In this document: positions 1 to 64,000 of the stretch, one piece after another
Position numbering within the stretch: the stretch's first letter is position 1
How the letters are laid out: each line of letters begins with the position of its first letter
Assembly: GCA_963834905.1 (NCBI GenBank)
Contig: CAWIDR010000023.1
Coordinates: 15,356-79,355, forward strand
Reading direction: 5' to 3'
DNA from: an uncultured Thermoleophilia bacterium
Lineage (GTDB): Bacteria > Actinomycetota > Thermoleophilia > UBA2241
Length of the DNA: 64,000 bases
The notes under the pieces: generated by a model
Databases searched by the model: none
What the model saw: only the letters and a program-made list of their open reading frames with translations
What the model was told of the DNA's origin: nothing
Position numbers and translations under genes: made by a program

Positions 1-812
1 GTCGACGCCATCCCTGATCGCCGCGAGCAGATGCCAAGCCGAACAGCCGAGCGCGCGCGAGGGCACGCGGATGGTCGTGAGCGGCGGGTCGGCGTGCGAG
101 GCCATGGGAACGTCGTCCATGCCCACGACACTGACGTCCTCGGGCACGCGCAGGCCGCGGCTTCGCAGCCCGGAGATCACGCCGAACGCGACTTCGTCCG
201 TCGCGGCGATGACGGCCGTGAACGACGCCGCGCTATCGACGAGCGCCTCCGCCGCCTGCGAGCCACCCGACAACGACATCGGGGTCTGCACGACGAGCGC
301 GTCGTCCACCGGCAGCGCGGCGCGGCCCAGCGCGGCGACGTAGCCACGGTACCGGTCCTCGACGGTGGTCGAGTCGAGTGGACCGCCGACGAATGCGATC
401 TCCTGTGCCCCAGTCCGATGAGATAGGAAGCCGCCTCGCGCGTGGCCAAGGCGTCGTCCACGCACACGTGCGGGATGTCGAGTTCGTAGCGGCCCACCGC
501 GGCGACCGGGATGCCGTCTCCTCGTAGGCGCTCGACCGCCTGGAAGACCCGTAGCGACTTGGCGGGGTCGCGCACCTGCCCACCGACGAGGACGACACCG
601 GCGGGCTTCTGGCTCAGCATCATGGTGAGATAGCTCTCCAGCTTGGCGGCGTCCCGGTCGTCGTTGCAGACAAGGACACGAGTCCTTCGGCGACGGCTCG
701 TCCTGCAGCTCACGGACGACGCCGCTGAAGTACGAGTCGGTGATGTCGTGGACGATGGCTCAGACGAGCGCGCTGCGCTCGGTGACAGCGCCCGCGCCGC
801 AAAGTCGGTCAC
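1..812 (-). pseudogene. LacI-family transcriptional regulator, C-terminus truncated by window start and interrupted by at least 2 frameshifts
   Basis: The minus-strand translation of 1-430 gives IAFVGGPLDS...VVGMDDVPMASHADPPLTTIRVP, a LacI periplasmic-binding-fold C-domain. The 177-812 frame gives the central domain ...VVLVGG...GIPVAAVGR...LIGLGHRR. A degenerate HTH lies near 790-810. The frames do not join without indels. Confidence 0.55.
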
Positions 813-973
813 ATAGCAGAGCGCCTCGCCGCCTCTCTGACAGAGCGCTCGTCGGCTCGCTCACGGGTATGCCGAGCTACTCAGGACACGAGAAGCGTCG
901 CTGACGAGACACGGCGAGCTGGGCCACTTCGCGCAGTGAGACGCGTCTCGGCGTCACGAGAGGCTCGCGGACT

Positions 974-1743
974 TCATCGCTGGACCAGAGCTCCGGAACC
1001 ACGCACGAGGGCCTCGACCTCGGCACGCGTGGCCATCGAGACGTCTCCCGGCGTGGTCATGGCCAGGGCGCCGTGTGCGGCCCCGTACTCGAGGGCTTTC
1101 TGCGCATCGAAACCAGCCAGCAGCCCGTAAATAAGTCCGGAAGCGAAGGAATCGCCGCCGCCGACGCGGTCGAGAATCTCCAGGCCCGGCTTCGCCACGG
1201 ATTTGTGTAGGCGCGTCAGCCCAGCAGATCGCGCTCCAATCGTTGGCGACTCGCTGCGGACAGCGCGCAGGGTAGTAGACACGGCGACCAAGTTGAGATG
1301 CGCGGAGCAAGAACTTGCCATCATGTGTATGAAGCGTCGCGTATCGAATTCGGAGAGGTTTTCGTCCACGCCCTCGACGGGGAACCCGAGGGAGGCGCAG
1401 AAGTCCTCCTCGTTGCCGAACATGACGTCGACACGAGGGGCCAGCGAACGGTTACTCGTGGGCGCGTCCTGACCGCCGATGGACTTCCACGAGCGAGGGC
1501 CGATAATTGAGATCGTAGGAGACGATGGTGCCGTCCGGCGAGCGACCCATCGCCTCGACCGCAACGACCGGGTGACTCGCAGAGCGCCGCGAAGATGCCG
1601 CCGAGTGAAACCACCGGACCCTTCCCGCCGAAGATCTCGTACCAGTCGAAATCGCAGGGCTTGATCTGGAGATGCGATATGGATACGATCGGAGAACCGA
1701 CGGCGCCGCGCGCGCCGAAGACTGTTCGGTGAAATTGAGCCAT
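974..1743 (-). pseudogene. pfkB-family sugar kinase (2-dehydro-3-deoxygluconokinase-like), split over 3 reading frames
   Basis: The C-terminal frame has VGGGDSFASGLIYGLLAG, the pfkB DTTGAGD-type motif. The middle frame has DGTIVSYDLNYRPSLV, which matches the NYRPxLW motif. The N-terminal frame has YEIFGGKGPVV, a GG ATP-lid. It is adjacent to the LacI regulator on the same strand. Confidence 0.55.
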
Positions 1744-1941
1744 TGTGAACCGCGTCGACACATGAAAGGTCCCCAAAGCATGCGACAAGTCGACGCCGCT
1801 TGCAGAATCAATCTCGACCAGGCGCCGACTATTGTCAGCCAAGCGGTGTAAGGGTGCGCAATTAAACAGCGCGAGGCGGTGAGTTATGGCGTATAGGAAT
1901 GAGCGGTGCATGGTTGCGGATAAGCGCAGCATACTGCTAAG

Positions 1942-3700
<1,759 letters not shown>

Positions 3701-4130
3701 CTCGGTTACGATCCAACACCGCCAGAAGAGCTGTGCTGGGATGGCGAGCTCGGGCAGTGATGAGAGCAGAGAACCTGAAGGCGATAGTTATCAGTGGCGC
3801 GGGGGCAGTGCAGTCGCGGATCCGGCAGGCTTAGTAAAGGCGTGCAAGCGGGTACACCGGCTCGTACACGCAGGACCCAGGAGAACGCGTTGCGCGTGAA
3901 GATGAGACACACGAACATGCGCTGCGCGCACGCTTGCCCGTTCGGTTGCGCGACGCGCTCGCGCGATGTAGCACTGGGGCAGCGGAGGGGCGAAGAGAAG
4001 CGCAAGAACATCTCGGTCATGTGCGACGGCGAAGCCTACGAGAGCGGCTGGAACTGGTACCAGTACACACGACGGCGATAGAAGAACAGTACGCAGGCGA
4101 ACTGCGCACGAGCGCAGTAGAGGGATTGGC
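3701..4130. other. T-depleted purine-rich block overlying the recognisable but degraded AOR1 coding sequence
   Basis: Very few T on the + strand. Translation still shows AOR-like pieces (CAHACPFGC Cys motif, DELRLLIETSGSQGG resembling AOR DELGLDTISTGG) but no intact frame. Confidence 0.6.
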
Positions 4131-5198
4131 AAGACAGAGCGGCGATGAACTGCGACTGCTGATCGAGACCTCGGGTTCTCAAGGTGGTTCTACCTGACGT
4201 TGCGCTATTGGTTCCTGGCCTGCCTCGATCACGGCGTGGGCGAGAGTAGAAGGGCTGAAGCTTGGGCGGAGGAACTCGACTTCTGGCTCGAACTGGAGGA
4301 TGATCGCGTACCGCGAGGGACTGGGTGATCTGCTGGCAGACGGGCTATTGCCGGCCTGTGACAGGCTCGATCTGCCCGACGTGGTGAAGAAGACCGCGCG
4401 CTGGCTCGAGCAAATGTGGGGATTACATTCGCGCCGCACGGTAGCGCCTGTGAGCCGCGACACAGTCGATATGGATCTTCGACATGCTGCACTGGGCGAT
4501 AGATTCGAGAGACTCTCTCGCGTCGCACCACCAGACGGGGTACGTAGACTACTGGTACGCTCCGCACTTCGAGGGCGGCTCCGCGCTCGTGGACGGGGCC
4601 GAGCTGGAGGCGACGTTCGCGAGGGTGTTGAGCGACCCGGGGATACTCGAGCGGGGTTTCGCGCACCTGGACGCCAAGACTAGGGTGACCAAATGGTTCG
4701 ACGATCGCGCGCAGGTCAAGGACTCTCTGCTGTTGTGCGACTGAGTGTTCCGCGAGTGCTGAACGGCTTCGACTGGCGGAGGAACTCGAAGACGCCGACG
4801 ACTACTACGGCGACGTGGACGCTGAAGCCTCCATGCTGGCACCGCTCACGGGACTGGACATCACGACCGAAGACCTCGACCGCGCGGGAGAGCGCATCCG
4901 CAACCTGGACCGCGCGCTGCAGATCCGCAACAGCGGCCGTTCGCGCGCAGTCGACTCGACAGCTGAGTGGGTCTTCGAGTACCCGGAGAAATCGGACGGC
5001 ACGCGGCTCGACCGCGAGACGTTCGACCGGATCCTCGACAGCTACTACGACCACCGCGGCTGGGACCGCGAGACGGGCTGGCCGACAAGGGCGAGGCTCG
5101 AAATAGCTGGGGCTGTCCGACGTAGCAGACGCACTCGAGCTGCTCTCAAAGACAGGAGCCTCCGAAGCAGGCGACACGAGCAAGACTGAGGAGCGTGA
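3794..5198 (+). pseudogene. Aldehyde:ferredoxin oxidoreductase (tungsten AOR family) paralog 1. Only the 3' two-thirds are readable and frameshifted. The 5' end lies in the anomalous composition blocks.
   Basis: MIAYREGLGDLLADG matches the AOR KIAYREGFGDLLAEG motif. The C-terminus DSYYDHRGWDRETGWPTRARLE matches the AOR YYxxRGWDxxGxPTxExLEELGL tail. The stop TGA overlaps the ATG of AOR2. Confidence 0.55.
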
Positions 5199-7057
5199 AT
5201 GACGATCTACGGCTACATGGGAGAAGCTGCTGTTCGTCGACCTGGAGACACGTTCATACCGCGTGGAACCCCTGGACGCAGAGATGTCTCATGACTTGAT
5301 AGGGGGCTACGGACTTGGCGCGCGGATCCTCTACGAGCGGATGCCGGCCGGCGTCGACCCGCTTGGCCCGGACAACCTGCTCGGCTTCGTCACCGGGCCG
5401 CTCACAGGTACGCCGGCGATCTGCAGCGGCCGCTTCACCGTGGTCGGCAAGTCGCCGCTCACCGGAGGCTGGGGAGACGCGAACTGTGGCGGCTACTGGG
5501 GACCGTACCTGCGCTTCGCGGGCTACGATGCGGTCTTCTTCCGCGGCATCAGCCGGAAGCCGACTTACGTGCTCATCGACGACGGCGAGGTGACGTTCCA
5601 CGACGCCGCGCCACTCTGGGGCAAAGACAGCCTCGACACGGAAGACGACCTCAGGGCGGATCACGGCAAGGACTCCGCGGTAGCATGCATCGGCCCCGCC
5701 GGCGAAGCCATGTCGCTTCTTGTCGGCCATCATCACCGACAAGGGCCGCGCCGCAGCGCGCTCAGGACTCGGCGCGGTGATGGGTTCCAAGAAGCTCAAG
5801 GCCGTGGTCGTCAAGGGCAGCCAGGAGGTGCCGCTCCCCGACGTCCGGCTCGCCAAGAACCTGCGCAAGAAGTGAGCGGGGCAGCTGATGGGCGAGGAAT
5901 TCGAGTTCAAGATACACGGAACGACCAGCCGCACCATCGGGAACACGGTGATCGGAGACACGCCGATCAAGAACTGAATCGGCACCTATCCAGAGCAGTA
6001 CTCAGACCCCAGTCTAGACAAGATCGACGAGAACGCCTTCTACGCCGAGCGTGACAAGCCCTACGGCTGCTGGCACTGCCACATACGCTGCGGCGGCCAC
6101 CTGAAGGCCAAGGCGGGCAGAGCGAGGATCAGCCACGTGCCGGAGTACGAGACCATCACGATGAGCGGCACGCTCTGCATGAACGACGATCTCGAGTCGA
6201 TCATCCGCTTCAACGATGTCTGCAACACGTACGGGCTCGACACGATCTCAGTCGGAGGAGCGATGGCCTTTGCGTTCGAGTGCTACGAGCACGGCATCCT
6301 GACGCGAGATGACGTGAGGTTCGAGCTCACGTTCGGCGACGGGCAAGCCGTAGTACGGCTGGCGGAGATGACCGCACGCCGTGAAAGAGTAGGCGCCCTG
6401 CTCGCCGACGGCGTGAGCCGCGCCGCGGAGAAACTCGGCCGCGGCGCCGACGAATTCGCGGTACACGCGGGCGGCCAAGAGCTGTCGGCGCACGACCCTC
6501 GCTTCTACCCGAGCCTGGCGCTCGTCTACCGGCTGGACGCCACGCCCGGCAGGCACCCGCGGGGAGGCAGTTCCTGGATAATGGGCAACGGCTTCATGGA
6601 AGCGCCGGACGACAAGTACGCCGTCGCGGGGATCGGCGAATCGCACAAGCGCGCCGCCGCGATGTGCCACGTCATGTCGTCGTGCGGCAACTGCCTGTTC
6701 GCGTACACGTCTCATCCCACGGGCTACATCCCGGAGTTCCTGACGGCGCTCACCGGGCACGAGCACGATTTCGACTCGTGCGTGAAGATCGGAGAGCGCA
6801 TCGAGGACATCCGGCACCTCTACAACCTTCGCGAAGGCTACAACCCGCTGACGATCACGGTGAACCAGCGGTCACTCGGCCGGCCGCCCTTGGAGAAGAG
6901 GGCGACCGCCGGGATCACCATCGACGAGGAAGCACTGATCGACGAGTACTGCGCGGCCATGAGCTGGGACCGGCGGACGGCGATGCCGAGTCAAGCCAAG
7001 CTCGAGGAGCTGGGACTCGACCGCCTCGTGGCCGACTATGGAAGGACGCCATCGTGA
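5196..7057 (+). CDS. Aldehyde:ferredoxin oxidoreductase (tungsten AOR family) paralog 2, with about 3 apparent indel frameshifts
   Basis: N-terminal domain: [12 protein letters not shown]...GPLTGT...[16 protein letters not shown]...[11 protein letters not shown]...LWGK. Middle region: [26 protein letters not shown] and [10 protein letters not shown] (Cx2Cx3C). C-terminal domain: GALLADG...[27 protein letters not shown]. Confidence 0.8.
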
Positions 7058-8483
7058 GCACGAGCAAGCGCAATGTTCGCAGCCTGAAGGACGCAGCCGG
7101 CTTTCGCGACTATCTCGAGGCGACGGGCATCACACTGCCCTTTGACGACGTCGTCGGCTCCGGACCCGGATCACCCTGGCGCGGCCCTTCAAGGTCGGTG
7201 GCCGCACGGTCGGCAACCGCTTCGCCATCCTCCCCATGGAAGGCTGGGACAACACGACCGACGGGCGGCCCACCGACCTGACGAGGCGCCGCTGGCAGCG
7301 CTGGGGCGCCAGCGGGGCCAAGCTGATCTTCGGCGCCGAGGCGATGGCCGTGCGGCCGGACGGCCGCGGCAGCCCGGTCCAGCTGATGATGATCGAGAAG
7401 AACCTGGACGAGGTCAGCGAGCTGAGAGCGCTCCTCGTCCGCAGTCACGTGGAGCGTTACTCCACCGCGGACGATCTGCTGGTCGGCGTGCAGCTCACGC
7501 ACTCCGGCCGGGTCTCACACCCGAACAGCTGGGACCGGTCCGAGCCGCGCACACTGTACCACCACCCGCTTCTCGATCCGCCGTATGGGGCCGAGGGCGA
7601 CGACGCAGTGATGAGCGACGATGAGATCGAGGCGCTCGTCGACGACTTCGTGACCGCCGCCCGGCTGGCGCAGGCGGCGGGGTTCGACTTCGTCGACATC
7701 AAGCACTGCCACGGCTACCTGGGTCACGAGTTCCTGAGCGCGGTGGACAGGCCGGGCCGCTACGGCGGCAGCTTCGAGAACCGCACCCGGTTCCTGCGCG
7801 AGATCGTAGCCGGCGTGCGCTCCGCCGCGCCGGGACTGCAGATCGCGGTGCGGTTCAGCGCGCTCGACTTCGTGCCGTTCACCGAAGGTCCCGACGACCA
7901 CTCCCGGCCTGCTGCGTTCGACGGCGACCGCTATCCTTACGCGTTCGGCGGCGACGGCACGGGAACAGGGATTGACCTCCGCGAACCGGTCGCGTTCCTC
8001 GACCTCCTCGCGGACCTCGGCATCGAGCTCGTCTGCGTCTCCGCGGGAGCTGAGTACAACTCCCACCTCATGGAGCCTTACAACTCGCTGCCGGTCGCGC
8101 GCCGCAAGCCGCCGGAAGACCCGCTCGTCGGCGTCGCGCGCTTGGTCTCGCTGGTGGCCGACCTCAAGCGGGAGCGCCCGGGCTGACCTACGTCGGCAGC
8201 GGCTACTGTACCTGCAACAGTGGCTGCCAACGTGGCGCAGGCGGCGGTGCGCGAGGGCTGGGCCGACTCAGTCGGCATCGGGCGCATGTCGTTCAGCTAC
8301 CCCGACATGTGCGCCGACGTCCTCGAGGGTCGGCCTTTGGAGCAGAAGCGCCTCTGCACGACGTGCGGTTACTGCGACGTGGCGCCGGCGTTCCAGATCG
8401 GCTCGGGCTGCTACTCGCTGGACCACTTCTATCGCGATCGACCCGAGTTCAAGATCCTCAAACAGCGCATCAGGGAAGCGTAG
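7054..8483 (+). CDS. NADH:flavin oxidoreductase, Old Yellow Enzyme family, with 2 apparent frameshifts
   Basis: GRTVGNRFAILPMEG in the N-terminus. DIKHCHGYLGHEFLS...RYGGSFENRTRF is the OYE active-site region. C-terminal ADSVGIGRMSFSYPDM. GTG start overlaps the AOR2 stop (GTGA). Confidence 0.75.
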
Positions 8484-8492
8484 ACCGCCGAC

Positions 8493-9723
8493 ATGAAGCA
8501 GATCACTGAAGCAGCGAGACAGATCGACGTCTGCGCCGAGGTCGACGTCCTTGTGTGCGCAGCGGCTCCGCGGCGTGGCCGCGCAGTGGCGGCAGCTCGC
8601 GGCGGCGCCGCGTCTCTGCTCGAGCGCTACGTTTACCTCGGCGGGCTCGCGACATTTTTATCATTTTCTTGATAACGTTATCAACGCGTATATTGTGATT
8701 ATCTTTATTGATTGATTTATGCGAATTGATCATTTGTTGACGATTTGTTTGACGTATTTATGTTTGATTTGTAACTTCTTAAGCATCATTCATGAGTATG
8801 TTTCTTGATCGCATTTGATGTTTTTTCACATTATGTGTGCATATATTTATTGAAGTTTTGACGTTGAATTTTTTTATTGTGTATAACAAGTCGTTGCATT
8901 CGATTTCGCGTGTTTGTTGTTGACGTACGTTTGACGTTGATGTGTGTTCATTTGTTGTGTTTTCGTTGATGAGAAGAGTACTTTTTATATGTTTATTTTT
9001 AATCTCGTTGTTGTGTATATCGCGATTTTGATCGTGTCGCTTGTTAACTTTTTTATTTTTGCGTTTTTATTGATGAGTTGTTTTTTATTGTTGAACTTGA
9101 GTTTTATCTCGATTTGCACTTTTGTTATTTCGTTTTTGTTGTTTTCGTTGTTGATTTCTTTTATCTTGGCGAGGTGAACCTCTGGCCGGGCAGCATGTTT
9201 GGTATCTACGGTCTCGACCCGCGTCAGCTCACCAAGGCGGAGATCGTCACCAGCGACCACGCGCTGAGACTGGTGGACTTCCTCAAACGGAAGGCGCCGG
9301 GATTCGAGCAGGCATGGCTGGAGTACACGGCCAGCCAGCTCGGCGTGCGCGAGACACGGCGGATCGTCGGCGGCTTCTCTCCGACGCTTCGCGAGGCGCT
9401 TTCAGGAGATGTGCGCAGACGTCATCGCCAAGCTATATGCTAAGCGGCGCATGCGCATCCCTTACGTGTCCCTGGTCCCGGAGGCCATCGACGGCCTCCT
9501 CGTCGCCGGCCGTTGTATGTCGGCGCAGCAGGACGCGATGGTCCATCTGCGTCTGATCCCCGTCTGCCTAGCGACGGGACAGGCCGCCGGCACGGCGGCA
9601 GCGATGGCGGCCGTCGTTCGACGTGGTCCCGAGTTATTTCTACGTCGCCGACCTGCAGGCGTACCTCATCAATCAGGGTGCAGATCTCGGCATCGAAGCG
9701 CGTGCCGACGCAAGTTTCGTCTG
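8493..9723 (+). CDS. FAD-dependent oxidoreductase (PF12831-like). Ends are intact but the internal region 8640-9180 is replaced by a T-rich block.
   Basis: The N-terminus MKQITEAARQIDVCAEVDVLVCAAAP...LLERYVYLGG resembles the dinucleotide-binding DVxVxGGGPAG...LLxERxxxLGG region with indels. The C-terminus VPEAIDGLLVAGRCMSAQQDAMVHLRLIPVCLATGQAAGTAAAMA...LQAYLINQGADLG is typical of this family. Gene length is about 410 aa, so the block overwrites rather than inserts. Confidence 0.5.
8640..9180. other. T-rich (about 50% T) low-GC block inside the FAD-oxidoreductase gene
   Basis: Composition differs grossly from the about 70% GC flanks. Its only ORF is a Phe/Leu/Ile-rich translation of the T-rich DNA. 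Confidence 0.8.
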
Positions 9724-9726
9724 ATT

Positions 9727-9748
9727 TTTTTTTTTTTTTTTTTTGTTT
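9727..9748. repeat. T22 homopolymer in a 76-bp AT-only spacer between convergent genes
   Basis: Read directly. The spacer 9724-9799 is nearly 100% A/T. Confidence 0.9.
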
Positions 9749-9799
9749 TGTGTTATTTATTTTATGAGTAAATATTTGTATTTGTAATGTTAAAATGTG

Positions 9800-10373
9800 T
9801 TATTCGTCTTCCGGAGGCTCTTTGGCGGCGCCATAGCTGCCGATGCGCTCGCCCAGCGACCAGTACTCACCCTCGACGTAGGCGATCGGCGTGAGCTTCT
9901 TCGTCTGCACGCGTCCCGCGCGCGTCGAGGACGTCCTGGTCGTACTGCACGGCCACGATCTCGGCGATGTAGAGGTCGTGCGCGCCGAGCGCCAGCTGGT
10001 GCCGCACCACGCACTCGATGTTGATCGGGCACTCTTCGATGAGCGGCGCGTCGACGAGGCTGGCCGGACGCGCCGTGAGGCCGAGCTCCTCGAACTTGTC
10101 GTGCTCGGCCCCCGACCACACGCCGGCCAGGTCGACCTCTTCGAGCTGCTCGGCGCGCGGCACGTTGACGACGAACTCGCGCGCCGCGTTCACGAGCCGG
10201 TGCGAATGGCGTGTCGGACGGATGGCGACGCTCAGCATGGGCGGCGTCGAACACACCGTGCCGGCCCACGCCAGCGTGATGATGTTGGGCTTCTCCTTGC
10301 CGTGGCCGGCCACGCTCAGCAGCACCACCGGCGTCGGCAGAAGCGCAGCCGACGGTTTGCGCTCGATCTTCAT
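9800..10373 (-). CDS. Flavin reductase-like domain protein (HpaC/NADH:FMN oxidoreductase family), with a C-terminal frameshift
   Basis: LLPTPVVLLSVAG...NIITLAWAGTVCSTPPMLSVAIRP...FVVNV is the flavin-reductase-like fold. The alternate frame gives the expected tail LTPIAYVEGEYWSLGE. Confidence 0.65.
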
Positions 10374-10457
10374 CGCTCAGCCTCCCTTGGGGTCCGGTGG
10401 TAATGGTACCCCACGCATGGAATCGCAACTTCTCTGGCGTGGGCTCCACGACATTCG

Positions 10458-10487
10458 TAGAATGGGGGGGCCGAAAGGAGCCCCATG
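10458..10487 (+). promoter_or_regulatory. Putative -10 (TAGAAT) and RBS (AAGGAG) upstream of the Lrp-family gene
   Basis: TAGAAT at 10458-10463, AAGGAG at 10475-10480 and ATG at 10485. No convincing -35. Confidence 0.3.
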
Positions 10488-10958
10488 CGCAGACAGGCAC
10501 TCGACAAGACCGACATCGCCATCATCGGCCACCTCCAGGTGGACGGCCGGCGCGCGTTCACCTCCATCGCCAAGGACCTCGGCATCTCCGAGGCCAGCGT
10601 GCGCCAGCGGGTGGCCCGGCTGCTGCGCACCAACATCATCCAGATCGTCGCCGTGAGCAGTCCGCTGGATCTGGGCCTCATGTGGGCGCAGGTCCACCTG
10701 CGCGTCAAAGGCGACCGCATCGAGGCGGTCGCCCAGGCGGTCGCCGAGCTCCCGCAGGTGGACTACGTGAGCATCTGCGCCGGCGACTTCGACATCATCG
10801 TCGGCGTCGTCGCCCACGACCGCGAGGAACTCCTCGACGTCCTCGTCAACCACATCCGCACCATCCCGGGGATCGATCAGGCCGACTTCGTCCTCAACCT
10901 CAAGATCCTCAAGGACAACTACGAATGGTCGCCGGGCGAGCCCCCGGCGACGATGTAG
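10485..10958 (+). CDS. Lrp/AsnC-family transcriptional regulator
   Basis: LDKTDIAIIGHLQVDGRRAFTSIAKDLGISEASVRQRVARL is the HTH. A RAM domain follows, giving a 157-aa intact ORF. Confidence 0.85.
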   Translation: MRRQALDKTDIAIIGHLQVDGRRAFTSIAKDLGISEASVRQRVARLLRTNIIQIVAVSSPLDLGLMWAQVHLRVKGDRIEAVAQAVAELPQVDYVSICAGDFDIIVGVVAHDREELLDVLVNHIRTIPGIDQADFVLNLKILKDNYEWSPGEPPATM

Positions 10959-10971
10959 GGAGGCGAGAGCC

Positions 10972-12367
<1,396 letters not shown>

Positions 12368-12401
12368 CCGCGCGCGGCGCCCAAGCGAAGGAGACGAGTC
12401 G

Positions 12402-13357
12402 ATGACGTACGATTCACTGCCGTTCAGCGGCATCGCGACCTTCTTCAAGGCGCCGCTGGTGACCACGCCGACGACGGCCGACGCCGACGTGGCCGTCGTC
12501 GGCATCGGCTGGGACGAGGGCACCACCAGCCGCTCCGGCGCCCGGATGGGGCCTCGCGCCCTGCGCGAGGCCTCCACCATGTACGCCTTCCAGCGTGACG
12601 CCGAGCCCTTCTGGGACGGCGAGGCCGGCGTGGAACTGCTCGGCGGCGTGCGCTGGGCGGACTGCGGCGACGTGGCCCTCGGCCCGATGTGGTCGCCCGA
12701 GCGCTACCACAACGCCGTGGTCGACAAGCTGCAGCCGATCATGAAGTCCGGCCTCTTCCCCGTCACGCTCGGCGGCGACCACTCGATCGGCTACCCGGTG
12801 CTCAAGGCGCTCTCCAGTCCCGCGGGGGCAAGCCCGTGCACCTGGTGCAGTTCGACACCCACATGGACTACTGGGACGAGGAGGGCGGTTCGCGCTTCTC
12901 GCACGCCAGCCCCATCATCCGCAGCCACGAGGCGGGCTTCCTCGCGAGCCTCACGCAGTACGGCATCCGCAGCCTGCACACCCCCGGCGACAACATCGCC
13001 CTGGCCAGGAGCCGCGGGGCGCACATCTTCTGGTGCCAGCAGGCGAAGGACATGCTCGTGGACGACCTCATCGAGCACCTGCCCAAGGGCGCCGACGTGT
13101 ACATCACCTTCGACATCGACGCGCTCGACCCGGCGATCGCGCCGGGCACCGGCACGCCCGAGCCCGGCGGCTTCAGCTACTACGAGGCCAAGGACATCCT
13201 GCTCGGCGTCTGCGACCGCTGCAACGTCGTGGGCATGGACCTCGTCGAGGTCGCGCCCCAGTACGACGGCCCCGGCCAGGTGACGGCGCTGCACGGCGCC
13301 CGCCTGATCCTCGACACGGTGGGAGCCGTCTTCCGCCGCCGCGCGGCGCTCGGCTGA
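12402..13357 (+). CDS. Ureohydrolase (arginase/agmatinase/guanidinobutyrase family), 1 frameshift near 12820
   Basis: TLGGDHSIGYPV, VQFDTHMDYWDE (DAHxD-type) and ITFDIDALDP (DxDxxDP) are the Mn-binding motifs of the arginase fold. Confidence 0.8.
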
Positions 13358-13512
13358 GCACGCGTGGTGCGCCGGGTCACCAAGGGCTCGGACCGCTGGC
13401 CGCAGTGTCCTGCCGACGCCAAGGGCGCTCACGCTGGACGCGGCGCGGCTGAACCGCCTCCGCTCCGGCGTCGAAGTACTCATCACTTCGGCGAGAGACG
13501 CCGATAGCGGCC

Positions 13513-15845
13513 GTGATGGCGGAGGCGGGCACACCTCTACGCGTCCGGCAGGCGGCGGACCTGCTCGGCGTCAGCCCGGCGACGGTGCGTCGCTGGGCCG
13601 ACAGCGGCCGCCTGGTCAGCCGGCGCACCAAGGACGGAGAGCGCCGCTTCCACCTCGACGACCTCAAGGCGAGCTCGGCACCGGCCGGCGGCCGTCCTCG
13701 CCATCTCTCCAGGCCGACGCGGAGCGGCGCTACCAGCTGCTCCTCGAGACGAGCGTCGAACTGGCGTCCTCGCTCGACCTCGACGAGGTGCTGCAATCGG
13801 CCGCACGCCGCCTCGGCTCCGCGCTCGACATCCCCGACTGTGACTTCTACCGGATCGAGGACGACAGGCTCGTGTGCGTGGCGTCGAGCACCAAGGGCCG
13901 CTTCGACGGCGTCTGGACCGGTCGCGAGTTCTCCCTGCGGGACTGGCACTCGGCGCGCCTGGCGATCGAGCAGCGCCGCGCGGTCGCCTTCGACAGCGTC
14001 GACGACCCGCGCCTGACGGCGGCGGAGCGCGACTCGGCGCTCGCCTACGGCCAGCGCAGCTTTCTCGTCCTCCCGCTCATCGCCCGCGACGAGGTGATCG
14101 GCACGATCGAGCTGCTCGACCACACCGAGCGCCGCTTCACGGAGGAGGAGATCGGGGTCGCAGAAGCCGTCGCCAAGCTCGTCGCCCTCGCCATCGAGCG
14201 GGCCAAGCTGCACGACGAGGTCAAGCGACTGCACGTCGCCAACCTGCGCGCCCTGAGCTCGGCGCTGAGCGCCAAGGACTACTACACGCTCGGCCACGCC
14301 AGCCGCGTGGCCGGCTACGCCGCGCTGCTGGGACGCGAGCTGGGGTGGAACGACGAGCGCCTGACCGAGCTGCAGAACGTCGCCTTCCTGCACGACATCG
14401 GCAAGATCGGCGTCTCGGACCGCGTGCTGCTCAAGGCCGGACCGCTCACCTCGGAGGAGTGGGAGCTCGTGCGCCAGCACCCCGGCATCAGCGCCGAGAT
14501 AGCGCGACCCCTCTTCCGCGACGAACTCGTGACCGGAGTGCGGCATCACCACGAGCACTTCGACGGCGCGGGCTACCCGGACGGCCTGGCCGGCGCGGAC
14601 ATCCCCGAGGTCGCGCGCCTGCTCTGTGTGGTGGACTGCTACGACGCGATGTCCAGCGAGCGGCCGTACCGGCGCGCGCTCAGCTACCGCCAGTGCCTGG
14701 CGGAACTGCGCCGGCTCGCCGGCACGCAGTTCGACCCGGACCTGGTCGCGGCGTTCCTCAAGGCCTTGCGACGCCTGCGGCGACGCCGCGCCGAGGTGGA
14801 CCGGCTCGCCGCGCGGGCAGCGGCGCGGATCGACCCCGCGGCCCACGTCCTCCTGCGCACGCGCGCCGACGAGGCGCGTCCGGAGTACGCGGAGATGGTG
14901 ACCGCGCTGCGCGAGTTCCGCGACCAGAACCCGCCGGTGCGCTTCATCACGAGCTTCGCGACGACCGAGGAGCGCTGCATCTCCGTGCTCGACACCGGCG
15001 AGGACGAGAGCGAGGTCTCGCACGTCGGCGACCAGTGGCTGGCGCAGGACGTGCTCGCCGCCGTGCTCGCCGGCGGCAGGAGCACCGCCAACGTGCTCAA
15101 CGCCGACGACTACGGCGTCTGGGTGACGGGCACGGCCCCGCTCTGCGCCGGCGACGGGACCGTGCTCGGGGCGGTCACGGTGGACGTGCCGGCGCTCGAA
15201 TGGGCGCCGTCCCTCCAGAGCGACCAGTCACACACCCTCGCGGCCATCCTCCGGGCGGCGACCATCCGCTTCAGCAGAGCCGAGGTCGAGGCGATCACCG
15301 ACGGCCTCACCGGCCTCTACAACCACCGCTACCTGCACGAACGCCTCGAGGAGGAACTCGACCGCGCCCGCCGCTACGACGACGACGTCAGCCTGCTGTT
15401 CATCGACTGCGACGAGTTCAAGCAGTTCAACGACGCGTACGGACACAAGCTCGGCGACGGGGCCCTGGCGCGCATCGCGCGCATCCTGGAGTCGTGCAGC
15501 CGGCGCGTCGACCTGGCGGCGCGCTACGGCGGCGAGGAGTTCGTGCTCGTGCTGGTCGGCACCGACGGCGCCGGCGCGCGGACGGTCGCGGAGCGCATCC
15601 GCGCGGAGGTCAAGACCACGGGCCTCGCCGGCGGCCAGCCCCTGACCGTCAGCATCGGCATCGCCTCGTATCCGCAGGACGCCGCCGGCAAGGACGAACT
15701 GCTCGACAAGGCCGACTGGGCGATGTACGCGGCCAAGTGTGGCGGCCGCGACCTCGTCCTGTCTTTCCGCGACGAGCTCGTCGCCCGGGATTGGGTGTCG
15801 CGGAGCGGCGGCCGCGCTCCGGCGCTGCCTCGCGACCACCGCTGA
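13513..15845 (+). CDS. Multidomain c-di-GMP signalling protein: MerR-type HTH + GAF + HD-GYP phosphodiesterase + GGDEF diguanylate cyclase, 1 frameshift near 13700
   Basis: HTH: LLGVSPATVRRWADSGRL. HD-GYP: HASRVAGYA...LHDIGKIGV...HHEHFDGAGYPDGL. GGDEF: LTGLYNHRYL...RYGGEEFVLVL. Confidence 0.75.
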
Positions 15846-15863
15846 GACTCGACGCGCGCGGCG

Positions 15864-15940
15864 CCGGCGTGACGCCGGAGAGGGCGGGCGGTCGGACTGA
15901 CCGTGGGGGATCCCGCCCGCCCCATCCGGCGTCACGCCGG
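15864..15940. terminator. Long GC hairpin (bidirectional terminator candidate) between convergent genes
   Basis: CCGGCGTGACGCCGGAGAGGGCGGGCGG...CCGCCCGCCCCATCCGGCGTCACGCCGG is a near-perfect inverted repeat. Confidence 0.45.
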
Positions 15941-15951
15941 ACCTGCGCAGC

Positions 15952-15981
15952 GGCCGGCCGGGCGGGGGAGTCCGGCCGGCC
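15952..15981. terminator. Second GC hairpin, GGCCGGCCGG-N10-CCGGCCGGCC
   Basis: Perfect 10-bp inverted repeat read in the sequence. Confidence 0.45.
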
Positions 15982-16005
15982 GCTTCCTTCATGCCGGCTC
16001 TGCGC

Positions 16006-17460
16006 TCATGCCGGCAGCAGCACGGTGAACACCGAGCCTTCGCCCTCGACGCTGGTCGCCTCGAGGCGGCCGCCGGCGCGCTCCACGAGGCGTTTCACGA
16101 TCGAGAGACCCAGGCCGTTGCCCTCGAGCTCGCGCGTCTCGGCACGCTTCTCGCGGAAGAACTCATCCCAGAGCCGCGCCAGGTTCTCCTCGCGGATGCC
16201 GATGCCGGTGTCGGCCACGTCGAGGCGCAGCCAGCCGTCCGCGACGGCGCCGCGCACGGTCACCGTGCCGGCGTCGCGGTTGTACTTGACCGCGTTGCCG
16301 ACGAGGTTGCTGAGCACGAGCTTCAGGTCGTCGGGACGGATGAGCGCCGGCGGCAGGCCGGCGGCGAGCTCGGTGACCACGGTCACCCCGCGCTGGGCGC
16401 CGCGCTCGCGAGCGAGCTCCACGACCTCGTCCAGGACGGGGGCGACCGGGACGAGCTCGGGCTCCTCGCCCTCCGGCGCCTGCTCGCTGCGCGCCAGCGT
16501 CAGCAGGTCGCGGATGAGCTGGGTCAGGTTGTCGATGCGGTGGTCGGCGCGGGCGACCATCGGGATGTAGGGGTCGAGGTCCTCGCCGAGGCTCTTGTCG
16601 GTCACGACCTCGAGCAGGCCCTTGATGGAGCCGAGCGGGCTCTTGAGCTCGTGCACCATGGTGCGGATGAACTTCTGCTTCTCCATGGCCAGGCGCCGCA
16701 CCTCGCTGATGTCGCTCAGCGTGAGGATGCGGCCGCGCGCTTCGCCGCCGTCGCCGCGGAAGGTGACGATGCTGGCCATCCAGGCCTGATCGCCGAGGTC
16801 GAGCTGACGGACGGTCCGGTCCTTGGCCGGCGCCGCCAGCTGCTCGCCCAGCGGCGCCAGGGCGCCGCCGCCGAGCAGTTCCCGCGCCGGCCGCATGAGC
16901 GCCTCGTCCTCGCCGAGCTCGAGCAGTTCGAGCATGGGCGGGTTGGCGAGCACCACGTCGCCGTCGCGGTTGACCACGAGGACGGCGTCGCGCAGGGAGC
17001 TCACCAGGGAGTGCGTCTGGGTCTTCTCCTCGGCGAGGGCGAGCAGGCTCGCCTCGTGCTCGGCGCGCAGGCGGTCCGCCTCCGTGCGCGCCTTCTTGTG
17101 GCGCAGCAGCGTCTCGATGACGCCCTCGAGGTCGTCGGGGCTGAACGGCTTGGGCAGGAAGAAGTCCACGCCCTGCCGCGTCGCGGCGATCGCCGTGTCG
17201 ATGTTGGCGTAGGCCGTGATCATGCACACCATGGCTTCGCAGCCGCGCTCCTTCATGGTCCGGAGCAGGCTGAGGCCGTCGGTGTCGGGCAGGCGGTAGT
17301 CGAGCAGGGCGACGTCGTAGTCGCGCTCGTCCAGCGCCGCCAGCGCCGCCGCGCCGTCGGCGGCCTCGGCGACGTCGTAGCCCTCCATCTGGAGGATCGT
17401 GCGGATGCCGCTGCGCACGCCGTACTCGTCGTCGACGATGAGGATGCTGCCCTCGGCCAT
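16006..17460 (-). CDS. Hybrid sensor histidine kinase: N-terminal receiver (REC) + PAS + HisKA + HATPase_c
   Basis: REC: ILIVDDEYGVR...ALLDYRLPDTDG...KPF. H-box: MVHELKSPLGSI. ATPase: LSNLVGNAVKY...DTGIGI...GNGLGLSIV. Confidence 0.85.
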   Translation of the reverse strand: MAEGSILIVDDEYGVRSGIRTILQMEGYDVAEAADGAAALAALDERDYDVALLDYRLPDTDGLSLLRTMKERGCEAMVCMITAYANIDTAIAATRQGVDFFLPKPFSPDDLEGVIETLLRHKKARTEADRLRAEHEASLLALAEEKTQTHSLVSSLRDAVLVVNRDGDVVLANPPMLELLELGEDEALMRPARELLGGGALAPLGEQLAAPAKDRTVRQLDLGDQAWMASIVTFRGDGGEARGRILTLSDISEVRRLAMEKQKFIRTMVHELKSPLGSIKGLLEVVTDKSLGEDLDPYIPMVARADHRIDNLTQLIRDLLTLARSEQAPEGEEPELVPVAPVLDEVVELARERGAQRGVTVVTELAAGLPPALIRPDDLKLVLSNLVGNAVKYNRDAGTVTVRGAVADGWLRLDVADTGIGIREENLARLWDEFFREKRAETRELEGNGLGLSIVKRLVERAGGRLEATSVEGEGSVFTVLLPA

Positions 17461-17485
17461 GGTGATCTCCTCTCCCCGCCCCTCG

Positions 17486-17911
17486 TCAGACCGCGGCCGG
17501 CTCGCCGGCGGAAGTCGCCACGGCGAGCTCCTCGATCACGGCGAGCACCTGCTTGCCGGTCACCGGCTTGTCCAGGAACCGGGCCAGCCGGGACCACTCG
17601 CGCAGCCCGCCGCTCTCGCCGTCGAACCGCGTGCCGGTCTCGGCGGCGACGCCGCTCAGCATGACGAGCGGGACATGGGCAAGCCGCTCGTCCTTGCCGA
17701 TCCGGTAGCCCAGACGGAACCCGTCGTCCACGTGCTCCATCATCAGGTCGAGGAAGATGATCGCCGGGGTCTCGCGCTCGAGCAGCGCCAGCGCCTCGTC
17801 GGGGGACTCGGCGGTGAGCACGCGGTAGCCGCGCGCCTCGAGGTAGACCTGCTTGCTCTCCAGGAAGTCCCGGTCGTCGTCGACGAACAGCACGGTGGTG
17901 GGGGTGGTCAT
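17486..17911 (-). CDS. Stand-alone CheY-like receiver domain protein
   Basis: TVLFVDDDRDFL...IIFLDLMMEHVDDGF...MLSG...KP. About 141 aa with no output domain. ATG overlaps the stop of the upstream gene (ATGA). Confidence 0.8.
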   Translation of the reverse strand: MTTPTTVLFVDDDRDFLESKQVYLEARGYRVLTAESPDEALALLERETPAIIFLDLMMEHVDDGFRLGYRIGKDERLAHVPLVMLSGVAAETGTRFDGESGGLREWSRLARFLDKPVTGKQVLAVIEELAVATSAGEPAAV

Positions 17912-19969
17912 GGCGTCGCTCCCTTGTCGTCGATCAGCGCGGCCTGCCCGCCGGCGTGGGTGCTGGGAAGCTCCACGTGGAAGGTGGTGCCGCGATCCGT
18001 CTCGGTGTCGAACCAGATCGTGCCGTTGTGCATCTTGACGATGCCGTAGCTGATGGGCAGGCCGAGGCCGGTGCCCTTGCCGATGCTCTTGGTGGTGAAG
18101 AAGGGCTGGAAGACCTTGTCGCGGGCGCTCCGCGGGATGCCGGCGCCCTCGTCGCTCACGGCGATGTGGACGCGGCCGCCGTCCTCGACCTCGTGGGCGC
18201 TCACGCGCACGGTGCCGTCCCGGCCCTCCATCGCCTCGACCCCGTTCTTGACCAGGTTCACGAGCACCTGGGTCATCTGGTCGCGGTCGAGGTCGGCGCG
18301 GAGGCCGGGATCCACGTCGACCACGAGGTCGACGGTGTGCCCGGCCGGCTGCGCCGTCGCGGCGGCGGAGTCGACCGCCTGCTGCACGACGTCGTGCACG
18401 GAGGCGTTCTCGACGTGCACGCGGCTCTGCCGCGCGAAGTCGAGCAGGTTGCCGACGATCTTCTTGCAGCGCTCGCTCTCCTCGGCGACGAGGTTGAGGT
18501 CGTGGTCCAGGTCGTCGCGGTCCTTGAGCTTCTTCCCGAGGATGTGCGTGTACAGGAGGATCGTGCTGAGCGGATTGTTGAGCTCGTGGGCGACGCCGGC
18601 GGCCATCTGGCCCATGCTGGCCAGCTTCTCCGTGTTGATGATGTGGCGGTGCACGTCGCGCATCTCGCTCCACGGCACGTTGAGCTCGGCGCAGACCCGC
18701 TCGGCCTGGTCGATCATGAACGGCAGGCACATGGCGTCCTCGGCCATGCCGGAGTAGACGGCGACCGCCTTGGCGCGGCAGGTCGGGTAGCCGCAGGCGC
18801 CGCAGTTCAGTTCGTCCTCGGGGAAGAACTTGTTGGTCCTCCCGAGGATGTCGCGGATCTCGTCCTCCGTCGGCTCGGGCAGCCGCTGGTCGTCGGGCGT
18901 GTACGCCCGGCTGAGGACGAGGCCGGGGAAGTTCTCGGCGAGGCGGTCGTCCTCGGCCTCGCCGGCGGCGCTCACGGCCGCGGCCTCCGCCTCCCGGCGA
19001 CAGTCGGCCACGTACTCGCCGACGCGGCGCTTGCGCAGGAGGCCGGGCTCGGAGGAGCTGATGCCCGGCCCGCAGTAACAGCCACGGCACATGAGGGCCT
19101 CCACGAGCAGCGTCTGGCCCGTGTCGGCCTCGCTCAGGCTGTCCAGCACCTCGATGGTCTCGTCGTGGCCGCTGACCACGAGCACGTCCGGGTCGAGCAT
19201 GCCGCGGTCCATGCCGGCGGCGTCGAGCAGGCCGCCGGGCAGCGGGAACACCCGCGCCCGCCCGGCGGCCGGCGCGTCCCACTCCGCCTCCGCCGCCTTC
19301 GCGGGGTCGACGCCCCGCGCCGCCAGCAGCCGGTGGGCCTCCTGCAGCGTGAGCACCTCGTCGATCACCGGCGGCAGCTGCGGGTCGCGGGCCTCCGCCT
19401 TCTTGGCCACGCACGGGCCGATGAAGACGCAGCGCACCTCGTCGCCGTAGAGCTCCTTCACCGCCAGGGCGGTGGCGATCATCGGCGACACGATCGGCAC
19501 GAGGCGATCCACCATCTCCGGGTGGTACTTGCGCACGTACTCGGCGACGGCGGGGCACGCGGTCGCGATGTGCACGCCGGTCGGGTTCGCCTCGAGGTGC
19601 TCCGCGTAGGCGCGGCTCACGAGGTCGGCGCCCTGGGCGACCTCCACGACGTGGTCGAACCCGGCCGCCTTGAAGGCGCCGACGACCTGCCCGGCGGGCA
19701 CGTCGAAGCCCGCCGGGAACGACGGCGCCAGCAGGGCGGCCACCGGGGCGTCCTCCTCGAGCATCCAGGACGCCTGCTCGAGCCCGCTCAGGTACGCCTT
19801 GGCGTTCTGGGAGCAGACCAGCGTGCAGTTGCCGCAGGCGATGCAGCGCTCGTCGACCACGAACGCCTGGCCGTCCTCGATGCGGATCGCCTGCGCCGGG
19901 ACAGTCGCGCACGCAGGTGTAGCACCTGCGGCAGTTCTGCTTGATCGTCGTGATGATCGTGCCGCTCAT
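17908..19969 (-). CDS. Sensory [FeFe]-hydrogenase-like protein fused to a histidine kinase (HydS-type H-domain + Cx2Cx4Cx16C cluster + HisKA + HATPase_c), 1 frameshift near 19880
   Basis: N-terminal 2x[4Fe-4S] ferredoxin: CRRCYTCVRDCP, CIACGNCTLVC. H-domain motifs: ATACPAVAEY (L1 variant TACP), FIGPCVAKKAEA (L2), EALMCRGCYCGPG (L3 variant). Then CGACGYPTCRAKAVAVYSGMAEDAMC (Cx2Cx4Cx16C). HK: AHELNNPLS, LVNLVKNGVEA...DEGAGI...GTGLGLPISY. Confidence 0.8.
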
Positions 19970-19980
19970 CCGGGCTCCAG

Positions 19981-21702
19981 TCAGACCGCCGCGACCCTGT
20001 CGGGGCGGCGGTCGGTGTAGGTGCGGTGCAGCAGGCGGTGGGAGACCTCGCCCAGGGGGCGACCGAGGAGCTCCTCGTAGAGCGCCTGCACATCGGCGTT
20101 CTCGTGGGAGCGCCGGGTGCGGGAGCGCCGGTCCACTTCGTAGAGGCGCTCCAGCCGTTCCTGGACCGCCTGCGCATCGGTGTCGTAGGGCTGCCCGCCG
20201 CCGCCGATGCAGCCGCCGGGGCAGCTCATCACCTCGACGAAGTGCATGCCGGCCTCGGGATCGAGCAGGCCGTCCACGGACTCCTTGACGCGCCCGAGGC
20301 CGTTGACGACGGCCAGGTTGAGGCGGACGCCGGCGGCGGTGACGGTGAAGCGGCGCACGCCTTCGGCGCCGCGGGCCTCAGCCACCTTGGGCCCGCCCTC
20401 CAGCTCCTGGCCGGCGACGAGCAGGTACGCCGTGCGCACGGCCGCCTCCATGACGCCGCCGCTGCCGGCGAACAGCCGGCCGGCGCCGGTCGCCTCGGCG
20501 AACGGCTCGTCCAGCGGCGCCTGCTCGGTGAAGCGCGCGAACTCGACCCCGAAGCGGCCCCACAGGTGCTCGAGCTCGCGCGTGGTGAGCACGTAGTCGA
20601 CGTCGCTCTGGTCCTGCGCCTCGAACTTCTTGGCCGTGCACGGCATGAGCGAGACGACCACGAGGCGCTTGCCCGCGAGGTCCGCGTGCTTCGGGTAGAT
20701 CTCGCTGATCAGCGCGCCGGCCATCTGCTGCGGGCTCTTGCAGGTGGAGAGGTGCGGGATCAGGTCGGGCCGGTGCGTCTCGACGAAGTTCACCCAGGCC
20801 GGGGAGCAGCTGGTGAACATCGGCAGCACGCCGCCGTTCTGGATGCGGTCGAGCAGCTCGGAGCCCTCTTCCATGATGGTCAGGTCGGCGGCGAAGCCGG
20901 TGTCGAACACGGCGTCGAAGCCGATGCGCTTGAGCGCCGCCGCCAGCCGCTCGAGCATCACGCGGACGCCCTCGCTCTTGCTGTGGCCCTCGAGCAGGGT
21001 CGCCGGCACTGCCGGCGCCACCTGCGCGACCACCACGGCGTCGGGGTCGGCCAGGGCCCTGACGACGTCGTCCACCTGGTCGCGCTCCACGATCGCGCCC
21101 GTGGGGCACACGCGCGCGCACTGGCCGCAGTACACGCACTCGCTCACGTTGAGGCCGATGGCGAAGCCGGGCGCCACCTTCGTCTTGAACCCGCGCCCGG
21201 TGAAGTCGATGGCGCCGATGCCCTGCACGTCGTGGCAGATGGTCACGCAGCGGCCGCAGAGGACGCACTTGTTGGGGTCGCGCCACAGCGCCGGGGAGCT
21301 GATGTCCACCGGGTGCTGCTTGACGGCGCCGACGTAGCGGCGCTGCCGCACGCCGAGGTCGCCGGCCAGCGTGGCCAGCTCGCAGTCGCCGCCGCGCACG
21401 CAGGAGAGGCAGTCCTGCGGATGGCTCGCGATGAGCAGTTCCATGATCGCGCGCCGCGCCTTGAGCACCCGCGGCGTGTGCGTGTGCACGGCCATGCCCT
21501 CGGCCGCCTCGAGCGTGCAGCTGGTGAGCAGCCGCGGGTCGCCCTCGACCTCCACCACGCAGAGGCGGCAGGAAGCGGCCGGGCTCGGAGCCCAGTCGAG
21601 GGAGCAGAGGTGCGGGATCTCGATGCCGGCGCGGCGGGCGGCCAGGAGCACGGTCTCCCCGCGGGTCGCCTCGATCTCTTTTCCGTTGATGGTGAGCTTC
21701 AT
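19981..21702 (-). CDS. hydA: [FeFe]-hydrogenase catalytic subunit HydA (M3-type: 2Fe-2S + His-ligated 4Fe-4S + 2x4Fe-4S + H-cluster domain)
   Basis: MKLTINGKEI...CSLDWAPSPAASCRLCVVEV, HPQDCLSCVRGGDCE, CVLCGRCVTIC...CVYCGQCARVCP. H-cluster motifs: MFTSCSPAW, SLMPCTAKKFEA, VEVMSCPGGCIGGGGQP. Confidence 0.85.
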   Translation of the reverse strand: MKLTINGKEIEATRGETVLLAARRAGIEIPHLCSLDWAPSPAASCRLCVVEVEGDPRLLTSCTLEAAEGMAVHTHTPRVLKARRAIMELLIASHPQDCLSCVRGGDCELATLAGDLGVRQRRYVGAVKQHPVDISSPALWRDPNKCVLCGRCVTICHDVQGIGAIDFTGRGFKTKVAPGFAIGLNVSECVYCGQCARVCPTGAIVERDQVDDVVRALADPDAVVVAQVAPAVPATLLEGHSKSEGVRVMLERLAAALKRIGFDAVFDTGFAADLTIMEEGSELLDRIQNGGVLPMFTSCSPAWVNFVETHRPDLIPHLSTCKSPQQMAGALISEIYPKHADLAGKRLVVVSLMPCTAKKFEAQDQSDVDYVLTTRELEHLWGRFGVEFARFTEQAPLDEPFAEATGAGRLFAGSGGVMEAAVRTAYLLVAGQELEGGPKVAEARGAEGVRRFTVTAAGVRLNLAVVNGLGRVKESVDGLLDPEAGMHFVEVMSCPGGCIGGGGQPYDTDAQAVQERLERLYEVDRRSRTRRSHENADVQALYEELLGRPLGEVSHRLLHRTYTDRRPDRVAAV

Positions 21703-21713
21703 GGTCGTTCCTC

Positions 21714-23709
21714 TCAGGCGACGGCCAGGACGGCCTGCTTGGGGCAGGAGTCGGCGCAGGCGCCGCAGCCGGTGCAGCGGTCGACGATGATGGAGTGGGC
21801 GAACTTGCGCTTGCCGAGGATCGCGCCGCTCGGGCAGTTCTTGGCGCAGAGGGCGCAGCCGGTGCAGAGCTCGGGGTCGATGTCGAAGACGCGGAGCCCC
21901 GTGCAGGCGCCGGCCGGGCAGGCGCTCTCCATGACGTGGGCCTCGTATTCGTCGCGGAAGAACCGCAGGGTGCTGAGCACCGGGTTCGCCGCGGACTGGC
22001 CGAGGCCGCAGAGAGAAGTGTCCTTGACGATCTCGGCGAGCTCCTCGAGGTGAAGGATGCCGCGGAACCGCTCGAGGCGGCGCAGGTCGTCGCCGACCGG
22101 CCGCTCGGTGAGCTCGGCCAGGATCTCGTACATGCGCGTCGTGCCTTCGCGGCAGGGGGTGCACTTGCCGCAGCTCTCGTTGCGGATGAACTCCATGAAG
22201 AACTTGGCCACGTCGACCATGCAGGTGCGCTCGTCCATGACGACCATGCCGCCGGAGCCCATCATCGCGCCGAGCTCCTGCAGCGTGCCGTAGTCGGTCG
22301 CCACGTCGAGGTGCGCGTCGGGGATGCAGCCGCCGCTGGGGCCGCCGATCTGCACGGCCTTGATGTGGTGGCCGGCCGGGGCGCCGCCGCCGATGTCGTA
22401 GACGACCTCGCGCAGCGGGATGCCCACCGGGACCTCCACGAGGCCGGTGTTCCGCACGCGGCCGGAGAGGGCGAAGACCTTGGTGCCGGCCGCGTCGCCG
22501 TAGCCCAGATCGCGGAACCACTCGGCGCCCTTGTCGATGCACCGCCGGCACGTTGGCCAGCGTCTCGACGTTGTTGAGCACGGTCGGGCAGCCGTGGAGG
22601 CCGGAGACCGCGGGATACGGCGGGCGGGGACGGGGCATGCCGCGCCCGCCCTCGATGCTGGCCAGGATCGCCGTCTCCTCGCCGCAGACGAAGGCGCCGG
22701 CGCCCATCTTGATGGTGATGTCGAAGTCGACGAGCGTGCCGAGGATGTTGCTGCCGAGCAGCCCCGCGGCGCGGCACTGGCGGATCGCCTCGCTGAGGCG
22801 CTCGATCGCCAGCGGGTACTCGGCGCGGCAGTAGACGTAGCCCTTCGTCGCGCCGATCGCGTAGGCGGCGATGAGCATGCCCTCGACGATGCGGAACGGG
22901 TCGCTCTCGAGCACGGCGCGGTCCATGAACGCGCCGGGGTCGCCCTCGTCGGCGTTGCAGATGAGGTACTTCTGGCTGCGCGCCTGGTCGTGGGCGACCT
23001 TCCACTTCCGGCCGGTCGGGAAGCCGGCGCCGCCGCGGCCGCGCAGGCCGGAGGCGATGACCTCGTCGCAGACCTCGGCCGGGGTCATCGTCGCCAGCGC
23101 CCTGGCGGCGGCGCGGAAGCCGCCGGCGGCCAGCGCCGCGTCCAGGCTGGCCGGGTCGATGACGCCGCAGTTGGCGAGCACGACCTTGGTCTGCCGGGCG
23201 AAGAACGGCGTCTCGCCGATCGGCTTGACGCCGCGGTACAGGTCGTCGGGGTCGTCATAGCGGCCGAGCAGGAAGCGGTTGTGCAGCTGCCCGTCACCGA
23301 ACACGGTCTGGAGGAACTCGTCGATCGTCTCCGGGCCCAGGTCGCAGTAGCTGAGCCGCACGCCGTCGGCGGTCATCAGGTCGACGAAGACCTCGCGCTG
23401 GCAGTAGCCCACGCAGCCGGTCTCGACGATCGGCACGCGCAGGCCGCGCCGCTCGAAGTAGGCGTTCATCTTCTCGATGACGGTGAGCGCGCCGTTGGCG
23501 CGCCCGCAGGTGCCGGCGCCGACGGAGAGGATCATCCCGTCGCCGCCGCGGCGGGCGCGCTCGAGGCGCGCCGCCCGCTCCTGCCGGCAGGCGTCGTCGT
23601 CGTGGCAGATCGGTCCGTGGTCCACGCAGGCGATCGCGTCGGCGCAGGGGGTCGCCGCGGTGTGCCGGCAGCGCGTGCAGCACGGGGTCATGAGCTGGCT
23701 GTGGTTCAT
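21714..23709 (-). CDS. hydB: NuoF-like NAD(P)H-binding flavoprotein subunit of the hydrogenase (HydB/HndC), with N-terminal thioredoxin-like [2Fe-2S] domain and C-terminal 2x[4Fe-4S], 1 indel near 22530
   Basis: [73 protein letters not shown]...[12 protein letters not shown]. Confidence 0.85.
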
Positions 23710-23778
23710 GCTCGTCTCGATTCTCTGTGGTCCATGGCTCTGGTCACGCCGTCCCTCTCGGCCCCTCCGGGCCGGCCC

Positions 23779-24270
23779 TCAGGCCGCCGCTTCGTCGCTC
23801 GCGGCCTTGACGTCCACCTCGTCCAGGAGCGCGTCGAGCTTCTCCGTCGTGAGGTGGCCGTAGAACTCGCCGTCCAGCTTGACCACCGGAGCGATCGAGC
23901 AGGCGCCGAGGCACGCGACGCTGATGACGGTGAAGCGGCCGTCGGCCGAGTTGCCGTCGTCGCGCAGCTTCAGCCGCCGCTTCAGGTGCTGGGCGAGCGC
24001 GAGACTCTGCTTGACGTGGCACGCCGTGCCGCGGCAGAGCTCGATCACGTGCTCGCCCAGCGGGGCGAAGCGGAACTGGTTGTAGAACGTGGCGACGCCG
24101 TAGACGCGGCTGACCGGCGTCTCCAGAGCCTCGGCCACCCGGACCATCGCGTCCGTGGAGATGAACCCCTCGGCCGCCTGGATCTCCTGCAGCAGCGGGA
24201 TCATCTGCTCGCGCGTGAGCTGTTCCCGGCGTCCGGCGATGATGGATTCGGCGGTGGTCACGACGGTCAC
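23779..24270 (-). CDS. hydC: NuoE-like [2Fe-2S] subunit of the hydrogenase (HydC/HndA)
   Basis: LCRGTACHVKQS...VACLGACSIAPVVKLDGEFYG is the thioredoxin-like 2Fe-2S motif pair. GTG start overlaps the upstream stop. Confidence 0.8.
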   Translation of the reverse strand: MTVVTTAESIIAGRREQLTREQMIPLLQEIQAAEGFISTDAMVRVAEALETPVSRVYGVATFYNQFRFAPLGEHVIELCRGTACHVKQSLALAQHLKRRLKLRDDGNSADGRFTVISVACLGACSIAPVVKLDGEFYGHLTTEKLDALLDEVDVKAASDEAAA

Positions 24271-24686
24271 GCGCCCTTCGCGACGGCCTCGTCCGCGGCC
24301 AGCAGCTCGGCGATCGCGGCGGCGAGGTCGGCGAGCTTGACCGGCTTCTCGAAGAACTTGGCGGCCGGCCATTCCCGGTACATCATCGGCTCGAAGACGT
24401 GCGTCTTGGTCTCGAGTTCCTTGGTGAAGCCGCTCATGATGATGATCGGGATGCGCTCGGTCTCGGGCTCGTCGCGCAGCTTGAAGGCCACGTTGAAGCC
24501 GTCGGTGTCGTAATCCATCATGATGTCGAGCACCACGAGGTCGGGGCGCTGCACGGCGAGCCGCTCGCGCGCCTCGATGCCGCTGTGGGCGGTGTCCACG
24601 TCGTACCCGCGGGCCTCCAGGAACGCCTTGACGCTGGCGACCAGGTCGCGGTCGTCGTCCACCATCAGGATGCGCTTGGCCTTCAT
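24267..24686 (-). CDS. Stand-alone CheY-like receiver domain protein, first gene of the hydrogenase operon
   Basis: MKAKRILMVDDDRDLV...LVVLDIMMDYDTDGF...IIMSG...KP. A strong RBS GGAGGAG precedes the ATG at 24686. Confidence 0.8.
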   Translation of the reverse strand: MKAKRILMVDDDRDLVASVKAFLEARGYDVDTAHSGIEARERLAVQRPDLVVLDIMMDYDTDGFNVAFKLRDEPETERIPIIIMSGFTKELETKTHVFEPMMYREWPAAKFFEKPVKLADLAAAIAELLAADEAVAKGA

Positions 24687-24755
24687 GACTCTCCTCCTCT
24701 GTTCCGCTGCGCACTCGGCGTCCGCCGGTACGAGCCGTTTGGTTACTGTCTTCAC

Positions 24756-24773
24756 AGTGAAATCGTTCACAGT
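24756..24773. promoter_or_regulatory. Rex operator-like palindrome between rex and the hydrogenase operon
   Basis: cAGTGAAATCGTTCACAg fits TGTGA-N6-TCACA with one half-site mismatch. It lies 70-90 nt upstream of the receiver ATG. Confidence 0.45.
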
Positions 24774-24790
24774 AGCCTCGAAAAAAACCC

Positions 24791-25529
24791 TCACGCCGTC
24801 AGCCCCTCGGCCTCGTCCGAGCTCAGCTCTTCCGGCTCGCCCGGCTCCGTCCTCGCCAGGAACGAGAGCATCTCCAGCTTGGACGAGATGTCCGTGTTCT
24901 CGACGAAGCACCCTGCCGGCGCCTTGACGCGCTTGGGGACGAAGTTGAGGACCGCGTGGACGCCGGAGGCGCTGACGCGGTCGACCAGCGTCTGCAGCCC
25001 TTCGGGCCGGGACGCGAGGATCGCCATGTGGACGTCGAACTCGCGCAGCACCGTCTCCAGGCGATCGACGTGGTAGCAGCGCCGGCCGGCGAAGACACGG
25101 CCGACCTTCTCGCTGTCGACGTCGAAGGCCACGGCGATGTGGAAGCCGCGCTCCTCGAAGCCACGGTAGGAGAGGAGGGCCCTCCCCAGGTCGCCCACAC
25201 CGAACAGCGCGACCGCCTGGGTCTCGTCGGTGCCCATGATGCGGCTGATCGTGCGGCTCATCTGGTAGACGTTGTAGCCGCGAGAGATGTTGCCGAAGGT
25301 GCCGAAGCTGGCGAGGTCGCGACGGAGCTGCGCGGGAGTCACTCCGACCAGCTCGGCGAGCGTCGTGGGAGTGGATGTTCTCGACGCCGTCGCGGTCGAG
25401 CTCCTCGAGCACCTTGCGGTAGACGCTGAGCCGCTCGACCGTCTGCAGAGAGACCCGCTTGGCGGGCCGGTCCTGCGGCGTCAGGGCCTCAGGGCCGTTC
25501 TGTTCGCTGGTGCTCAAGGTTCCTCCCAC
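24791..25529 (-). CDS. rex: Redox-sensing transcriptional repressor Rex (winged-helix + NADH-binding Rossmann), 1 frameshift near 25340, start uncertain
   Basis: N-terminus: AKRVSLQTVERLSVYRKVLEEL...GVENIHSH. C-terminus: FGTFGNISRGYNVYQ...VALFGVGDLGRALL...ILASRPEGLQ...VHAVLNFVP. Confidence 0.75.
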
Positions 25530-25540
25530 GGTTCCTATGG

Positions 25541-25558
25541 CTGTGATTCTATTCACAG
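25541..25558. promoter_or_regulatory. Rex operator-like palindrome upstream of rex (possible autoregulation)
   Basis: cTGTGATTCTATTCACAg equals TGTGA-N6-TCACA. Both half-sites are perfect. Confidence 0.5.
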
Positions 25559-25654
25559 TAGCACCGAGCTGTCAAGCGCCCGTCGGCCTCCCGCTCCGAC
25601 ACGGCCGGTCCCCCGGCCAGGCGGGCGGCGCTGCGGCGATGCTGACGAGGGGAG

Positions 25655-25675
25655 GGCCGGCCGTGACGGCCGGCC
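25655..25675 (-). terminator. GC hairpin downstream of the homocysteine methyltransferase gene
   Basis: GGCCGGCCG-TGA-CGGCCGGCC is a perfect 9-bp stem. No U-tract. Confidence 0.4.
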
Positions 25676-25685
25676 GAGCCGGCTG

Positions 25686-26570
25686 CTAGCGGCCCAGGGC
25701 CGCGGCGAGCGCGGCGATGGAGGCGGGCGGCGTGCCGCAGCACCCGCCGACCACCCGTGCGCCGAGCGCCGGATACGTCGCCACCACGGCGGCGAAGTGC
25801 TCCGGCGTCTCCGCATAGACGGTCTCGCCGGCCTCAAGGCGCGGCTGGCCGGCGTTCGGCTGGGCATACGTGAGCCCGCCGCCGAGCTCGGCCAGGACGG
25901 GGACCAGGTCCGCCATCGGCTCGGCGGTGATCTCGCAGTTGCAGCCGACGAGGTCGGCGCCGGCGTCCTTGAGCGCCTCGACGGCGGCCTCCGGGCTCAC
26001 GCCCATCATGGTGCGGAAGCCCTTGGCGGCCGGCTTGAAGGTCATGCTGGCCAGCACCGGCCGTCCATCCGCCGCGGCGACGGCCGCCTCGACGGCGATC
26101 GTCGCCTCGGTGAGGTCGAACATCGTCTCGATGTTGAGGAGGTCGACGCCGCCGGCTACGAGGGCGCGCGCCTGCTCGGCGAACGTGGCGCGCAGCGCGT
26201 CGGGCTCGGCGTTGCCCATGGGCCTCACCATCTGGCCGCAGGGGCCGATGTCACCGGCGACCCAGCGTCCGGGGAACTCACGGTCACGGACGCCGACGGC
26301 GAGGCGCGCGCCGGCCTCGTTGAGCTCCACGGCGCGCGCCGAGAGCCCGTGAGCCTCGAGGCGCATCGCGGTGCCACCGAAGGTGTTGGTGTTCACGATG
26401 TCCGAGCCGGCGGCGTAGAAGCTGCGGTGGATGTCCTCCACCTCGGCCGGGTGCGAGACGTTCCACTCTTCCGGACACTCGCCGGCGGCGAACCCGCGCT
26501 CCATGAGCGCGCGGCCCAGACCGCCGTCGAACAGCAGCGGGCGTTCGGCGATGAGCGCGAAGAGATCCAT
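25686..26570 (-). CDS. Homocysteine S-methyltransferase (Pfam S-methyl_trans, MmuM/BHMT-like)
   Basis: LFDGGLGRAL at the N-terminus. NTF...GVDLLNIETMFDL in the barrel. C-terminal VVGGCCGTPP is the zinc-binding Cys pair. Confidence 0.85.
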   Translation of the reverse strand: MDLFALIAERPLLFDGGLGRALMERGFAAGECPEEWNVSHPAEVEDIHRSFYAAGSDIVNTNTFGGTAMRLEAHGLSARAVELNEAGARLAVGVRDREFPGRWVAGDIGPCGQMVRPMGNAEPDALRATFAEQARALVAGGVDLLNIETMFDLTEATIAVEAAVAAADGRPVLASMTFKPAAKGFRTMMGVSPEAAVEALKDAGADLVGCNCEITAEPMADLVPVLAELGGGLTYAQPNAGQPRLEAGETVYAETPEHFAAVVATYPALGARVVGGCCGTPPASIAALAAALGR

Positions 26571-26593
26571 GCGCAGATTCTAGCAGACGGCCG

Positions 26594-27454
26594 TCAGCCG
26601 TCGCGCGCCGCCACCTCGCGCGCCAGGCGCTCCGCCTCGCGGCGCGGCACGCCCAGGCACACGTGCAGGGCGGCGGCCGTGTCCCTGCGCGAGAGCCCGC
26701 GCGCCAGCAAGGCGGTGGCGGCCGCGTCCGAGTCCGGACGGGCGGTCTCCGCGCCGCTCGGCTGCCCCAGATCGATCACCAGCGTGATCTCGCCACGCAC
26801 GGACGCCCTGAGACCGGCGTCGGGGCCCGGGACGGGATAGTGTTCGCTCAGCTCCCACAGCGTGCCGCGGACCACGTCTTCGTGGATCTTGGTGAGCTCG
26901 CGGCAGACCGCGGCGCGGGCGTCCGGCAGGTGCGCAGCCAGGACCGCCAGGCTGCGCGCCAGGCGCTGGCCGGTGTCGAAGGCGACGAGGAGCCCGCCGC
27001 AGCGCCGCCACGCCGCCAGCGACGACTCCAGGTCGCGGGCACGCCGCGGCAGGTAGCCCACGAAGCGGAAGCCGTCCCCGGTGATCCCCGCCGCCACCAG
27101 CGCGGTGAGCACGGCTGAGGGTCCGGGCAGGACGGTCATCTCCAGCCCTTCGCTCACGACCTTCTGGATCAGCAGCATGCCGGGATCCTGCACGCCGGGC
27201 ATCCCGGCGTCGGTGACCAGCGCGACGGTGGAGCCGTCGCGCAGCAGCCGGAGCACCTCATCGGTCTTCTGCAGCTCGTTGTGCTGGAAGAAGCTCGTCA
27301 GGTGCGTGTGGATGTCGAAGTGGCTGAGGAGCTTGCGCGTGCGGCGCGTGTCCTCGGCCGCGACGAGCTCGGCCTCGCGCAGCGCGCCCAGGACGCGGGG
27401 CGTGACGTCCCCGAGATTGCCGATCGGTGTAGCGCAGACGTACAGCACGCTCAC
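26594..27454 (-). CDS. rsmI: 16S rRNA (cytidine1402-2'-O)-methyltransferase RsmI (tetrapyrrole-methylase fold)
   Basis: VLYVCATPIGNLGDVTPRVL...AEDTRRTRKLL...ALVTDAGMPGVQDPG matches RsmI motifs. Confidence 0.85.
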   Translation of the reverse strand: MSVLYVCATPIGNLGDVTPRVLGALREAELVAAEDTRRTRKLLSHFDIHTHLTSFFQHNELQKTDEVLRLLRDGSTVALVTDAGMPGVQDPGMLLIQKVVSEGLEMTVLPGPSAVLTALVAAGITGDGFRFVGYLPRRARDLESSLAAWRRCGGLLVAFDTGQRLARSLAVLAAHLPDARAAVCRELTKIHEDVVRGTLWELSEHYPVPGPDAGLRASVRGEITLVIDLGQPSGAETARPDSDAAATALLARGLSRRDTAAALHVCLGVPRREAERLAREVAARDG

Positions 27455-28048
27455 CCCTCCTTCAGGAACCGCTCGATGAACAGGACGTCGACGTCCCGCC
27501 CGCGCACGCGCGCGTGGCGGCGGGCCGTGCCGACGATGGAGAAACCCAGCGCCAGGTGGTAGGCGAGCGAGTCGAGGTTGTCGGCGCGCAGGTCGGTGAA
27601 GATCTTGTCGTAGCCGAGGGCGAGCGCGGCGGCGAAGCTGCTCCGCGCGAGCGCCGCCCCCACTCCCTGCCGGCGATGGGCGGCGTCGACGTACGTCCCC
27701 ATCGTCGCGACGTGGTCGTGCTCGGAGGTGACGAACGTGTTCCACGGGATCACCGTCTGGAAGCCGACGATGCCGGCGCCCGGGCGCCTCGGCCACGTGG
27801 AGGAACGAGCGCGCCGGCAGGCTCTCGATGTAGGCGCGCTCCTCGTCCACGGTGAACGTCGTGTCGAGCAGCGTCGGGCTGCCGGCGGCGATGACGCCGT
27901 TGAGCACGGCGGCCACACCGGCCGCATCTTCCGGACCGGCCCGACGCACGGTGACGGCCGCCGGGCGCACGCTCGCCGCGGTGGACACCTCGTTCCTGTG
28001 CGGAGGCGCGGAGCTGTCGAAGGACTCGCGCCGGACGTCGTCGGTCAA
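27451..28048 (-). CDS. GNAT-family N-acetyltransferase, 1 frameshift near 27780
   Basis: AGIVGFQ...YVDAAHRRQGVGAALA...LGYDKIF is the acetyl-CoA-binding R/QxxGxG/A motif. Confidence 0.65.
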
Positions 28049-28139
28049 TGGGGCCCCTTCGTGCTGACTTCCCTATTCTCTCAGGAGTGGCGACCGAGGG
28101 CGAGGGCCGGACGCCGGCGGGCGCGATAGACTGCGCCTC

Positions 28140-28577
28140 ATGCAGGAGTGGAGCGACCACATCCGCGGCGCCCGGCCGGACGACGCGCCCGCGCTGGCGG
28201 AGCTGAGCACCCAGCTCGGCTACCCGTCCACCGAGGCGCAGGTGCGCGAGCGGCTCCGCCTGCTCGAGGACCCCGAGCGCGAACTGCTCGTCGCCGTCGC
28301 CGCCGGCGGCCTGGCCGGGTTCATCGACGTGCACGTGCAGCGCGTCGTCGAGTCGGACCCCTACGGCGAGGTCGGCGGCCTCGTGGTCGGGGCGCCGCAT
28401 CGCGGCGCCGGCCTGGGAGCCGCGCTGCTCGCCGCGGCCGCGGACTGGTCGCGGGCGCGCGGCCTCGAGCGGCTCTGGATCCGCGCCAACCTCGCCCGCG
28501 TCGGCCCGCACGAGTTCTACGAAGCCGTCGGCTGCCGGACGGTCAAGGACCAGCGCGTCTACGAGTATCCGCTGTGA
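28140..28577 (+). CDS. GNAT-family N-acetyltransferase
   Basis: GFIDVHV...VVGAPHRGAGLGAALLAAA...GLERLWIRA. Confidence 0.8.
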   Translation: MQEWSDHIRGARPDDAPALAELSTQLGYPSTEAQVRERLRLLEDPERELLVAVAAGGLAGFIDVHVQRVVESDPYGEVGGLVVGAPHRGAGLGAALLAAAADWSRARGLERLWIRANLARVGPHEFYEAVGCRTVKDQRVYEYPL

Positions 28578-29410
28578 AGCGCATCGCCCTCGGCGACTGC
28601 CTGGACGTCCTGCAGGGCATGGACGAAGGCGTCGCCCGGCTCGTCTACCTCGACCCGCCGTTCAACACCGGCAAGGTACAGGAGCGCACGCGCCTGCGCA
28701 CCGTGCGCGACGCGGACGGAGACCGCAACGGGTTCACGGGCGAGCGGTACCGCACCGAGGTGCTGGGCAGTTCGGCCTGGAGCGACGTGTACGACGACTA
28801 CCTGGGGTTCCTCGCGCCGCGGCTCGAGGCGGCGCGGCGCGTGCTCACGCCCGACGGGTCCCTCTTCTTCCACATCGACCCGCGCGAGGCGCACTACTGC
28901 AAGGTGCTGCTCGACGGGCTGTTCGGCCGCGGGTCGTTCGTCAACGAGATCATCTGGGCCTACGACTACGGCGCCCGTACGCGCACGCGCTGGCCGGCCA
29001 AGCACGACGTCATCTTCTGGTACGCGCGCGACCCGTCGCACTACGTCTTCAACTACGCCGACATCGACCGCGTGCCCTACCTCGCGCCGGGCCTCGTCGG
29101 CCCCGAGAAGGCAGCCCGCGGCAAGACGCCCACAGACGTCTGGTGGCAGACCATCGTGAGCCCGACGGGCAAGGAGAAGACCGGCTACCCGACGCAGAAG
29201 CCGGTCAAGATCCTCGAGCGCATCGTCCGCGTGCACTCGGACCCCGGCGACCTGGTCGTCGACCCGTTCGCCGGCAGCGGCACGACCGGCGAGGCGGCCG
29301 CGAGGCTGGGCCGGGACTATCTGCTGGTGGACGAGAACCCGGACGCCGTGCGGGTGATGCGCGAGCGCCTGGCCTGGGACGGGCCGGAGGTCGTGGCGCC
29401 CGGCCCCTGA
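28574..29410 (+). CDS. Site-specific DNA amino-methyltransferase (N6-adenine or N4-cytosine), beta-class motif order, no adjacent restriction gene
   Basis: LVYLDPPFN (motif IV, DPPF) is near the N-terminus and VVDPFAGSGTT (motif I, AdoMet) near the C-terminus. IV-before-I defines the beta group. GTG overlaps the stop of the preceding GNAT. Confidence 0.85.
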   Translation: MKRIALGDCLDVLQGMDEGVARLVYLDPPFNTGKVQERTRLRTVRDADGDRNGFTGERYRTEVLGSSAWSDVYDDYLGFLAPRLEAARRVLTPDGSLFFHIDPREAHYCKVLLDGLFGRGSFVNEIIWAYDYGARTRTRWPAKHDVIFWYARDPSHYVFNYADIDRVPYLAPGLVGPEKAARGKTPTDVWWQTIVSPTGKEKTGYPTQKPVKILERIVRVHSDPGDLVVDPFAGSGTTGEAAARLGRDYLLVDENPDAVRVMRERLAWDGPEVVAPGP

Positions 29411-29416
29411 AACGCG

Positions 29417-29451
29417 GACGAGGCCGGCTCCCTCAGGGAGCCGGCCTCGTC
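29417..29451. terminator. Perfect 16-bp GC hairpin between convergent MTase and ferredoxin genes
   Basis: GACGAGGCCGGCTCCC-TCA-GGGAGCCGGCCTCGTC. Confidence 0.55.
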
Positions 29452-29473
29452 GACTTCACGCCGCCGAGTGGGA

Positions 29474-29731
<258 letters not shown>

Positions 29732-29837
29732 TCAAGAAGGGTCAGGCGGACGGGTCGCCGGGCCGACGCGATCCTCCCCGGCCGCCCGCGCAGGTGCTCG
29801 CGCTCCACGCCGGATCTGCTCGCTGTGCCGGTCGTGG

Positions 29838-30854
29838 TCAGGCGGGCGAGTCCCCCGGGAACAGCTCGCTGAGGGCGAGGGCCGCCGCGCCGATGAAGCC
29901 GGCGTCGGCGCCGAACGCCGCCGGCACGACCTGCACGCGGTCGCGTGCCGGCGGCAGGGCCCTGGCGGCGAGGACGCGGCGGGCGGGGGCGAAGAGCAGG
30001 TCGCCCGCCGCGGCCGCGCCGCCGCCGACGACGATCAGCTCGGGGTCGAAGATGTTGGAGAGCGTGACCAGGCCGGCGCCGAGGTACTCGCCGGCGCGTT
30101 CGAGCACTGCGATGGCGCCGGCGTCACCCTCCGAGGCGAGCCTGGTCAGCAGCCGGCTGTCGACGGTGCGGCCGGACGCCAGCGCGCGACCCAGCGCGGA
30201 GTCGGGCTCGAGCTCGGCGGCCACCCGCGCGGCGGCGCCCATCGCGGGACCCGCGACGTACGCCTCCAGGCAGCCGTGGTTGGGGCAGTTCGCGGGACAC
30301 TTGGGCCCGTTCACGTCGATGATGATGTGGCCGATCTCGGCGGCGGCCCCGCTCGCGCCGCGCAGAGGGCGGCCGCCGCTGATGATGCCGCCGCCCACGC
30401 CGGTCCCGAGGGTGAGCATGAGCATGTCGCGCGTGCCCACGCCGGCCCCGTAGAGGTGCTCGCCGATGCAGGCGGCCGTGGCGTCGTTGTCGATCACGAC
30501 GGGGACGCCGAAGCGCTGTTCGAGGTGATCGCGCAGCGGCACGTCCGTGAGCGGCAGATTGACCGACTCGACGACGCGCCCGCCGGAGAAGTCGACCATG
30601 GACGCGACCCCCACGCCGATGCCCTCTACGCCGTCCGAGCCGTGCTCGAGGTCGGCCAGGCACGCCTCGACGCCCCGCAGACAGGCTTCCGCCGAGGTCT
30701 GGTCGGTCAGCGTCGTGAACCGGTCGAGGATCTCCGGCGTCTCCACCTCGGCGCGCGTGGGCGCGCCGGGCTCGGGCAGACGCCCGCGCACAAGCGCTGC
30801 GGCGACTTTGGTGCCGCCGATGTCGACGCCGATGACGGTGCGCTCAGGGGTCAT
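29838..30854 (-). CDS. ROK-family sugar kinase (glucokinase-like)
   Basis: VIGVDIGGTKVAAALV, LTLGTGVGGGII and the ROK zinc motif GHIIIDVNGPKCPANCPNHGCLEAY. Confidence 0.8.
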   Translation of the reverse strand: MTPERTVIGVDIGGTKVAAALVRGRLPEPGAPTRAEVETPEILDRFTTLTDQTSAEACLRGVEACLADLEHGSDGVEGIGVGVASMVDFSGGRVVESVNLPLTDVPLRDHLEQRFGVPVVIDNDATAACIGEHLYGAGVGTRDMLMLTLGTGVGGGIISGGRPLRGASGAAAEIGHIIIDVNGPKCPANCPNHGCLEAYVAGPAMGAAARVAAELEPDSALGRALASGRTVDSRLLTRLASEGDAGAIAVLERAGEYLGAGLVTLSNIFDPELIVVGGGAAAAGDLLFAPARRVLAARALPPARDRVQVVPAAFGADAGFIGAAALALSELFPGDSPA

Positions 30855-31001
30855 GACGCCCCGCAGCTTACCATGGTGTAGACTCGTGACTAGAGGAAAC
30901 GCCCGCTCACGGGCGTAGTCTGGTAGAGCATCCGGCGCCCCGCCCCCCGAGACCACGCACATCGACGTCGCGTGCGCTCGCGGGCCGGAGGCGCCTAGCC
31001 T

Positions 31002-32212
31002 ATGACGACACAGGACGAGGACAGAGAAGGGGCCAAGCCCTACAAGACCTACAAGGCGCGCCGCCCGCGGCGCACCCAGGTCGACGACGAACTCGCCGGC
31101 GCGAGGCCGGCGCGCGAGCGCCCGCGCGGCGAACGGGCGCGACGACTCCGGGAGCGCGCCCGACTACCCCCGCCAGTCCGACAAGGCGTACCGCACCTAC
31201 GGTCCCGCGCCGGAGAACGGGCGCAAGGCCGGCAAGAAGGCGAACAAGGGCGCCGGGCAGGCTCCGCGCCGCCGGCGCCGCTTCCGCTGGTGGTTCATCC
31301 CCGTCGGCGTCTTCGCCGTGCTGGCCATCGCCGGCGTGGTCTTCACGGTCCTCGCCTGGCCCGGGTACCAGAAGTTCGACCGGGCCGTCGACAAGGCCAA
31401 CAAGCGCGTCGACAAGAAGACCCGCGCCCAGCTCTCCGCGGACAACGGGTGGATCTGGCGCAACGGCACGACCGTCGCTCTGTTCGGCCTCGACGCCGCC
31501 GGGCTCCCGGCGCACTCCGACACGATCATGCTCATGCGCTTCGACGCCAAGACCCACACCATCAACCAGCTCTCGATCCCCCGCGACACGCTGGTCAACG
31601 TCGACGGCTACGGGCAGCAGAAGATCACCCAGGCGATGTGGTACGGCGGGCCGTCGCTGGCGCTCAAGACCGTCAAGGACTTCACCGGCATCCCCATCAA
31701 CCACATCATGGTCGTGAGCTTCCAGGGCTTCCCGCGACTGGTCAACTCCGTAGGGGGCGTCGACTTCTACGTGCCGCAGACGGTGACCACGGGAGCGGGT
31801 CCCGGCGTAGCGGGCTCCACCCAACGCGTGGTCACGTTCAACGAAGGGCATGCACCACTTCGACGGCAAGAACGCGATGCTCTACGTGCGCATCCGCAAG
31901 GCCTACGTGGCCGGGGGCGACTTCACCCGCGCGGCGCGCCAGCAGGCCTTCCTTCAGGCGCTCCAGAAGAAGCTCATGCGGCCGTCCAACATCACCAAGC
32001 TCCCCGAGATCGGCAAGCACTTCATGAGCGGGGTCACCACCGACCTCACGACCAACCAGATCCTCGAGCTCGCCTACCTCAAGTGGCGCGCCACCGGCGG
32101 CAAGAAGCAGGTCATGAAGGGTGACTTCGGCTGGTACCAGCAGCAGGCCGTCGTGCTTCCGCCGTCAGACGCCCAGAAGGAGAAGGTCATCGCCCGGTTC
32201 CTCGGCGAGTGA
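31002..32212 (+). CDS. LytR-CpsA-Psr (LCP) family cell-envelope phosphotransferase with an Arg-rich cytoplasmic N-tail and one TM, with about 2 frameshifts
   Basis: TM: [25 protein letters not shown] domain: [46 protein letters not shown]...[27 protein letters not shown]. Confidence 0.7.
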
Positions 32213-32215
32213 CCC

Positions 32216-33041
32216 TCAGCGGGGCGATCCGCCCGGATAGCTGACGCGCACCAGCGCCAGCCCCCGGGCCGCCGCGGTCTGGCCCATGCGGCGGCGCTCG
32301 CCGGAGGCCAGCGCCGCCTCGAACTCCTCCAGCGTCATGCGGCCCTGCGCCACGTCGACCATCGAGCCTACGGCGACGCGCACCATGTTGTGCAGGAAGC
32401 TGCCGGCCGTGATCTCGAACGACCAGCGCCGCCCCTCCCCGTCCGGCGTCGGGCCATCGTCGGTCCAGGCGGCGGCCGTCACGTCGCGCACGCAGTGGTG
32501 GTACAGGTGCGCGGAGGGCGTGAGGGCGGAGAAGTCGCGGCGTCCGGGCAGCATCGCGGCCGCCGCCCGCAGCGCCGCCCCGTCCACCGCGCCGCGGAGC
32601 ACCCACACGAAGTCCCGCTCGCGCACGGGTTTCACCGCGGTCGCCCAGAGGTCGTAGCGGTAGCTCCGCGACGCGGCCTCGCGAGCGACGAACGCGGGCT
32701 CCGCCGGCGCCACACGCAGGACGGCGATGTCCGGAGGCAGCAGCGAGTTCAGCGAGAGGCGCAGCCGCTCCGGCGAGAACGTCCGCGCGCGCGCAGGTGA
32801 ACGACGCCACCTGCGCCCAGGCGTGCACCCCGGCGTCCGTGCGCCCGGCCACGCTGAGGGCTGTCCGCTCGCGCAACACCGTGGCCAGCGCGTCCTCCAC
32901 CAGACCCTGCACCGTCGCGAGGCCGGGCTGCCTGGCCCAGCCTCGGTACGCGGTGCCCTGATAGGCGAGGTCCAGCCGCCAGGTGCTTCGTTCGCCCCCG
33001 GCGCCCGCCGAGCCCATCCGATCTGCCGGTCCGCCGCTCAC
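32216..33041 (-). CDS. truA: tRNA pseudouridine(38-40) synthase TruA, 1 frameshift near 32720
   Basis: [30 protein letters not shown]...[15 protein letters not shown] includes the catalytic Asp. The C-terminal frame has [16 protein letters not shown]. Confidence 0.8.
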
Positions 33042-33835
33042 GCCGGCATCCTATACGAGCAGCCCGGCGACGATGACGGCCGCGGTGAGCGCCAGAAGCG
33101 ATGGCGTCCGCCGCACCCGCCTGGAGTGGATGCAGCCTCGTGCGCACGACGCCGGGGCGATAGCAGCGCGCCTCCATGGCCAGCGCCAGCTCGTCGGCGC
33201 GCCGGAAGCTGAGCACGAACAGCGGCGTGAGCACGGGGACCAGCGCCTTGGCGCGCTTGATGGGACCGCCGCTGCCGAAGTCGGCGCCGCGGGCGCGCTG
33301 CGCGCGCATGATCTGGTCCAGCTCCACGAGCAGCGTCGGGATGAAGCGCAGCGCGATCGTCACCATGAGGGCCAGCTCGTCGGTCGGGACGTGCAGACGG
33401 CGCAGCGGGCGGCCGAGCCACGCGAGGCCGTCGGTCAGCGCCAGCGGCGGGGTCGTCAGCGTGAGCACCGACCCGATGAGCACGAGCACCAGCAGCCGCA
33501 GGCTCAGGAACGCGGCGAACTCGAGCCCCGCCCACGAGAAGTGGAAGATCCAGAAGCTGAAGAAGGGCTCGCCCGGGGCGAACAGCACCTGCGCCAGGAA
33601 GGTGAGCCCGACCAGCCAGAGGAGCGGCCGGAAGGCGCGCCAGAACCAGGCGGCGGGCACGCCGCTGAGCACGTAGGCGACGACGCCGGCCGCCGCGAAC
33701 ACGGCCAGGCCGGCGAACGAGTCGCGCACGAACAGCGCGATCGCCAGCGCCGTGACGGCGACGAACTTGGCGCGCGCGTCCAGCCGGTGGACGACCGACT
33801 CGCCGGGATAGTACTGGGCGATCGCCGGCCTCATC
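33038..33835 (-). CDS. ecfT: ECF transporter transmembrane T component (EcfT), 3' end uncertain
   Basis: [24 protein letters not shown]...[21 protein letters not shown] is EcfT/CbiQ-like. Position between ecfA2 and truA is the conserved order. Confidence 0.75.
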
Positions 33836-34664
33836 GCAGCGCCTCCGCGGCCGCCGCGGCCGTCCGCGGCGCGGCGGACGGATCGCGGCCGAGGCGGCGC
33901 CAGAGCTCGACCAGGAACGGCTCGCGCAGCCGGCTCGCCGCGAGCAGCTCGCGGCCGGACTCCCCGAAGTCCCACGGGCCGGCCGCGGCCACCCGGCCGG
34001 CGTCCAGCACCAGCAGCTGGTCGCAGAGCGCCCAGGCGAGGTCGACGTCGTGGGTGGCCAGCACCAGGGTGACGCCGTCCTCCCGGAGACGCGAGAGGAT
34101 CTTCGCCAGCTCGCGCCGCGTCGCCGGGTCGAGGCTCACGAACGGCTCGTCCAGAAGGAGCAGCCGCGGCCGCATGGCGAGCACGCCGGCGAGCGCCAGG
34201 CGCCGCTGCTCGCCGCCGGAGAGCGCATAGGGGTGCCGCTCCCCGAAGCGGTCCGGCGGCAGCCCCACGAGCTCCAGCGCCTCGTCGACGGCCGCGGCGA
34301 CGTCGGCCTCCGGCCACCCCAGGCGGCGCGGGCCGAAGGCCACGTCCTCCCGCGCCGACGCCGCGAACAGCTGCAGCTCGGGCGTCTGGAAGACCAGCCC
34401 GACCTGCCGCCGCAGCTCCGCGTAGCCGGCCGTCGCGGCCGGCGAGCCGTCCAGGAGCACGTCGCCGGCCTCCGGCGGGTCCAGCCCCTTGATCACCTGC
34501 AGCAGGGTCGACTTGCCGGAGCCGGACGCGCCCAGCAGCGCCAGCGACCTGCCGGCGCCCACCTCGAAGGTCACGTCCCGCAGCGCCGGGATCGGCGCGC
34601 GAGCCTCCTCGTAGCTGAAGTCGACACCCCGGCAGGCGAGCGCCATCCCCCGGGCGTCGCTCAT
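33831..34664 (-). CDS. ecfA2: ECF transporter ATPase component A2
   Basis: Walker A GASGSGKST, signature LSGGEQRRLALA, Walker B LLLLDEP. Confidence 0.9.
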   Translation of the reverse strand: MSDARGMALACRGVDFSYEEARAPIPALRDVTFEVGAGRSLALLGASGSGKSTLLQVIKGLDPPEAGDVLLDGSPAATAGYAELRRQVGLVFQTPELQLFAASAREDVAFGPRRLGWPEADVAAAVDEALELVGLPPDRFGERHPYALSGGEQRRLALAGVLAMRPRLLLLDEPFVSLDPATRRELAKILSRLREDGVTLVLATHDVDLAWALCDQLLVLDAGRVAAAGPWDFGESGRELLAASRLREPFLVELWRRLGRDPSAAPRTAAAAAEALR

Positions 34665-35563
34665 GTCGGCTCTCCCAGGGCGGCGAGAAGCTCCTCGAGC
34701 GTCAGCGGCAGCGGCGAGAGAGGACGACCGGCGGAGGCCAGTTCCAGGGCGAGCTCGCCGGCGACGGGCAGGCCCAGGCCGAGCCGCCGCAGCAGGTCTC
34801 CGTCTCCGAACAGGCCGTCCACGCTCCCCGCGTACACGACCGCACCCGCCTCAAGCGCGACCACGCGGTCCGCGCCCACCACCTCGTCCATCTCCTGCGT
34901 CACGTAGACCACGGCGAGGCCCTCCGCCCGGAGCCCGCGCACCGCCTCGAGCACCTCGCTGCGGCCGGCCGGGTCCAGCATGGCCGTGGGCTCGTCCAGC
35001 ACGAGGACACGGCGCGGCACCGCCAGCACGCCGGCCAGCGCCGTGCGCTGCTTCTGGCCGCCGGAGAGCAGGTGCGGCTCGCGCCTCCTCAGCTCCGTCA
35101 GCCAGAACCGCTCGAGCATCTCGTCGACCCTGGCGCCGATCGCCTCCGGAGCCCACGCCAGGTTCTCGAGCCCGAACGCCACGTCGTCCTCCACGCACTC
35201 CGCGACGAGCTGGTTCTCGGGGTTCTGGAAGAGCACGCCCACGTCGCGCCGCGCCGCCATGCGGCCGTCCTCGGTGAGGAGGTCGTGACCACAGGCGAGC
35301 GCCAGGGAGGCCCCGGCCGGCCGCTCCAGGCCGCCGAGCAGGCGCGCCAGCGTGGACTTGCCCGAGCCGTTGGCGCCGACCACCGCGACGAACTCCCCCG
35401 CGGACACGGCGAGGTCGAGCCCGGCGAGCGCTTCGACCTGGGCGCCGGGATAGCGGTAGCTCAGACCGCGGACGTCGAGCAGAGGAGCGCGCGGCTCGGG
35501 CGCCTGCGGGCCGTCCACGGACGCGGCGCCGGGATCAGAGGGTCCTGCGGAGGGAGACGTCAT
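34661..35563 (-). CDS. ecfA1: ECF transporter ATPase component A1
   Basis: GANGSGKST, LSGGQKQRTALA, VLVLDEP. Confidence 0.9.
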   Translation of the reverse strand: MTSPSAGPSDPGAASVDGPQAPEPRAPLLDVRGLSYRYPGAQVEALAGLDLAVSAGEFVAVVGANGSGKSTLARLLGGLERPAGASLALACGHDLLTEDGRMAARRDVGVLFQNPENQLVAECVEDDVAFGLENLAWAPEAIGARVDEMLERFWLTELRRREPHLLSGGQKQRTALAGVLAVPRRVLVLDEPTAMLDPAGRSEVLEAVRGLRAEGLAVVYVTQEMDEVVGADRVVALEAGAVVYAGSVDGLFGDGDLLRRLGLGLPVAGELALELASAGRPLSPLPLTLEELLAALGEPT

Positions 35564-35671
35564 GACCGCCGAAGCTTACCGCATCGCCGGGTCGCGCCGG
35601 GCTGAGGCTGCCGCAGCCGTGGCCGGAGCTCTCCGCCCCGACCCGCGGCGGCGGCGCGAGGCCCGGACGAG

Positions 35672-35715
35672 CGCCGAAACGACGAAGGGCGGGAGGCCCT
35701 TCGGCCGCCCGCCCC
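35672..35715 (-). terminator. Rho-independent-type terminator downstream of rplQ
   Basis: RNA-sense hairpin GGGGCGGGCGGCC-GAAG-GGCCUCCCGCCC followed by UUCGUCGUUUC. Confidence 0.5.
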
Positions 35716-35740
35716 CCGTACCATCTTGTGCCGCCGGCCG

Positions 35741-36091
35741 TCAGACCAGCTCGATGAACGCCTGCTCGCTGCCGTCGCCGGGACGCGGCCCGAGCTTGAT
35801 GATGCGCGTGTAGCCGCCGTTGCGGTCGGCGTAGCGCGGCGCCACATCGTTGAACAGCTTGTAGACGATCTTCTTGTTGCGCAGCATGGCGATCGCCTGC
35901 CGGCGCGCGTGGATGTCTCCGCGCTTGCCGAGCGTGATGGCTTCTTCGACCATCGGACGCACCTCTTTGGCGCGCATCACTCCGGTCTTGATCTTCTCGT
36001 GCTCGAGCAGCTGGCACGCCAGACCCGACAGCAGCGAACGCCGCTGGCTCGGGGACATGTTGAACTTGCGGCCTGAGTTCTGATGGCGCAT
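35741..36091 (-). CDS. rplQ: 50S ribosomal protein L17
   Basis: MRHQNSGRKFNMSPSQRRSLL...ITLGKRGDIHARRQAI...YTRI. Confidence 0.9.
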   Translation of the reverse strand: MRHQNSGRKFNMSPSQRRSLLSGLACQLLEHEKIKTGVMRAKEVRPMVEEAITLGKRGDIHARRQAIAMLRNKKIVYKLFNDVAPRYADRNGGYTRIIKLGPRPGDGSEQAFIELV

Positions 36092-36092
36092 G

Positions 36093-37045
36093 TCAGTCGT
36101 CACCCCGAAGAGAGAGCCCGCGCTCGGTGAGCTTGTCCTGGACCTCGTCGATGCTCTTCTTGCCGAAGTTCGGGATGTTGAGCAGCTCGGCCTCTGTCTT
36201 GGAGACCAGGTCGCCGACGGTCTGGATACCTTCGCGCTTGAGGCAGTTGTACGAACGGACGCCGAGCTCGAGCTCCTCGATGAGCACGTCGTCCATGCCG
36301 CCGCCGGCCGGCGCCGCGGTGAGACCCTCGATGGGGAACTCCTCGTTGCTGCGCGTGCGGTCGGGGTCGGTGAAGATCGACATCCGGTCGACGAGCAGCT
36401 CGGCGGCCTCGCGGAGCGCCTCCTCAGGCATGAGGGCGCCGTTCGTCGTGATGTCGATGATGAGCTTGTCGTAGTCGGTGCGCTGGCCCACGCGGGCGCT
36501 CTCTACGTGATACGAGACGCGCTTGATGGGGCTGAAGATCGAGTCGATCGGGATGACGCCGATGACCGTCTCGGGCGTCTTGTTGCCCTCGGCGGCGACG
36601 TAGCCCGTGCCGCGACGGATGGTGAGCATCATCTCGATGGCGCCGCCGTCCGACAGCGTGGCGATGTGGTGATCCGGGTTGAGGATCTCCAGCTCGGCCG
36701 GGATGTCGATGTCGGCCGCCACGACCTTGCCGGGCTTGTCCTTGTACAGACGGACCTGGACCTCGTCGAGCTCACCGTGAAGCCGGCAGACCAGCTCCTT
36801 GAGGTTGAGGATGATGTCGGTGACGTCTTCCTTCACGCCCTTGATGGTCGTGAACTCGTGCGCCACACCCTCGATCTTGACCGAGCTGACAGCCGCGCCC
36901 TCGAGCGACGAGAGCAGGACCCGGCGCAGGGCGTTGCCGAACGTATGCCCGAAGCCGCGGTCTAGCGGTTCGACCTCGAAGCGCGCCCGGTTGCCCGCGA
37001 GCTGCTCGCGCGTGATGTTGGGCATCTGAAACTGTAGCAACTGGC
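36093..37045 (-). CDS. rpoA: DNA-directed RNA polymerase alpha subunit (start codon uncertain, probably TTG)
   Basis: [39 protein letters not shown]. The C-terminal domain has [22 protein letters not shown]. Confidence 0.85.
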
Positions 37046-37086
37046 CTCCTGTAGAGTCTTCGCCGCGGATACGTTGCTGCAGCGGA

Positions 37087-37707
37087 TTACTTGGAGTACA
37101 GCTCGACGATGAGCTGCTCCTGCACCGGGGCGTCGATCTCGTCACGCTCGGGAGCGCGCAGGACCTTGCCGGTGAGATTATCGTGGTCGACCAGAAGCCA
37201 GGGCGACACCGACGACGTGAGGTCAGTCGCTGCGCGCACCGTCTCGGCGGCCTTGCTGTTGGCGCGGATCGCCACGACGTCGTCCGGGCGGACCTGGTAC
37301 GACGGGATGTCGACCTTCTTGCCGTTCACGGTGAAGTGAGCGTGCCGCACGAGCTGACGGGCCTGACGGCGCGAGGCGCCGAAGCCGAGGCGGTACACGA
37401 CGTTGTCGAGGCGCATCTCGAGCAGCTTGAGCAGGTTCTCACCGGTGATGCCGTCCTTGCGGCTGGCCGTCACGTAGTAGTGGTGGAACTGCTTCTCGAG
37501 GACCTGGTAGTAGCGGCGCGCCTTCTGCTTCTCGCGCAACTGGAGCAGGTACTCGCTCTGCTTGATGCGGCCGCGGCCGTGTTCGCCCGGCGGATAGCTG
37601 CGCCGCTCGACGGCGCACTTGTCTGTGAGACAGCGCTCGCCCTTGAGAAAGAGCTTCTCCGTCTCACGGCGGCACTGCTTGCACTGCGGTGATGTATCTT
37701 TCGCCAC
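37087..37707 (-). CDS. rpsD: 30S ribosomal protein S4 (zinc-ribbon form)
   Basis: [23 protein letters not shown] and the S4 domain [23 protein letters not shown]. Confidence 0.9.
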
Positions 37708-37717
37708 GTGGACCTTC

Positions 37718-38116
37718 CTAGACCCGGCGACGCTTGCGCGGGCGGCAGCCGTTGTGCGGCACCGGCGTCACGTCTTTGACACTGATGATCTCGAGGCCGG
37801 CGGCCTGGAGCGAACGCACGGCGGTCTCTCGACCAGATCCCGGTCCACGCACGAAGACCTCGACCTTCTGAAGGCCGTGCTCCATGCCCTTCTTGGCACA
37901 GGATTCTGCCGTCACCTGAGCCGCGAACGGGGTGCTCTTGCGGGAGCCCTTGAACCCGACCGACCCGGCGCTCTCCCACGCTATGACATTGCCCTCTTTG
38001 TCGGTGAGCGTCACCTGCGTGTTGTTGAACGATGTCTTGATGTGCGCCTGGCCGACGGCGATGTTCTTACGGACCTTGCGGCGCTGACGACCTTTGGCTC
38101 TCTGAGGCTTAGCCAC
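37718..38116 (-). CDS. rpsK: 30S ribosomal protein S11
   Basis: [18 protein letters not shown]...[17 protein letters not shown]. Confidence 0.9.
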
Positions 38117-38145
38117 TCTGCTTTACTCCTCCGCTATCCTGCGGG

Positions 38146-38517
38146 TCACTTCTTGCGCTTGCCGCTGATCGTCCGCTTCGGACCCTTGCGGGAGCGCGCG
38201 TTGGTACGTGTGCGCTGCCCGTTCACCGGCATGCCACGACGGTGGCGGATGCCACGGTAGCAGCCGATGTCCATGAGGCGCTTGATGTTCTGCGAGCGCT
38301 CACGGCGCAGATCGCCCTCGACGGTGACTTCACGGTCGATGGCGTCGCGCAGCTTGATGATCTCTTCTTCCGTCAGGTCGCGGACCTTGGTGTTCGGGTC
38401 GATGCCCACGATCGTGAGAACCTTGTTGGAGGTCGAGCGGCCGACGCCGTAGATGTACGTGAGACCGATCTCGACCCGCTTCTGCGGCGGGATGTTGACG
38501 CCTGCGATACGTGCCAT
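38146..38517 (-). CDS. rpsM: 30S ribosomal protein S13
   Basis: [30 protein letters not shown]. Confidence 0.9.
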
Positions 38518-38523
38518 GCGGAC

Positions 38524-38637
38524 TTACCCCTGCCTCTGACGATGACGCGGGTTCGAGCAGATCACCTGCACGGTACCGTGCCTGCGGATGATCTTGCACT
38601 TCTCGCACATCTGCTTGACTGATGCTCTTACCTTCAT
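38524..38637 (-). CDS. rpmJ: 50S ribosomal protein L36 (37 aa, below ORF-track cutoff)
   Basis: Manual translation gives [37 protein letters not shown]. Its stop is 6 nt before the rpsM start. Confidence 0.85.
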
Positions 38638-38710
38638 CGGTGATCCTCGCTGGGAGCGCGGCTAGCCTGCGACGGCCGCGCGCCACCTCCGGGCGACCCC
38701 AGGCGGGCCG

Positions 38711-38932
38711 CTACTTGAACCGGTACGTGATCCTGCCTCTGCTGAGGTCGTAGGGCGACAGTTCTACTTTGACTCTGTCGCCGGGCAGGATGCGGATGTA
38801 GTTCATACGCATCTTGCCCGAGATGTGGGCGAGCACTTCATGGTTGTTGTCGAGATGCACGCGGAACATGGTGTTCGGCAGCGCTTCGACAACCTCGCCC
38901 TCGATCTCGATGGCTTCTTCTTTGTTCGCCAT
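38711..38932 (-). CDS. infA: Translation initiation factor IF-1
   Basis: [73 protein letters not shown]. Confidence 0.9.
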
Positions 38933-38964
38933 ACTCCCTACTCGTCGACAGACAGCGGCCTGAC

Positions 38965-38992
38965 ATACTACCACAAACGGCGAGGCTCACAA
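38965..38992 (-). promoter_or_regulatory. Sigma70-like promoter candidate for infA (TTGTGA-N16-TAGTAT)
   Basis: On the minus-strand sense the sequence reads [36 protein letters not shown] is about 30 nt downstream before the infA ATG. Confidence 0.35.
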
Positions 38993-39051
38993 ACCGTGCC
39001 GTTCGTGGCGGCGCGGCGGCCGAGGCCCGCGCCTGGACTTGCCTGCTGTAG

Positions 39052-39825
39052 CTACGCTCCCGCGCCGCTCCTCTCCGAGCGGCGGCGCGTGAGCACCCGC
39101 GGCCCCTTCTTGCCCACCGCGACGGTGTGCTCGAAGTGCGCCGATAGTGACCCGTCGGCCGTGTGGATCGCCCACCCGTCGTCTGCGACGACGACGTCGT
39201 AGGCGCCGGCGTCCACCATCGGCTCGATGGCGAACACCATTCCTTCTTCCAGCCGCGGACCGCGGCCGGGGTCACCATAGTTCGGGATCTGCGGGTCTTC
39301 GTGCATCTCCTTGCCGACGCCGTGCCCGACGAGCGAGCGCACGACGCTGAAGCCCGCCGCCTCGACGACCTCCTGCACGGCGTGCGAGATGTCGCCCAGG
39401 CGCCGGCCCTCCCGGCACTCGGCGAGGCCGGCCTCGAGCGACTCGGCGGTCACGTCGAGCAGTCGCTGCGCCTCGGGCTCGACGGCGCCCATGGGCAGCG
39501 TCACGGCCGAGTCGGCGACGTAGCCTTCGTGCGTCACGCCCACGTCGAGGCTGAGCAGGTCACCCTCGGCCACCCGGTACTTGCCCGGGATGCCGTGGAC
39601 CACCATGTCGTTGGGCGAGGCGCAGATCGACGCCGGGAACCCGCGGTAGCCGAGGAACGTCGGCACGCCGCGGTGCTGGCGGATGAACTTCTCTGCCAGA
39701 CGGTCGAGCTCGGCGGTGGTGACGCCGGGCGCCGCCGCCTCAGTGAGCGCGTCGATGCAGTCCGCGAGGATCGCGCCCGCGGCTGCGATCTTGGCGATCT
39801 CTCCTGCCGACTTGCGAACGATCAT
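39052..39825 (-). CDS. map: Methionine aminopeptidase type I
   Basis: Metal ligand motifs: FIRQHRGVPTFLGYRGFP, DLLSLDVGV, VGHGVGKEMHEDP, FAIEPMV. Confidence 0.9.
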   Translation of the reverse strand: MIVRKSAGEIAKIAAAGAILADCIDALTEAAAPGVTTAELDRLAEKFIRQHRGVPTFLGYRGFPASICASPNDMVVHGIPGKYRVAEGDLLSLDVGVTHEGYVADSAVTLPMGAVEPEAQRLLDVTAESLEAGLAECREGRRLGDISHAVQEVVEAAGFSVVRSLVGHGVGKEMHEDPQIPNYGDPGRGPRLEEGMVFAIEPMVDAGAYDVVVADDGWAIHTADGSLSAHFEHTVAVGKKGPRVLTRRRSERSGAGA

Positions 39826-39831
39826 GCGGCG

Positions 39832-40494
39832 TCAGTCCGCAAGGATGTCGTGGACCTGCTCGTACACTTCGTCCGGCCGCTTGCCGCCGCCGAACGCGCT
39901 CTCGAGCACGCCCTTGTTCTCGTAGTAGCCGACGAGAGGCGCGGTCTGCTGCTCGTACACGGCGATGCGGTTGCGCACCGTCTCCTCGTTGTCGTCGGCG
40001 CGCTGGCTGAGCGCCGCGCCATCGAGGTCACAGACGCCCTCGGCCTTCGGCGGATCGAAGGTCACGTTGTAGATCTTGCCGCACTGCGAGCACGAGCGAC
40101 GGCCGGCGATGCGCTGCACGAGTTCCTCCGCGGGCACGTCGATGAGCACCACGTGCGTGATCGCCCTGCCCGCCTCGCCCAGCATGGCGTCGAGCGCCTC
40201 GGCCTGAGGGACGGTGCGCGGGAAGCCGTCGAGCAGGAAGCCGTCGCCGGCATCCGGCTCGGAGAGGCGCTCGCGCACGACCCCGATGACCACCTCGTCG
40301 GGGACGAGGGAGCCGCTCTCCATGTACTTCTGCGCCTCGCGGCCCATCTCGGTGCCCTTGGCGACGGCCGCGCGCAGCATCTCACCGGTCGAGATGTGCG
40401 GCAGCGCGTAGTCCGCCACGATGCGTGCGGCCTGCGTGCCTTTGCCCGCACCAGGGCCTCCGAGGAGGATCACGTTGCGCTGCGCCATTGCCAT
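39832..40494 (-). CDS. adk: Adenylate kinase
   Basis: P-loop ILLGGPGAGKGTQA. Lid region: RRSCSQCGKIYN...CDLDG. Confidence 0.9.
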   Translation of the reverse strand: MAMAQRNVILLGGPGAGKGTQAARIVADYALPHISTGEMLRAAVAKGTEMGREAQKYMESGSLVPDEVVIGVVRERLSEPDAGDGFLLDGFPRTVPQAEALDAMLGEAGRAITHVVLIDVPAEELVQRIAGRRSCSQCGKIYNVTFDPPKAEGVCDLDGAALSQRADDNEETVRNRIAVYEQQTAPLVGYYENKGVLESAFGGGKRPDEVYEQVHDILAD

Positions 40495-40497
40495 CTC

Positions 40498-41764
40498 CTA
40501 CTTGAGGAAGCCCTCGTAGTGCCGCATGAGGAGCTGCGCCTCCATCTGCCGCATCGTGTCGAGCGCGACGCCCACGACGATGAGGAGCGACGTGCCGCCG
40601 AAGTAGAACGGGACGTTGATCGGCGGCCGCGACAGCAGCCACGGCAGCACCGCGAGCGCCGCCAGGAACAGCGCGCCCGGGAACGTCAGCCGGGTCAGGA
40701 TGCGGTCAAGGTACTCGGCCGTCGGCCGGCCGGGACGCACGCCGGGGATGAACCCGCCGTACTTCTTGAGGTTGTCGGCCTGGTCGATGGGGTTGAACGT
40801 CACCGCCGTGTAGAAGTACGTGAAGATGACGATGAGGATGGCCTCGCCGATGATGTAGAGGAACGTGCTCGGCCCGAACGTCCGGTTGAACCATCCCCCG
40901 ACCCCGCTCGTGCCCAGGAACTGCGCGAACGTCGGGATGATCATCATCACCGACGAGGCGAAGATCACCGGGATCACGCCTGCCATGTTGACCTTGAGCG
41001 GGATGAACGTGCTCTGGCCGCCCATCATCCGGCGTCCGACCACTCGCTTGGCGTACTGCACCGGCACACGGCGCTCGCCCGTGGTGATCCAGATCACGCC
41101 CACGACCACGGCCAGACCGATGACCATGAACAGGATGATCGGCAGCAGGTTCATGGTGAACAGCTGCGCGGCGCCCGACGGGATACGAGAGACGATGCTG
41201 ATGAAGATGATGATCGACATGCCGTTGCCGATGCCACGGGCGGTGATGAGCTCGCCGAGCCACATGACGATCACGGCGCCGGCGACGAGGCTGGTCACGA
41301 TCAGGCCGGCGCGCCACCACGTGAGGTCAGGCAGCGCGTCGTACTGGCGGAACAGCACGATGTAGCCCGGCCGACTGCACGATCGAGAGGCCGACGGTGA
41401 GCCAGCGCGTGTACTTGGTGATCTGCTTCTGCCCCTGCTCGCCCTCTTTGGCCAGCTCCTCGAGCTTGGGGATGACCACGGTGAGGAGCTGCATGATGAT
41501 CGACGCCGTGATGTACGGCATGATGCCGAGCGCGAACACGGCGACGCGCCGGAGCGCGCCACCGGAGAACAGGTCGAGGAAGCCGACGACGCCGGCGCTG
41601 CCCGATTCGAAGAACTTCTGCAGCGCCGCCAGGTCGATGCCCGGCACGGGCACGTAGGACCCGAACCGGTAGATCGCGATCATCCCCGCCGTGAACAGAA
41701 GCTTGGTGCGGAGATCCGGGATCTTCCATGCGTTGGCGAGCGACTGCCAGAGCTTGTTGTTCAC
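40498..41764 (-). CDS. secY: Preprotein translocase SecY, 1 frameshift near 41330-41400, GTG start
   Basis: N-terminus: LWQSLANAWKIPDLRTKLLFTAGMIAIYRFGSYVPVPGID. C-terminal frame: GIGNGMSIIIF...YGGQSTFIPLKVN. Confidence 0.85.
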
Positions 41765-41783
41765 AGCAACCCCCGGGAGCTGG

Positions 41784-42263
41784 TCAGAGGAGCTCGGCCT
41801 TGCCGCCGGCCGCCTCGATCTTCTCGACGGCACTGCGGGAGTACATGTGCACGCGCACGGTCAGCGCGACCGTGAGCTCGCCGCCGCCCAGGACCTTGAT
41901 CGGCGTGCGGGTGTTCTTGACGATGCCCTTGGCGACGAGCGCCTCCGGGGTCACTTCTTCACCGGCCGCGAACGCGTTGGCGAGGCGGCCGACGTTGACC
42001 GGCACCTGGTAGGTGCGGAACGGCCCGATGGGCATGCTCTTCTTCATGTGCGGGCCGCGCAGCTTGCCCAGGCGCATGTAGAGCGGCATCTGGCCGCCCT
42101 CATAGCCCGGACGCACGCCGCCGCCGGAGCGGGAGTTGTAGCCCTTGTGGCCCTTGCCGGCCGTCTTGCCCTGGCCGGAGCCCTTGCCGCGGCCGAGGCG
42201 CTTGGTGGCCTTGGTCGAGCCCGGGTTGGGGCGCAGGTTGTGGAGTCCCAGTTCCTCAGTCAT
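41784..42263 (-). CDS. rplO: 50S ribosomal protein L15
   Basis: LHNLRPNPGSTKATKRLGRGKGSGQGKTAGKGHKG. Confidence 0.9.
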   Translation of the reverse strand: MTEELGLHNLRPNPGSTKATKRLGRGKGSGQGKTAGKGHKGYNSRSGGGVRPGYEGGQMPLYMRLGKLRGPHMKKSMPIGPFRTYQVPVNVGRLANAFAAGEEVTPEALVAKGIVKNTRTPIKVLGGGELTVALTVRVHMYSRSAVEKIEAAGGKAELL

Positions 42264-42264
42264 G

Positions 42265-42459
42265 TCACGACTTCTTCGCTGCAGGGCGGACCTCGACGAG
42301 GAACGCCACGTGGTTGACCATGCCGCGGATCACGGGGGTGTCCTCGTGCACCACGGTGTGACGGATGCGCTTGAGACCGAGCGCCCGGAGCGTGCCGCGA
42401 TGCTCGGGCAGGCGACCGATGGAGCTCTTGAGCTGCGTGATCTCGATGTAGTCGGCCAT
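42265..42459 (-). CDS. rpmD: 50S ribosomal protein L30
   Basis: [30 protein letters not shown]. Confidence 0.9.
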
Positions 42460-42464
42460 CTGCC

Positions 42465-43022
42465 TCAGGCCTCCTTGGCGTCCGCAGCCTCGGCGGCCTC
42501 AGGCTTGCGCTGGTCGAGGCCGAGCACCTGGGCGACGGAGATGCCGCGCAGACGCGCCTGGCCCTCCGGCGTCTTGAGAGACTGCAGGCCCTGGACGGTG
42601 GCGCGCACCAGGTTGATCGGGTTGGTCGTGCCCAGCGACTTCGTGAGGATGTCGCGGACGCCGGCCAGTTCGAGCACGGCGCGGACGCCGCCGGCGGCGA
42701 TGACGCCGGTACCGGGTGCGGCCGGCTTGAGCAGCACGCGAGCGGCGCCGAAGCGGCCGATCACCTGATGCGTGGTGGTCGTGCCGTTGTAGCGCGGCAC
42801 GGTGAACAGGTTCTTCTTCGCGTCCTCGATCGCCTTCTGGATCGCCAGCGGCACCTCGCGCGCCTTGCCGTAGCCGGCGCCCACATGCCCGTTTTCGTCA
42901 CCGACGACGACCAGGGCCGTGAAGGAGAACCGCCGGCCGCCCTTGACGACCTTGGCGACGCGGTTGATATCGACGACGCGCTCTTTGAGCTCGTTGCCTT
43001 CGCTGAATGATCCTCTAGCCAC
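42465..43022 (-). CDS. rpsE: 30S ribosomal protein S5
   Basis: [37 protein letters not shown]. Confidence 0.9.
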
Positions 43023-43040
43023 GGGGTCCTATTCTCCTTG

Positions 43041-43394
43041 TCAGAAAACCAGGCCGCCCTCGCGGGCGCCCTCGGCGAGAGCCTTGACTCGGCCGTGATA
43101 CAGATAGCCCGAGCGGTCGAACACGACCCGCTCGATGCCCTTGTCCTTGGCGCGCTGCGCAAGCAGCTCGCCGACCTTCTTCGCGACGTCGGCCTTCTTG
43201 AGGCCCGACGTGTCGATCTCGGCCGAGCGCGCGGCGACGATCGTCGCCGCGGCGGCGTCGTCGACGAGCTGGGCGTAGATGGCCTTGTTGGAGCGGAACA
43301 CCGAAACGCGCGGGCGCTCGGTAGTGCCGCTGATGCGGCCGCGGATGCGACGCTTGCGCCGGGCCCGGGCCTCCCTGATGGTGGTTGCGCTCAT
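43041..43394 (-). CDS. rplR: 50S ribosomal protein L18
   Basis: [20 protein letters not shown]...[25 protein letters not shown]. Confidence 0.9.
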
Positions 43395-43425
43395 CTTCTG
43401 GTCGTTCCTCTTCTCTCAGGCAGCG

Positions 43426-43959
43426 CTAGGCGCGCTTGCCGACCTTGCGCTGGACGTACTCGCCCGCGTAGCGGATGCCCTTGCCCTTGTAGGGCTCGGG
43501 CGGCCGGATGGACCGCACCTTGGCGGCCACTTCGCCGACGGCCTGCTTGTCGATACCCCTCACGATGACCACGGTCTGCTGTGGCGTCTCGAAGGTGATG
43601 TGCTCCGGCGGCTCGATGAGCACCGGGTGACTGTACCCGACCAGCAGCTCGAGCGCGTCGCCCTTGACGCTGGCGCGGTAGCCGACGCCCACGATCTCGA
43701 GACGCTTCTCGAAGCCGTCGGTCACACCGACCACCATGTTGGCGATGAGCGTCCGGGTGAGGCCGTGGAGCGAGCGATGCTGCCCGCTGTCCGTAGGCCG
43801 CTTGACCTGGATGACGCCGTCACCGACTTCCACCATCATCTCGCGAGGTACCCGCTGGGTGAGTTCACCCTTGGGGCCCTTCACGGTCACGACGGCGTTG
43901 TCGTACTTGAATTCCACGCTGTCGGGCAGCGGGATTGGGGCTTTTCCGATCCTCGACAT
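43426..43959 (-). CDS. rplF: 50S ribosomal protein L6
   Basis: MSRIGKAPIPLPDSVEF...VKGPKGEL. Confidence 0.9.
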   Translation of the reverse strand: MSRIGKAPIPLPDSVEFKYDNAVVTVKGPKGELTQRVPREMMVEVGDGVIQVKRPTDSGQHRSLHGLTRTLIANMVVGVTDGFEKRLEIVGVGYRASVKGDALELLVGYSHPVLIEPPEHITFETPQQTVVIVRGIDKQAVGEVAAKVRSIRPPEPYKGKGIRYAGEYVQRKVGKRA

Positions 43960-43968
43960 GTCCCGTCC

Positions 43969-44367
43969 TTACCAGATGAAGCAGATGACCTCGCCGCCGA
44001 GGCCGAGTTTCTGCGCTTCAGCGCTGGTCACGAGGCCTCGCGACGTGGAGATGATGGCCGTGCCGAGCCCGCCGAGCACCTTGGGCAGCGTCTCTTTCTT
44101 GGCGTATACGCGACGCCCAGGCTTGGAGACACGCTTGATGCCGGAGATGACGCGCTCGCGGTTCTTGGCGTACTTGAGCTCGACGATGATGACCTCGCCT
44201 TGCTCACCCTGCTTCTTGTCGTAGCCGGCGATGTAGCCCTGCTCGGTCATGAGGCGGGCGATCTCGGCCTTCATCTTGGAGGCCGGGATCTCGACGGTGC
44301 TGTGCCGAGCCGTGCTGCCGTTGCGGATGCGCGTGAGCATATCGGCGATGGGGTCAGTCATTGACAT
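43969..44367 (-). CDS. rpsH: 30S ribosomal protein S8
   Basis: [29 protein letters not shown]. Confidence 0.9.
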
Positions 44368-44379
44368 GGTGTCGCCTCC

Positions 44380-44565
44380 TCACCAGCTCGACTTGGTCAG
44401 ACCGGGGATGACGCCCTGGTGCGCGACTTCGCGCAGGCAGATGCGGCAGAGCCCGAACTTGCGGTAGTAGGCGCGCGGGCGGCCGCAGCGCTGACAGCGG
44501 TTGTACTGCCGCGTCTTGTAGCGCTGCTTGCGTCCGGCTTTCACCACGAGGGATGTCTTGGCCAT
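44380..44565 (-). CDS. rpsZ: 30S ribosomal protein S14 type Z (zinc-binding, 61 aa)
   Basis: [20 protein letters not shown] gives the CxxC...CxxC motif. Confidence 0.9.
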
Positions 44566-44578
44566 GCTTCAGATGCTC

Positions 44579-45121
44579 CTAGTTGGAACGGAACGGCATG
44601 CCCAGCTTGGCCAGCAAGGCGCGCCCTTCCTCGTCCGTCTTGGCGGTCGTCGTGATAACGACGTTGAGACCGTGGAACGTCTCCACCGAGTCGTAGTCGA
44701 TCTCGGGGAAGATGGTCTGCTCGCGCACGCCCATGGCGAAGTTGCCACGCCCGTCGAACTGACCGGGATCGATGCCGCGGAAGTCGCGGATGCGTGGCAG
44801 GGCGATCGACACGAGCCGATCGATCATCTCGTACATGCGCTCACCGCGAAGCGTGACGCGGCAGCCGATGGACATGCCCTCGCGCAGCTTGAACCCGGCG
44901 ATCGACTTGCGCGCCTTGGTGATCGCCGGCCGCTGGCCGGTGATCAGGGCGAGCTCCTCGACGGCGTCGTCCAGCAGCTTCGCGTTCGTCTTCGCCTCGC
45001 CCACGCCCATGTTGAGCGTGACCTTGGTGACGCGCGGGACTTCCATCACGTTGCGGTAGCCGAACTCGTCTTTGAGCGCGGGCACGATCTCGCTGAAGTA
45101 TTTGTCCTTGAGCCTGGCCAT
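44579..45121 (-). CDS. rplE: 50S ribosomal protein L5
   Basis: [43 protein letters not shown]. Confidence 0.9.
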
Positions 45122-45125
45122 CGTC

Positions 45126-45464
45126 TTACGCCTTGTCGATGTCTTTGCCGCACGAAGAGCGGCGGCATGTGCGGACCTTGCCGCCGTCCGCGGTCAGCCG
45201 GTACCCGACACGGGTGGGCTGGCCACAACTGGGGCAGACGAGCATCACGTTGGACGCGTCGACCGGCGCTTCGCGCTCGATCACACCGCCCTGCGGGTTG
45301 GTCTTCGGGTTCGGCTTGGTGTGCTTCTTCATGATGTTCAGCCGCTCGAGGACGACCCGGCGCTTCTCGGTGTCTACGCGCATCACCTTGGCGGTCTTGC
45401 CCGCCTCTTTGCCGCTGATGACACGCACCTGGTCACCCTTCTTGATCTTCATGTTGGACATCAC
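45126..45464 (-). CDS. rplX: 50S ribosomal protein L24 (start either at 45464 overlapping the rplN stop, or at MKIKKGD 45452)
   Basis: [19 protein letters not shown]...[27 protein letters not shown]. Confidence 0.85.
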
Positions 45465-45829
45465 AGCACCTCAGGCGCGAGCGACACGATCTTCATGAAA
45501 TTCTTCTCGCGCAACTCGCGGGCGACGGGACCGAAGATGCGGGTCCCTCGCGGATTGTTCTGGTTGTCGATGAGCACGGCGGCGTTCTCGTCGAACGCGA
45601 TGTACGTGCCGTCCTTGCGACCGTACTCCTTCTTGGTGCGCACGATGACCGCGCGCACGACGTCACCCTTCTTCACGCTGCCGCCGGGCGTGGCGACCTT
45701 CACGGTACCGACGATGATGTCGCCGACCGTGCCATAGCGCCGCTTGGAGCCGCCGCGGATCCGGATACAGAGGATCTCGCGCGCGCCCGTGTTGTCGGCG
45801 ACTCGTAGTCTGGTCTCAACCTGGATCAT
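45461..45829 (-). CDS. rplN: 50S ribosomal protein L14
   Basis: [39 protein letters not shown]. Confidence 0.9.
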
Positions 45830-45850
45830 TTGCTTCCTCTGCCGGCGTTC

Positions 45851-46306
45851 TTACTTGGCTTTCTCGAGGACCTCGAGGAGGCGCCACCGCTTGGTCGCGC
45901 TCAGCGGACGCGTCTCGACGACCCGCACGAGGTCGCCGACACCTGCTGTGTTCTGCTCGTCGTGGGCGTGCAGCTTGCTCGAGCGGCGCACGACCTTGCC
46001 GTACCGCTCGTGCTTCTGCGCCACGTCGATGCGCACCACGATGGTCTTGTCCATGGAGTCACTGACCACGACCCCACGGCGCTCCTTGCGGCCCGGCACC
46101 TTCTCGGGCGCCTTGCGCTCGGCCTTCGCCTTGCTGCGGGCGGCCGAGAGCTTCTTGGCCGGCTTGACCTCAGGAGTGGCGACCTTCTTGGCGGCCGCCT
46201 TCTTGGGAGCGGCCTTCTTCGCCGCCGCCTTCTTCGCCGCGGGCTTGCGCGCCGCGGACTGCTTGGGAGCGGGCTTGCCGCTGTCTGTCTTCTTCGTCGT
46301 CGCCAT
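45851..46306 (-). CDS. rpsQ: 30S ribosomal protein S17 with an about 65-aa Ala/Lys/Pro-rich N-terminal extension
   Basis: Core: [45 protein letters not shown]...[19 protein letters not shown]. Upstream in frame is [41 protein letters not shown]. The ATG overlaps the rpmC stop. Confidence 0.8.
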
Positions 46307-46521
46307 CAGGCTTCACCACCGGTCGCCGTGCGCTCGTGCTCCCGCTCGGCCTGCAGAGTAAGCAGGCGGGCGATCTCACGGCGCGTCGCGTTCAACTTTT
46401 GCGGGTTGTCGAGCTGCCCGGTGGCGTGCTGGAAGCGCAGGTTGAAGAGCTCCTTGCGCGTGTCCTTGAGGCGCACGGTGAGCTCGTCCTCGGAGAGCTC
46501 GCGAAGCTTGTTAGCCTTCAA
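46306..46521 (-). CDS. rpmC: 50S ribosomal protein L29
   Basis: [50 protein letters not shown]. Confidence 0.9.
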
Positions 46522-46936
46522 ATGGACTGCCCTCCCTCGTCACGAACTTGCACTTGATGGGCAGCTTGTGGGCCGCCAGGCGCATAGCCTCGCGGGCCAC
46601 GGGTTCACTCACGCCGGCCAGTTCGAACATGACCCTGCCGGGCTTGACAACGGCCACCCATCCCTCAGGCGAACCCTTGCCGCCGCCCATGCGGGTCTCT
46701 GCGGCCTTGCGCGTCACCGGCTTGTGCGGGAACACGTTGATCCACACCTTGCCACCACGCTTGATGTGACGCGTCATGGCGATACGGGCGGCCTCGATCT
46801 GGCGGTTGGTGATCCAGCCGCGTTCCATCGCCTTCAGGCCGAACTGGCCGAACTCGACGGTGGTGCCGCCTCGGGCGGTACCGGCCATACGGCCGCGGTG
46901 TTGTTTCCTATGCTTGACTCTCTTCGGCAGGAGCAT
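46511..46936 (-). CDS. rplP: 50S ribosomal protein L16
   Basis: [36 protein letters not shown]. Confidence 0.9.
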
Positions 46937-46954
46937 CGTCTACGTCCTCTCCCG

Positions 46955-47956
46955 TCAGCTCTGCTCTGTCTTGGGCGCGTCGGGCTTGGTCTCAGGCTTC
47001 TTGGGCGCGTCGGCCGGCTTGGCCGAGCGGTTCGGAGCCTGACGACCCATGGGGGCCTTGGGGCCCACGGAAGGCCGCTGGCCGCCGGGACCGCGATTCT
47101 GGCCACCAGAGCCGCGACCGGGACCGCCGGGACCGCGTCCCGGACCACCGGGACCGCGACCGGGACCGCCGGGACCGCGACCCGGACCACCAGGACCGCG
47201 ACCGGGACCGCCGGGACCGCGACCGCCTGGGGCGCCGTCACGGCGCGGACGCCGATCGCGGCCTCCGCGGTCGTCACGGCGCTGCTCGTCGCGCTCCATG
47301 CGCGCCTTGGCCTCGTCCATCGGATACCCCTCGGGCAGGATCTCGCCCTTGTTGATCCAGACCTTCACGCCGATGCGGCCGAAGGTGGTACGGGCCTCAC
47401 GGAAGCCATAGTCGATGTCCGCGCGCAGGGTGTGCAGCGGGACGCGACCTTCGCTGTAGTGCTCGTTGCGGGCCATCTCGGCGCCGCCCAGACGGCCGCC
47501 GCAGCGCACACGCATACCGGCGGCGCCGGAACGCATGGCGCTCGTGAGGGCACGCTTCATGGCGCGGCGGAAGCTGACGCGGTTCTCGAGCTGCTCCGCG
47601 ATGGACTGCGCCACCAGCACAGCGTCGAGCTCCGGACGCTTGACCTCGATGATGTTGACCTGCACGTTCTTCTTGGTCATGCCGTGGATCTCTTTGCGCA
47701 GGGCGTCGACCTCAGAACCGCTCTTGCCGATCACGATGCCGGGGCGGGCGGTGTGGATGTCGATGGTGATGTTGTTCTGGTCCTTGCGGATGATGATTCG
47801 CGACAGACCGGCATGGGAGAGCTTGCCCAGGATGTGCAGGCGGATGCGCTCGTCCTCGGCCAGGAACTGCTTGAACTCTTTCTCCGTATACCAGTGAGAC
47901 TTCCAGTCGTGAATGACGCCGACGCGGAAGCCGCCGGGATGGACTTTCTGGCCCAT
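46955..47956 (-). CDS. rpsC: 30S ribosomal protein S3 with an about 100-aa low-complexity C-terminal extension (GPGGPGR x6)
   Basis: Core: [23 protein letters not shown]...KH domain...[31 protein letters not shown]. Tail: [21 protein letters not shown]... Confidence 0.85.
47095..47230. repeat. About 6 tandem copies of a 21-bp unit (encoding the GPGGPGR heptad) inside rpsC
   Basis: Seen as gaccgggaccgccgggaccgc-type periodicity on the + strand. Confidence 0.75.
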
Positions 47957-48300
47957 TAGGAACGGCCCTCCCTTTGCTCGACCGCGATGGTGATGTGGCT
48001 GCTGCGCTTACGGATGCGGTTCACGCGGCCCATGGCCCGGAACTTCCACCGCTTGAGGGTCGGACCCTCATCTACGCGCGCCACTTTGACGTAGAGATCG
48101 TCGGCCGAAAGGGCGTTGTTGTGCTCGGCGTTGGCCACCGCGGAGTTGAGGACCGCGGCGACGACACGGGCTGAGTTGCGGTTGGCGAAGAAGAGCGTGC
48201 TGCGGGCCTCGGCCACGGACTTGCCACGGATGAGGTCGGCCGCCTCGCGCGCCTTGCGCGGGGCCACGCGAACGTATTTCGCCTGTGCTTGTACTGCCAT
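47956..48300 (-). CDS. rplV: 50S ribosomal protein L22
   Basis: [32 protein letters not shown]. Confidence 0.9.
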
Positions 48301-48306
48301 GCCTCT

Positions 48307-48585
48307 TTACCTTCTCGCCGAGCGGTCGCCCTTGATGTGACCGCGGAACGTACGGGTGAGCGCGAACTCACCCAGTTTGTGACCGACCATGGACTCGCTG
48401 ATGAAGATGGGCACGTGCTTGCGCCCGTCGTGCACAGCGATCGTGTGACCGACCATGTCGGGGAAGACCGTCGAGGCCCGCGACCAGGTCTTGATCATCT
48501 TCTTCTGGCCGGCGGCGTTCATCTGCTCGATGCGCTTCAAGAGGCGCTCGTCGACGAACGGACCTTTCTTTGCTGACCTGCTCAA
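48307..48585 (-). CDS. rpsS: 30S ribosomal protein S19
   Basis: [61 protein letters not shown]. Confidence 0.9.
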
Positions 48586-48600
48586 AAGGTGCCTCCTGCC

Positions 48601-49439
<839 letters not shown>

Positions 49440-49440
<1 letters not shown>

Positions 49441-49733
49441 TACCTGCCCTCGAAGAATTCGATCTTGTCGCCGGGCGCGAGCTGCACGACGGCCTTCTTC
49501 CATGCCGAGGTGCGCCCCTTGGAGATCCCGCGGCGCTTCGGCTTCGGACGGACGTTCGCGGTGCTGACGCCGACGACCGTCACGTCGAACAACTGGTGGA
49601 TCGCCTGGGCGATCATGGTCTTGTGCGCGTCGGGATGCACCTCGAAGGTGTACCGGCTGTGGTCGATCTGCGCGTAGCTCTTCTCGCTGATGATCGGCCT
49701 GATGATGATCTTCTCTGCTTCAACCATGGTCAC
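49440..49733 (-). CDS. rplW: 50S ribosomal protein L23
   Basis: [36 protein letters not shown]. Confidence 0.9.
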
Positions 49734-50802
49734 GCCTCGTTCAGGGCGGCGAACGCCTTCTCGGTGAGGACCAGCGAGCGTGCGCGCAGCACCTGCTCGG
49801 TGGACAGAGCAGCCACCTCCGTCGCCTCGGCGTACGGGAGGTTGCGGACTGACTTCATGACGACGGGCTCGTCGTGCGTGACGATGAGGACCGGCGCAGC
49901 GCAGTCGAGGTTCACGAGGAACTGCTCGACGGTGCGGGTGCTCGGCTCCGCAAGCTCGAGGCCGGCGGCCACGAACACGCGGCCGTGGGCGGCCCGCTCG
50001 CTCAGCGCCATGGAGAGCGCCTTGCGGATGACCTTCTTGTTGATCTTGATGGCGAAGCTGCGCGGATGCGGGCCGAAGACGACGCCGCCGCCGGTGCGGA
50101 TCGGCGACTTGACGCTGCCGGCCCGGGCGCGGCCCGTCCCCTTCTGGCGATACAGCTTGGCGGTCGAGCCGCTGACCATGCCACGCGTCTTGGTCGACGC
50201 GGTGCCGGAGCGGCGCGCGGCCTGCTCGGCACGCACGACCAGGTGCAGCGTGTTGACGTCGGCGGGCACCGCGAAGCGGGCGTCGGCCAGCTTGCGCGTC
50301 TCTACTTCCTTGCCTGAGGCGTCGACCACGGTGGCCACGCCGGAGGCGCCCTTGCGGACCTCCGCGGCGACCTTGGCTGCGGTCGCCGGCTTCGGCGGAC
50401 GCTCGGCCCTGGGAGCCGGAGCCTCCGCCTTTTCGGCGGCCGGCTTGGCGGCCTTCTTGGCGGCGGGCTTCTTGGCGGCCTTCGGCTCGGCCTTGTCGGC
50501 CTTGGCCGGAGCGGCCTTCTTGGCGGCCGGCTTCTTGGCGGCCGGCTTGGCGGCCTTCTCGTCCGTCGCCTTGGCGTCGGCCTTGGCGGCCGGCTTCTTG
50601 GCGGCCGGCTTGGCGGCCTTCTCGTCCGTCGCCTTGGCGTCGGCCTTGGCGGCCGGCTTCTTGGCGGCGGGCTTCTTGGCGGCCGGCTTCTTCTCGGTCG
50701 CTGCAGCCTCGGTCTGCTCGGCCGCCGCGGCCTCGGTCTTCTCGGGCTCGCGGCCTCGGCGGCCTCGGCGTCAGGAGTCTTCTTGATCTCGTCGGCGCTC
50801 AC
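49730..50802 (-). CDS. rplD: 50S ribosomal protein L4 with an about 150-aa Ala/Lys/Pro/Glu-rich N-terminal extension, 1 frameshift near 50745
   Basis: Core from GVATVVDASGKEVETRKLAD...GTGRARAGSVKSPIRTGGGVVFGP. Upstream, in frame, is ...TEKKPAAKKPAAKKPAAKADAKATDEKAAKPAAKK..., reaching a GTG 2 nt after the rplC stop. Confidence 0.75.
50525..50690. repeat. Two perfect tandem 63-bp copies plus a partial copy, inside the L4 N-terminal extension
   Basis: ggccggcttcttggcggccggcttggcggccttctcgtccgtcgccttggcgtcggccttggc occurs twice consecutively. Confidence 0.8.
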
Positions 50803-50804
50803 GG

Positions 50805-51419
50805 CTACCTACCCTTTATGACGACGACGGAGTTCTTGGCGCCCGGCACGGAGCCCTTGATGAGCAGGAGGTTGTTCTCCACGTCCCTGCGGACGATCTT
50901 GAGACCCTGCTGCGTCACGCGCTCGGCGCCCATGTGGCCGCTCATGCGCATGCCCTTGAACACTCGCGCGGGGTACGCGCTCGCGCCGATCGACCCCGGA
51001 GCCCTCACGTTGTGCGAACCGTGGGTCTCGGGACCGCGGGCGAAGTTGTGCCGCTTGACGGTGCCCTGGAACCCCTTGCCCTTGCTCACGCCGGTCGCGG
51101 TGACGGACTGGCCGTCCTCGAACGCCTCGACCGTGACGGTGTCGCCGACCTTGAGGTCGCCGGCGTTGTCGAACTCGACGAGGTGCCGCAGGCCGTGCTT
51201 GATGCCCGCCTTCTTGAGGTGGCCGAGCTCAGGCTTGCTGATGTGCTTGTCCTTGCACTCCTCGAACCCGAGCTGCACGGCCTCGTAGCCGTCGTTGTCG
51301 AGAGTGCGTACCTGTGTGACGGGACACGGGCCAGCCTGCACGACGGTCACGGCGATCACATTGCCGTCGTCGTCGAACAGCTGGGTCATGCCCATCTTTT
51401 TGCCGATGATGCCAGTCAT
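50805..51419 (-). CDS. rplC: 50S ribosomal protein L3
   Basis: MTGIIGKKMGMTQLFDDDGNVIAVTVVQAGPCPVTQVRT. Confidence 0.9.
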   Translation of the reverse strand: MTGIIGKKMGMTQLFDDDGNVIAVTVVQAGPCPVTQVRTLDNDGYEAVQLGFEECKDKHISKPELGHLKKAGIKHGLRHLVEFDNAGDLKVGDTVTVEAFEDGQSVTATGVSKGKGFQGTVKRHNFARGPETHGSHNVRAPGSIGASAYPARVFKGMRMSGHMGAERVTQQGLKIVRRDVENNLLLIKGSVPGAKNSVVVIKGR

Positions 51420-51423
51420 TGCT

Positions 51424-51732
51424 CTACAGCTTGATCTCGATATGGACACCGGCCGGCAGATCGAGACGCATCAGCTGGTCGACGGTCTTGGGCGTCGGCT
51501 GATGGATGTCGATGAGCCTCTTGTGCGTGCGGATCTCGAAGTGCTCGCGTGAGTCCTTGTCCTTGAACGGGCTCTTGATCACGCAATACACGTTCTTCTC
51601 CGTGGGGAGCGGCACGGGGCCGGAGATGGTCGCGCCACTGCGCTGCGCGGTTTCCACAATGGACTGCGCGCTACGCTCGATCAGCTCGTGATCGTAAGAC
51701 TTCAACCTTATGCGGATCTTCTGCTGTGCCAC
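51424..51732 (-). CDS. rpsJ: 30S ribosomal protein S10 (GTG start)
   Basis: [76 protein letters not shown]. Confidence 0.9.
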
Positions 51733-51766
51733 TCTCGCCTTCTCTGTGTCCTGTTCACGCGGCCGG

Positions 51767-51817
51767 GCGTGTCGCGCACGCGAGCGTGCTGAACGCACGC
51801 CCGGCCCGATCTGGTCC
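51767..51817 (-). terminator. GC hairpin in the tuf-rpsJ spacer (terminator/attenuator candidate)
   Basis: Inverted repeat GGCCGGGCGTG...CACGCCCGGCC. No U-tract. Confidence 0.3.
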
Positions 51818-51823
51818 TTCGTC

Positions 51824-53029
51824 CTACTCGATGATCTTGGTGATGGCGCCGGCGCCCACGGTGCGGCCGCCCTCGCGGATGGCGAACCGGAGGCCTTCGT
51901 CCATGGCGATCGGGGTGATGAGCTTGACTTCCATCACCGTGTTGTCGCCCGGCATGACCATCTCGACGCCCTCTTCGAGGGTGATGACGCCGGTCACGTC
52001 GGTCGTGCGGAAGTAGAACTGCGGGCGATAGCCGTTGAAGAACGGCGTATGGCGTCCGCCTTCGTCCTTGGAGAGCACGTAGACCTGGGTGAGGAAGTGC
52101 GTGTGCCCGGTGATGCTGCCCGGCTTGGAGCAGACCATGCCGCGCTCGACCTCTTCGCGCTTGACGCCGCGGAGGAGCAGGCCGATGTTGTCGCCGGCGC
52201 GACCCTCGTCGAGCAGCTTGCGGAACATCTCGACGCCGGTCACGGTGGTCTTCATCGGCTTGTCGCGCATGCCGACGATCTCGACTTCCTCGCCGACCTT
52301 GACGATGCCGCGCTCGACGCGGCCGGTGGCGACGGTGCCGCGGCCGGTGATCGTGAACACGTCTTCGACCGGCATGAGGAACGGCTTGTCGATGTCGCGC
52401 TCGGGCTCCGGCAGGTACTCGTCCAGGGCCTTGGTGAGCTCGACGATGCTGCCGCACCACTCGCAGTCGTCCTTGCCGCAGCCGCACTCGAGCGCCTTGA
52501 GCGCCGAACCCTTGATGACGGGCAGGTCGTCGCCCGGGAACTCGTACTCGCTGAGCAGCTCGCGGACTTCCATCTCGACCAGCTCGATGAGCTCGGGGTC
52601 GTCGACGAGGTCCGTCTTGTTCATGTACACGATGATGTTCGGCACGTTGACCTGGTGCGCAAGGAGGATGTGCTCGCGCGTCTGCGGCATGGGGCCGTCG
52701 TCGGCGCCCACCACGAGGATCGCGGCGTCCATCTGCGCGGCGCCGGTGATCATGTTCTTGATGTAGTCGGCATGGCCCGGGCAGTCGACGTGGGCGTAGT
52801 GACGCTTCTCCGTCTCGTACTCGACGTGCGCGGTGGCGATGGTGATGCCGCGCTCGCGCTCTTCCGGCGCCTTGTCGATCATGTCGAACGCGGTGAACTC
52901 GGTGTTACCACCACGGTTGTGCAGCACGAGCGTGATCGCAGCGGTGAGGGTGGTCTTGCCATGGTCGACGTGACCGATGGTGCCCACATTCATGTGCGGC
53001 TTGCTGCGGTCAAACTTCTGCTTGGCCAT
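51824..53029 (-). CDS. tuf: Elongation factor Tu
   Basis: [33 protein letters not shown]...DCPGHADY...NKTD. Confidence 0.95.
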
Positions 53030-53110
53030 GTCTGCTACTCCTTTTCCCGAAACCCGGAGGTTGAGGTCACACAAAAATCGGCGCGGCGGCCTGCCGCACC
53101 AAAGGTCGGC

Positions 53111-53141
53111 AGTATACATGAAGCCGGCCTGCTTGAGCAAA
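53111..53141 (-). promoter_or_regulatory. Sigma70-like promoter candidate for tuf (TTGCTC-N18-TATACT) in the 134-nt fusA-tuf spacer
   Basis: Minus-sense reads TTGCTCAAGCAGGCCGGCTTCATGTATACT. RBS AAGGAG is 9 nt before the tuf ATG. Confidence 0.35.
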
Positions 53142-53162
53142 CAGCGTAGCGTTCGCCGAAGG

Positions 53163-55238
<2,076 letters not shown>

Positions 55239-55307
55239 ACTGCTTATCGTGTTCCTTCCATGCGAAAGCCCCTCACCGACGAAGGTCAGTGAGGGGCCCT
55301 CGGCGGA

Positions 55308-55778
55308 TTACCAGCGATAGTGCGCGAAGGCCTTGTTGGCCTGCGCCATACGGAAGATGTCGTCCTTCTTCTTGAACGCGCCACCCTGACCGGCCAGAGC
55401 GTCGAGCATCTCGGCGGCCAGGCGCTCGGCCATGACCTTCTCGCGGCGGTCGCGGGCGAAGCCGACCAGCCAGCGGATGGCGAGCGTGCGGGCGCGACGG
55501 CCGGGCACCTCGACGGGCACCTGGTAGGTGGCGCCGCCGACGCGCCGGCTGCGGACCTCGAGGTGCGGCGTGAGCGCCTGGATGGCGTCCTGCAGCACCT
55601 CGACCGGGTCGCGGCCGGTCTTTTCGCGCACGATCTCGAGCGCGCCGTAGACGATCTGCTCGGCCGTGCTCTTCTTGCCGTCCAGCAGGACCTTGTTGAT
55701 GACCTGCGTGACGAGTTTGCTGTTGTACACGGGATCCGGGAGGACTTCCCGGCGCGTGACGGTGCCTCTGCGCGGCAT
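55308..55778 (-). CDS. rpsG: 30S ribosomal protein S7
   Basis: [44 protein letters not shown]. Confidence 0.9.
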
Positions 55779-55786
55779 GCTCTACC

Positions 55787-56158
55787 TCACCCCTTCGCCT
55801 TGGATCCGTAGCGCGAACGCGCCTTCTTGCGGTCGGCTACGCCCGAGGCGTCGAGAGAGCCGCGGATGACCTTGTAACGCACGCCCGGCAGGTCCTTGAC
55901 ACGGCCGCCACGCACGAGCACCACAGAGTGCTCCTGCAGGTTGTGGCCGATGCCGGGGATGTAGGTCGTGACCTCCATGCCATTGACCAGCCGCACACGG
56001 GCGACCTTGCGCAGGGCGGAGTTCGGCTTCTTGGGGGTCACCGTGTAGACGCGCGTGCAAACGCCGCGCTTCTGGGGCGAACCCTTGAGCGCCGGGGTCT
56101 TCGAACGCTTGGTCTTGCTCTCACGCCCCTTGCGGACGAGCTGGCTGATGGTTGTCAT
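55787..56158 (-). CDS. rpsL: 30S ribosomal protein S12
   Basis: [57 protein letters not shown]. Confidence 0.9.
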
Positions 56159-56214
56159 CTGACCTCTCTGGTCTTTCTCATGTAAGCCGCTGTGGACAAC
56201 GGCCATGTAGTGTA

Positions 56215-56265
56215 GCGAAACGGGGCTGCGGCCGCAACATCTGCGGGTCGGCGGCCGCAGCCCCG
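56215..56265 (-). terminator. Strong hairpin terminator candidate between rpoC and rpsL
   Basis: Minus-sense CGGGGCTGCGGCCGC-N15-GCGGCCGCAGCCCCG is a 15-bp perfect stem, followed by UUUCGC. Confidence 0.55.
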
Positions 56266-56290
56266 TGCGTGATTCAGGCTCGATCCGGGG

Positions 56291-60547
<4,257 letters not shown>

Positions 60548-60625
60548 TATGCGCTCCCTCTGCCTAGGCGGGGTCAGTCTTCGTCGGTGTCGGCGTCGTC
60601 GGACTCGAGGTCCGCGGCGTCGAGG

Positions 60626-64000
<3,375 letters not shown>

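Follow-up and report, generated by a model that had tools for sequence, protein, structure and literature searches.

The gene analysed here occupies positions 13516-15845 on the forward strand of the window, the whole 64,000-nucleotide stretch of DNA under study, and encodes a protein of 777 amino acids once a frame break at about 13687 is mended. In the sequence as given, the ORF carrying the helix-turn-helix (HTH) segment (13513-14016) and that carrying the enzyme (13788-15845) lie in different frames. LLGVSPATVRRWADSGRL is read in frame 1 from 13513, just where the first-pass annotation had placed it, and frame 1 meets its first stop only at 14014-14016; HHHEHFDGAGYP and RYGGEEF are both read in frame 0, which is open back to 13305, contains no ATG, GTG or TTG before 13788 and ends at the TGA stop codon at 15843-15845. 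The ATG at 13516 is conserved and the GTG at 13513 is not.

A Pfam search with the joined protein, together with structural models, gives the domain order as a BldC/excisionase-like HTH_17, a GAF domain, an HD-GYP domain, a putative Cache/PAS-like sensor and a GGDEF domain with an I-site. The first of these (13516-13671, frame 1) belongs to the excisionase/BldC-like part of the MerR superfamily: it matches HTH_17 (PF12728) at residues 9-53 (E 1.5e-10, 41.6 bits against a cut-off of 27) and narrowly exceeds the threshold of the TIGR01764 'excise' model (29.9 bits against 28.8). Its closest solved relative is Streptomyces BldC (6amk/6ama; E 5e-6 over 45 residues), itself a stand-alone protein about 70 aa long. 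The score against the BldC subfamily model NF033787 (36.7 bits against 77) is well short of membership, and, unlike the small stand-alone proteins of that subfamily, the HTH here is fused to an enzyme of 720 aa. The original description of the segment as MerR-type is accurate for the HTH itself, which matches PF00376 (30.2 bits against 28.2), but is otherwise too loose: only positions 2-43 of the 69 in the MerR_1 profile are covered, by the HTH part alone, and what follows is neither the coiled coil nor the C-terminal effector domain of the MerR family. It is instead an Ala/Pro/Gly-rich flexible linker, delimited by DNA alignments at 13672-13706 and containing the frame break, in which residues 56-67 are modelled by AlphaFold as disordered (pLDDT below 50). 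Within the HTH, T24, R26, R27 and W28 are invariant across 41 aligned homologues with identities down to 64%, the set in which all the residue conservation reported here was assessed.

The GAF domain (13707-14195, frame 0; PF01590 at residues 89-228, 54 bits against 22.4) and the HD-GYP domain (14250-14744; HD_5, PF13487, at residues 247-411, E 7.6e-33, 114.1 bits against 27.2) together align to the whole 369-aa chain of PmGH, the GAF-HD-GYP c-di-GMP phosphodiesterase of Persephonella marina (4mcw; E 1.7e-43), which lacks the HTH, the second sensor and the GGDEF domain; the HD-GYP domain can also be aligned to V-cGAP3 and PA4781. The HD, HHE...GYP and D motifs shared with PmGH are retained, and the residues H262, H294-D295, H323, H346-H347-E348, G354-Y355-P356 and D375 are all invariant. 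Of the eight metal ligands in PmGH, seven are conserved. The exception is the ligand of the third metal, a glutamate four residues before the first histidine that is diagnostic of the trinuclear type and that we take to be E185 in PmGH; it aligns to Tyr258 (DYYTLGH), invariant in the family. This points to a metal site that is likely to be binuclear rather than trinuclear, and to a degree of doubt over the substrate, which could also be pGpG or cGAMP.

The GGDEF domain (15291-15752) is recognised by PF00990 at residues 594-747 (E 3.3e-46, 157.4 bits against 23.8) and by TIGR00254 (E 4e-48, 163.3 bits against 37.4). Its signature falls at residues 671-677 (RYGGEEF, of which GGEEF is 673-677), and the metal- and substrate-binding residues D632, N640, D641, D649, K742 and R746 are invariant, as are R664 and D667 of the RxxD inhibitory site (R664-R-V-D667), five residues before the GGDEF motif. 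Both catalytic domains had been described from the window alone as having intact motifs, and alignment of the homologues shows that these residues have not degenerated. Between the two enzymes, at residues of about 440-586 (14829-15269), lies a fifth domain that the first-pass annotation overlooked. No Pfam model matches it, even at E <= 10, while AlphaFold models predict a Cache/PAS-like alpha/beta fold (pLDDT about 83-90) for which Foldseek retrieves sCache, CitA, WalK and dCache sensor domains (best E 1.5e-4, TM 0.45-0.55). Pfam detects no receiver domain anywhere in the protein.

These modules belong together in a single polypeptide, as had been proposed, in more than 120 homologues that are uninterrupted single ORFs of about 774 aa with 63-94% identity and the same Pfam set; a few database relatives (P0008, P0015, P0078 and P0095) lack the HTH. 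There are at least 577 genomic matches, genomes often carry several copies, and all but one of the 77 loci kept are labelled as Thermoleophilia, Actinomycetes or Actinomycetota MAGs. The cluster look-up returned no NCBI names for the family, and the JGI name of the cluster is 'diguanylate cyclase (GGDEF)-like protein/excisionase family DNA binding protein'. The architecture had been thought uncommon, and from the literature it is: HD-GYP/GGDEF hybrids made up 7% of HD-GYP proteins in a 2010 census (PMC2952852), and literature searches found no paper on the present domain combination. Within Thermoleophilia, however, it is common rather than a one-off, forming a large, uncharacterised, multi-copy family that is built from known parts and is almost confined to Thermoleophilia- or Actinomycetota-labelled MAGs.

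Comparison with these homologues also bears on the frame break. Relative to the closest relative (L001), the window has two extra bases at about 13687, equivalent to the loss of one base, and these fall in the HTH-GAF linker, the length of which varies among relatives. Indels of 1-2 nt likewise disrupt at least four more genes within 13 kb, which retain about 90% amino acid identity on either side of the break. They include an agmatinase gene with a 1-nt deletion at 12814, evident against three references, and, when set against the intact ORFs of another relative (L002), an FeS-kinase gene (at about 19899), a NuoF-like gene (at about 22530-22613) and a Rex-like gene (at about 25361). The window also contains a poly(A) run of 921 nt, as well as junk sequence, C-depleted and T-rich. 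In comparison with four relatives, the HTH part has dN/dS values of 0.10-0.49 and the remainder values of 0.15-0.28. Because the break lies in a variable linker, in a region with other broken genes and junk DNA, and is flanked on both sides by sequence with low dN/dS, it is most likely an assembly indel, the explanation put forward for checking at first pass. The frame junctions of this window, which comes from an error-prone assembly, should accordingly not be taken as biology.

A genuine frameshift would leave either a pseudogene or a split gene, with a small HTH protein (13513-14016) whose tail is out of frame alongside an N-terminally truncated GAF-HD-GYP-GGDEF enzyme starting at GTG 13788. 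The break is, after all, present in the sequence as given, four database relatives likewise have no HTH, and the orthologue at locus L028 has a 1-nt deletion of its own. Nonetheless, this is quite improbable given the number of genes broken in the same fashion, at least five in 13 kb including this one, the obvious assembly junk and the constraint on both sides of the junction; moreover, a start at 13788, the first available in the enzyme frame, would cut off the N-terminal GAF helices, which are encoded upstream of it. The region between 13690 and 13790, where a stop had been suggested as the sign of a separate HTH gene, has neither an in-frame stop nor a clean gene boundary, and such a gene was rejected on the basis of the extent of frame 1 and the lack of an earlier enzyme start. 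Programmed -1 frameshifting was likewise discarded, as 13665-13700 contains no slippery heptamer and the gene is in frame in every relative.

Also missed at first pass was a predicted promoter of the WhiG (sigma-28) type, found by regex match at 13479-13507 on the forward strand, with a -35 element CTCA (13479-13482), a 17-nt spacer and a -10 element GCCGATAG (13500-13507). The pattern expected of a WhiG-regulon promoter is T(A/C)AA-N16 or CTCA-N16-17, then GCCGA(TAA), within 200 bp of the start codon. A relaxed form ending in GCCGA only has 176 matches in 2.9 Mb of G+C-rich DNA and is too unspecific alone, being frequent by chance; therefore the case for a promoter rests on the stricter GCCGATA form and the conservation of its position. 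Four related loci (L001, L002, L003 and L028) share the stretch in conserved form, and each of 24 distant family loci has a single equivalent TCAAG-N14-18-CCGATA, immediately upstream of the gene. A predicted WhiG-type promoter precedes nearly every family member, this copy included, and a scan for sigma-70 promoters found nothing relevant. The -10 element and the ATG are separated by 8 nt (in relatives, by about 7 nt), so a leaderless mRNA is probable. In both sequence and spacing the motif agrees with the published WhiG consensus (PMC12871210), and the most widespread predicted WhiG targets are diguanylate cyclase and phosphodiesterase genes (PMC12871210). That analysis of the WhiG regulon does not mention Thermoleophilia or this protein family. 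Both WhiG and RsiG are present in cultured Thermoleophilia (PMC8325347).

The same motif could alternatively be an operator for the protein's own HTH, implying autoregulation, or part of a coding N-terminal extension (MAELVKNR...). In the distant group conservation reaches about 10 nt upstream of the -35 element (TGGCAGAGCTGG), in the clade of the window an inverted repeat, CGAAGT-N7-ACTTCG, overlaps the -35 element, and some gene callers do translate the motif (P0019, P0020 and P0047). Replacement of the WhiG promoter by either of these is nevertheless unlikely, given the match to the consensus. An extension was rejected, since motif and start codon lie from 6 to 8 nt apart, a variable spacing that does not preserve the reading frame, and since the positions that vary are not wobble positions. 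With regard to an operator, the recognition helix of the HTH is invariant, yet the part upstream of the -35 element differs between the two clades, which have only TCA...GCCGATA in common. An operator may, however, overlap the predicted WhiG promoter.

The reading preferred here, to which a probability of about 0.72 is attached with the mechanism that follows included, is that the repaired gene encodes a cytoplasmic five-module c-di-GMP turnover protein, interrupted in the window by a probable assembly error. Judged from conserved residues, both c-di-GMP synthesis and breakdown would be carried out by the one protein, and DNA would be bound by its N-terminus. Each catalytic domain is preceded by a sensor, GAF before HD-GYP and the putative Cache-like one before GGDEF, and ligand inputs to these would set the net direction of turnover, with the I-site capping synthesis. 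The HTH would place the enzyme on DNA, where it might supply or remove c-di-GMP locally or, as a 'trigger enzyme', regulate transcription as well. To our knowledge, DNA binding by a c-di-GMP enzyme has been worked out only for the unrelated PdeL of Escherichia coli, a 'trigger' phosphodiesterase in which a LuxR-type HTH is joined to an EAL domain. PdeL offers a working model for coupling messenger level to transcription through the fusion of a c-di-GMP-metabolising enzyme to a DNA-binding HTH, but the likeness is conceptual, with no homology beyond that: the HTH is of the LuxR rather than the HTH_17 class, the hydrolase is EAL rather than HD-GYP, and PdeL lacks a cyclase as well as any GAF or Cache sensor.

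Closer in their enzymatic parts are the HD-GYP/GGDEF hybrids catalogued by Seshasayee et al. (2010; PMC2952852), including Rxyl1018 of Rubrobacter xylanophilus, which likewise combine both domains with sensor partners in one chain. A DNA-binding domain was not reported for them, and none has been characterised with the order HTH-GAF-HD-GYP-Cache-like-GGDEF. Such hybrids also prompt the suggestion of a one-way enzyme, in which activity is confined to one catalytic domain, the other having a regulatory or receptor role, or in which the HD-GYP domain acts on pGpG or 3'3'-cGAMP. One inactive domain is typical of hybrid c-di-GMP proteins, often despite intact motifs (PMC6205966), and tyrosine at the third-metal position is shared with the cGAMP-specific V-cGAP3, the second-best PDB match (E 1.2e-39). 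Against this, the canonical motifs of both domains are invariant across the aligned sequences, and the GGDEF site is intact in nearly all the hybrids of the 2010 census (PMC2952852). A one-way enzyme is consequently regarded as a less probable, though serious, contender to one that both makes and degrades c-di-GMP.

The bifunctional reading also suggests a regulatory circuit. Transcription would start from the WhiG promoter as leaderless mRNA, and, because WhiG is sequestered by RsiG-(c-di-GMP) in Actinomycetota (PMC8325347, PMC12871210), a feedback loop between the level of c-di-GMP and expression of this enzyme would close, the WhiG dependence itself being a prediction. In such a loop the sensor inputs would set the balance of making and breaking, c-di-GMP would arm RsiG, RsiG would sequester WhiG and expression of the enzyme would shift. 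Extrapolating to a Thermoleophilia-wide set of DNA-bound bifunctional 'trigger' enzymes, each with WhiG-dependent transcription of its own in a self-contained loop and with the HTH adding a direct transcriptional output or local signalling at particular loci, is tentative and on balance doubtful. If true, it would be the first case of an HD-GYP/GGDEF hybrid that functions in DNA binding, and would place a WhiG feedback circuit in the most deeply branching classes of actinobacteria. Make-and-break c-di-GMP enzymes that also bear a DNA-binding domain have hardly been studied; should the HTH bind DNA and the promoter be functional, this would be a compact and testable circuit that connects the sensing of small molecules with c-di-GMP turnover, a sigma factor under c-di-GMP control and transcription, in an actinobacterial class that is basal and mostly uncultured.

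A kinase gene that ends at 16006 faces this gene tail to tail, and the two G+C-rich hairpins that the first-pass annotation placed between them are indeed present, at 15856-15948 (36-nt arms, 15856-15891 and 15913-15948) and 15949-15984 (13-nt perfect arms, 15949-15961 and 15972-15984). The hairpin region has an RNA folding energy of -119.8 kcal/mol (z = -5.96) and is probably a bidirectional terminator, albeit one in which a terminator scan called no canonical T-tail terminator; Rfam and tRNA scans of the window returned nothing. It had also been speculated that the enzyme is coupled to the neighbouring hydrogenase-like/redox phosphorelay, such that an H2 or redox signal would pass through c-di-GMP to transcription. 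The tail-to-tail adjacency on which this depends is kept in the four closest loci only (L001, L002, L003 and L029). At locus L028, where the orthologue is 88% identical, the kinase/hydrogenase-like block of 9.8 kb (window 15868-25668) is missing in its entirety and a different insert, of 3.5 kb, lies upstream; the block is also absent within 6-10 kb in all 21 of the distant family loci examined (61-72% identity). Their convergent orientation and the strong hairpins between them mean that the genes are not co-transcribed, and the protein has no receiver through which a phosphorelay might act; the proposed coupling is therefore highly improbable. Across the family, for which no conserved neighbour was found, the commonest neighbour is another GAF signalling paralogue.

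The interval 13513-15845 (+) contains two overlapping ORFs in different frames. The first (13513-14016, +, frame 1) begins with the HTH (…LLGVSPATVRRWADSGRL…), after which its reading continues out of frame, while the second (13788-15845, +, frame 0) encodes the enzymatic part, its frame extending upstream as far as a stop at 13305. No start codon (ATG, GTG or TTG) is present in frame 0 between 13305 and 13788, and its translation ahead of 13788 (…AERRYQLLLETSVELASSLDLDEVLQ…) is already the start of the GAF domain. Joining the frames at ~13689 yields a 777-aa protein, to which Pfam and NCBIfam assign HTH_17 (residues 9-53, E 1.5e-10), GAF (89-228, E 3.2e-14), HD_5, i.e. HD-GYP (247-411, E 7.6e-33), and GGDEF (594-747, E 3.3e-46). 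Hence the first-pass annotation was correct in placing these four domains in one polypeptide. Its description of the HTH as MerR-type is only loosely right: MerR PF00376 scores just over its cut-off, as does TIGR01764 'excise', but the nearest structure is Streptomyces BldC (6amk/6ama, E 5e-6), and in the AlphaFold model a disordered linker follows in place of the MerR coiled coil. Against the BldC subfamily model the HTH scores only 36.7 bits, where the cut-off is 77.

Pfam leaves residues ~420-590 unassigned, even at E <= 10. Both the AlphaFold model of the whole protein (mean pLDDT 76) and that of this stretch alone (pLDDT 83) contain a confident alpha/beta domain at residues ~440-586, which Foldseek groups with single-Cache, PAS-like and dCache sensor domains in the PDB (TM 0.45-0.55), including the formate-binding sCache 8py0 (E 1.5e-4), CitA and WalK. 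From this predicted fold we call it a putative second sensor, Cache/PAS-like in type. The domain order thus becomes HTH, flexible linker, GAF, HD-GYP, Cache-like, GGDEF, with a sensor domain of its own ahead of each catalytic domain.

L001, the locus of the closest relative, is 95.4% identical in nucleotides to window 12330-25608; compared with it, the window has two extra bases at 13687, in an Ala/Pro/Gly-rich linker whose length varies between relatives. An indel error had been suspected at 13700, and the evidence points to the break at ~13687 being an assembly indel, because other genes are broken too, relatives are damaged, the window contains junk sequence and dN/dS is low in both halves. 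The agmatinase gene is broken by a 1-nt deletion at 12814, common to comparisons with three references, and against intact ORFs of the related locus L002 the FeS-kinase (~19899), NuoF-like (~22530-22613) and Rex-like (~25361) genes are frame-broken; at least five genes are affected within 13 kb, with ~90% amino-acid identity on either side of each break. Similarly, the kinase genes of L001 are fragmented, the orthologue in L028 carries a different 1-nt deletion, and the database homologue P0007 has an out-of-frame patch inside the protein. A pure poly(A) run of 921 nt (1944-2864), ~1 kb of C-depleted G/T/A-rich sequence (2865-~4000) and T-rich low complexity (~8680-9250), together with a T20 run (9725-9744), also occur in the window. 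All of these look like long-read assembly artefacts of poor consensus, not biology, and they lower trust in every frame junction of the window. Neither half of the gene shows relaxed constraint: in comparisons with four relatives, dN/dS ranges over 0.10-0.49 in the HTH part and 0.15-0.28 in the remainder. Given this constraint and the number of broken genes, a genuine recent frameshift that has left a pseudogene is improbable; furthermore, translation from 13788 would lose the first GAF helices. Programmed frameshifting was rejected, there being no slippery site and the relatives being in frame. The breaks in the neighbouring genes are single-base indels, with further sites at ~11000-11300 and 12353; the aminotransferase is probably broken too, and the true N-terminus of the Fe-S/hydrogenase-like histidine kinase (MSGTIITTIKQNCRRCYTC…) lies in another frame.

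In an alignment of 41 sequences, with identity down to 64%, the catalytic residues are not degenerate. Invariant positions comprise H262, H294-D295, H323, H346-H347-E348, G354-Y355-P356 and D375 in HD-GYP, and D632, N640, D641, D649, R671-Y672-G673-G674, E676, K742 and R746 in GGDEF, where conservation of E675 reaches at least 90%; in the I-site (RxxD), both R664 and D667 are invariant as well. The GAF and HD-GYP part aligns with the entire chain of PmGH (4mcw, E 1.7e-43), with the cGAMP-specific V-cGAP3 (5z7c, E 1.2e-39) and with PA4781 (4r8z). In the ligand numbering of the PmGH paper, seven of the eight PmGH metal ligands are kept. The exception is the Glu four residues ahead of the first His (DPETQNH), which is an invariant Tyr in the family (DYYTLGH), as in V-cGAP3 (SPYTAGH); this replacement suggests a binuclear metal site, and the precise substrate may be other than c-di-GMP. 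The Tyr also lends some weight to the less likely alternative of a one-way enzyme or one with a different substrate, although activity in one direction only is at odds with the near-complete invariance of both catalytic motifs.

The protein consists of known modules throughout, and its family is already plentiful in databases. More than 120 uninterrupted homologues (63-94% identity, ~774 aa) were found by protein search, nearly all with the same precomputed Pfam set; the few lacking the HTH appear to be truncated or frame-broken calls. The homologues go under the JGI name 'diguanylate cyclase (GGDEF)-like protein/excisionase family DNA binding protein'. When one genome per species was scanned, at least 577 matching stretches came up, and 77 loci were kept; all but one of these bear the label of a Thermoleophilia, Actinomycetes or Actinomycetota MAG, the exception being L024 (labelled Alphaproteobacteria). 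Several genomes have multiple copies, four in MAG bog_752, and longer paralogues of ~1000 aa exist. The first-pass view of the architecture as uncommon thus does not hold for this lineage. HD-GYP/GGDEF hybrids are known but were rare in a 2010 census (74 of 1034 HD-GYP proteins; PMC2952852), and a literature search found no paper on such a hybrid with a DNA-binding domain.

On its 3' side the gene meets, in convergent orientation, a receiver-PAS-histidine kinase gene (16006-17460), beyond which lie a single receiver and the Fe-S/hydrogenase-like histidine kinase. This tail-to-tail arrangement and the two strong hairpins between the genes are as first described, but the link drawn from them, an H2/redox phosphorelay feeding into c-di-GMP, is not supported. 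The adjacency is kept only in L001, L002, L003 and L029. L028, whose orthologue is 88% identical, runs from agmatinase through a 3.5-kb insert, the gene and 0.7 kb of unique sequence to window 25669 onward; it lacks the entire 9.8-kb block (window 15868-25668 versus L028 12354-13056) that in the window and those four loci carries both kinases, the single receiver, [FeFe]-hydrogenase-like and NuoF-like genes and a Rex-like regulator. As L028 is otherwise collinear, the block represents either an insertion or a deletion that separates close relatives. None of these kinases lies near the gene in any of 21 loci examined at 61-72% identity, no other neighbour is conserved across them, and the protein has no receiver domain; coupling to the adjacent phosphorelay is thus very improbable.

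By contrast with these unrelated neighbours, an upstream motif, TGGCAGAG-yTGGTCAAGrAT…(G)CCGATA with ATG or GTG ~7 nt on, is conserved before almost every family member. TCAAG-N14-18-CCGATA has one match in each of 24 loci (~22 kb each) at the gene's upstream position, and one extra match (L053 3158-3183, +) just before a GAF-domain signalling paralogue. This paralogue shares the GAF signature 'PDCD(I/V)YR'. In the window's clade the predicted promoter (13479-13507, +) reads CTCA-N17-GCCGATAG, with the conserved ATG at 13516, 8 nt on. The motif fits the consensus for WhiG, a sigma-28 family factor, in a 2026 preprint (WhiG2, T(A/C)AA-N16-GCCGATAA; WhiG1, CTCA-N16-17-GCCGAACT; PMC12871210). There, DGC/PDE genes are reported as the predicted WhiG targets with the widest spread in Actinomycetota (307 genes, eight families) and Thermoleophilia go unmentioned; in cultured Thermoleophilia, WhiG is encoded together with an RsiG of the single-motif, c-di-GMP-binding type (PMC8325347). 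Because GCCGA alone, the relaxed form, turns up often by chance in this DNA, with 176 matches in 2.9 Mb, the WhiG argument depends on the strict GCCGATA and its positional conservation. The distance to the start codon is short and fixed and no Shine-Dalgarno sequence precedes it, which suggests a leaderless mRNA. A coding motif forming an N-terminal extension was rejected, since start spacing varies from 6 to 8 nt and changes do not fall at wobble positions.

Building on the observed domain content, conservation, family size and promoter motif, we infer a cytoplasmic enzyme that would both synthesise and degrade c-di-GMP, its HD-GYP gated by GAF and its GGDEF by the Cache-like domain, with synthesis limited by the I-site. 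The HTH would anchor it on DNA, where it would act either as a local source or sink of c-di-GMP or in the manner of a trigger enzyme; E. coli PdeL is a trigger enzyme from an unrelated domain family. If expressed from a WhiG promoter, the enzyme would form part of a feedback loop of c-di-GMP, RsiG (the c-di-GMP-dependent sequestering partner of WhiG) and WhiG itself. We put the probability of a DNA-bound bifunctional trigger enzyme within such a loop at about one in four. That the upstream motif serves, additionally or instead, as an operator bound by the HTH of the protein itself seems rather unlikely. An inverted repeat, CGAAGT-N7-ACTTCG (13470-13488), overlaps the -35 element, is kept in L001, L002, L003 and L028, and is a possible candidate operator; further upstream, a 35-nt intergenic insertion (13404-13438) sets the window apart from L001 and L028. 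At L038 8222, L040 7688, L042 184, L047 7696, L052 7107 and L055 7146 (all +), textbook sigma-28-like motifs of the form TAAAGTT…N…GCCGAT occur 2-3 kb ahead of where ~1000-aa GAF-HD-GYP-GGDEF paralogues begin to match. As such motifs precede these longer paralogues too, c-di-GMP enzymes may be under WhiG-type control generally in Thermoleophilia.

Follow-up and report, generated by a model that had tools for sequence, protein, structure and literature searches.

How does a hydrogenase that is built as a sensor pass its signal on? Among the sensory [FeFe] hydrogenases, the papers searched, up to 2026, describe only two characterised enzymes, HydS from Thermotoga maritima (TmHydS) and from Thermoanaerobacter mathranii (TamHydS). 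The window studied here, a 64-kb stretch (64,000 nucleotides) of an uncultured Thermoleophilia-type genome, raises this question in a concrete form, as it carries a sensory-type hydrogenase domain fused to a histidine kinase beside the genes of a second hydrogenase. Do these genes belong to one regulated unit, and what might the sensor speak to? We consider it likely that an autoregulated rex is followed here by a single Rex-controlled unit, which encodes an A3-type HydABC together with a dedicated signalling set.

The domain content and gene order given in a preliminary description proved right in a Pfam profile search. On the minus strand the order is rex, REC1, hydC, hydB, hydA, hydS-HK, REC2 and HK2:

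24791–25517, minus strand: rex, NADH/NAD+-sensing repressor (Put_DNA-bind_N, PF06971, and CoA_binding, PF02629)
24267–24686, minus strand: REC1, single-domain response regulator (Pfam Response_reg, E 2.4e-18)
23779–24270, minus strand: hydC, NuoE-like [2Fe-2S] subunit (2Fe-2S_thioredx, E 3.6e-45; NCBIfam NuoE/HoxE family)
21714–23709, minus strand: hydB, NuoF-like FMN/NADH subunit (Complex1_51K, SLBB, NADH_4Fe-4S, two Fer4)
19981–21702, minus strand: hydA, M3-type catalytic [FeFe]-hydrogenase subunit (Fe_hyd_lg_C, E 4e-77)
17908–19969, minus strand: hydS-HK, sensory-type H-domain fused to a histidine kinase (Fe_hyd_lg_C, E 5.9e-41)
17486–17911, minus strand: REC2, single-domain response regulator (Pfam Response_reg, E 1.2e-13)
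16006–17460, minus strand: HK2, hybrid kinase (REC, with Response_reg E 3.4e-28, PAS_4, HisKA and HATPase_c)

Are these genes intact? Insertions of one nucleotide break the frame of rex (around 25361–25362), hydB (around 22539–22540) and hydS (around 19897–19901). Each of them is absent in the eight relatives used for comparison, and the three open reading frames are whole only when the insertions are repaired. The preliminary description had overlooked all three. A programmed frameshift was rejected as an explanation, since every relative compared lacks the insertions. If the frameshifts were real, the locus would be a decaying one with a dead hydrogenase and sensor operon, a reading that draws on the interruption of three genes out of eight and on the fact that loss of hydCBA does occur among relatives. 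We regard it as very improbable. Save for the single-base insertions, the operon genes show a perfect codon-position GC3 signal and 87–97% protein identity to intact orthologues. Like frame breaks are found in at least nine other genes of the window and in the essential rpoB, and the operon is no more densely hit than its surroundings, where the neighbouring genes show at least ten breaks over some 14 kb. The window further contains an obvious long-read artefact, 920 nt of poly(A) with junk sequence behind it, and where relatives have truly lost genes, several went at once in clean deletions that left scars, as opposed to point indels. Breaks of this kind occur throughout the window, rpoB included, and together with the poly(A) run they make it almost certain that the three frameshifts stem from errors of long-read assembly and not from gene decay.

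The spacing of the genes is compatible with one transcript. The gene rex lies upstream of the operon genes on the same strand, and is thus co-directional with the operon rather than divergent, as had been proposed. The accompanying statement that neighbouring genes overlap or are at most 30 nt apart holds for most junctions, with gaps of 11, 11 and 25 nt and 4-nt overlaps between the REC1 stop and the hydC start (GTGA) and between the hydS stop and the REC2 start (ATGA), but fails for hydC–hydB (69 nt) and rex–REC1 (104 nt). A terminator scan gave five matches where 2.3 were expected and revealed no convincing terminator on the coding strand; the single coding-strand match is situated inside hydB and looks like a chance hit. 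Rfam and tRNA scans of the whole 64-kb window returned no match, so that a riboswitch or other RNA element does not appear to be involved. From the spacing we infer that the row is co-transcribed.

The case for Rex control starts with the protein itself. Using tblastn with the L001 Rex, the start of rex was placed at a TTG codon with GGGAGGA in front. Once the 1-nt insertion is removed, and only then, the product is composed of a winged-helix N-domain (PF06971) and a Rossmann NADH domain (PF02629), and it reaches 201.6 bits against NCBIfam NF003995 (cut-off 126). Its putative promoter and two operator-like sites are as follows:

25546–25575, minus strand: sigma-70-like rex promoter (TTGACA, 18-nt spacer, TAGAAT; 11 of 12 matches)
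25542–25557, no strand assigned: Rex box 1 (TGTGAATAGAATCACA), one mismatch, overlaps the rex promoter at its -10 element
24756–24771, no strand assigned: Rex box 2 (TGTGAACGATTTCACT), between rex and REC1, predicted operon operator, one mismatch

The -10 hexamer (25551–25546) falls within Rex box 1, and autorepression of rex is therefore predicted. Rex box 2 is overlapped by a degenerate second box at 24756–24741. Both boxes are operator-like sites of the TTGTGAA-N4-TTCACAA type. Within the 64 kb, these are the only two sites that match TGTGAAN4TTCACA with one mismatch or fewer, against 0.05 expected by chance; the palindromes announced earlier for both the operon and rex are indeed in place. 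Phylogenetic footprinting supports the predicted Rex control of the operon as well: a box precedes rex in 60 of 62 related loci, and 40 of the 62 have one between rex and the gene that follows it, often paired with a tandem box 15 nt downstream, while just 14 matches occur elsewhere in 1.27 Mb. In the 22 of 62 loci without a box between rex and REC1, rex may be the first gene of the operon.

Which enzyme would this operon produce? HydA displays the M3 accessory-cluster architecture in its Pfam domains (Fer2_4, NADH-G_4Fe-4S_3, two Fer4, Fe_hyd_lg_C and Fe_hyd_SSU) and the H-cluster motifs FTSCSPAW (P1), MPCTAKKFE (P2) and EVMSCPGGCIGGGGQP (P3). Its best PDB matches are HydA1 of T. kivui (8a6t_A, E 2.7e-164) and of A. 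woodii (7q4v_A); the top NCBIfam model, NF040763, scores under its cut-off. HydA has a Ser where CpI has the cluster ligand C300. The TSCSP of its P1 is also present in A. woodii HydA1, an active bifurcating enzyme, in the PDB alignment with 7q4v_A. A Ser at the second Cys position of P1 is reported to be common in A3 enzymes (PMC11406978). Residues 61–660 of the repaired HydB align with the HydB homologues 7t2r_B (E 1e-199), 7q4v_B, 8a6t_B and 7p5h_B, and this alignment passes straight over the repair site. Pfam and the HydB alignment identify HydB as NuoF-like with a thioredoxin-like region at the N-terminus, an FMN/NADH site and a C-terminal 2x[4Fe-4S] domain, and HydC as NuoE-like, as in A3 enzymes. 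Together, these features support a trimeric [FeFe]-hydrogenase of group A3, of the bifurcating/confurcating type. The HydABC complexes of T. maritima, T. kivui and A. woodii (7p5h, 8a6t, 7q4v) comprise all three subunits with like domain sets; by comparison, HydB carries an extra Cys/His-rich N-terminal segment of about 55 residues here, and a receiver gene is translationally coupled to hydC.

The fifth gene of the unit that would follow rex encodes the sensor. HydS-HK consists of a 2x[4Fe-4S] region, the H-domain, a Cx2Cx4Cx16C [4Fe-4S] domain, HisKA (E 2.5e-15) and HATPase_c (E 1.4e-26); Pfam places Fer4_9/10/7 at residues 10–56 and FeS (PF04060) at 387–416. Its NCGACGYPTC-x16-C is an exact fit to the Cx2Cx4Cx16C pattern, with all four cysteines invariant among the 136 homologues over which conservation was scored. 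Homologues of full length fall into more than 120 clusters. Pfam found no PAS domain in the protein, HisKA following directly after the Fe-S domain, which is why we do not count it among the M2f-type (TmHydS-type group C) members. The preliminary description had made lack of cofactor-binding residues in the H-domain a point to be checked; the four cysteine ligands C300 (TAC), C355 (GPC), C499 (LMC) and C503 (RGC) are retained, as judged from the alignment with PDB hydrogenases and from the homologues. C355, C499 and C503 are invariant in 136/136, as are K358, E361 and the H-box His, and C300 is found in 135, the remaining one having a gap. Conservation extends to the eight N-terminal Fe-S cysteines (133–135 of 136) and the N, G1 and G2 boxes (135–136 of 136). 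The position of the proton-relay cysteine C299 is Ala here and never Cys in the homologues (A 116, T 12, D 4, S 3), M353 is replaced by Gly and M497 by Leu in all 136. This pattern supports a cofactor-competent, sensory-type H-domain on a complete histidine kinase. REC1, REC2 and the REC domain of HK2 align in their acidic pocket, Asp, Thr/Ser (Ser in REC1) and Lys with CheY D12/D13, D57, T87 and K109, and probably represent three phosphorylatable receivers. The proposed coupling of a bifurcating-type HydABC to an H-domain–kinase fusion and three receivers is thereby borne out by domains and conserved residues. Pfam recognised no DNA-binding response regulator in the cluster, Rex being the sole DNA-binding protein. 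An AlphaFold2 model of the closest intact HydS-HK (P0001, 39-sequence alignment; mean pLDDT 68.9) is confident for the H-domain and the ATP-binding domain and poor for the Fe-S domains, the linker and the DHp region, and is therefore silent on how a signal crosses between them.

Is this arrangement peculiar to one genome? We compared 83 related loci, 79 of which came from a genome scan, with taxon labels from Actinomycetota, Syntrophales, Acidobacteriota, Hydrogenedentota, Bacteroidales and Victivallales. The eight-gene order is identical in 47 of them, most others end at contig borders, and rex is part of the cassette in 65. The layout, earlier called unusual, is standard for a family that spans several phyla. 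The occurrence of group C1 proteins beside A3 genes has, moreover, been published: C1 proteins with HATPase_c adjoin them in Hydrogenedentota (21/53; PMC11406978), and a C1 protein lies near Hnd in Petrimonas mucosa (PMC7768429). In our survey, homologous loci labelled Hydrogenedentota and Bacteroidales share 40–44% identity and a like architecture; they match what the two papers term C1 and so lend indirect support to a C1 placement. The locus had also been put forward as a candidate model system; given an uncultured source and the many indel errors of its assembly, a carrier in culture, for instance P. mucosa, would serve better. The exceptions to the common order are instructive. Six distinct loci, spread over four or more separate positions in the tree, have lost hydCBA and kept the sensor, REC1 and HK2. 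REC2, whose presence was judged locus by locus since it cross-matches REC1, is absent in four of these and internally deleted in one, so that it is lost or degraded in five of the six.

HydS-HK fits the description of HydDB group C1, the 'histidine kinase-linked (putative)' [FeFe]-hydrogenases (Sondergaard et al. 2016, PMC5037454), in that a sensory-type H-domain is tied to histidine-kinase signalling. Published C1 descriptions make no mention of a cassette with rex, two receivers and a REC-PAS kinase, or of Rex operators. In contrast to the Hydrogenedentota paper, which doubted the H-cluster motifs (PMC11406978), we find the four cysteine ligands invariant or nearly so. The claim that the histidine kinase-linked [FeFe] hydrogenases are biochemically uncharacterised is upheld: the papers searched, up to 2026, describe no characterised member. 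The two characterised sensory enzymes are therefore the closest guides, although their own signalling role is unproven (PMC13104023). TmHydS (group C, M2f) shares with HydS-HK the N-terminal 2x[4Fe-4S], the H-domain and the C-terminal Cx2Cx4Cx16C, the exchanges of C299 for Ala (A131) and of M353 for Gly (PMC8163306, PMC10055695), and a location alongside another hydrogenase. It ends in a PAS domain, however, where the Fe-S domain of HydS-HK leads straight to HisKA and HATPase_c. TamHydS (group D, M2e) is without PAS, as is HydS-HK, but its kinase-like protein is a separate gene, whereas the kinase of HydS-HK is fused and complete, with HisKA bearing the phospho-His. M497 is Leu in HydS-HK and TamHydS and Ser in TmHydS; M353 is Ser in TamHydS, as opposed to Gly in HydS-HK.

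What could such a cassette do? In the Rex-controlled unit that we favour, HydABC would dispose of NADH and reduced ferredoxin as H2, and HydS-HK, the two single-domain receivers and the REC-PAS hybrid kinase would form the signalling set. A high NADH/NAD+ ratio would release Rex and switch the operon on. Binding and oxidation of H2 at a slow, proton-relay-less H-cluster would alter the redox or conformational state of HydS-HK, and this in turn its autokinase or phosphatase activity. Phosphoryl groups would flow from HydS-HK to REC2, which is translationally coupled to hydS, to REC1 and to the REC domain of HK2, and HK2 would relay to an output encoded outside the cluster. REC2 might be the branch tied to HydABC, because it goes with the loss of hydCBA. 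That HydS-HK senses H2 at all we infer from its likeness to TmHydS and TamHydS.

The sensor could instead respond to electron pressure, that is to reduced ferredoxin or the Fe-S chain of HydABC, by way of its three accessory [4Fe-4S] clusters, while the H-cluster would do no more than buffer redox changes or let electrons out. The 12 cysteines of these accessory clusters are kept in all or nearly all homologues, and hydS-HK is always directly 3' of hydA in the loci surveyed. The C-terminal cluster of TamHydS is also unresponsive to H2, which leaves the link from H2 to the C-terminal domain unproven (PMC13104023). Yet invariance is just as strict for the H-cluster ligands, K358 and E361, which places the [2Fe] site under selection; the sensor set survives in lineages without an adjacent HydABC, which argues against obligatory docking to that enzyme; and characterised relatives react with H2 at high affinity and low turnover (PMC8163306, PMC10055695). 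We hold electron-pressure sensing to be rather unlikely. A different proposal, which we find quite unlikely, makes HydS-HK a fourth ('T') subunit of HydABC that acts post-translationally, in a regulatory or catalytic role, and does not head a transcriptional two-component pathway. Such a subunit would suit a cluster without a DNA-binding response regulator, the co-loss of REC2 with hydCBA fits post-translational control of the enzyme, and the Hydrogenedentota study casts neighbouring group C proteins as BfuT (PMC11406978). It is difficult to reconcile with the conservation of complete HisKA and HATPase_c alongside three receivers and a second kinase, and with the retention of sensor, REC1 and HK2 in the loci devoid of HydABC.

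The favoured unit can also be taken one step further. The cassette might be a horizontally mobile homeostat for H2 and NADH, complete in itself, with a phosphorelay that lacks a conventional DNA-binding regulator; its phosphorylated single-domain receivers would act by protein contact, REC2 on HydABC, as suggested by its loss or degradation with hydCBA, and REC1/HK2 on Rex. This is an unlikely extension, but if it were true, a single repressor and a single enzyme would integrate H2 pressure and NADH/NAD+.

Related logic is known from other systems, among them Rex regulons to which hydrogenase genes belong. The sensor of Ruminococcus albus is of a PAS-domain, phosphatase-linked type, in contrast to the classical two-component kinase that would be the transmitter here, and in our family rex sits physically within the cassette (65/83 loci). 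Joint control of bifurcating hydrogenases by Rex and HydS has been proposed for R. albus and Solidesulfovibrio fructosivorans, where a Rex operator in the hydrogenase promoter is accompanied by a putative sensory hydrogenase, as at this locus (summarised in PMC10084766). Among [NiFe] enzymes, the histidine kinase-linked group 2b system HoxBC, HoxJ and HoxA follows a like logic: H2 is sensed by a hydrogenase of low turnover, and the kinase that it informs controls the expression of hydrogenase (PMC5037454, PMC5665086). The metal site and protein family of HoxBC are, however, unrelated to HydS-HK, and HoxBC and HoxJ are separate proteins with a known regulator, HoxA, as opposed to one polypeptide.

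The operon is real, and its class is already catalogued. The fusion of H-domain and kinase offers a simple readout, namely autophosphorylation and phosphotransfer compared between H2 and an inert gas, for which the comparative data name REC2, REC1, HK2 and Rex as candidate partners; gene co-loss predicts a joint role for REC2 and HydABC. Uncultured anaerobes of the Actinomycetota, Syntrophales, Acidobacteriota, Hydrogenedentota and Bacteroidales commonly carry the cassette, which therefore likely shapes the release of H2 in soils, sediments and digesters.

ORF lists are noisy in the window because its G+C content is about 70%, and a codon-position (GC3) analysis resolves an unbroken row of coding segments on the minus strand from 15900 to 25700. 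Gene identities were assigned by searching the translated segments against Pfam, while coordinates and junctions were read directly from the sequence.

Genes of the operon and their Pfam domains
25517..24791, minus strand: rex; Put_DNA-bind_N and CoA_binding; TTG start after GGGAGGA
24686..24267, minus strand: REC1; single-domain receiver
24270..23779, minus strand: hydC; NuoE-like [2Fe-2S]
23709..21714, minus strand: hydB; NuoF-like, with Complex1_51K, SLBB, NADH_4Fe-4S and two Fer4
21702..19981, minus strand: hydA; Fer2_4, NADH-G_4Fe-4S_3, Fer4, Fe_hyd_lg_C and Fe_hyd_SSU
19969..17908, minus strand: hydS-HK; 686 residues with Fer4, Fe_hyd_lg_C, the PF04060 Fe-S motif, HisKA and HATPase_c
17911..17486, minus strand: REC2; second single-domain receiver
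17460..16006, minus strand: HK2; REC-PAS-HisKA-HATPase_c kinase

The gene content and order given in the preliminary description are borne out by these domains and junctions. Its divergent rex was a misreading: the gene is co-directional with the operon, 104 nt upstream of REC1 on the same strand. The genes are tightly coupled, and the proposed spacing of at most 30 nt or overlap holds for the gaps after hydB (11 nt), hydA (11 nt) and REC2 (25 nt), for REC1 and the start of hydC (GTGA), and for the end of hydS-HK and the start of REC2 (ATGA), but not for the 69 nt between hydC and hydB. The Pfam scan of the operon genes revealed no DNA-binding response regulator encoded in the cluster. Convergent with HK2 lies a gene for a GAF-HD-GGDEF protein (13788-15845, plus strand); in the related loci L001 and L002 HK2 is followed immediately by an arginase gene, which makes the cyclic-di-GMP gene an insertion specific to the window's lineage.

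Unnoticed in the preliminary description, the frame shifts by one base within a conserved motif in three genes of the row.

Frame breaks in the operon (slash, position of the break)
about 25361, minus strand: rex, within HSHD/LAELV
about 22539, minus strand: hydB, within NVPAV/IDKGAEWF
about 19897-19901, minus strand: hydS, within CVRDCP/AQAIRIEDG

Aligned with eight related genomes, each break proves to be an insertion of one base that the window alone carries. Deleting one base per gene yields full-length repaired proteins with 87-97% identity, end to end, to intact orthologues, and repaired HydB aligns with solved structures straight through the repair site. A tblastn comparison of annotated proteins from two related contigs with the window uncovered frame switches outside the operon as well, in genes for a pseudouridine synthase, a LytR-family protein (twice), an acetyltransferase, an arginase, an aminotransferase, a flavin reductase, an FAD oxidoreductase and an old-yellow-enzyme homologue; switches elsewhere in the window lie at about 7200, 9916, 11190, 12825, 27850, 31130, 31846, 32778 and 62750. 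The last of these splits the essential rpoB across two frames, with domains 1-3 in the ORF 62067..63992 and domains 6-7 in the ORF 60626..62656. Furthermore, an uninterrupted 920-nt poly(A) run (1947-2864) passes into a low-complexity stretch of about 800 nt rich in G, T and A (2865 to about 3700), which together look like a long-read assembly artefact; no coding signal shows between about 540 and 6500. Similar split matches are seen in many of the nearest relatives, themselves MAG assemblies.

Single-gene frame switches that include rpoB indicate indel errors throughout the window. One could read the three breaks as real decay of this operon copy into pseudogenes, yet that is highly improbable, since the same type of switch recurs in many non-operon genes, rpoB is broken too, the window carries the poly(A) run with its low-complexity sequence, and many MAG relatives show similar split matches. 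For the same reasons the breaks in rex, hydB and hydS are almost certainly assembly errors. The locus had been put forward as a candidate model system; the window's copy is a poor one.

The H-domain of HydS-HK, a HydS-like sensory domain fused to a histidine kinase, aligns with solved [FeFe] hydrogenases over all three cluster motifs. Its conservation was assessed in an alignment of 136 homologues, some of them distant and from other phyla. The H-cluster residues C355, C499 and C503 are invariant together with K358 and E361, C300 is present in 135 (the remaining homologue has a gap), the four cysteines of a Cx2Cx4Cx16C motif are invariant, and eight N-terminal Fe-S cysteines occur in 133-135. 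In the kinase, the phospho-acceptor His is invariant, and the N, G1 and G2 residues are kept in 135-136 homologues. Loss of cofactor-binding residues, given in the preliminary description as grounds for refuting its finding, is not seen in this set, where the ligands are invariant or nearly so. Judged from the alignment, the cofactor and catalytic residues are clearly under selection. No homologue has Cys (0/136) at the proton-relay position C299, which is occupied by Ala, Thr, Asp or Ser, while M353 is replaced by Gly and M497 by Leu throughout. Residue hallmarks of the putative sensory enzymes TmHydS and TamHydS (PMC8163306, PMC10055695) thus reappear in HydS-HK, which differs in having no PAS domain, its Fe-S domain passing straight into the kinase. 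The phospho-acceptor pocket is complete in all three receivers, namely REC1, REC2 and that of HK2.

HydDB defined group C1 in 2016 as 'histidine kinase-linked (putative)' (PMC5037454). A 2024 report found H-cluster motifs hardly detectable in the C1 proteins of Hydrogenedentota (PMC11406978), which probably reflects diverged signatures (TACP, GPCxxKKxE, ExLMCxGC) and not ligand loss.

How widespread is this arrangement? More than 120 clusters of full-length homologues share the domain architecture of repaired HydS-HK. Our set of 83 loci comprises 79 found by scanning a single genome for each species and four further loci; the exact order rex-REC1-hydC-hydB-hydA-hydS-REC2-HK2 is found in 47, and most others end at contig edges. 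Going by their record titles, the carriers include Actinomycetota (among them Thermoleophilia and Gaiellales), 'Deltaproteobacteria' (among them Syntrophales), Acidobacteriota, Bacteroidales, Hydrogenedentota and Victivallales. Variants lack REC1 (Hydrogenedentota), have rex at the 3' end (Bacteroidales) or place REC2 before hydS (Acidobacteriota). The arrangement, first taken to be unusual, is therefore the norm for the HydS-HK family and no oddity of this genome, and the cassette probably moves horizontally. Parts of it have been published: C1 proteins with a HATPase_c domain adjoin A3 genes in Hydrogenedentota (PMC11406978), a C1 gene lies near the Hnd hydrogenase in cultured Petrimonas mucosa (PMC7768429), and joint control of bifurcating hydrogenases by Rex and HydS has been proposed for other bacteria (PMC10084766).

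The Rex-box-like palindromes claimed upstream of rex and of the operon hold up well. The motif TGTGAAN4TTCACA, with at most one mismatch, has exactly two matches in 64 kb, where 0.05 are expected.

Predicted Rex boxes
25557-25542: box 1, just upstream of rex, overlapping the -10 hexamer of a near-consensus promoter (TTGACA-18-TAGAAT)
24771-24756: box 2, between rex and REC1

Among 62 related loci a box precedes rex in 60 and separates rex from the next gene in 40, with only 14 matches elsewhere in 1.27 Mb. Loci without the second box have either a short rex-to-operon spacer or tandem boxes before rex, and in these the operon probably starts with rex. Taken together, the predicted operators are good comparative evidence for autoregulation by Rex and for Rex control of the operon. 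A degenerate, half-overlapping Rex-like box with three mismatches lies at 24756-24741, 15 nt downstream of the operon operator. Its equivalent in several relatives has two mismatches (e.g. L009 5211, L039 5206, L044 9482), which suggests tandem Rex dimers at this operator.

The best solved-structure matches of HydA are catalytic subunits of electron-bifurcating HydABC complexes, from Thermoanaerobacter kivui (8a6t_A, E 2.7e-164), Acetobacterium woodii (7q4v_A) and Thermotoga maritima (7p5h_A). Repaired HydB matches the B subunits 7t2r_B (E 1e-199), 7q4v_B, 8a6t_B and 7p5h_B, and retains the C-terminal two-cluster ferredoxin domain that is missing in sub-types thought to be non-bifurcating (PMC11406978). 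The top NCBIfam model for HydA, 'NADH-dependent [FeFe] hydrogenase, group A6', scores 693.6 bits, below its 765-bit cut-off. The P1 motif of HydA (20809-20823, residues 297-301) reads TSCSP instead of TSCCP, with Ser at the CpI cluster ligand C300. This motif is kept in 65 of 68 related loci; because it is also present in A. woodii HydA1 (PDB 7q4v) and is described in the literature as frequent among group A3 enzymes, there without biochemical explanation (PMC11406978), it is, by sequence comparison, a known variant rather than a defect. HydB also carries a Cys/His-rich N-terminal extension with seven Cys (23709 to about 23530, residues 1 to about 60), which no solved HydB homologue covers; it is conserved in L002 (70% identity) and might form an additional metal site. 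In some contigs of Acidobacteriota and Victivallales the sensor cassette is followed, a few kb further downstream, by another REC-hydC-hydB(-hydA) cluster (L068 20608-21972; L082 18106-21943; L072 14097-16870).

Six distinct loci, spread over four or more separate positions in the tree, lack hydCBA beside sister lineages that retain it.

Loci that have lost hydCBA
L001: 9873-9989
L035: about 9727-9990
L030, L038, L044 and L057

Two of them retain a scar ORF that opens with the initial codons of hydC and closes with the final ones of hydA. REC2 is gone too in four of the six, has lost the phospho-acceptor Asp segment through an internal deletion in L001, and is intact only in L035, while Rex, REC1, HydS-HK and HK2 are retained. 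None of the related loci compared has hydCBA without REC2. This co-loss suggests that REC2 works with, or on, HydABC and that the function of the remaining sensor set extends past the adjacent enzyme. In the literature on related systems we found no description of such co-loss, of a cassette conserved in full together with rex and its operators, or of near-complete cluster-ligand conservation in kinase fusions.

Integrated NADH/H2 control, as proposed in the preliminary description, is plausible and conserved in its predicted Rex operators and sensor residues, even if the arrangement is common and partly published. Rex would repress at a low NADH/NAD+ ratio and leave its promoters as NADH builds up; HydABC would then turn electrons from NADH and reduced ferredoxin into H2, which HydS-HK would report via a slow H-cluster through altered kinase or phosphatase activity. 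Phosphoryl groups could pass to REC2, which is translationally coupled to hydS, to REC1 and to the receiver of HK2, and HK2 may hand the signal to an unlinked output. It is unlikely that HydS-HK senses redox state and not H2, and somewhat less likely still that it is a regulatory subunit of the HydABC enzyme acting post-translationally. For H2 sensing by HydS-HK, the [NiFe] sensor HoxBC-HoxJ-HoxA is a functional analogue. In the literature to April 2026, TmHydS and TamHydS are the only sensory [FeFe] hydrogenases studied, and their signalling mechanism is open (PMC13104023). With a kinase readout and named partners, HydS-HK makes the question of how these enzymes signal directly testable.

Follow-up and report, generated by a model that had tools for sequence, protein, structure and literature searches.

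Introduction

Sensory [FeFe] hydrogenases are slow, have a high affinity for H2 and lie beside the genes of group A hydrogenases; the criterion by which they are recognised is that C299 and the residues of the group A proton path are not conserved (PMC8163306). In TmHydS of Thermotoga maritima (group C, M2f), two [4Fe-4S] clusters precede the H-domain, which is followed by a C-terminal Cx2Cx4Cx16C cluster and then by a PAS domain, the kinase not being part of the same polypeptide. TamHydS of Thermoanaerobacter mathranii (group D, M2e) carries three accessory clusters and no PAS domain, and stops soon after the C-terminal cluster, with its kinase-like protein encoded by a separate gene (PMC8163306, PMC13104023). 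The regulatory [NiFe] hydrogenase HoxBC with HoxJ works on the same principle, a slow, high-affinity hydrogenase steering a histidine kinase with control over hydrogenase genes (PMC8163306), though with an unrelated metal site and fold, with sensor and kinase as separate proteins, and with a PAS-like domain in HoxJ.

Proteins in which the H-domain is linked to a histidine kinase have already been catalogued. HydDB (2016) defined group C1 as “histidine kinase-linked (putative)” (PMC5037454): putative H2 sensors that would signal via a histidine kinase, no member of which has been biochemically characterised. In the C1 example from Vallitalea, the kinase is encoded by a gene of its own next to that of the hydrogenase (PMC6163223), and some other C1 proteins have a HATPase_c domain alone and H-cluster motifs that are hard to find (PMC11406978). 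In 2024, group C3 “BfuT” was described, with a histidine-kinase domain and a gene downstream of bfuA, in bifurcating hydrogenase clusters of “sub-type V” from Hydrogenedentota and Caldithrix abyssi; that paper analyses neither the linker nor Rex nor the REC and REC-PAS-HK genes that follow the sensor (PMC11406978). We found no biochemical study of any member of the fused family in the literature searched.

Here we describe a fused copy, hydS-HK, from a high-GC, Thermoleophilia-like actinobacterial lineage. An earlier note, made from the sequence alone, had set its kinase, fused without a PAS domain, apart from the PAS-containing HydS architecture. The difference from TmHydS is real, but the novelty that it implied is not: the same architecture occurs in at least 587 species genomes from many phyla, and the Thermoleophilia copy is an ordinary member of a widespread, catalogued family (PMC5037454, PMC11406978).

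Domain layout and reading frame

The gene hydS-HK, a fusion of a sensory-type [FeFe] hydrogenase and a histidine kinase, occupies positions 17908–19969 of the 64-kb stretch of DNA analysed (“the window”), on the minus strand, as do all parts of the gene and of its cassette given below. Its product runs from an N-terminal 2x[4Fe-4S] ferredoxin-like domain through the H-domain, a Cx2Cx4Cx16C cluster (Pfam FeS) and a 46-residue helical linker to HisKA and HATPase_c. The Pfam matches are far beyond chance, with Fe_hyd_lg_C (PF02906) at 5e-41 (141.3 bits; cutoff 22.1), FeS (PF04060) at 1e-9, HisKA at 2e-15 and HATPase_c at 1e-26. The ferredoxin-like domain (CRRCYTCVRDCP ... CIACGNCTLVCS, 19810–19933) is assigned from Fer4-family matches, which on both fragments are weak and in every case under the gathering score, and from the precomputed Pfam domains that homologs have at this place.

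The two fragments arise from a one-nucleotide insertion, an extra G at 19897 (TGTCCC[G]GCGCAGG), which breaks the frame within the first ferredoxin motif and cuts CRRCYTCVRDCP (19898–19933) off from the remaining protein. The earlier note had seen this frameshift and put it at 19880; it is present in the window, at 19897. Deleting the extra base restores both ferredoxin motifs and gives a product of 686 aa, which is covered over 100% of its length by homologs of 681–691 aa with identities of up to 97%. The 650-aa ORF with a GTG start (17908–19860) is an artefact of the ORF caller, and a programmed frameshift or a genuine GTG start at 19860 was rejected because the frame is unbroken in the closest relative and in every full-length homolog, and because the N-terminal motif is conserved.

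Were the insertion real, three cysteines of the first ferredoxin motif would be lost and, together with the frameshift in hydB, the gene would be a pseudogene in a decaying hyd operon. Two of the five hyd-cassette genes in the window do carry frameshifts, and the N-terminal clusters are indispensable to the integrity of TamHydS (PMC13104023), so such a lesion would be inactivating. We nevertheless regard decay as quite improbable, and the insertion is almost certainly a sequencing or assembly error: the nearest relative, on metagenome contig L001, 96.6% identical in DNA, lacks it and has the gene in frame; similar one-nucleotide insertions have hit not just hydB (at 22539) but also the essential secY (~41364) in the same window; a ~920-nt poly(A) run at 1945–2865 is followed by C-free sequence (an artefact region to 3700 in all), as is typical of long-read assembly artefacts; and dN/dS against the 96.6%-identical relative is 0.19. 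Besides the single extra base, there are no further indels or stops in the 2 kb of hydS-HK. If the base at 19897 is taken as an assembly error, the product in the organism is most likely the full 686-aa protein. Nor is the region an assembly chimera, since the independent 5.7-kb metagenome contig, 96.6% identical, is collinear with it across the hydA, sensor, REC and REC-HK genes, and the gene order is also conserved in ~60 other genomes.

The H-domain has lost the proton-relay cysteine and kept the H-cluster ligands

The H-domain (19066–19743) is identified by Pfam, by alignment to solved HydA structures (phmmer, E down to 4e-19) and by Foldseek (match to 8a6t_A). It contains the APS motif (19705–19734), L1 as ATACP (19552–19566), L2 as GPCVAKKAE (19393–19419) and L3 as MCRGCYCGPG (19063–19092), and every motif named in the earlier note lies where it had been read in the minus-strand frame. 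Its further claim, that TACP is homologous to L1 and that the canonical proton-relay cysteine is alanine, is borne out by phmmer, which puts “hiATACPav” on “mfTSCCPsw” of the HydA structures: the position of CpI C299 is Ala, and the [4Fe-4S]H ligand C300 is retained. The L2 and L3 cysteines align to MPCxxKKxE and ExMxCPGGC, so that C102, C150, C258, and C261 (numbering of the 650-aa ORF) match the H-cluster ligands CpI C300, C355, C499, and C503. At the remaining proton-path positions, E279 is opposite a gap, Ala stands for E282 and His for R286, and S319 is retained; with Ala at 299, these substitutions place the protein with the sensory hydrogenases as they are recognised in PMC8163306. Nearly all relatives have Ala, Pro, Thr, or Ser at position 299, and TmHydS, too, has lost C299.

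Position 353 is Gly (in GPC), as reported for TmHydS (PMC8163306), while TamHydS has Ser, a hydroxyl donor typical of group D; position 497 aligns as Leu, as in TamHydS, while TmHydS has Ser (PMC8163306, PMC13104023). Neither of the group D/M2e traits, Ser/Thr at 353 and an end soon after the C-terminal cluster, is shared by the present sensor, and the trait of the M2f subclass, a PAS domain after that cluster, is absent as well. L3 has the form CxGC (Cx2C) rather than CPGGC, a trait that nearly every sensory-type relative compared has as well, and lies in a part of the AlphaFold model with moderate confidence (pLDDT about 54–72). The possibility that “CRGCYC” supplies additional, unusual ligands was also considered and dropped, the third cysteine not being conserved (consensus MCRGCYxGPG) and the Cx2C spacing being common.

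The H-cluster itself is predicted here, and the 64-kb window contains no HydE, HydF, or HydG maturase genes. This absence is one of several points that would suit a sensor of redox state or electron flux rather than of H2. In such a sensor, the N- and C-terminal [4Fe-4S] clusters would read out how reduced ferredoxin or HydABC is, whether a functional [2Fe] subsite is lacking or plays no part in this, and the kinase would respond to that state; the protein might dock on HydABC as an extra “T” subunit. The protein carries three accessory clusters, its gene is tightly coupled to hydA, and BfuT is treated as a subunit of the bifurcating complex in PMC11406978, some C1 proteins having no recognisable H-cluster motifs. 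We consider such a sensor unlikely, because none of the 46 homologs, down to 62% identity, departs from the four H-cluster cysteines, the equivalent of K358 (the lysine that hydrogen bonds to the distal CN- ligand) or the APS motif, and the cysteine-containing motifs are largely kept in relatives at 35–45% identity, a conservation that is difficult to account for if there is no [2Fe] subsite. A normal H-cluster is bound, moreover, by the two characterised sensory relatives, both of which react with H2 (PMC8163306).

The accessory cluster joins the kinase through a linker of fixed length

The accessory cluster motif (CGACGYPTC-x16-C; 18727–18804; Pfam FeS, PF04060) has, by direct count, exactly the spacing Cx2Cx4Cx16C that the earlier note had compared with HydS-type sensors, and this is the motif described in the M2e and M2f sensory hydrogenases (PMC8163306). 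It was found in 261 of the 270 sequences scanned (269 homologs and the repaired window protein). Between its last cysteine and the phospho-acceptor histidine there are 46 residues alone, a predicted helical linker (18589–18726), so the kinase does follow the cluster directly. A Pfam search of the isolated segment from L3 to HisKA at E ≤ 10 returned FeS and HisKA alone, the whole protein gave no PAS match at E ≤ 1, and the AlphaFold model shows no PAS domain in this segment, which is all-helical. The same search recovered PAS in three positive controls (P0138, P0147, and P0209), and relatives in which the segment is 110–160 aa longer have a clear PAS match. In a neighbor-joining tree of 117 H-domains, the direct fusions group together, separate from a class of ~570–590 aa, which one scanned member (P0209) suggests to be of the PAS-only type.

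AlphaFold places two helices in the linker (379–393 and 397–422), at low confidence, the pLDDT of the linker and DHp in the monomer model being 35–55. The length of the linker is 46 aa in 72 of 80 species loci, and where it has another length, 21 of 31 sequences are off by a multiple of 7 against ~4 expected by chance, a count drawn from related sequences and hence not a clean statistic. Linker lengths in the direct-fusion family can be written as 46 ± 7n. These seven-residue steps suggest a rigid coiled-coil coupling of the Fe-S domain to the kinase, and the periodicity is a modest new point.

The protein continues into a 270-aa kinase, the core of which (HisKA and HATPase_c; 17959–18615) is supported by Pfam, by invariant columns and by Foldseek, with ZraS and HK853 as best matches. 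It contains the H-box HELNNPL (18568–18588), the N box LVNLVKNGVEAM (18229–18264), the G1 box DEGAGIP (18133–18153), the F box FQPFFTTK (18088–18111), and the G2 box GTGLGLP (18037–18075), all of them invariant or nearly so among the 46 homologs. One could imagine a weakly catalytic hydrogenase beside a kinase regulated by something else, the fusion just co-localising two activities; H2 turnover at a low rate does persist in TmHydS and TamHydS (PMC8163306). Pfam finds no other sensory domain in the protein, however, the heptad constraint on the linker indicates mechanical coupling of the Fe-S/H-domain part to DHp, and more than 15 phyla share the fusion with its fixed spacing of 46 aa, all of which makes mere co-localisation very hard to believe.

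The gene lies in a conserved hydrogenase cassette

Upstream of the sensor lies hydA (19981–21702), which encodes the catalytic subunit of an [FeFe] hydrogenase of HydABC type (group A3-like) and has its stop codon 11 nt ahead of the hydS-HK start; in 59 of 68 related loci, hydA immediately precedes the sensor gene. It is preceded by hydB (NuoF-like, 21714–23709, split by the insertion at 22539), by hydC (23779–24270), a NuoE-like thioredoxin-like [2Fe-2S] protein, by a stand-alone receiver (24267–24686, from translation) conserved in the close, Thermoleophilia-type loci, and, at the head of the cassette, by the redox-sensing repressor gene rex (24794–25480, stop to stop; NCBIfam Rex, 3.5e-49, above cutoff). 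Rex occurs in 46 related loci, mostly on the same strand and upstream of hydC. The sensor thus lies in a hydC-B-A cluster, beside a group A hydrogenase operon as is characteristic of sensory hydrogenases and as in TmHydS. The L1 of hydA is TSCSP, with Ser at the fifth P1 position, as reported for most sub-types (PMC11406978); this is no new finding, TSCSP having been reported before (PMC3787301, PMC11406978).

Downstream, a stand-alone response-regulator receiver of 141 aa (17486–17911; Pfam Response_reg, 1e-13) has a start that overlaps the hydS-HK stop by 4 nt, and it directly follows the sensor in 56 of 77 related loci. Next is a REC-PAS-HisKA-HATPase hybrid kinase of 484 aa (16006–17460), a REC/PAS/HK gene being found downstream in 64 of 68 related loci. 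The usual order of the cassette is rex-REC-hydC-hydB-hydA-[sensor kinase]-REC-REC/PAS/HK, and it includes no DNA-binding output domain. A GAF-HD-GYP-GGDEF gene on the plus strand (13788–15845) was rejected as part of the cassette, since it co-occurs in one locus and is not conserved.

A kinase-linked sensory H-domain next to a group A3 cluster fits the group C1/C3 descriptions in PMC5037454 and PMC11406978. BfuT is likewise an H-domain protein with a histidine-kinase domain, encoded immediately 3' of the A subunit in bfuC-B-A (hydC-B-A), and Hydrogenedentota genomes among the related loci (L020, L025, and L051) show exactly the BfuT order. The present copy differs from BfuT in its actinobacterial host; its best GTDB match is at 77% and its identity to the Hydrogenedentota proteins ~42–45%. 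Compared with the C1 examples above, its kinase is both fused and complete, and its H-cluster motifs are all intact.

Proposed function and mechanism

From these sequence features, we think it fairly probable that hydS-HK is an H2-responsive sensor histidine kinase of a putative, group C-like sensory [FeFe]-hydrogenase lineage, the dependence on H2 being purely inferred. The hydrogenase that it regulates is probably the adjacent HydABC. H2 would react slowly at an H-cluster that lacks the canonical proton-relay path, and this reaction would alter the redox state or the conformation of the H-domain and of the C-terminal [4Fe-4S] domain held tightly against it. The signal could then run along a continuous, heptad-phased helix into the DHp helix and alter autophosphorylation at the histidine of HELNNPL. 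Judging by gene order, the phosphate may pass to the translationally coupled stand-alone receiver, to the REC domain of the REC-PAS-HK hybrid, or to both, and such a relay would tune how strongly the co-encoded electron-bifurcating HydABC is expressed or how active it is, with Rex at the cassette head possibly providing an NADH/NAD+ input.

A simple model in which cluster reduction is itself the signal seems doubtful to us, and we therefore propose a structural role for the C-terminal [4Fe-4S] domain. Tentatively, and as a possibility that we would not yet bet on, this domain may serve as a rigid mechanical adaptor and not as a redox relay, passing an H2-induced change of the H-domain through the 46 ± 7n coiled coil to DHp. 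The same proposal includes control of the hydrogenase after translation or through a branched phosphorelay: lacking a DNA-binding output, the cassette may act in one of these ways and not through a classical transcription factor.

Implications

The window reveals no new kind of system; it adds an example from a Thermoleophilia lineage and brings out the conservation over many phyla of a cassette that includes Rex and two further two-component genes. How sensory [FeFe] hydrogenases transmit the H2 signal was still an open question as of 2026 (PMC13104023), TmHydS and TamHydS alone having been studied. A complete histidine kinase that is naturally part of the same polypeptide offers an immediate quantitative read-out, in autophosphorylation and phosphotransfer, and names the signalling partner, which makes the fused family an obvious experimental entry point, with the heptad-phased linker as a concrete, testable model of coupling. 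If the adaptor and coiled-coil reading is true, the fused family would be a natural system in which to solve sensory [FeFe] hydrogenase signalling.

The sensor-kinase gene and its frame

The gene for the sensory-type [FeFe]-hydrogenase fused to a histidine kinase occupies 17908–19969 (−), where a third-position GC of 0.96 marks the coding frame. The ORF listing gives a 650-aa ORF with a GTG start (17908–19860, −) and a second ORF, from ATG 19969, in a different frame, which opens with MSGTIITTIKQNCRRCYTCVRDCP and then runs into Arg/Pro/Gly-rich nonsense. Direct reading of the DNA reveals one surplus G at 19897, in TGTCCC[G]GCGCAGG; its removal fuses both frames into a 686-aa protein with the N-terminus CRRCYTCVRDCPAQAIRIEDGQAFVVDERCIACGNCTLVCS, a regular two-cluster ferredoxin motif. 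This repair is correct, because homologs of 681–691 aa, up to 97% identical, align with the repaired protein over 100% of its length.

If the frameshift were real, the gene would be a pseudogene, which we consider improbable: the closest metagenome contig, L001, which is collinear with the window across 5.7 kb at 96.6% identity, reads GACTG-CCCCGCG at this site and is in frame, and comparison of the repaired gene with L001 gives a dN/dS of 0.19. The window has three apparent 1-nt frameshifts, the other two being insertions of like kind. One splits hydB (NuoF-like; 21714–23709, −) at 22539, GCGGTG[C]ATCGACAAG, where the other frame reads IDKGAEWF, and the other lies near 41364 in secY (~41332–41389), where the frame shifts between ...LSIVQSAGL and YIVLFRQYDAL. 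This third case, in an essential gene, favours assembly error as what lies behind them all. Furthermore, a poly(A) run of ~920 nt (1945–2865) stands in a window otherwise of 64–74% GC and is followed by ~800 nt of G/T/A-rich, nearly C-free low-complexity sequence; the region 1945–3700 looks like a long-read assembly artefact, which bears on the trust to be placed in single-base indels elsewhere in the window. On this basis, we read the 19897 frameshift as assembly error, not biology.

Domains and H-cluster motifs

A Pfam scan of the 650-aa ORF, whose residue numbers are used for the domains, finds Fe_hyd_lg_C (residues 40–265, 5e-41), FeS (PF04060; 351–380, 1e-9), HisKA (416–478, 2e-15) and HATPase_c (525–634, 1e-26), all encoded on the minus strand, with weak Fer4 matches at the N-terminus. 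Alignment to solved HydA structures, from which positions are given in CpI numbering, places “hiATACPav” on “mfTSCCPsw” (L1), “figPCvaKKaEa” on “vsvmPCigKKfEa” (L2) and “vealmCr.GCycGpG” on “vevmaCpgGCmsGgG” (L3). The earlier note had read L1 as ATACP, with alanine in place of the proton-relay cysteine, and the alignment confirms this: C299 is alanine and C300 is conserved. M353 is replaced by glycine and M497 by leucine; along the proton path, E279 is a gap, E282 is alanine, R286 is histidine, and S319 is still present. The accessory cluster proposed in the same note is likewise found, CGACGYPTC-(16)-C at 18727–18804 being an exact Cx2Cx4Cx16C that matches Pfam FeS. Both the sequence reading and the interpretation in that note were correct. 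Land et al. described this motif for the sensory subclasses M2e and M2f, which also lack C299 and the group A proton path (PMC8163306). Judged by sequence, the H-domain looks group C-like, because residue 353 is glycine, as in TmHydS, whereas group D typically has serine or threonine.

None of the kinase boxes (H, N, G1, F, and G2) is missing, and each is invariant across 46 aligned homologs. The AlphaFold model (mean pLDDT 72) is confident in the H-domain and CA domain; in Foldseek, its N-terminal part matches HydA of the T. kivui HydABC complex and its C-terminal part ZraS and HK853.

A direct fusion with a heptad-phased linker

Pfam finds no PAS domain in the 650-aa ORF, and the isolated L3-to-HisKA segment, searched at E ≤ 10, returns FeS and HisKA only, while the equivalent segment of two relatives, P0138 and P0147, is 110–160 residues longer with a clear PAS/PAS_4 between FeS and HisKA, and P0209, a 569-aa relative, has FeS followed by PAS. 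A hidden PAS was rejected on three counts: the negative segment search, the model, which is all helical from residue 273 up to the CA domain, and the spacing of just 46 residues between the last cluster cysteine and the phospho-acceptor histidine. The claims that the kinase is fused without a PAS, and that the architecture thereby differs from the PAS-bearing HydS type, thus both hold.

This spacing is 46 in 72/80 species loci and in most representatives. Where it differs, 21 of 31 sequences lie a whole number of heptads away from 46 (lengths of 32, 39, 53, 67), with ~4 expected by chance, although the count draws on related sequences and is therefore not a clean statistical test. Such a pattern is that expected of a continuous coiled-coil signalling helix holding register into the DHp. 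It suggests mechanical coupling between the C-terminal Fe-S domain and the kinase.

Gene neighbourhood

The cassette runs on the minus strand from rex (24794–25480; NCBIfam Rex, 3.5e-49) through a stand-alone receiver (24267–24686), hydC (NuoE-like) and hydB to hydA (19981–21702; Fer2_4, NADH-G_4Fe-4S_3, Fer4, Fe_hyd_lg_C, Fe_hyd_SSU). The sensor kinase starts 11 nt past the hydA stop, with GGAG ahead of its start; a 141-aa receiver follows, its start overlapping the sensor-kinase stop by 4 nt, and then a REC-PAS-HisKA-HATPase hybrid kinase (16006–17460). Among the best 80 of at least 587 related loci, hydA is immediately upstream on the same strand in 59 of the 68 with sufficient flank, the receiver immediately downstream in 56/77, and the hybrid kinase next in 64/68; Rex is found in 46 of 80.

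A convergent GAF-HD-GYP-GGDEF gene (13788–15845, +) adjoins the hybrid kinase gene. Because it accompanies the cassette in one locus among 80, it was rejected as a cassette part, and there is no support for a tie to cyclic-di-GMP signalling.

The catalytic HydA of the window has TSCSP at L1 versus TSCCP, with serine by position at C300, the [4Fe-4S]H ligand, as do 62 of the 72 HydA copies in related loci (58 TSCSP, 4 SSCSP). Earlier papers had already recorded this L1 but gave it no biochemical follow-up (PMC3787301, PMC11406978). In six loci (L009, L055, L063, L067, L073, L075), another hydC-hydB-hydA set, more divergent (~40–45% identity), lies a few kb 3′ of the hybrid kinase gene, so one sensor cassette may there stand between two bifurcating hydrogenase operons. 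Farther away, 36000–62900 (−) is, by ORF sizes and order only, a ribosomal-protein/rpoBC/fusA-tuf/secY-adk region, with GC of ~0.65–0.68 versus ~0.71–0.73 in the hyd region.

Distribution and known relatives

The kinase-fused family is very common. A word-indexed search (E ≤ 1e-20) scored 6435 proteins, the best 120 of which share one Pfam string, and an exhaustive search of 50%-identity representatives gave dozens of end-to-end, single-stretch matches (31–45% identity, ~650–700 aa). Classified by motif spacing, the top 150 representatives include at least 55 direct fusions, 18 with an insertion between FeS and H-box (PAS in both tested, P0138 and P0147), ~40 with a PAS-sized tail and no kinase (PAS in the one tested, P0209), and a few ending just past the cluster, M2e-like. 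A neighbour-joining tree built on the H-domain part places most direct fusions together, separate from the class with a PAS-sized tail only. Species-representative genomes hold the at least 587 loci; the 80 best, all MAGs and none from the window's own species, with a top match of 77% in an uncultured Thermoleophilia MAG, span Actinomycetota (Thermoleophilia, Gaiellales), Planctomycetota, Hydrogenedentota, Bacteroidota, Myxococcota, Desulfobacterota, Acidobacteriota, Verrucomicrobiota, Spirochaetota, Elusimicrobiota, Melainabacteria, and others.

In HydDB (2016), [FeFe] group C1 bears the definition “histidine kinase-linked (putative)” (PMC5037454). According to a 2024 Hydrogenedentota study, group C3 “BfuT” proteins have a PAS domain in some cases and a histidine-kinase domain in others; genes of the latter type adjoin bfuA in sub-type V clusters that Caldithrix abyssi also has, with related clusters in some Bacteroidota (PMC11406978); the Hydrogenedentota loci L020, L025, and L051 have exactly the window gene order. 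In reviews and biochemical papers, group C is still presented as the PAS-fused type (PMC11216029, PMC13104023), and our literature searches turned up no biochemical study of a member fused to a kinase. NCBIfam lacks a model specific to the family; its best hits, to AtoS/ZraS-type kinases and to a generic [FeFe] hydrogenase subfamily, score below their cutoffs. The sensor kinase is thus one more member of a large, already catalogued, biochemically unexplored family.

Proposed signalling

In this protein, a sensory-type H-domain that keeps every cluster ligand is combined with three accessory clusters, a complete kinase, and a fixed helical linker; its gene is co-operonic with those for receivers and HydABC. 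We propose that H2 would react slowly at the H-cluster, as in TmHydS and TamHydS (PMC8163306), and that the change would pass through the C-terminal Fe-S domain and linker to alter autophosphorylation. In TamHydS, H2 leaves the C-terminal cluster unreduced (PMC13104023); by analogy, we favour a structural role for the C-terminal Fe-S domain here over a redox one. The phosphate would go to the adjacent receiver(s), in a cassette without a DNA-binding domain, and the relay may tune HydABC, with NADH/NAD+ input from Rex. The kinase-fused family is a good experimental handle on the question of how sensory hydrogenases signal, to which a linker phased in heptads and a conserved cassette of Rex and two-component genes give a testable structure.
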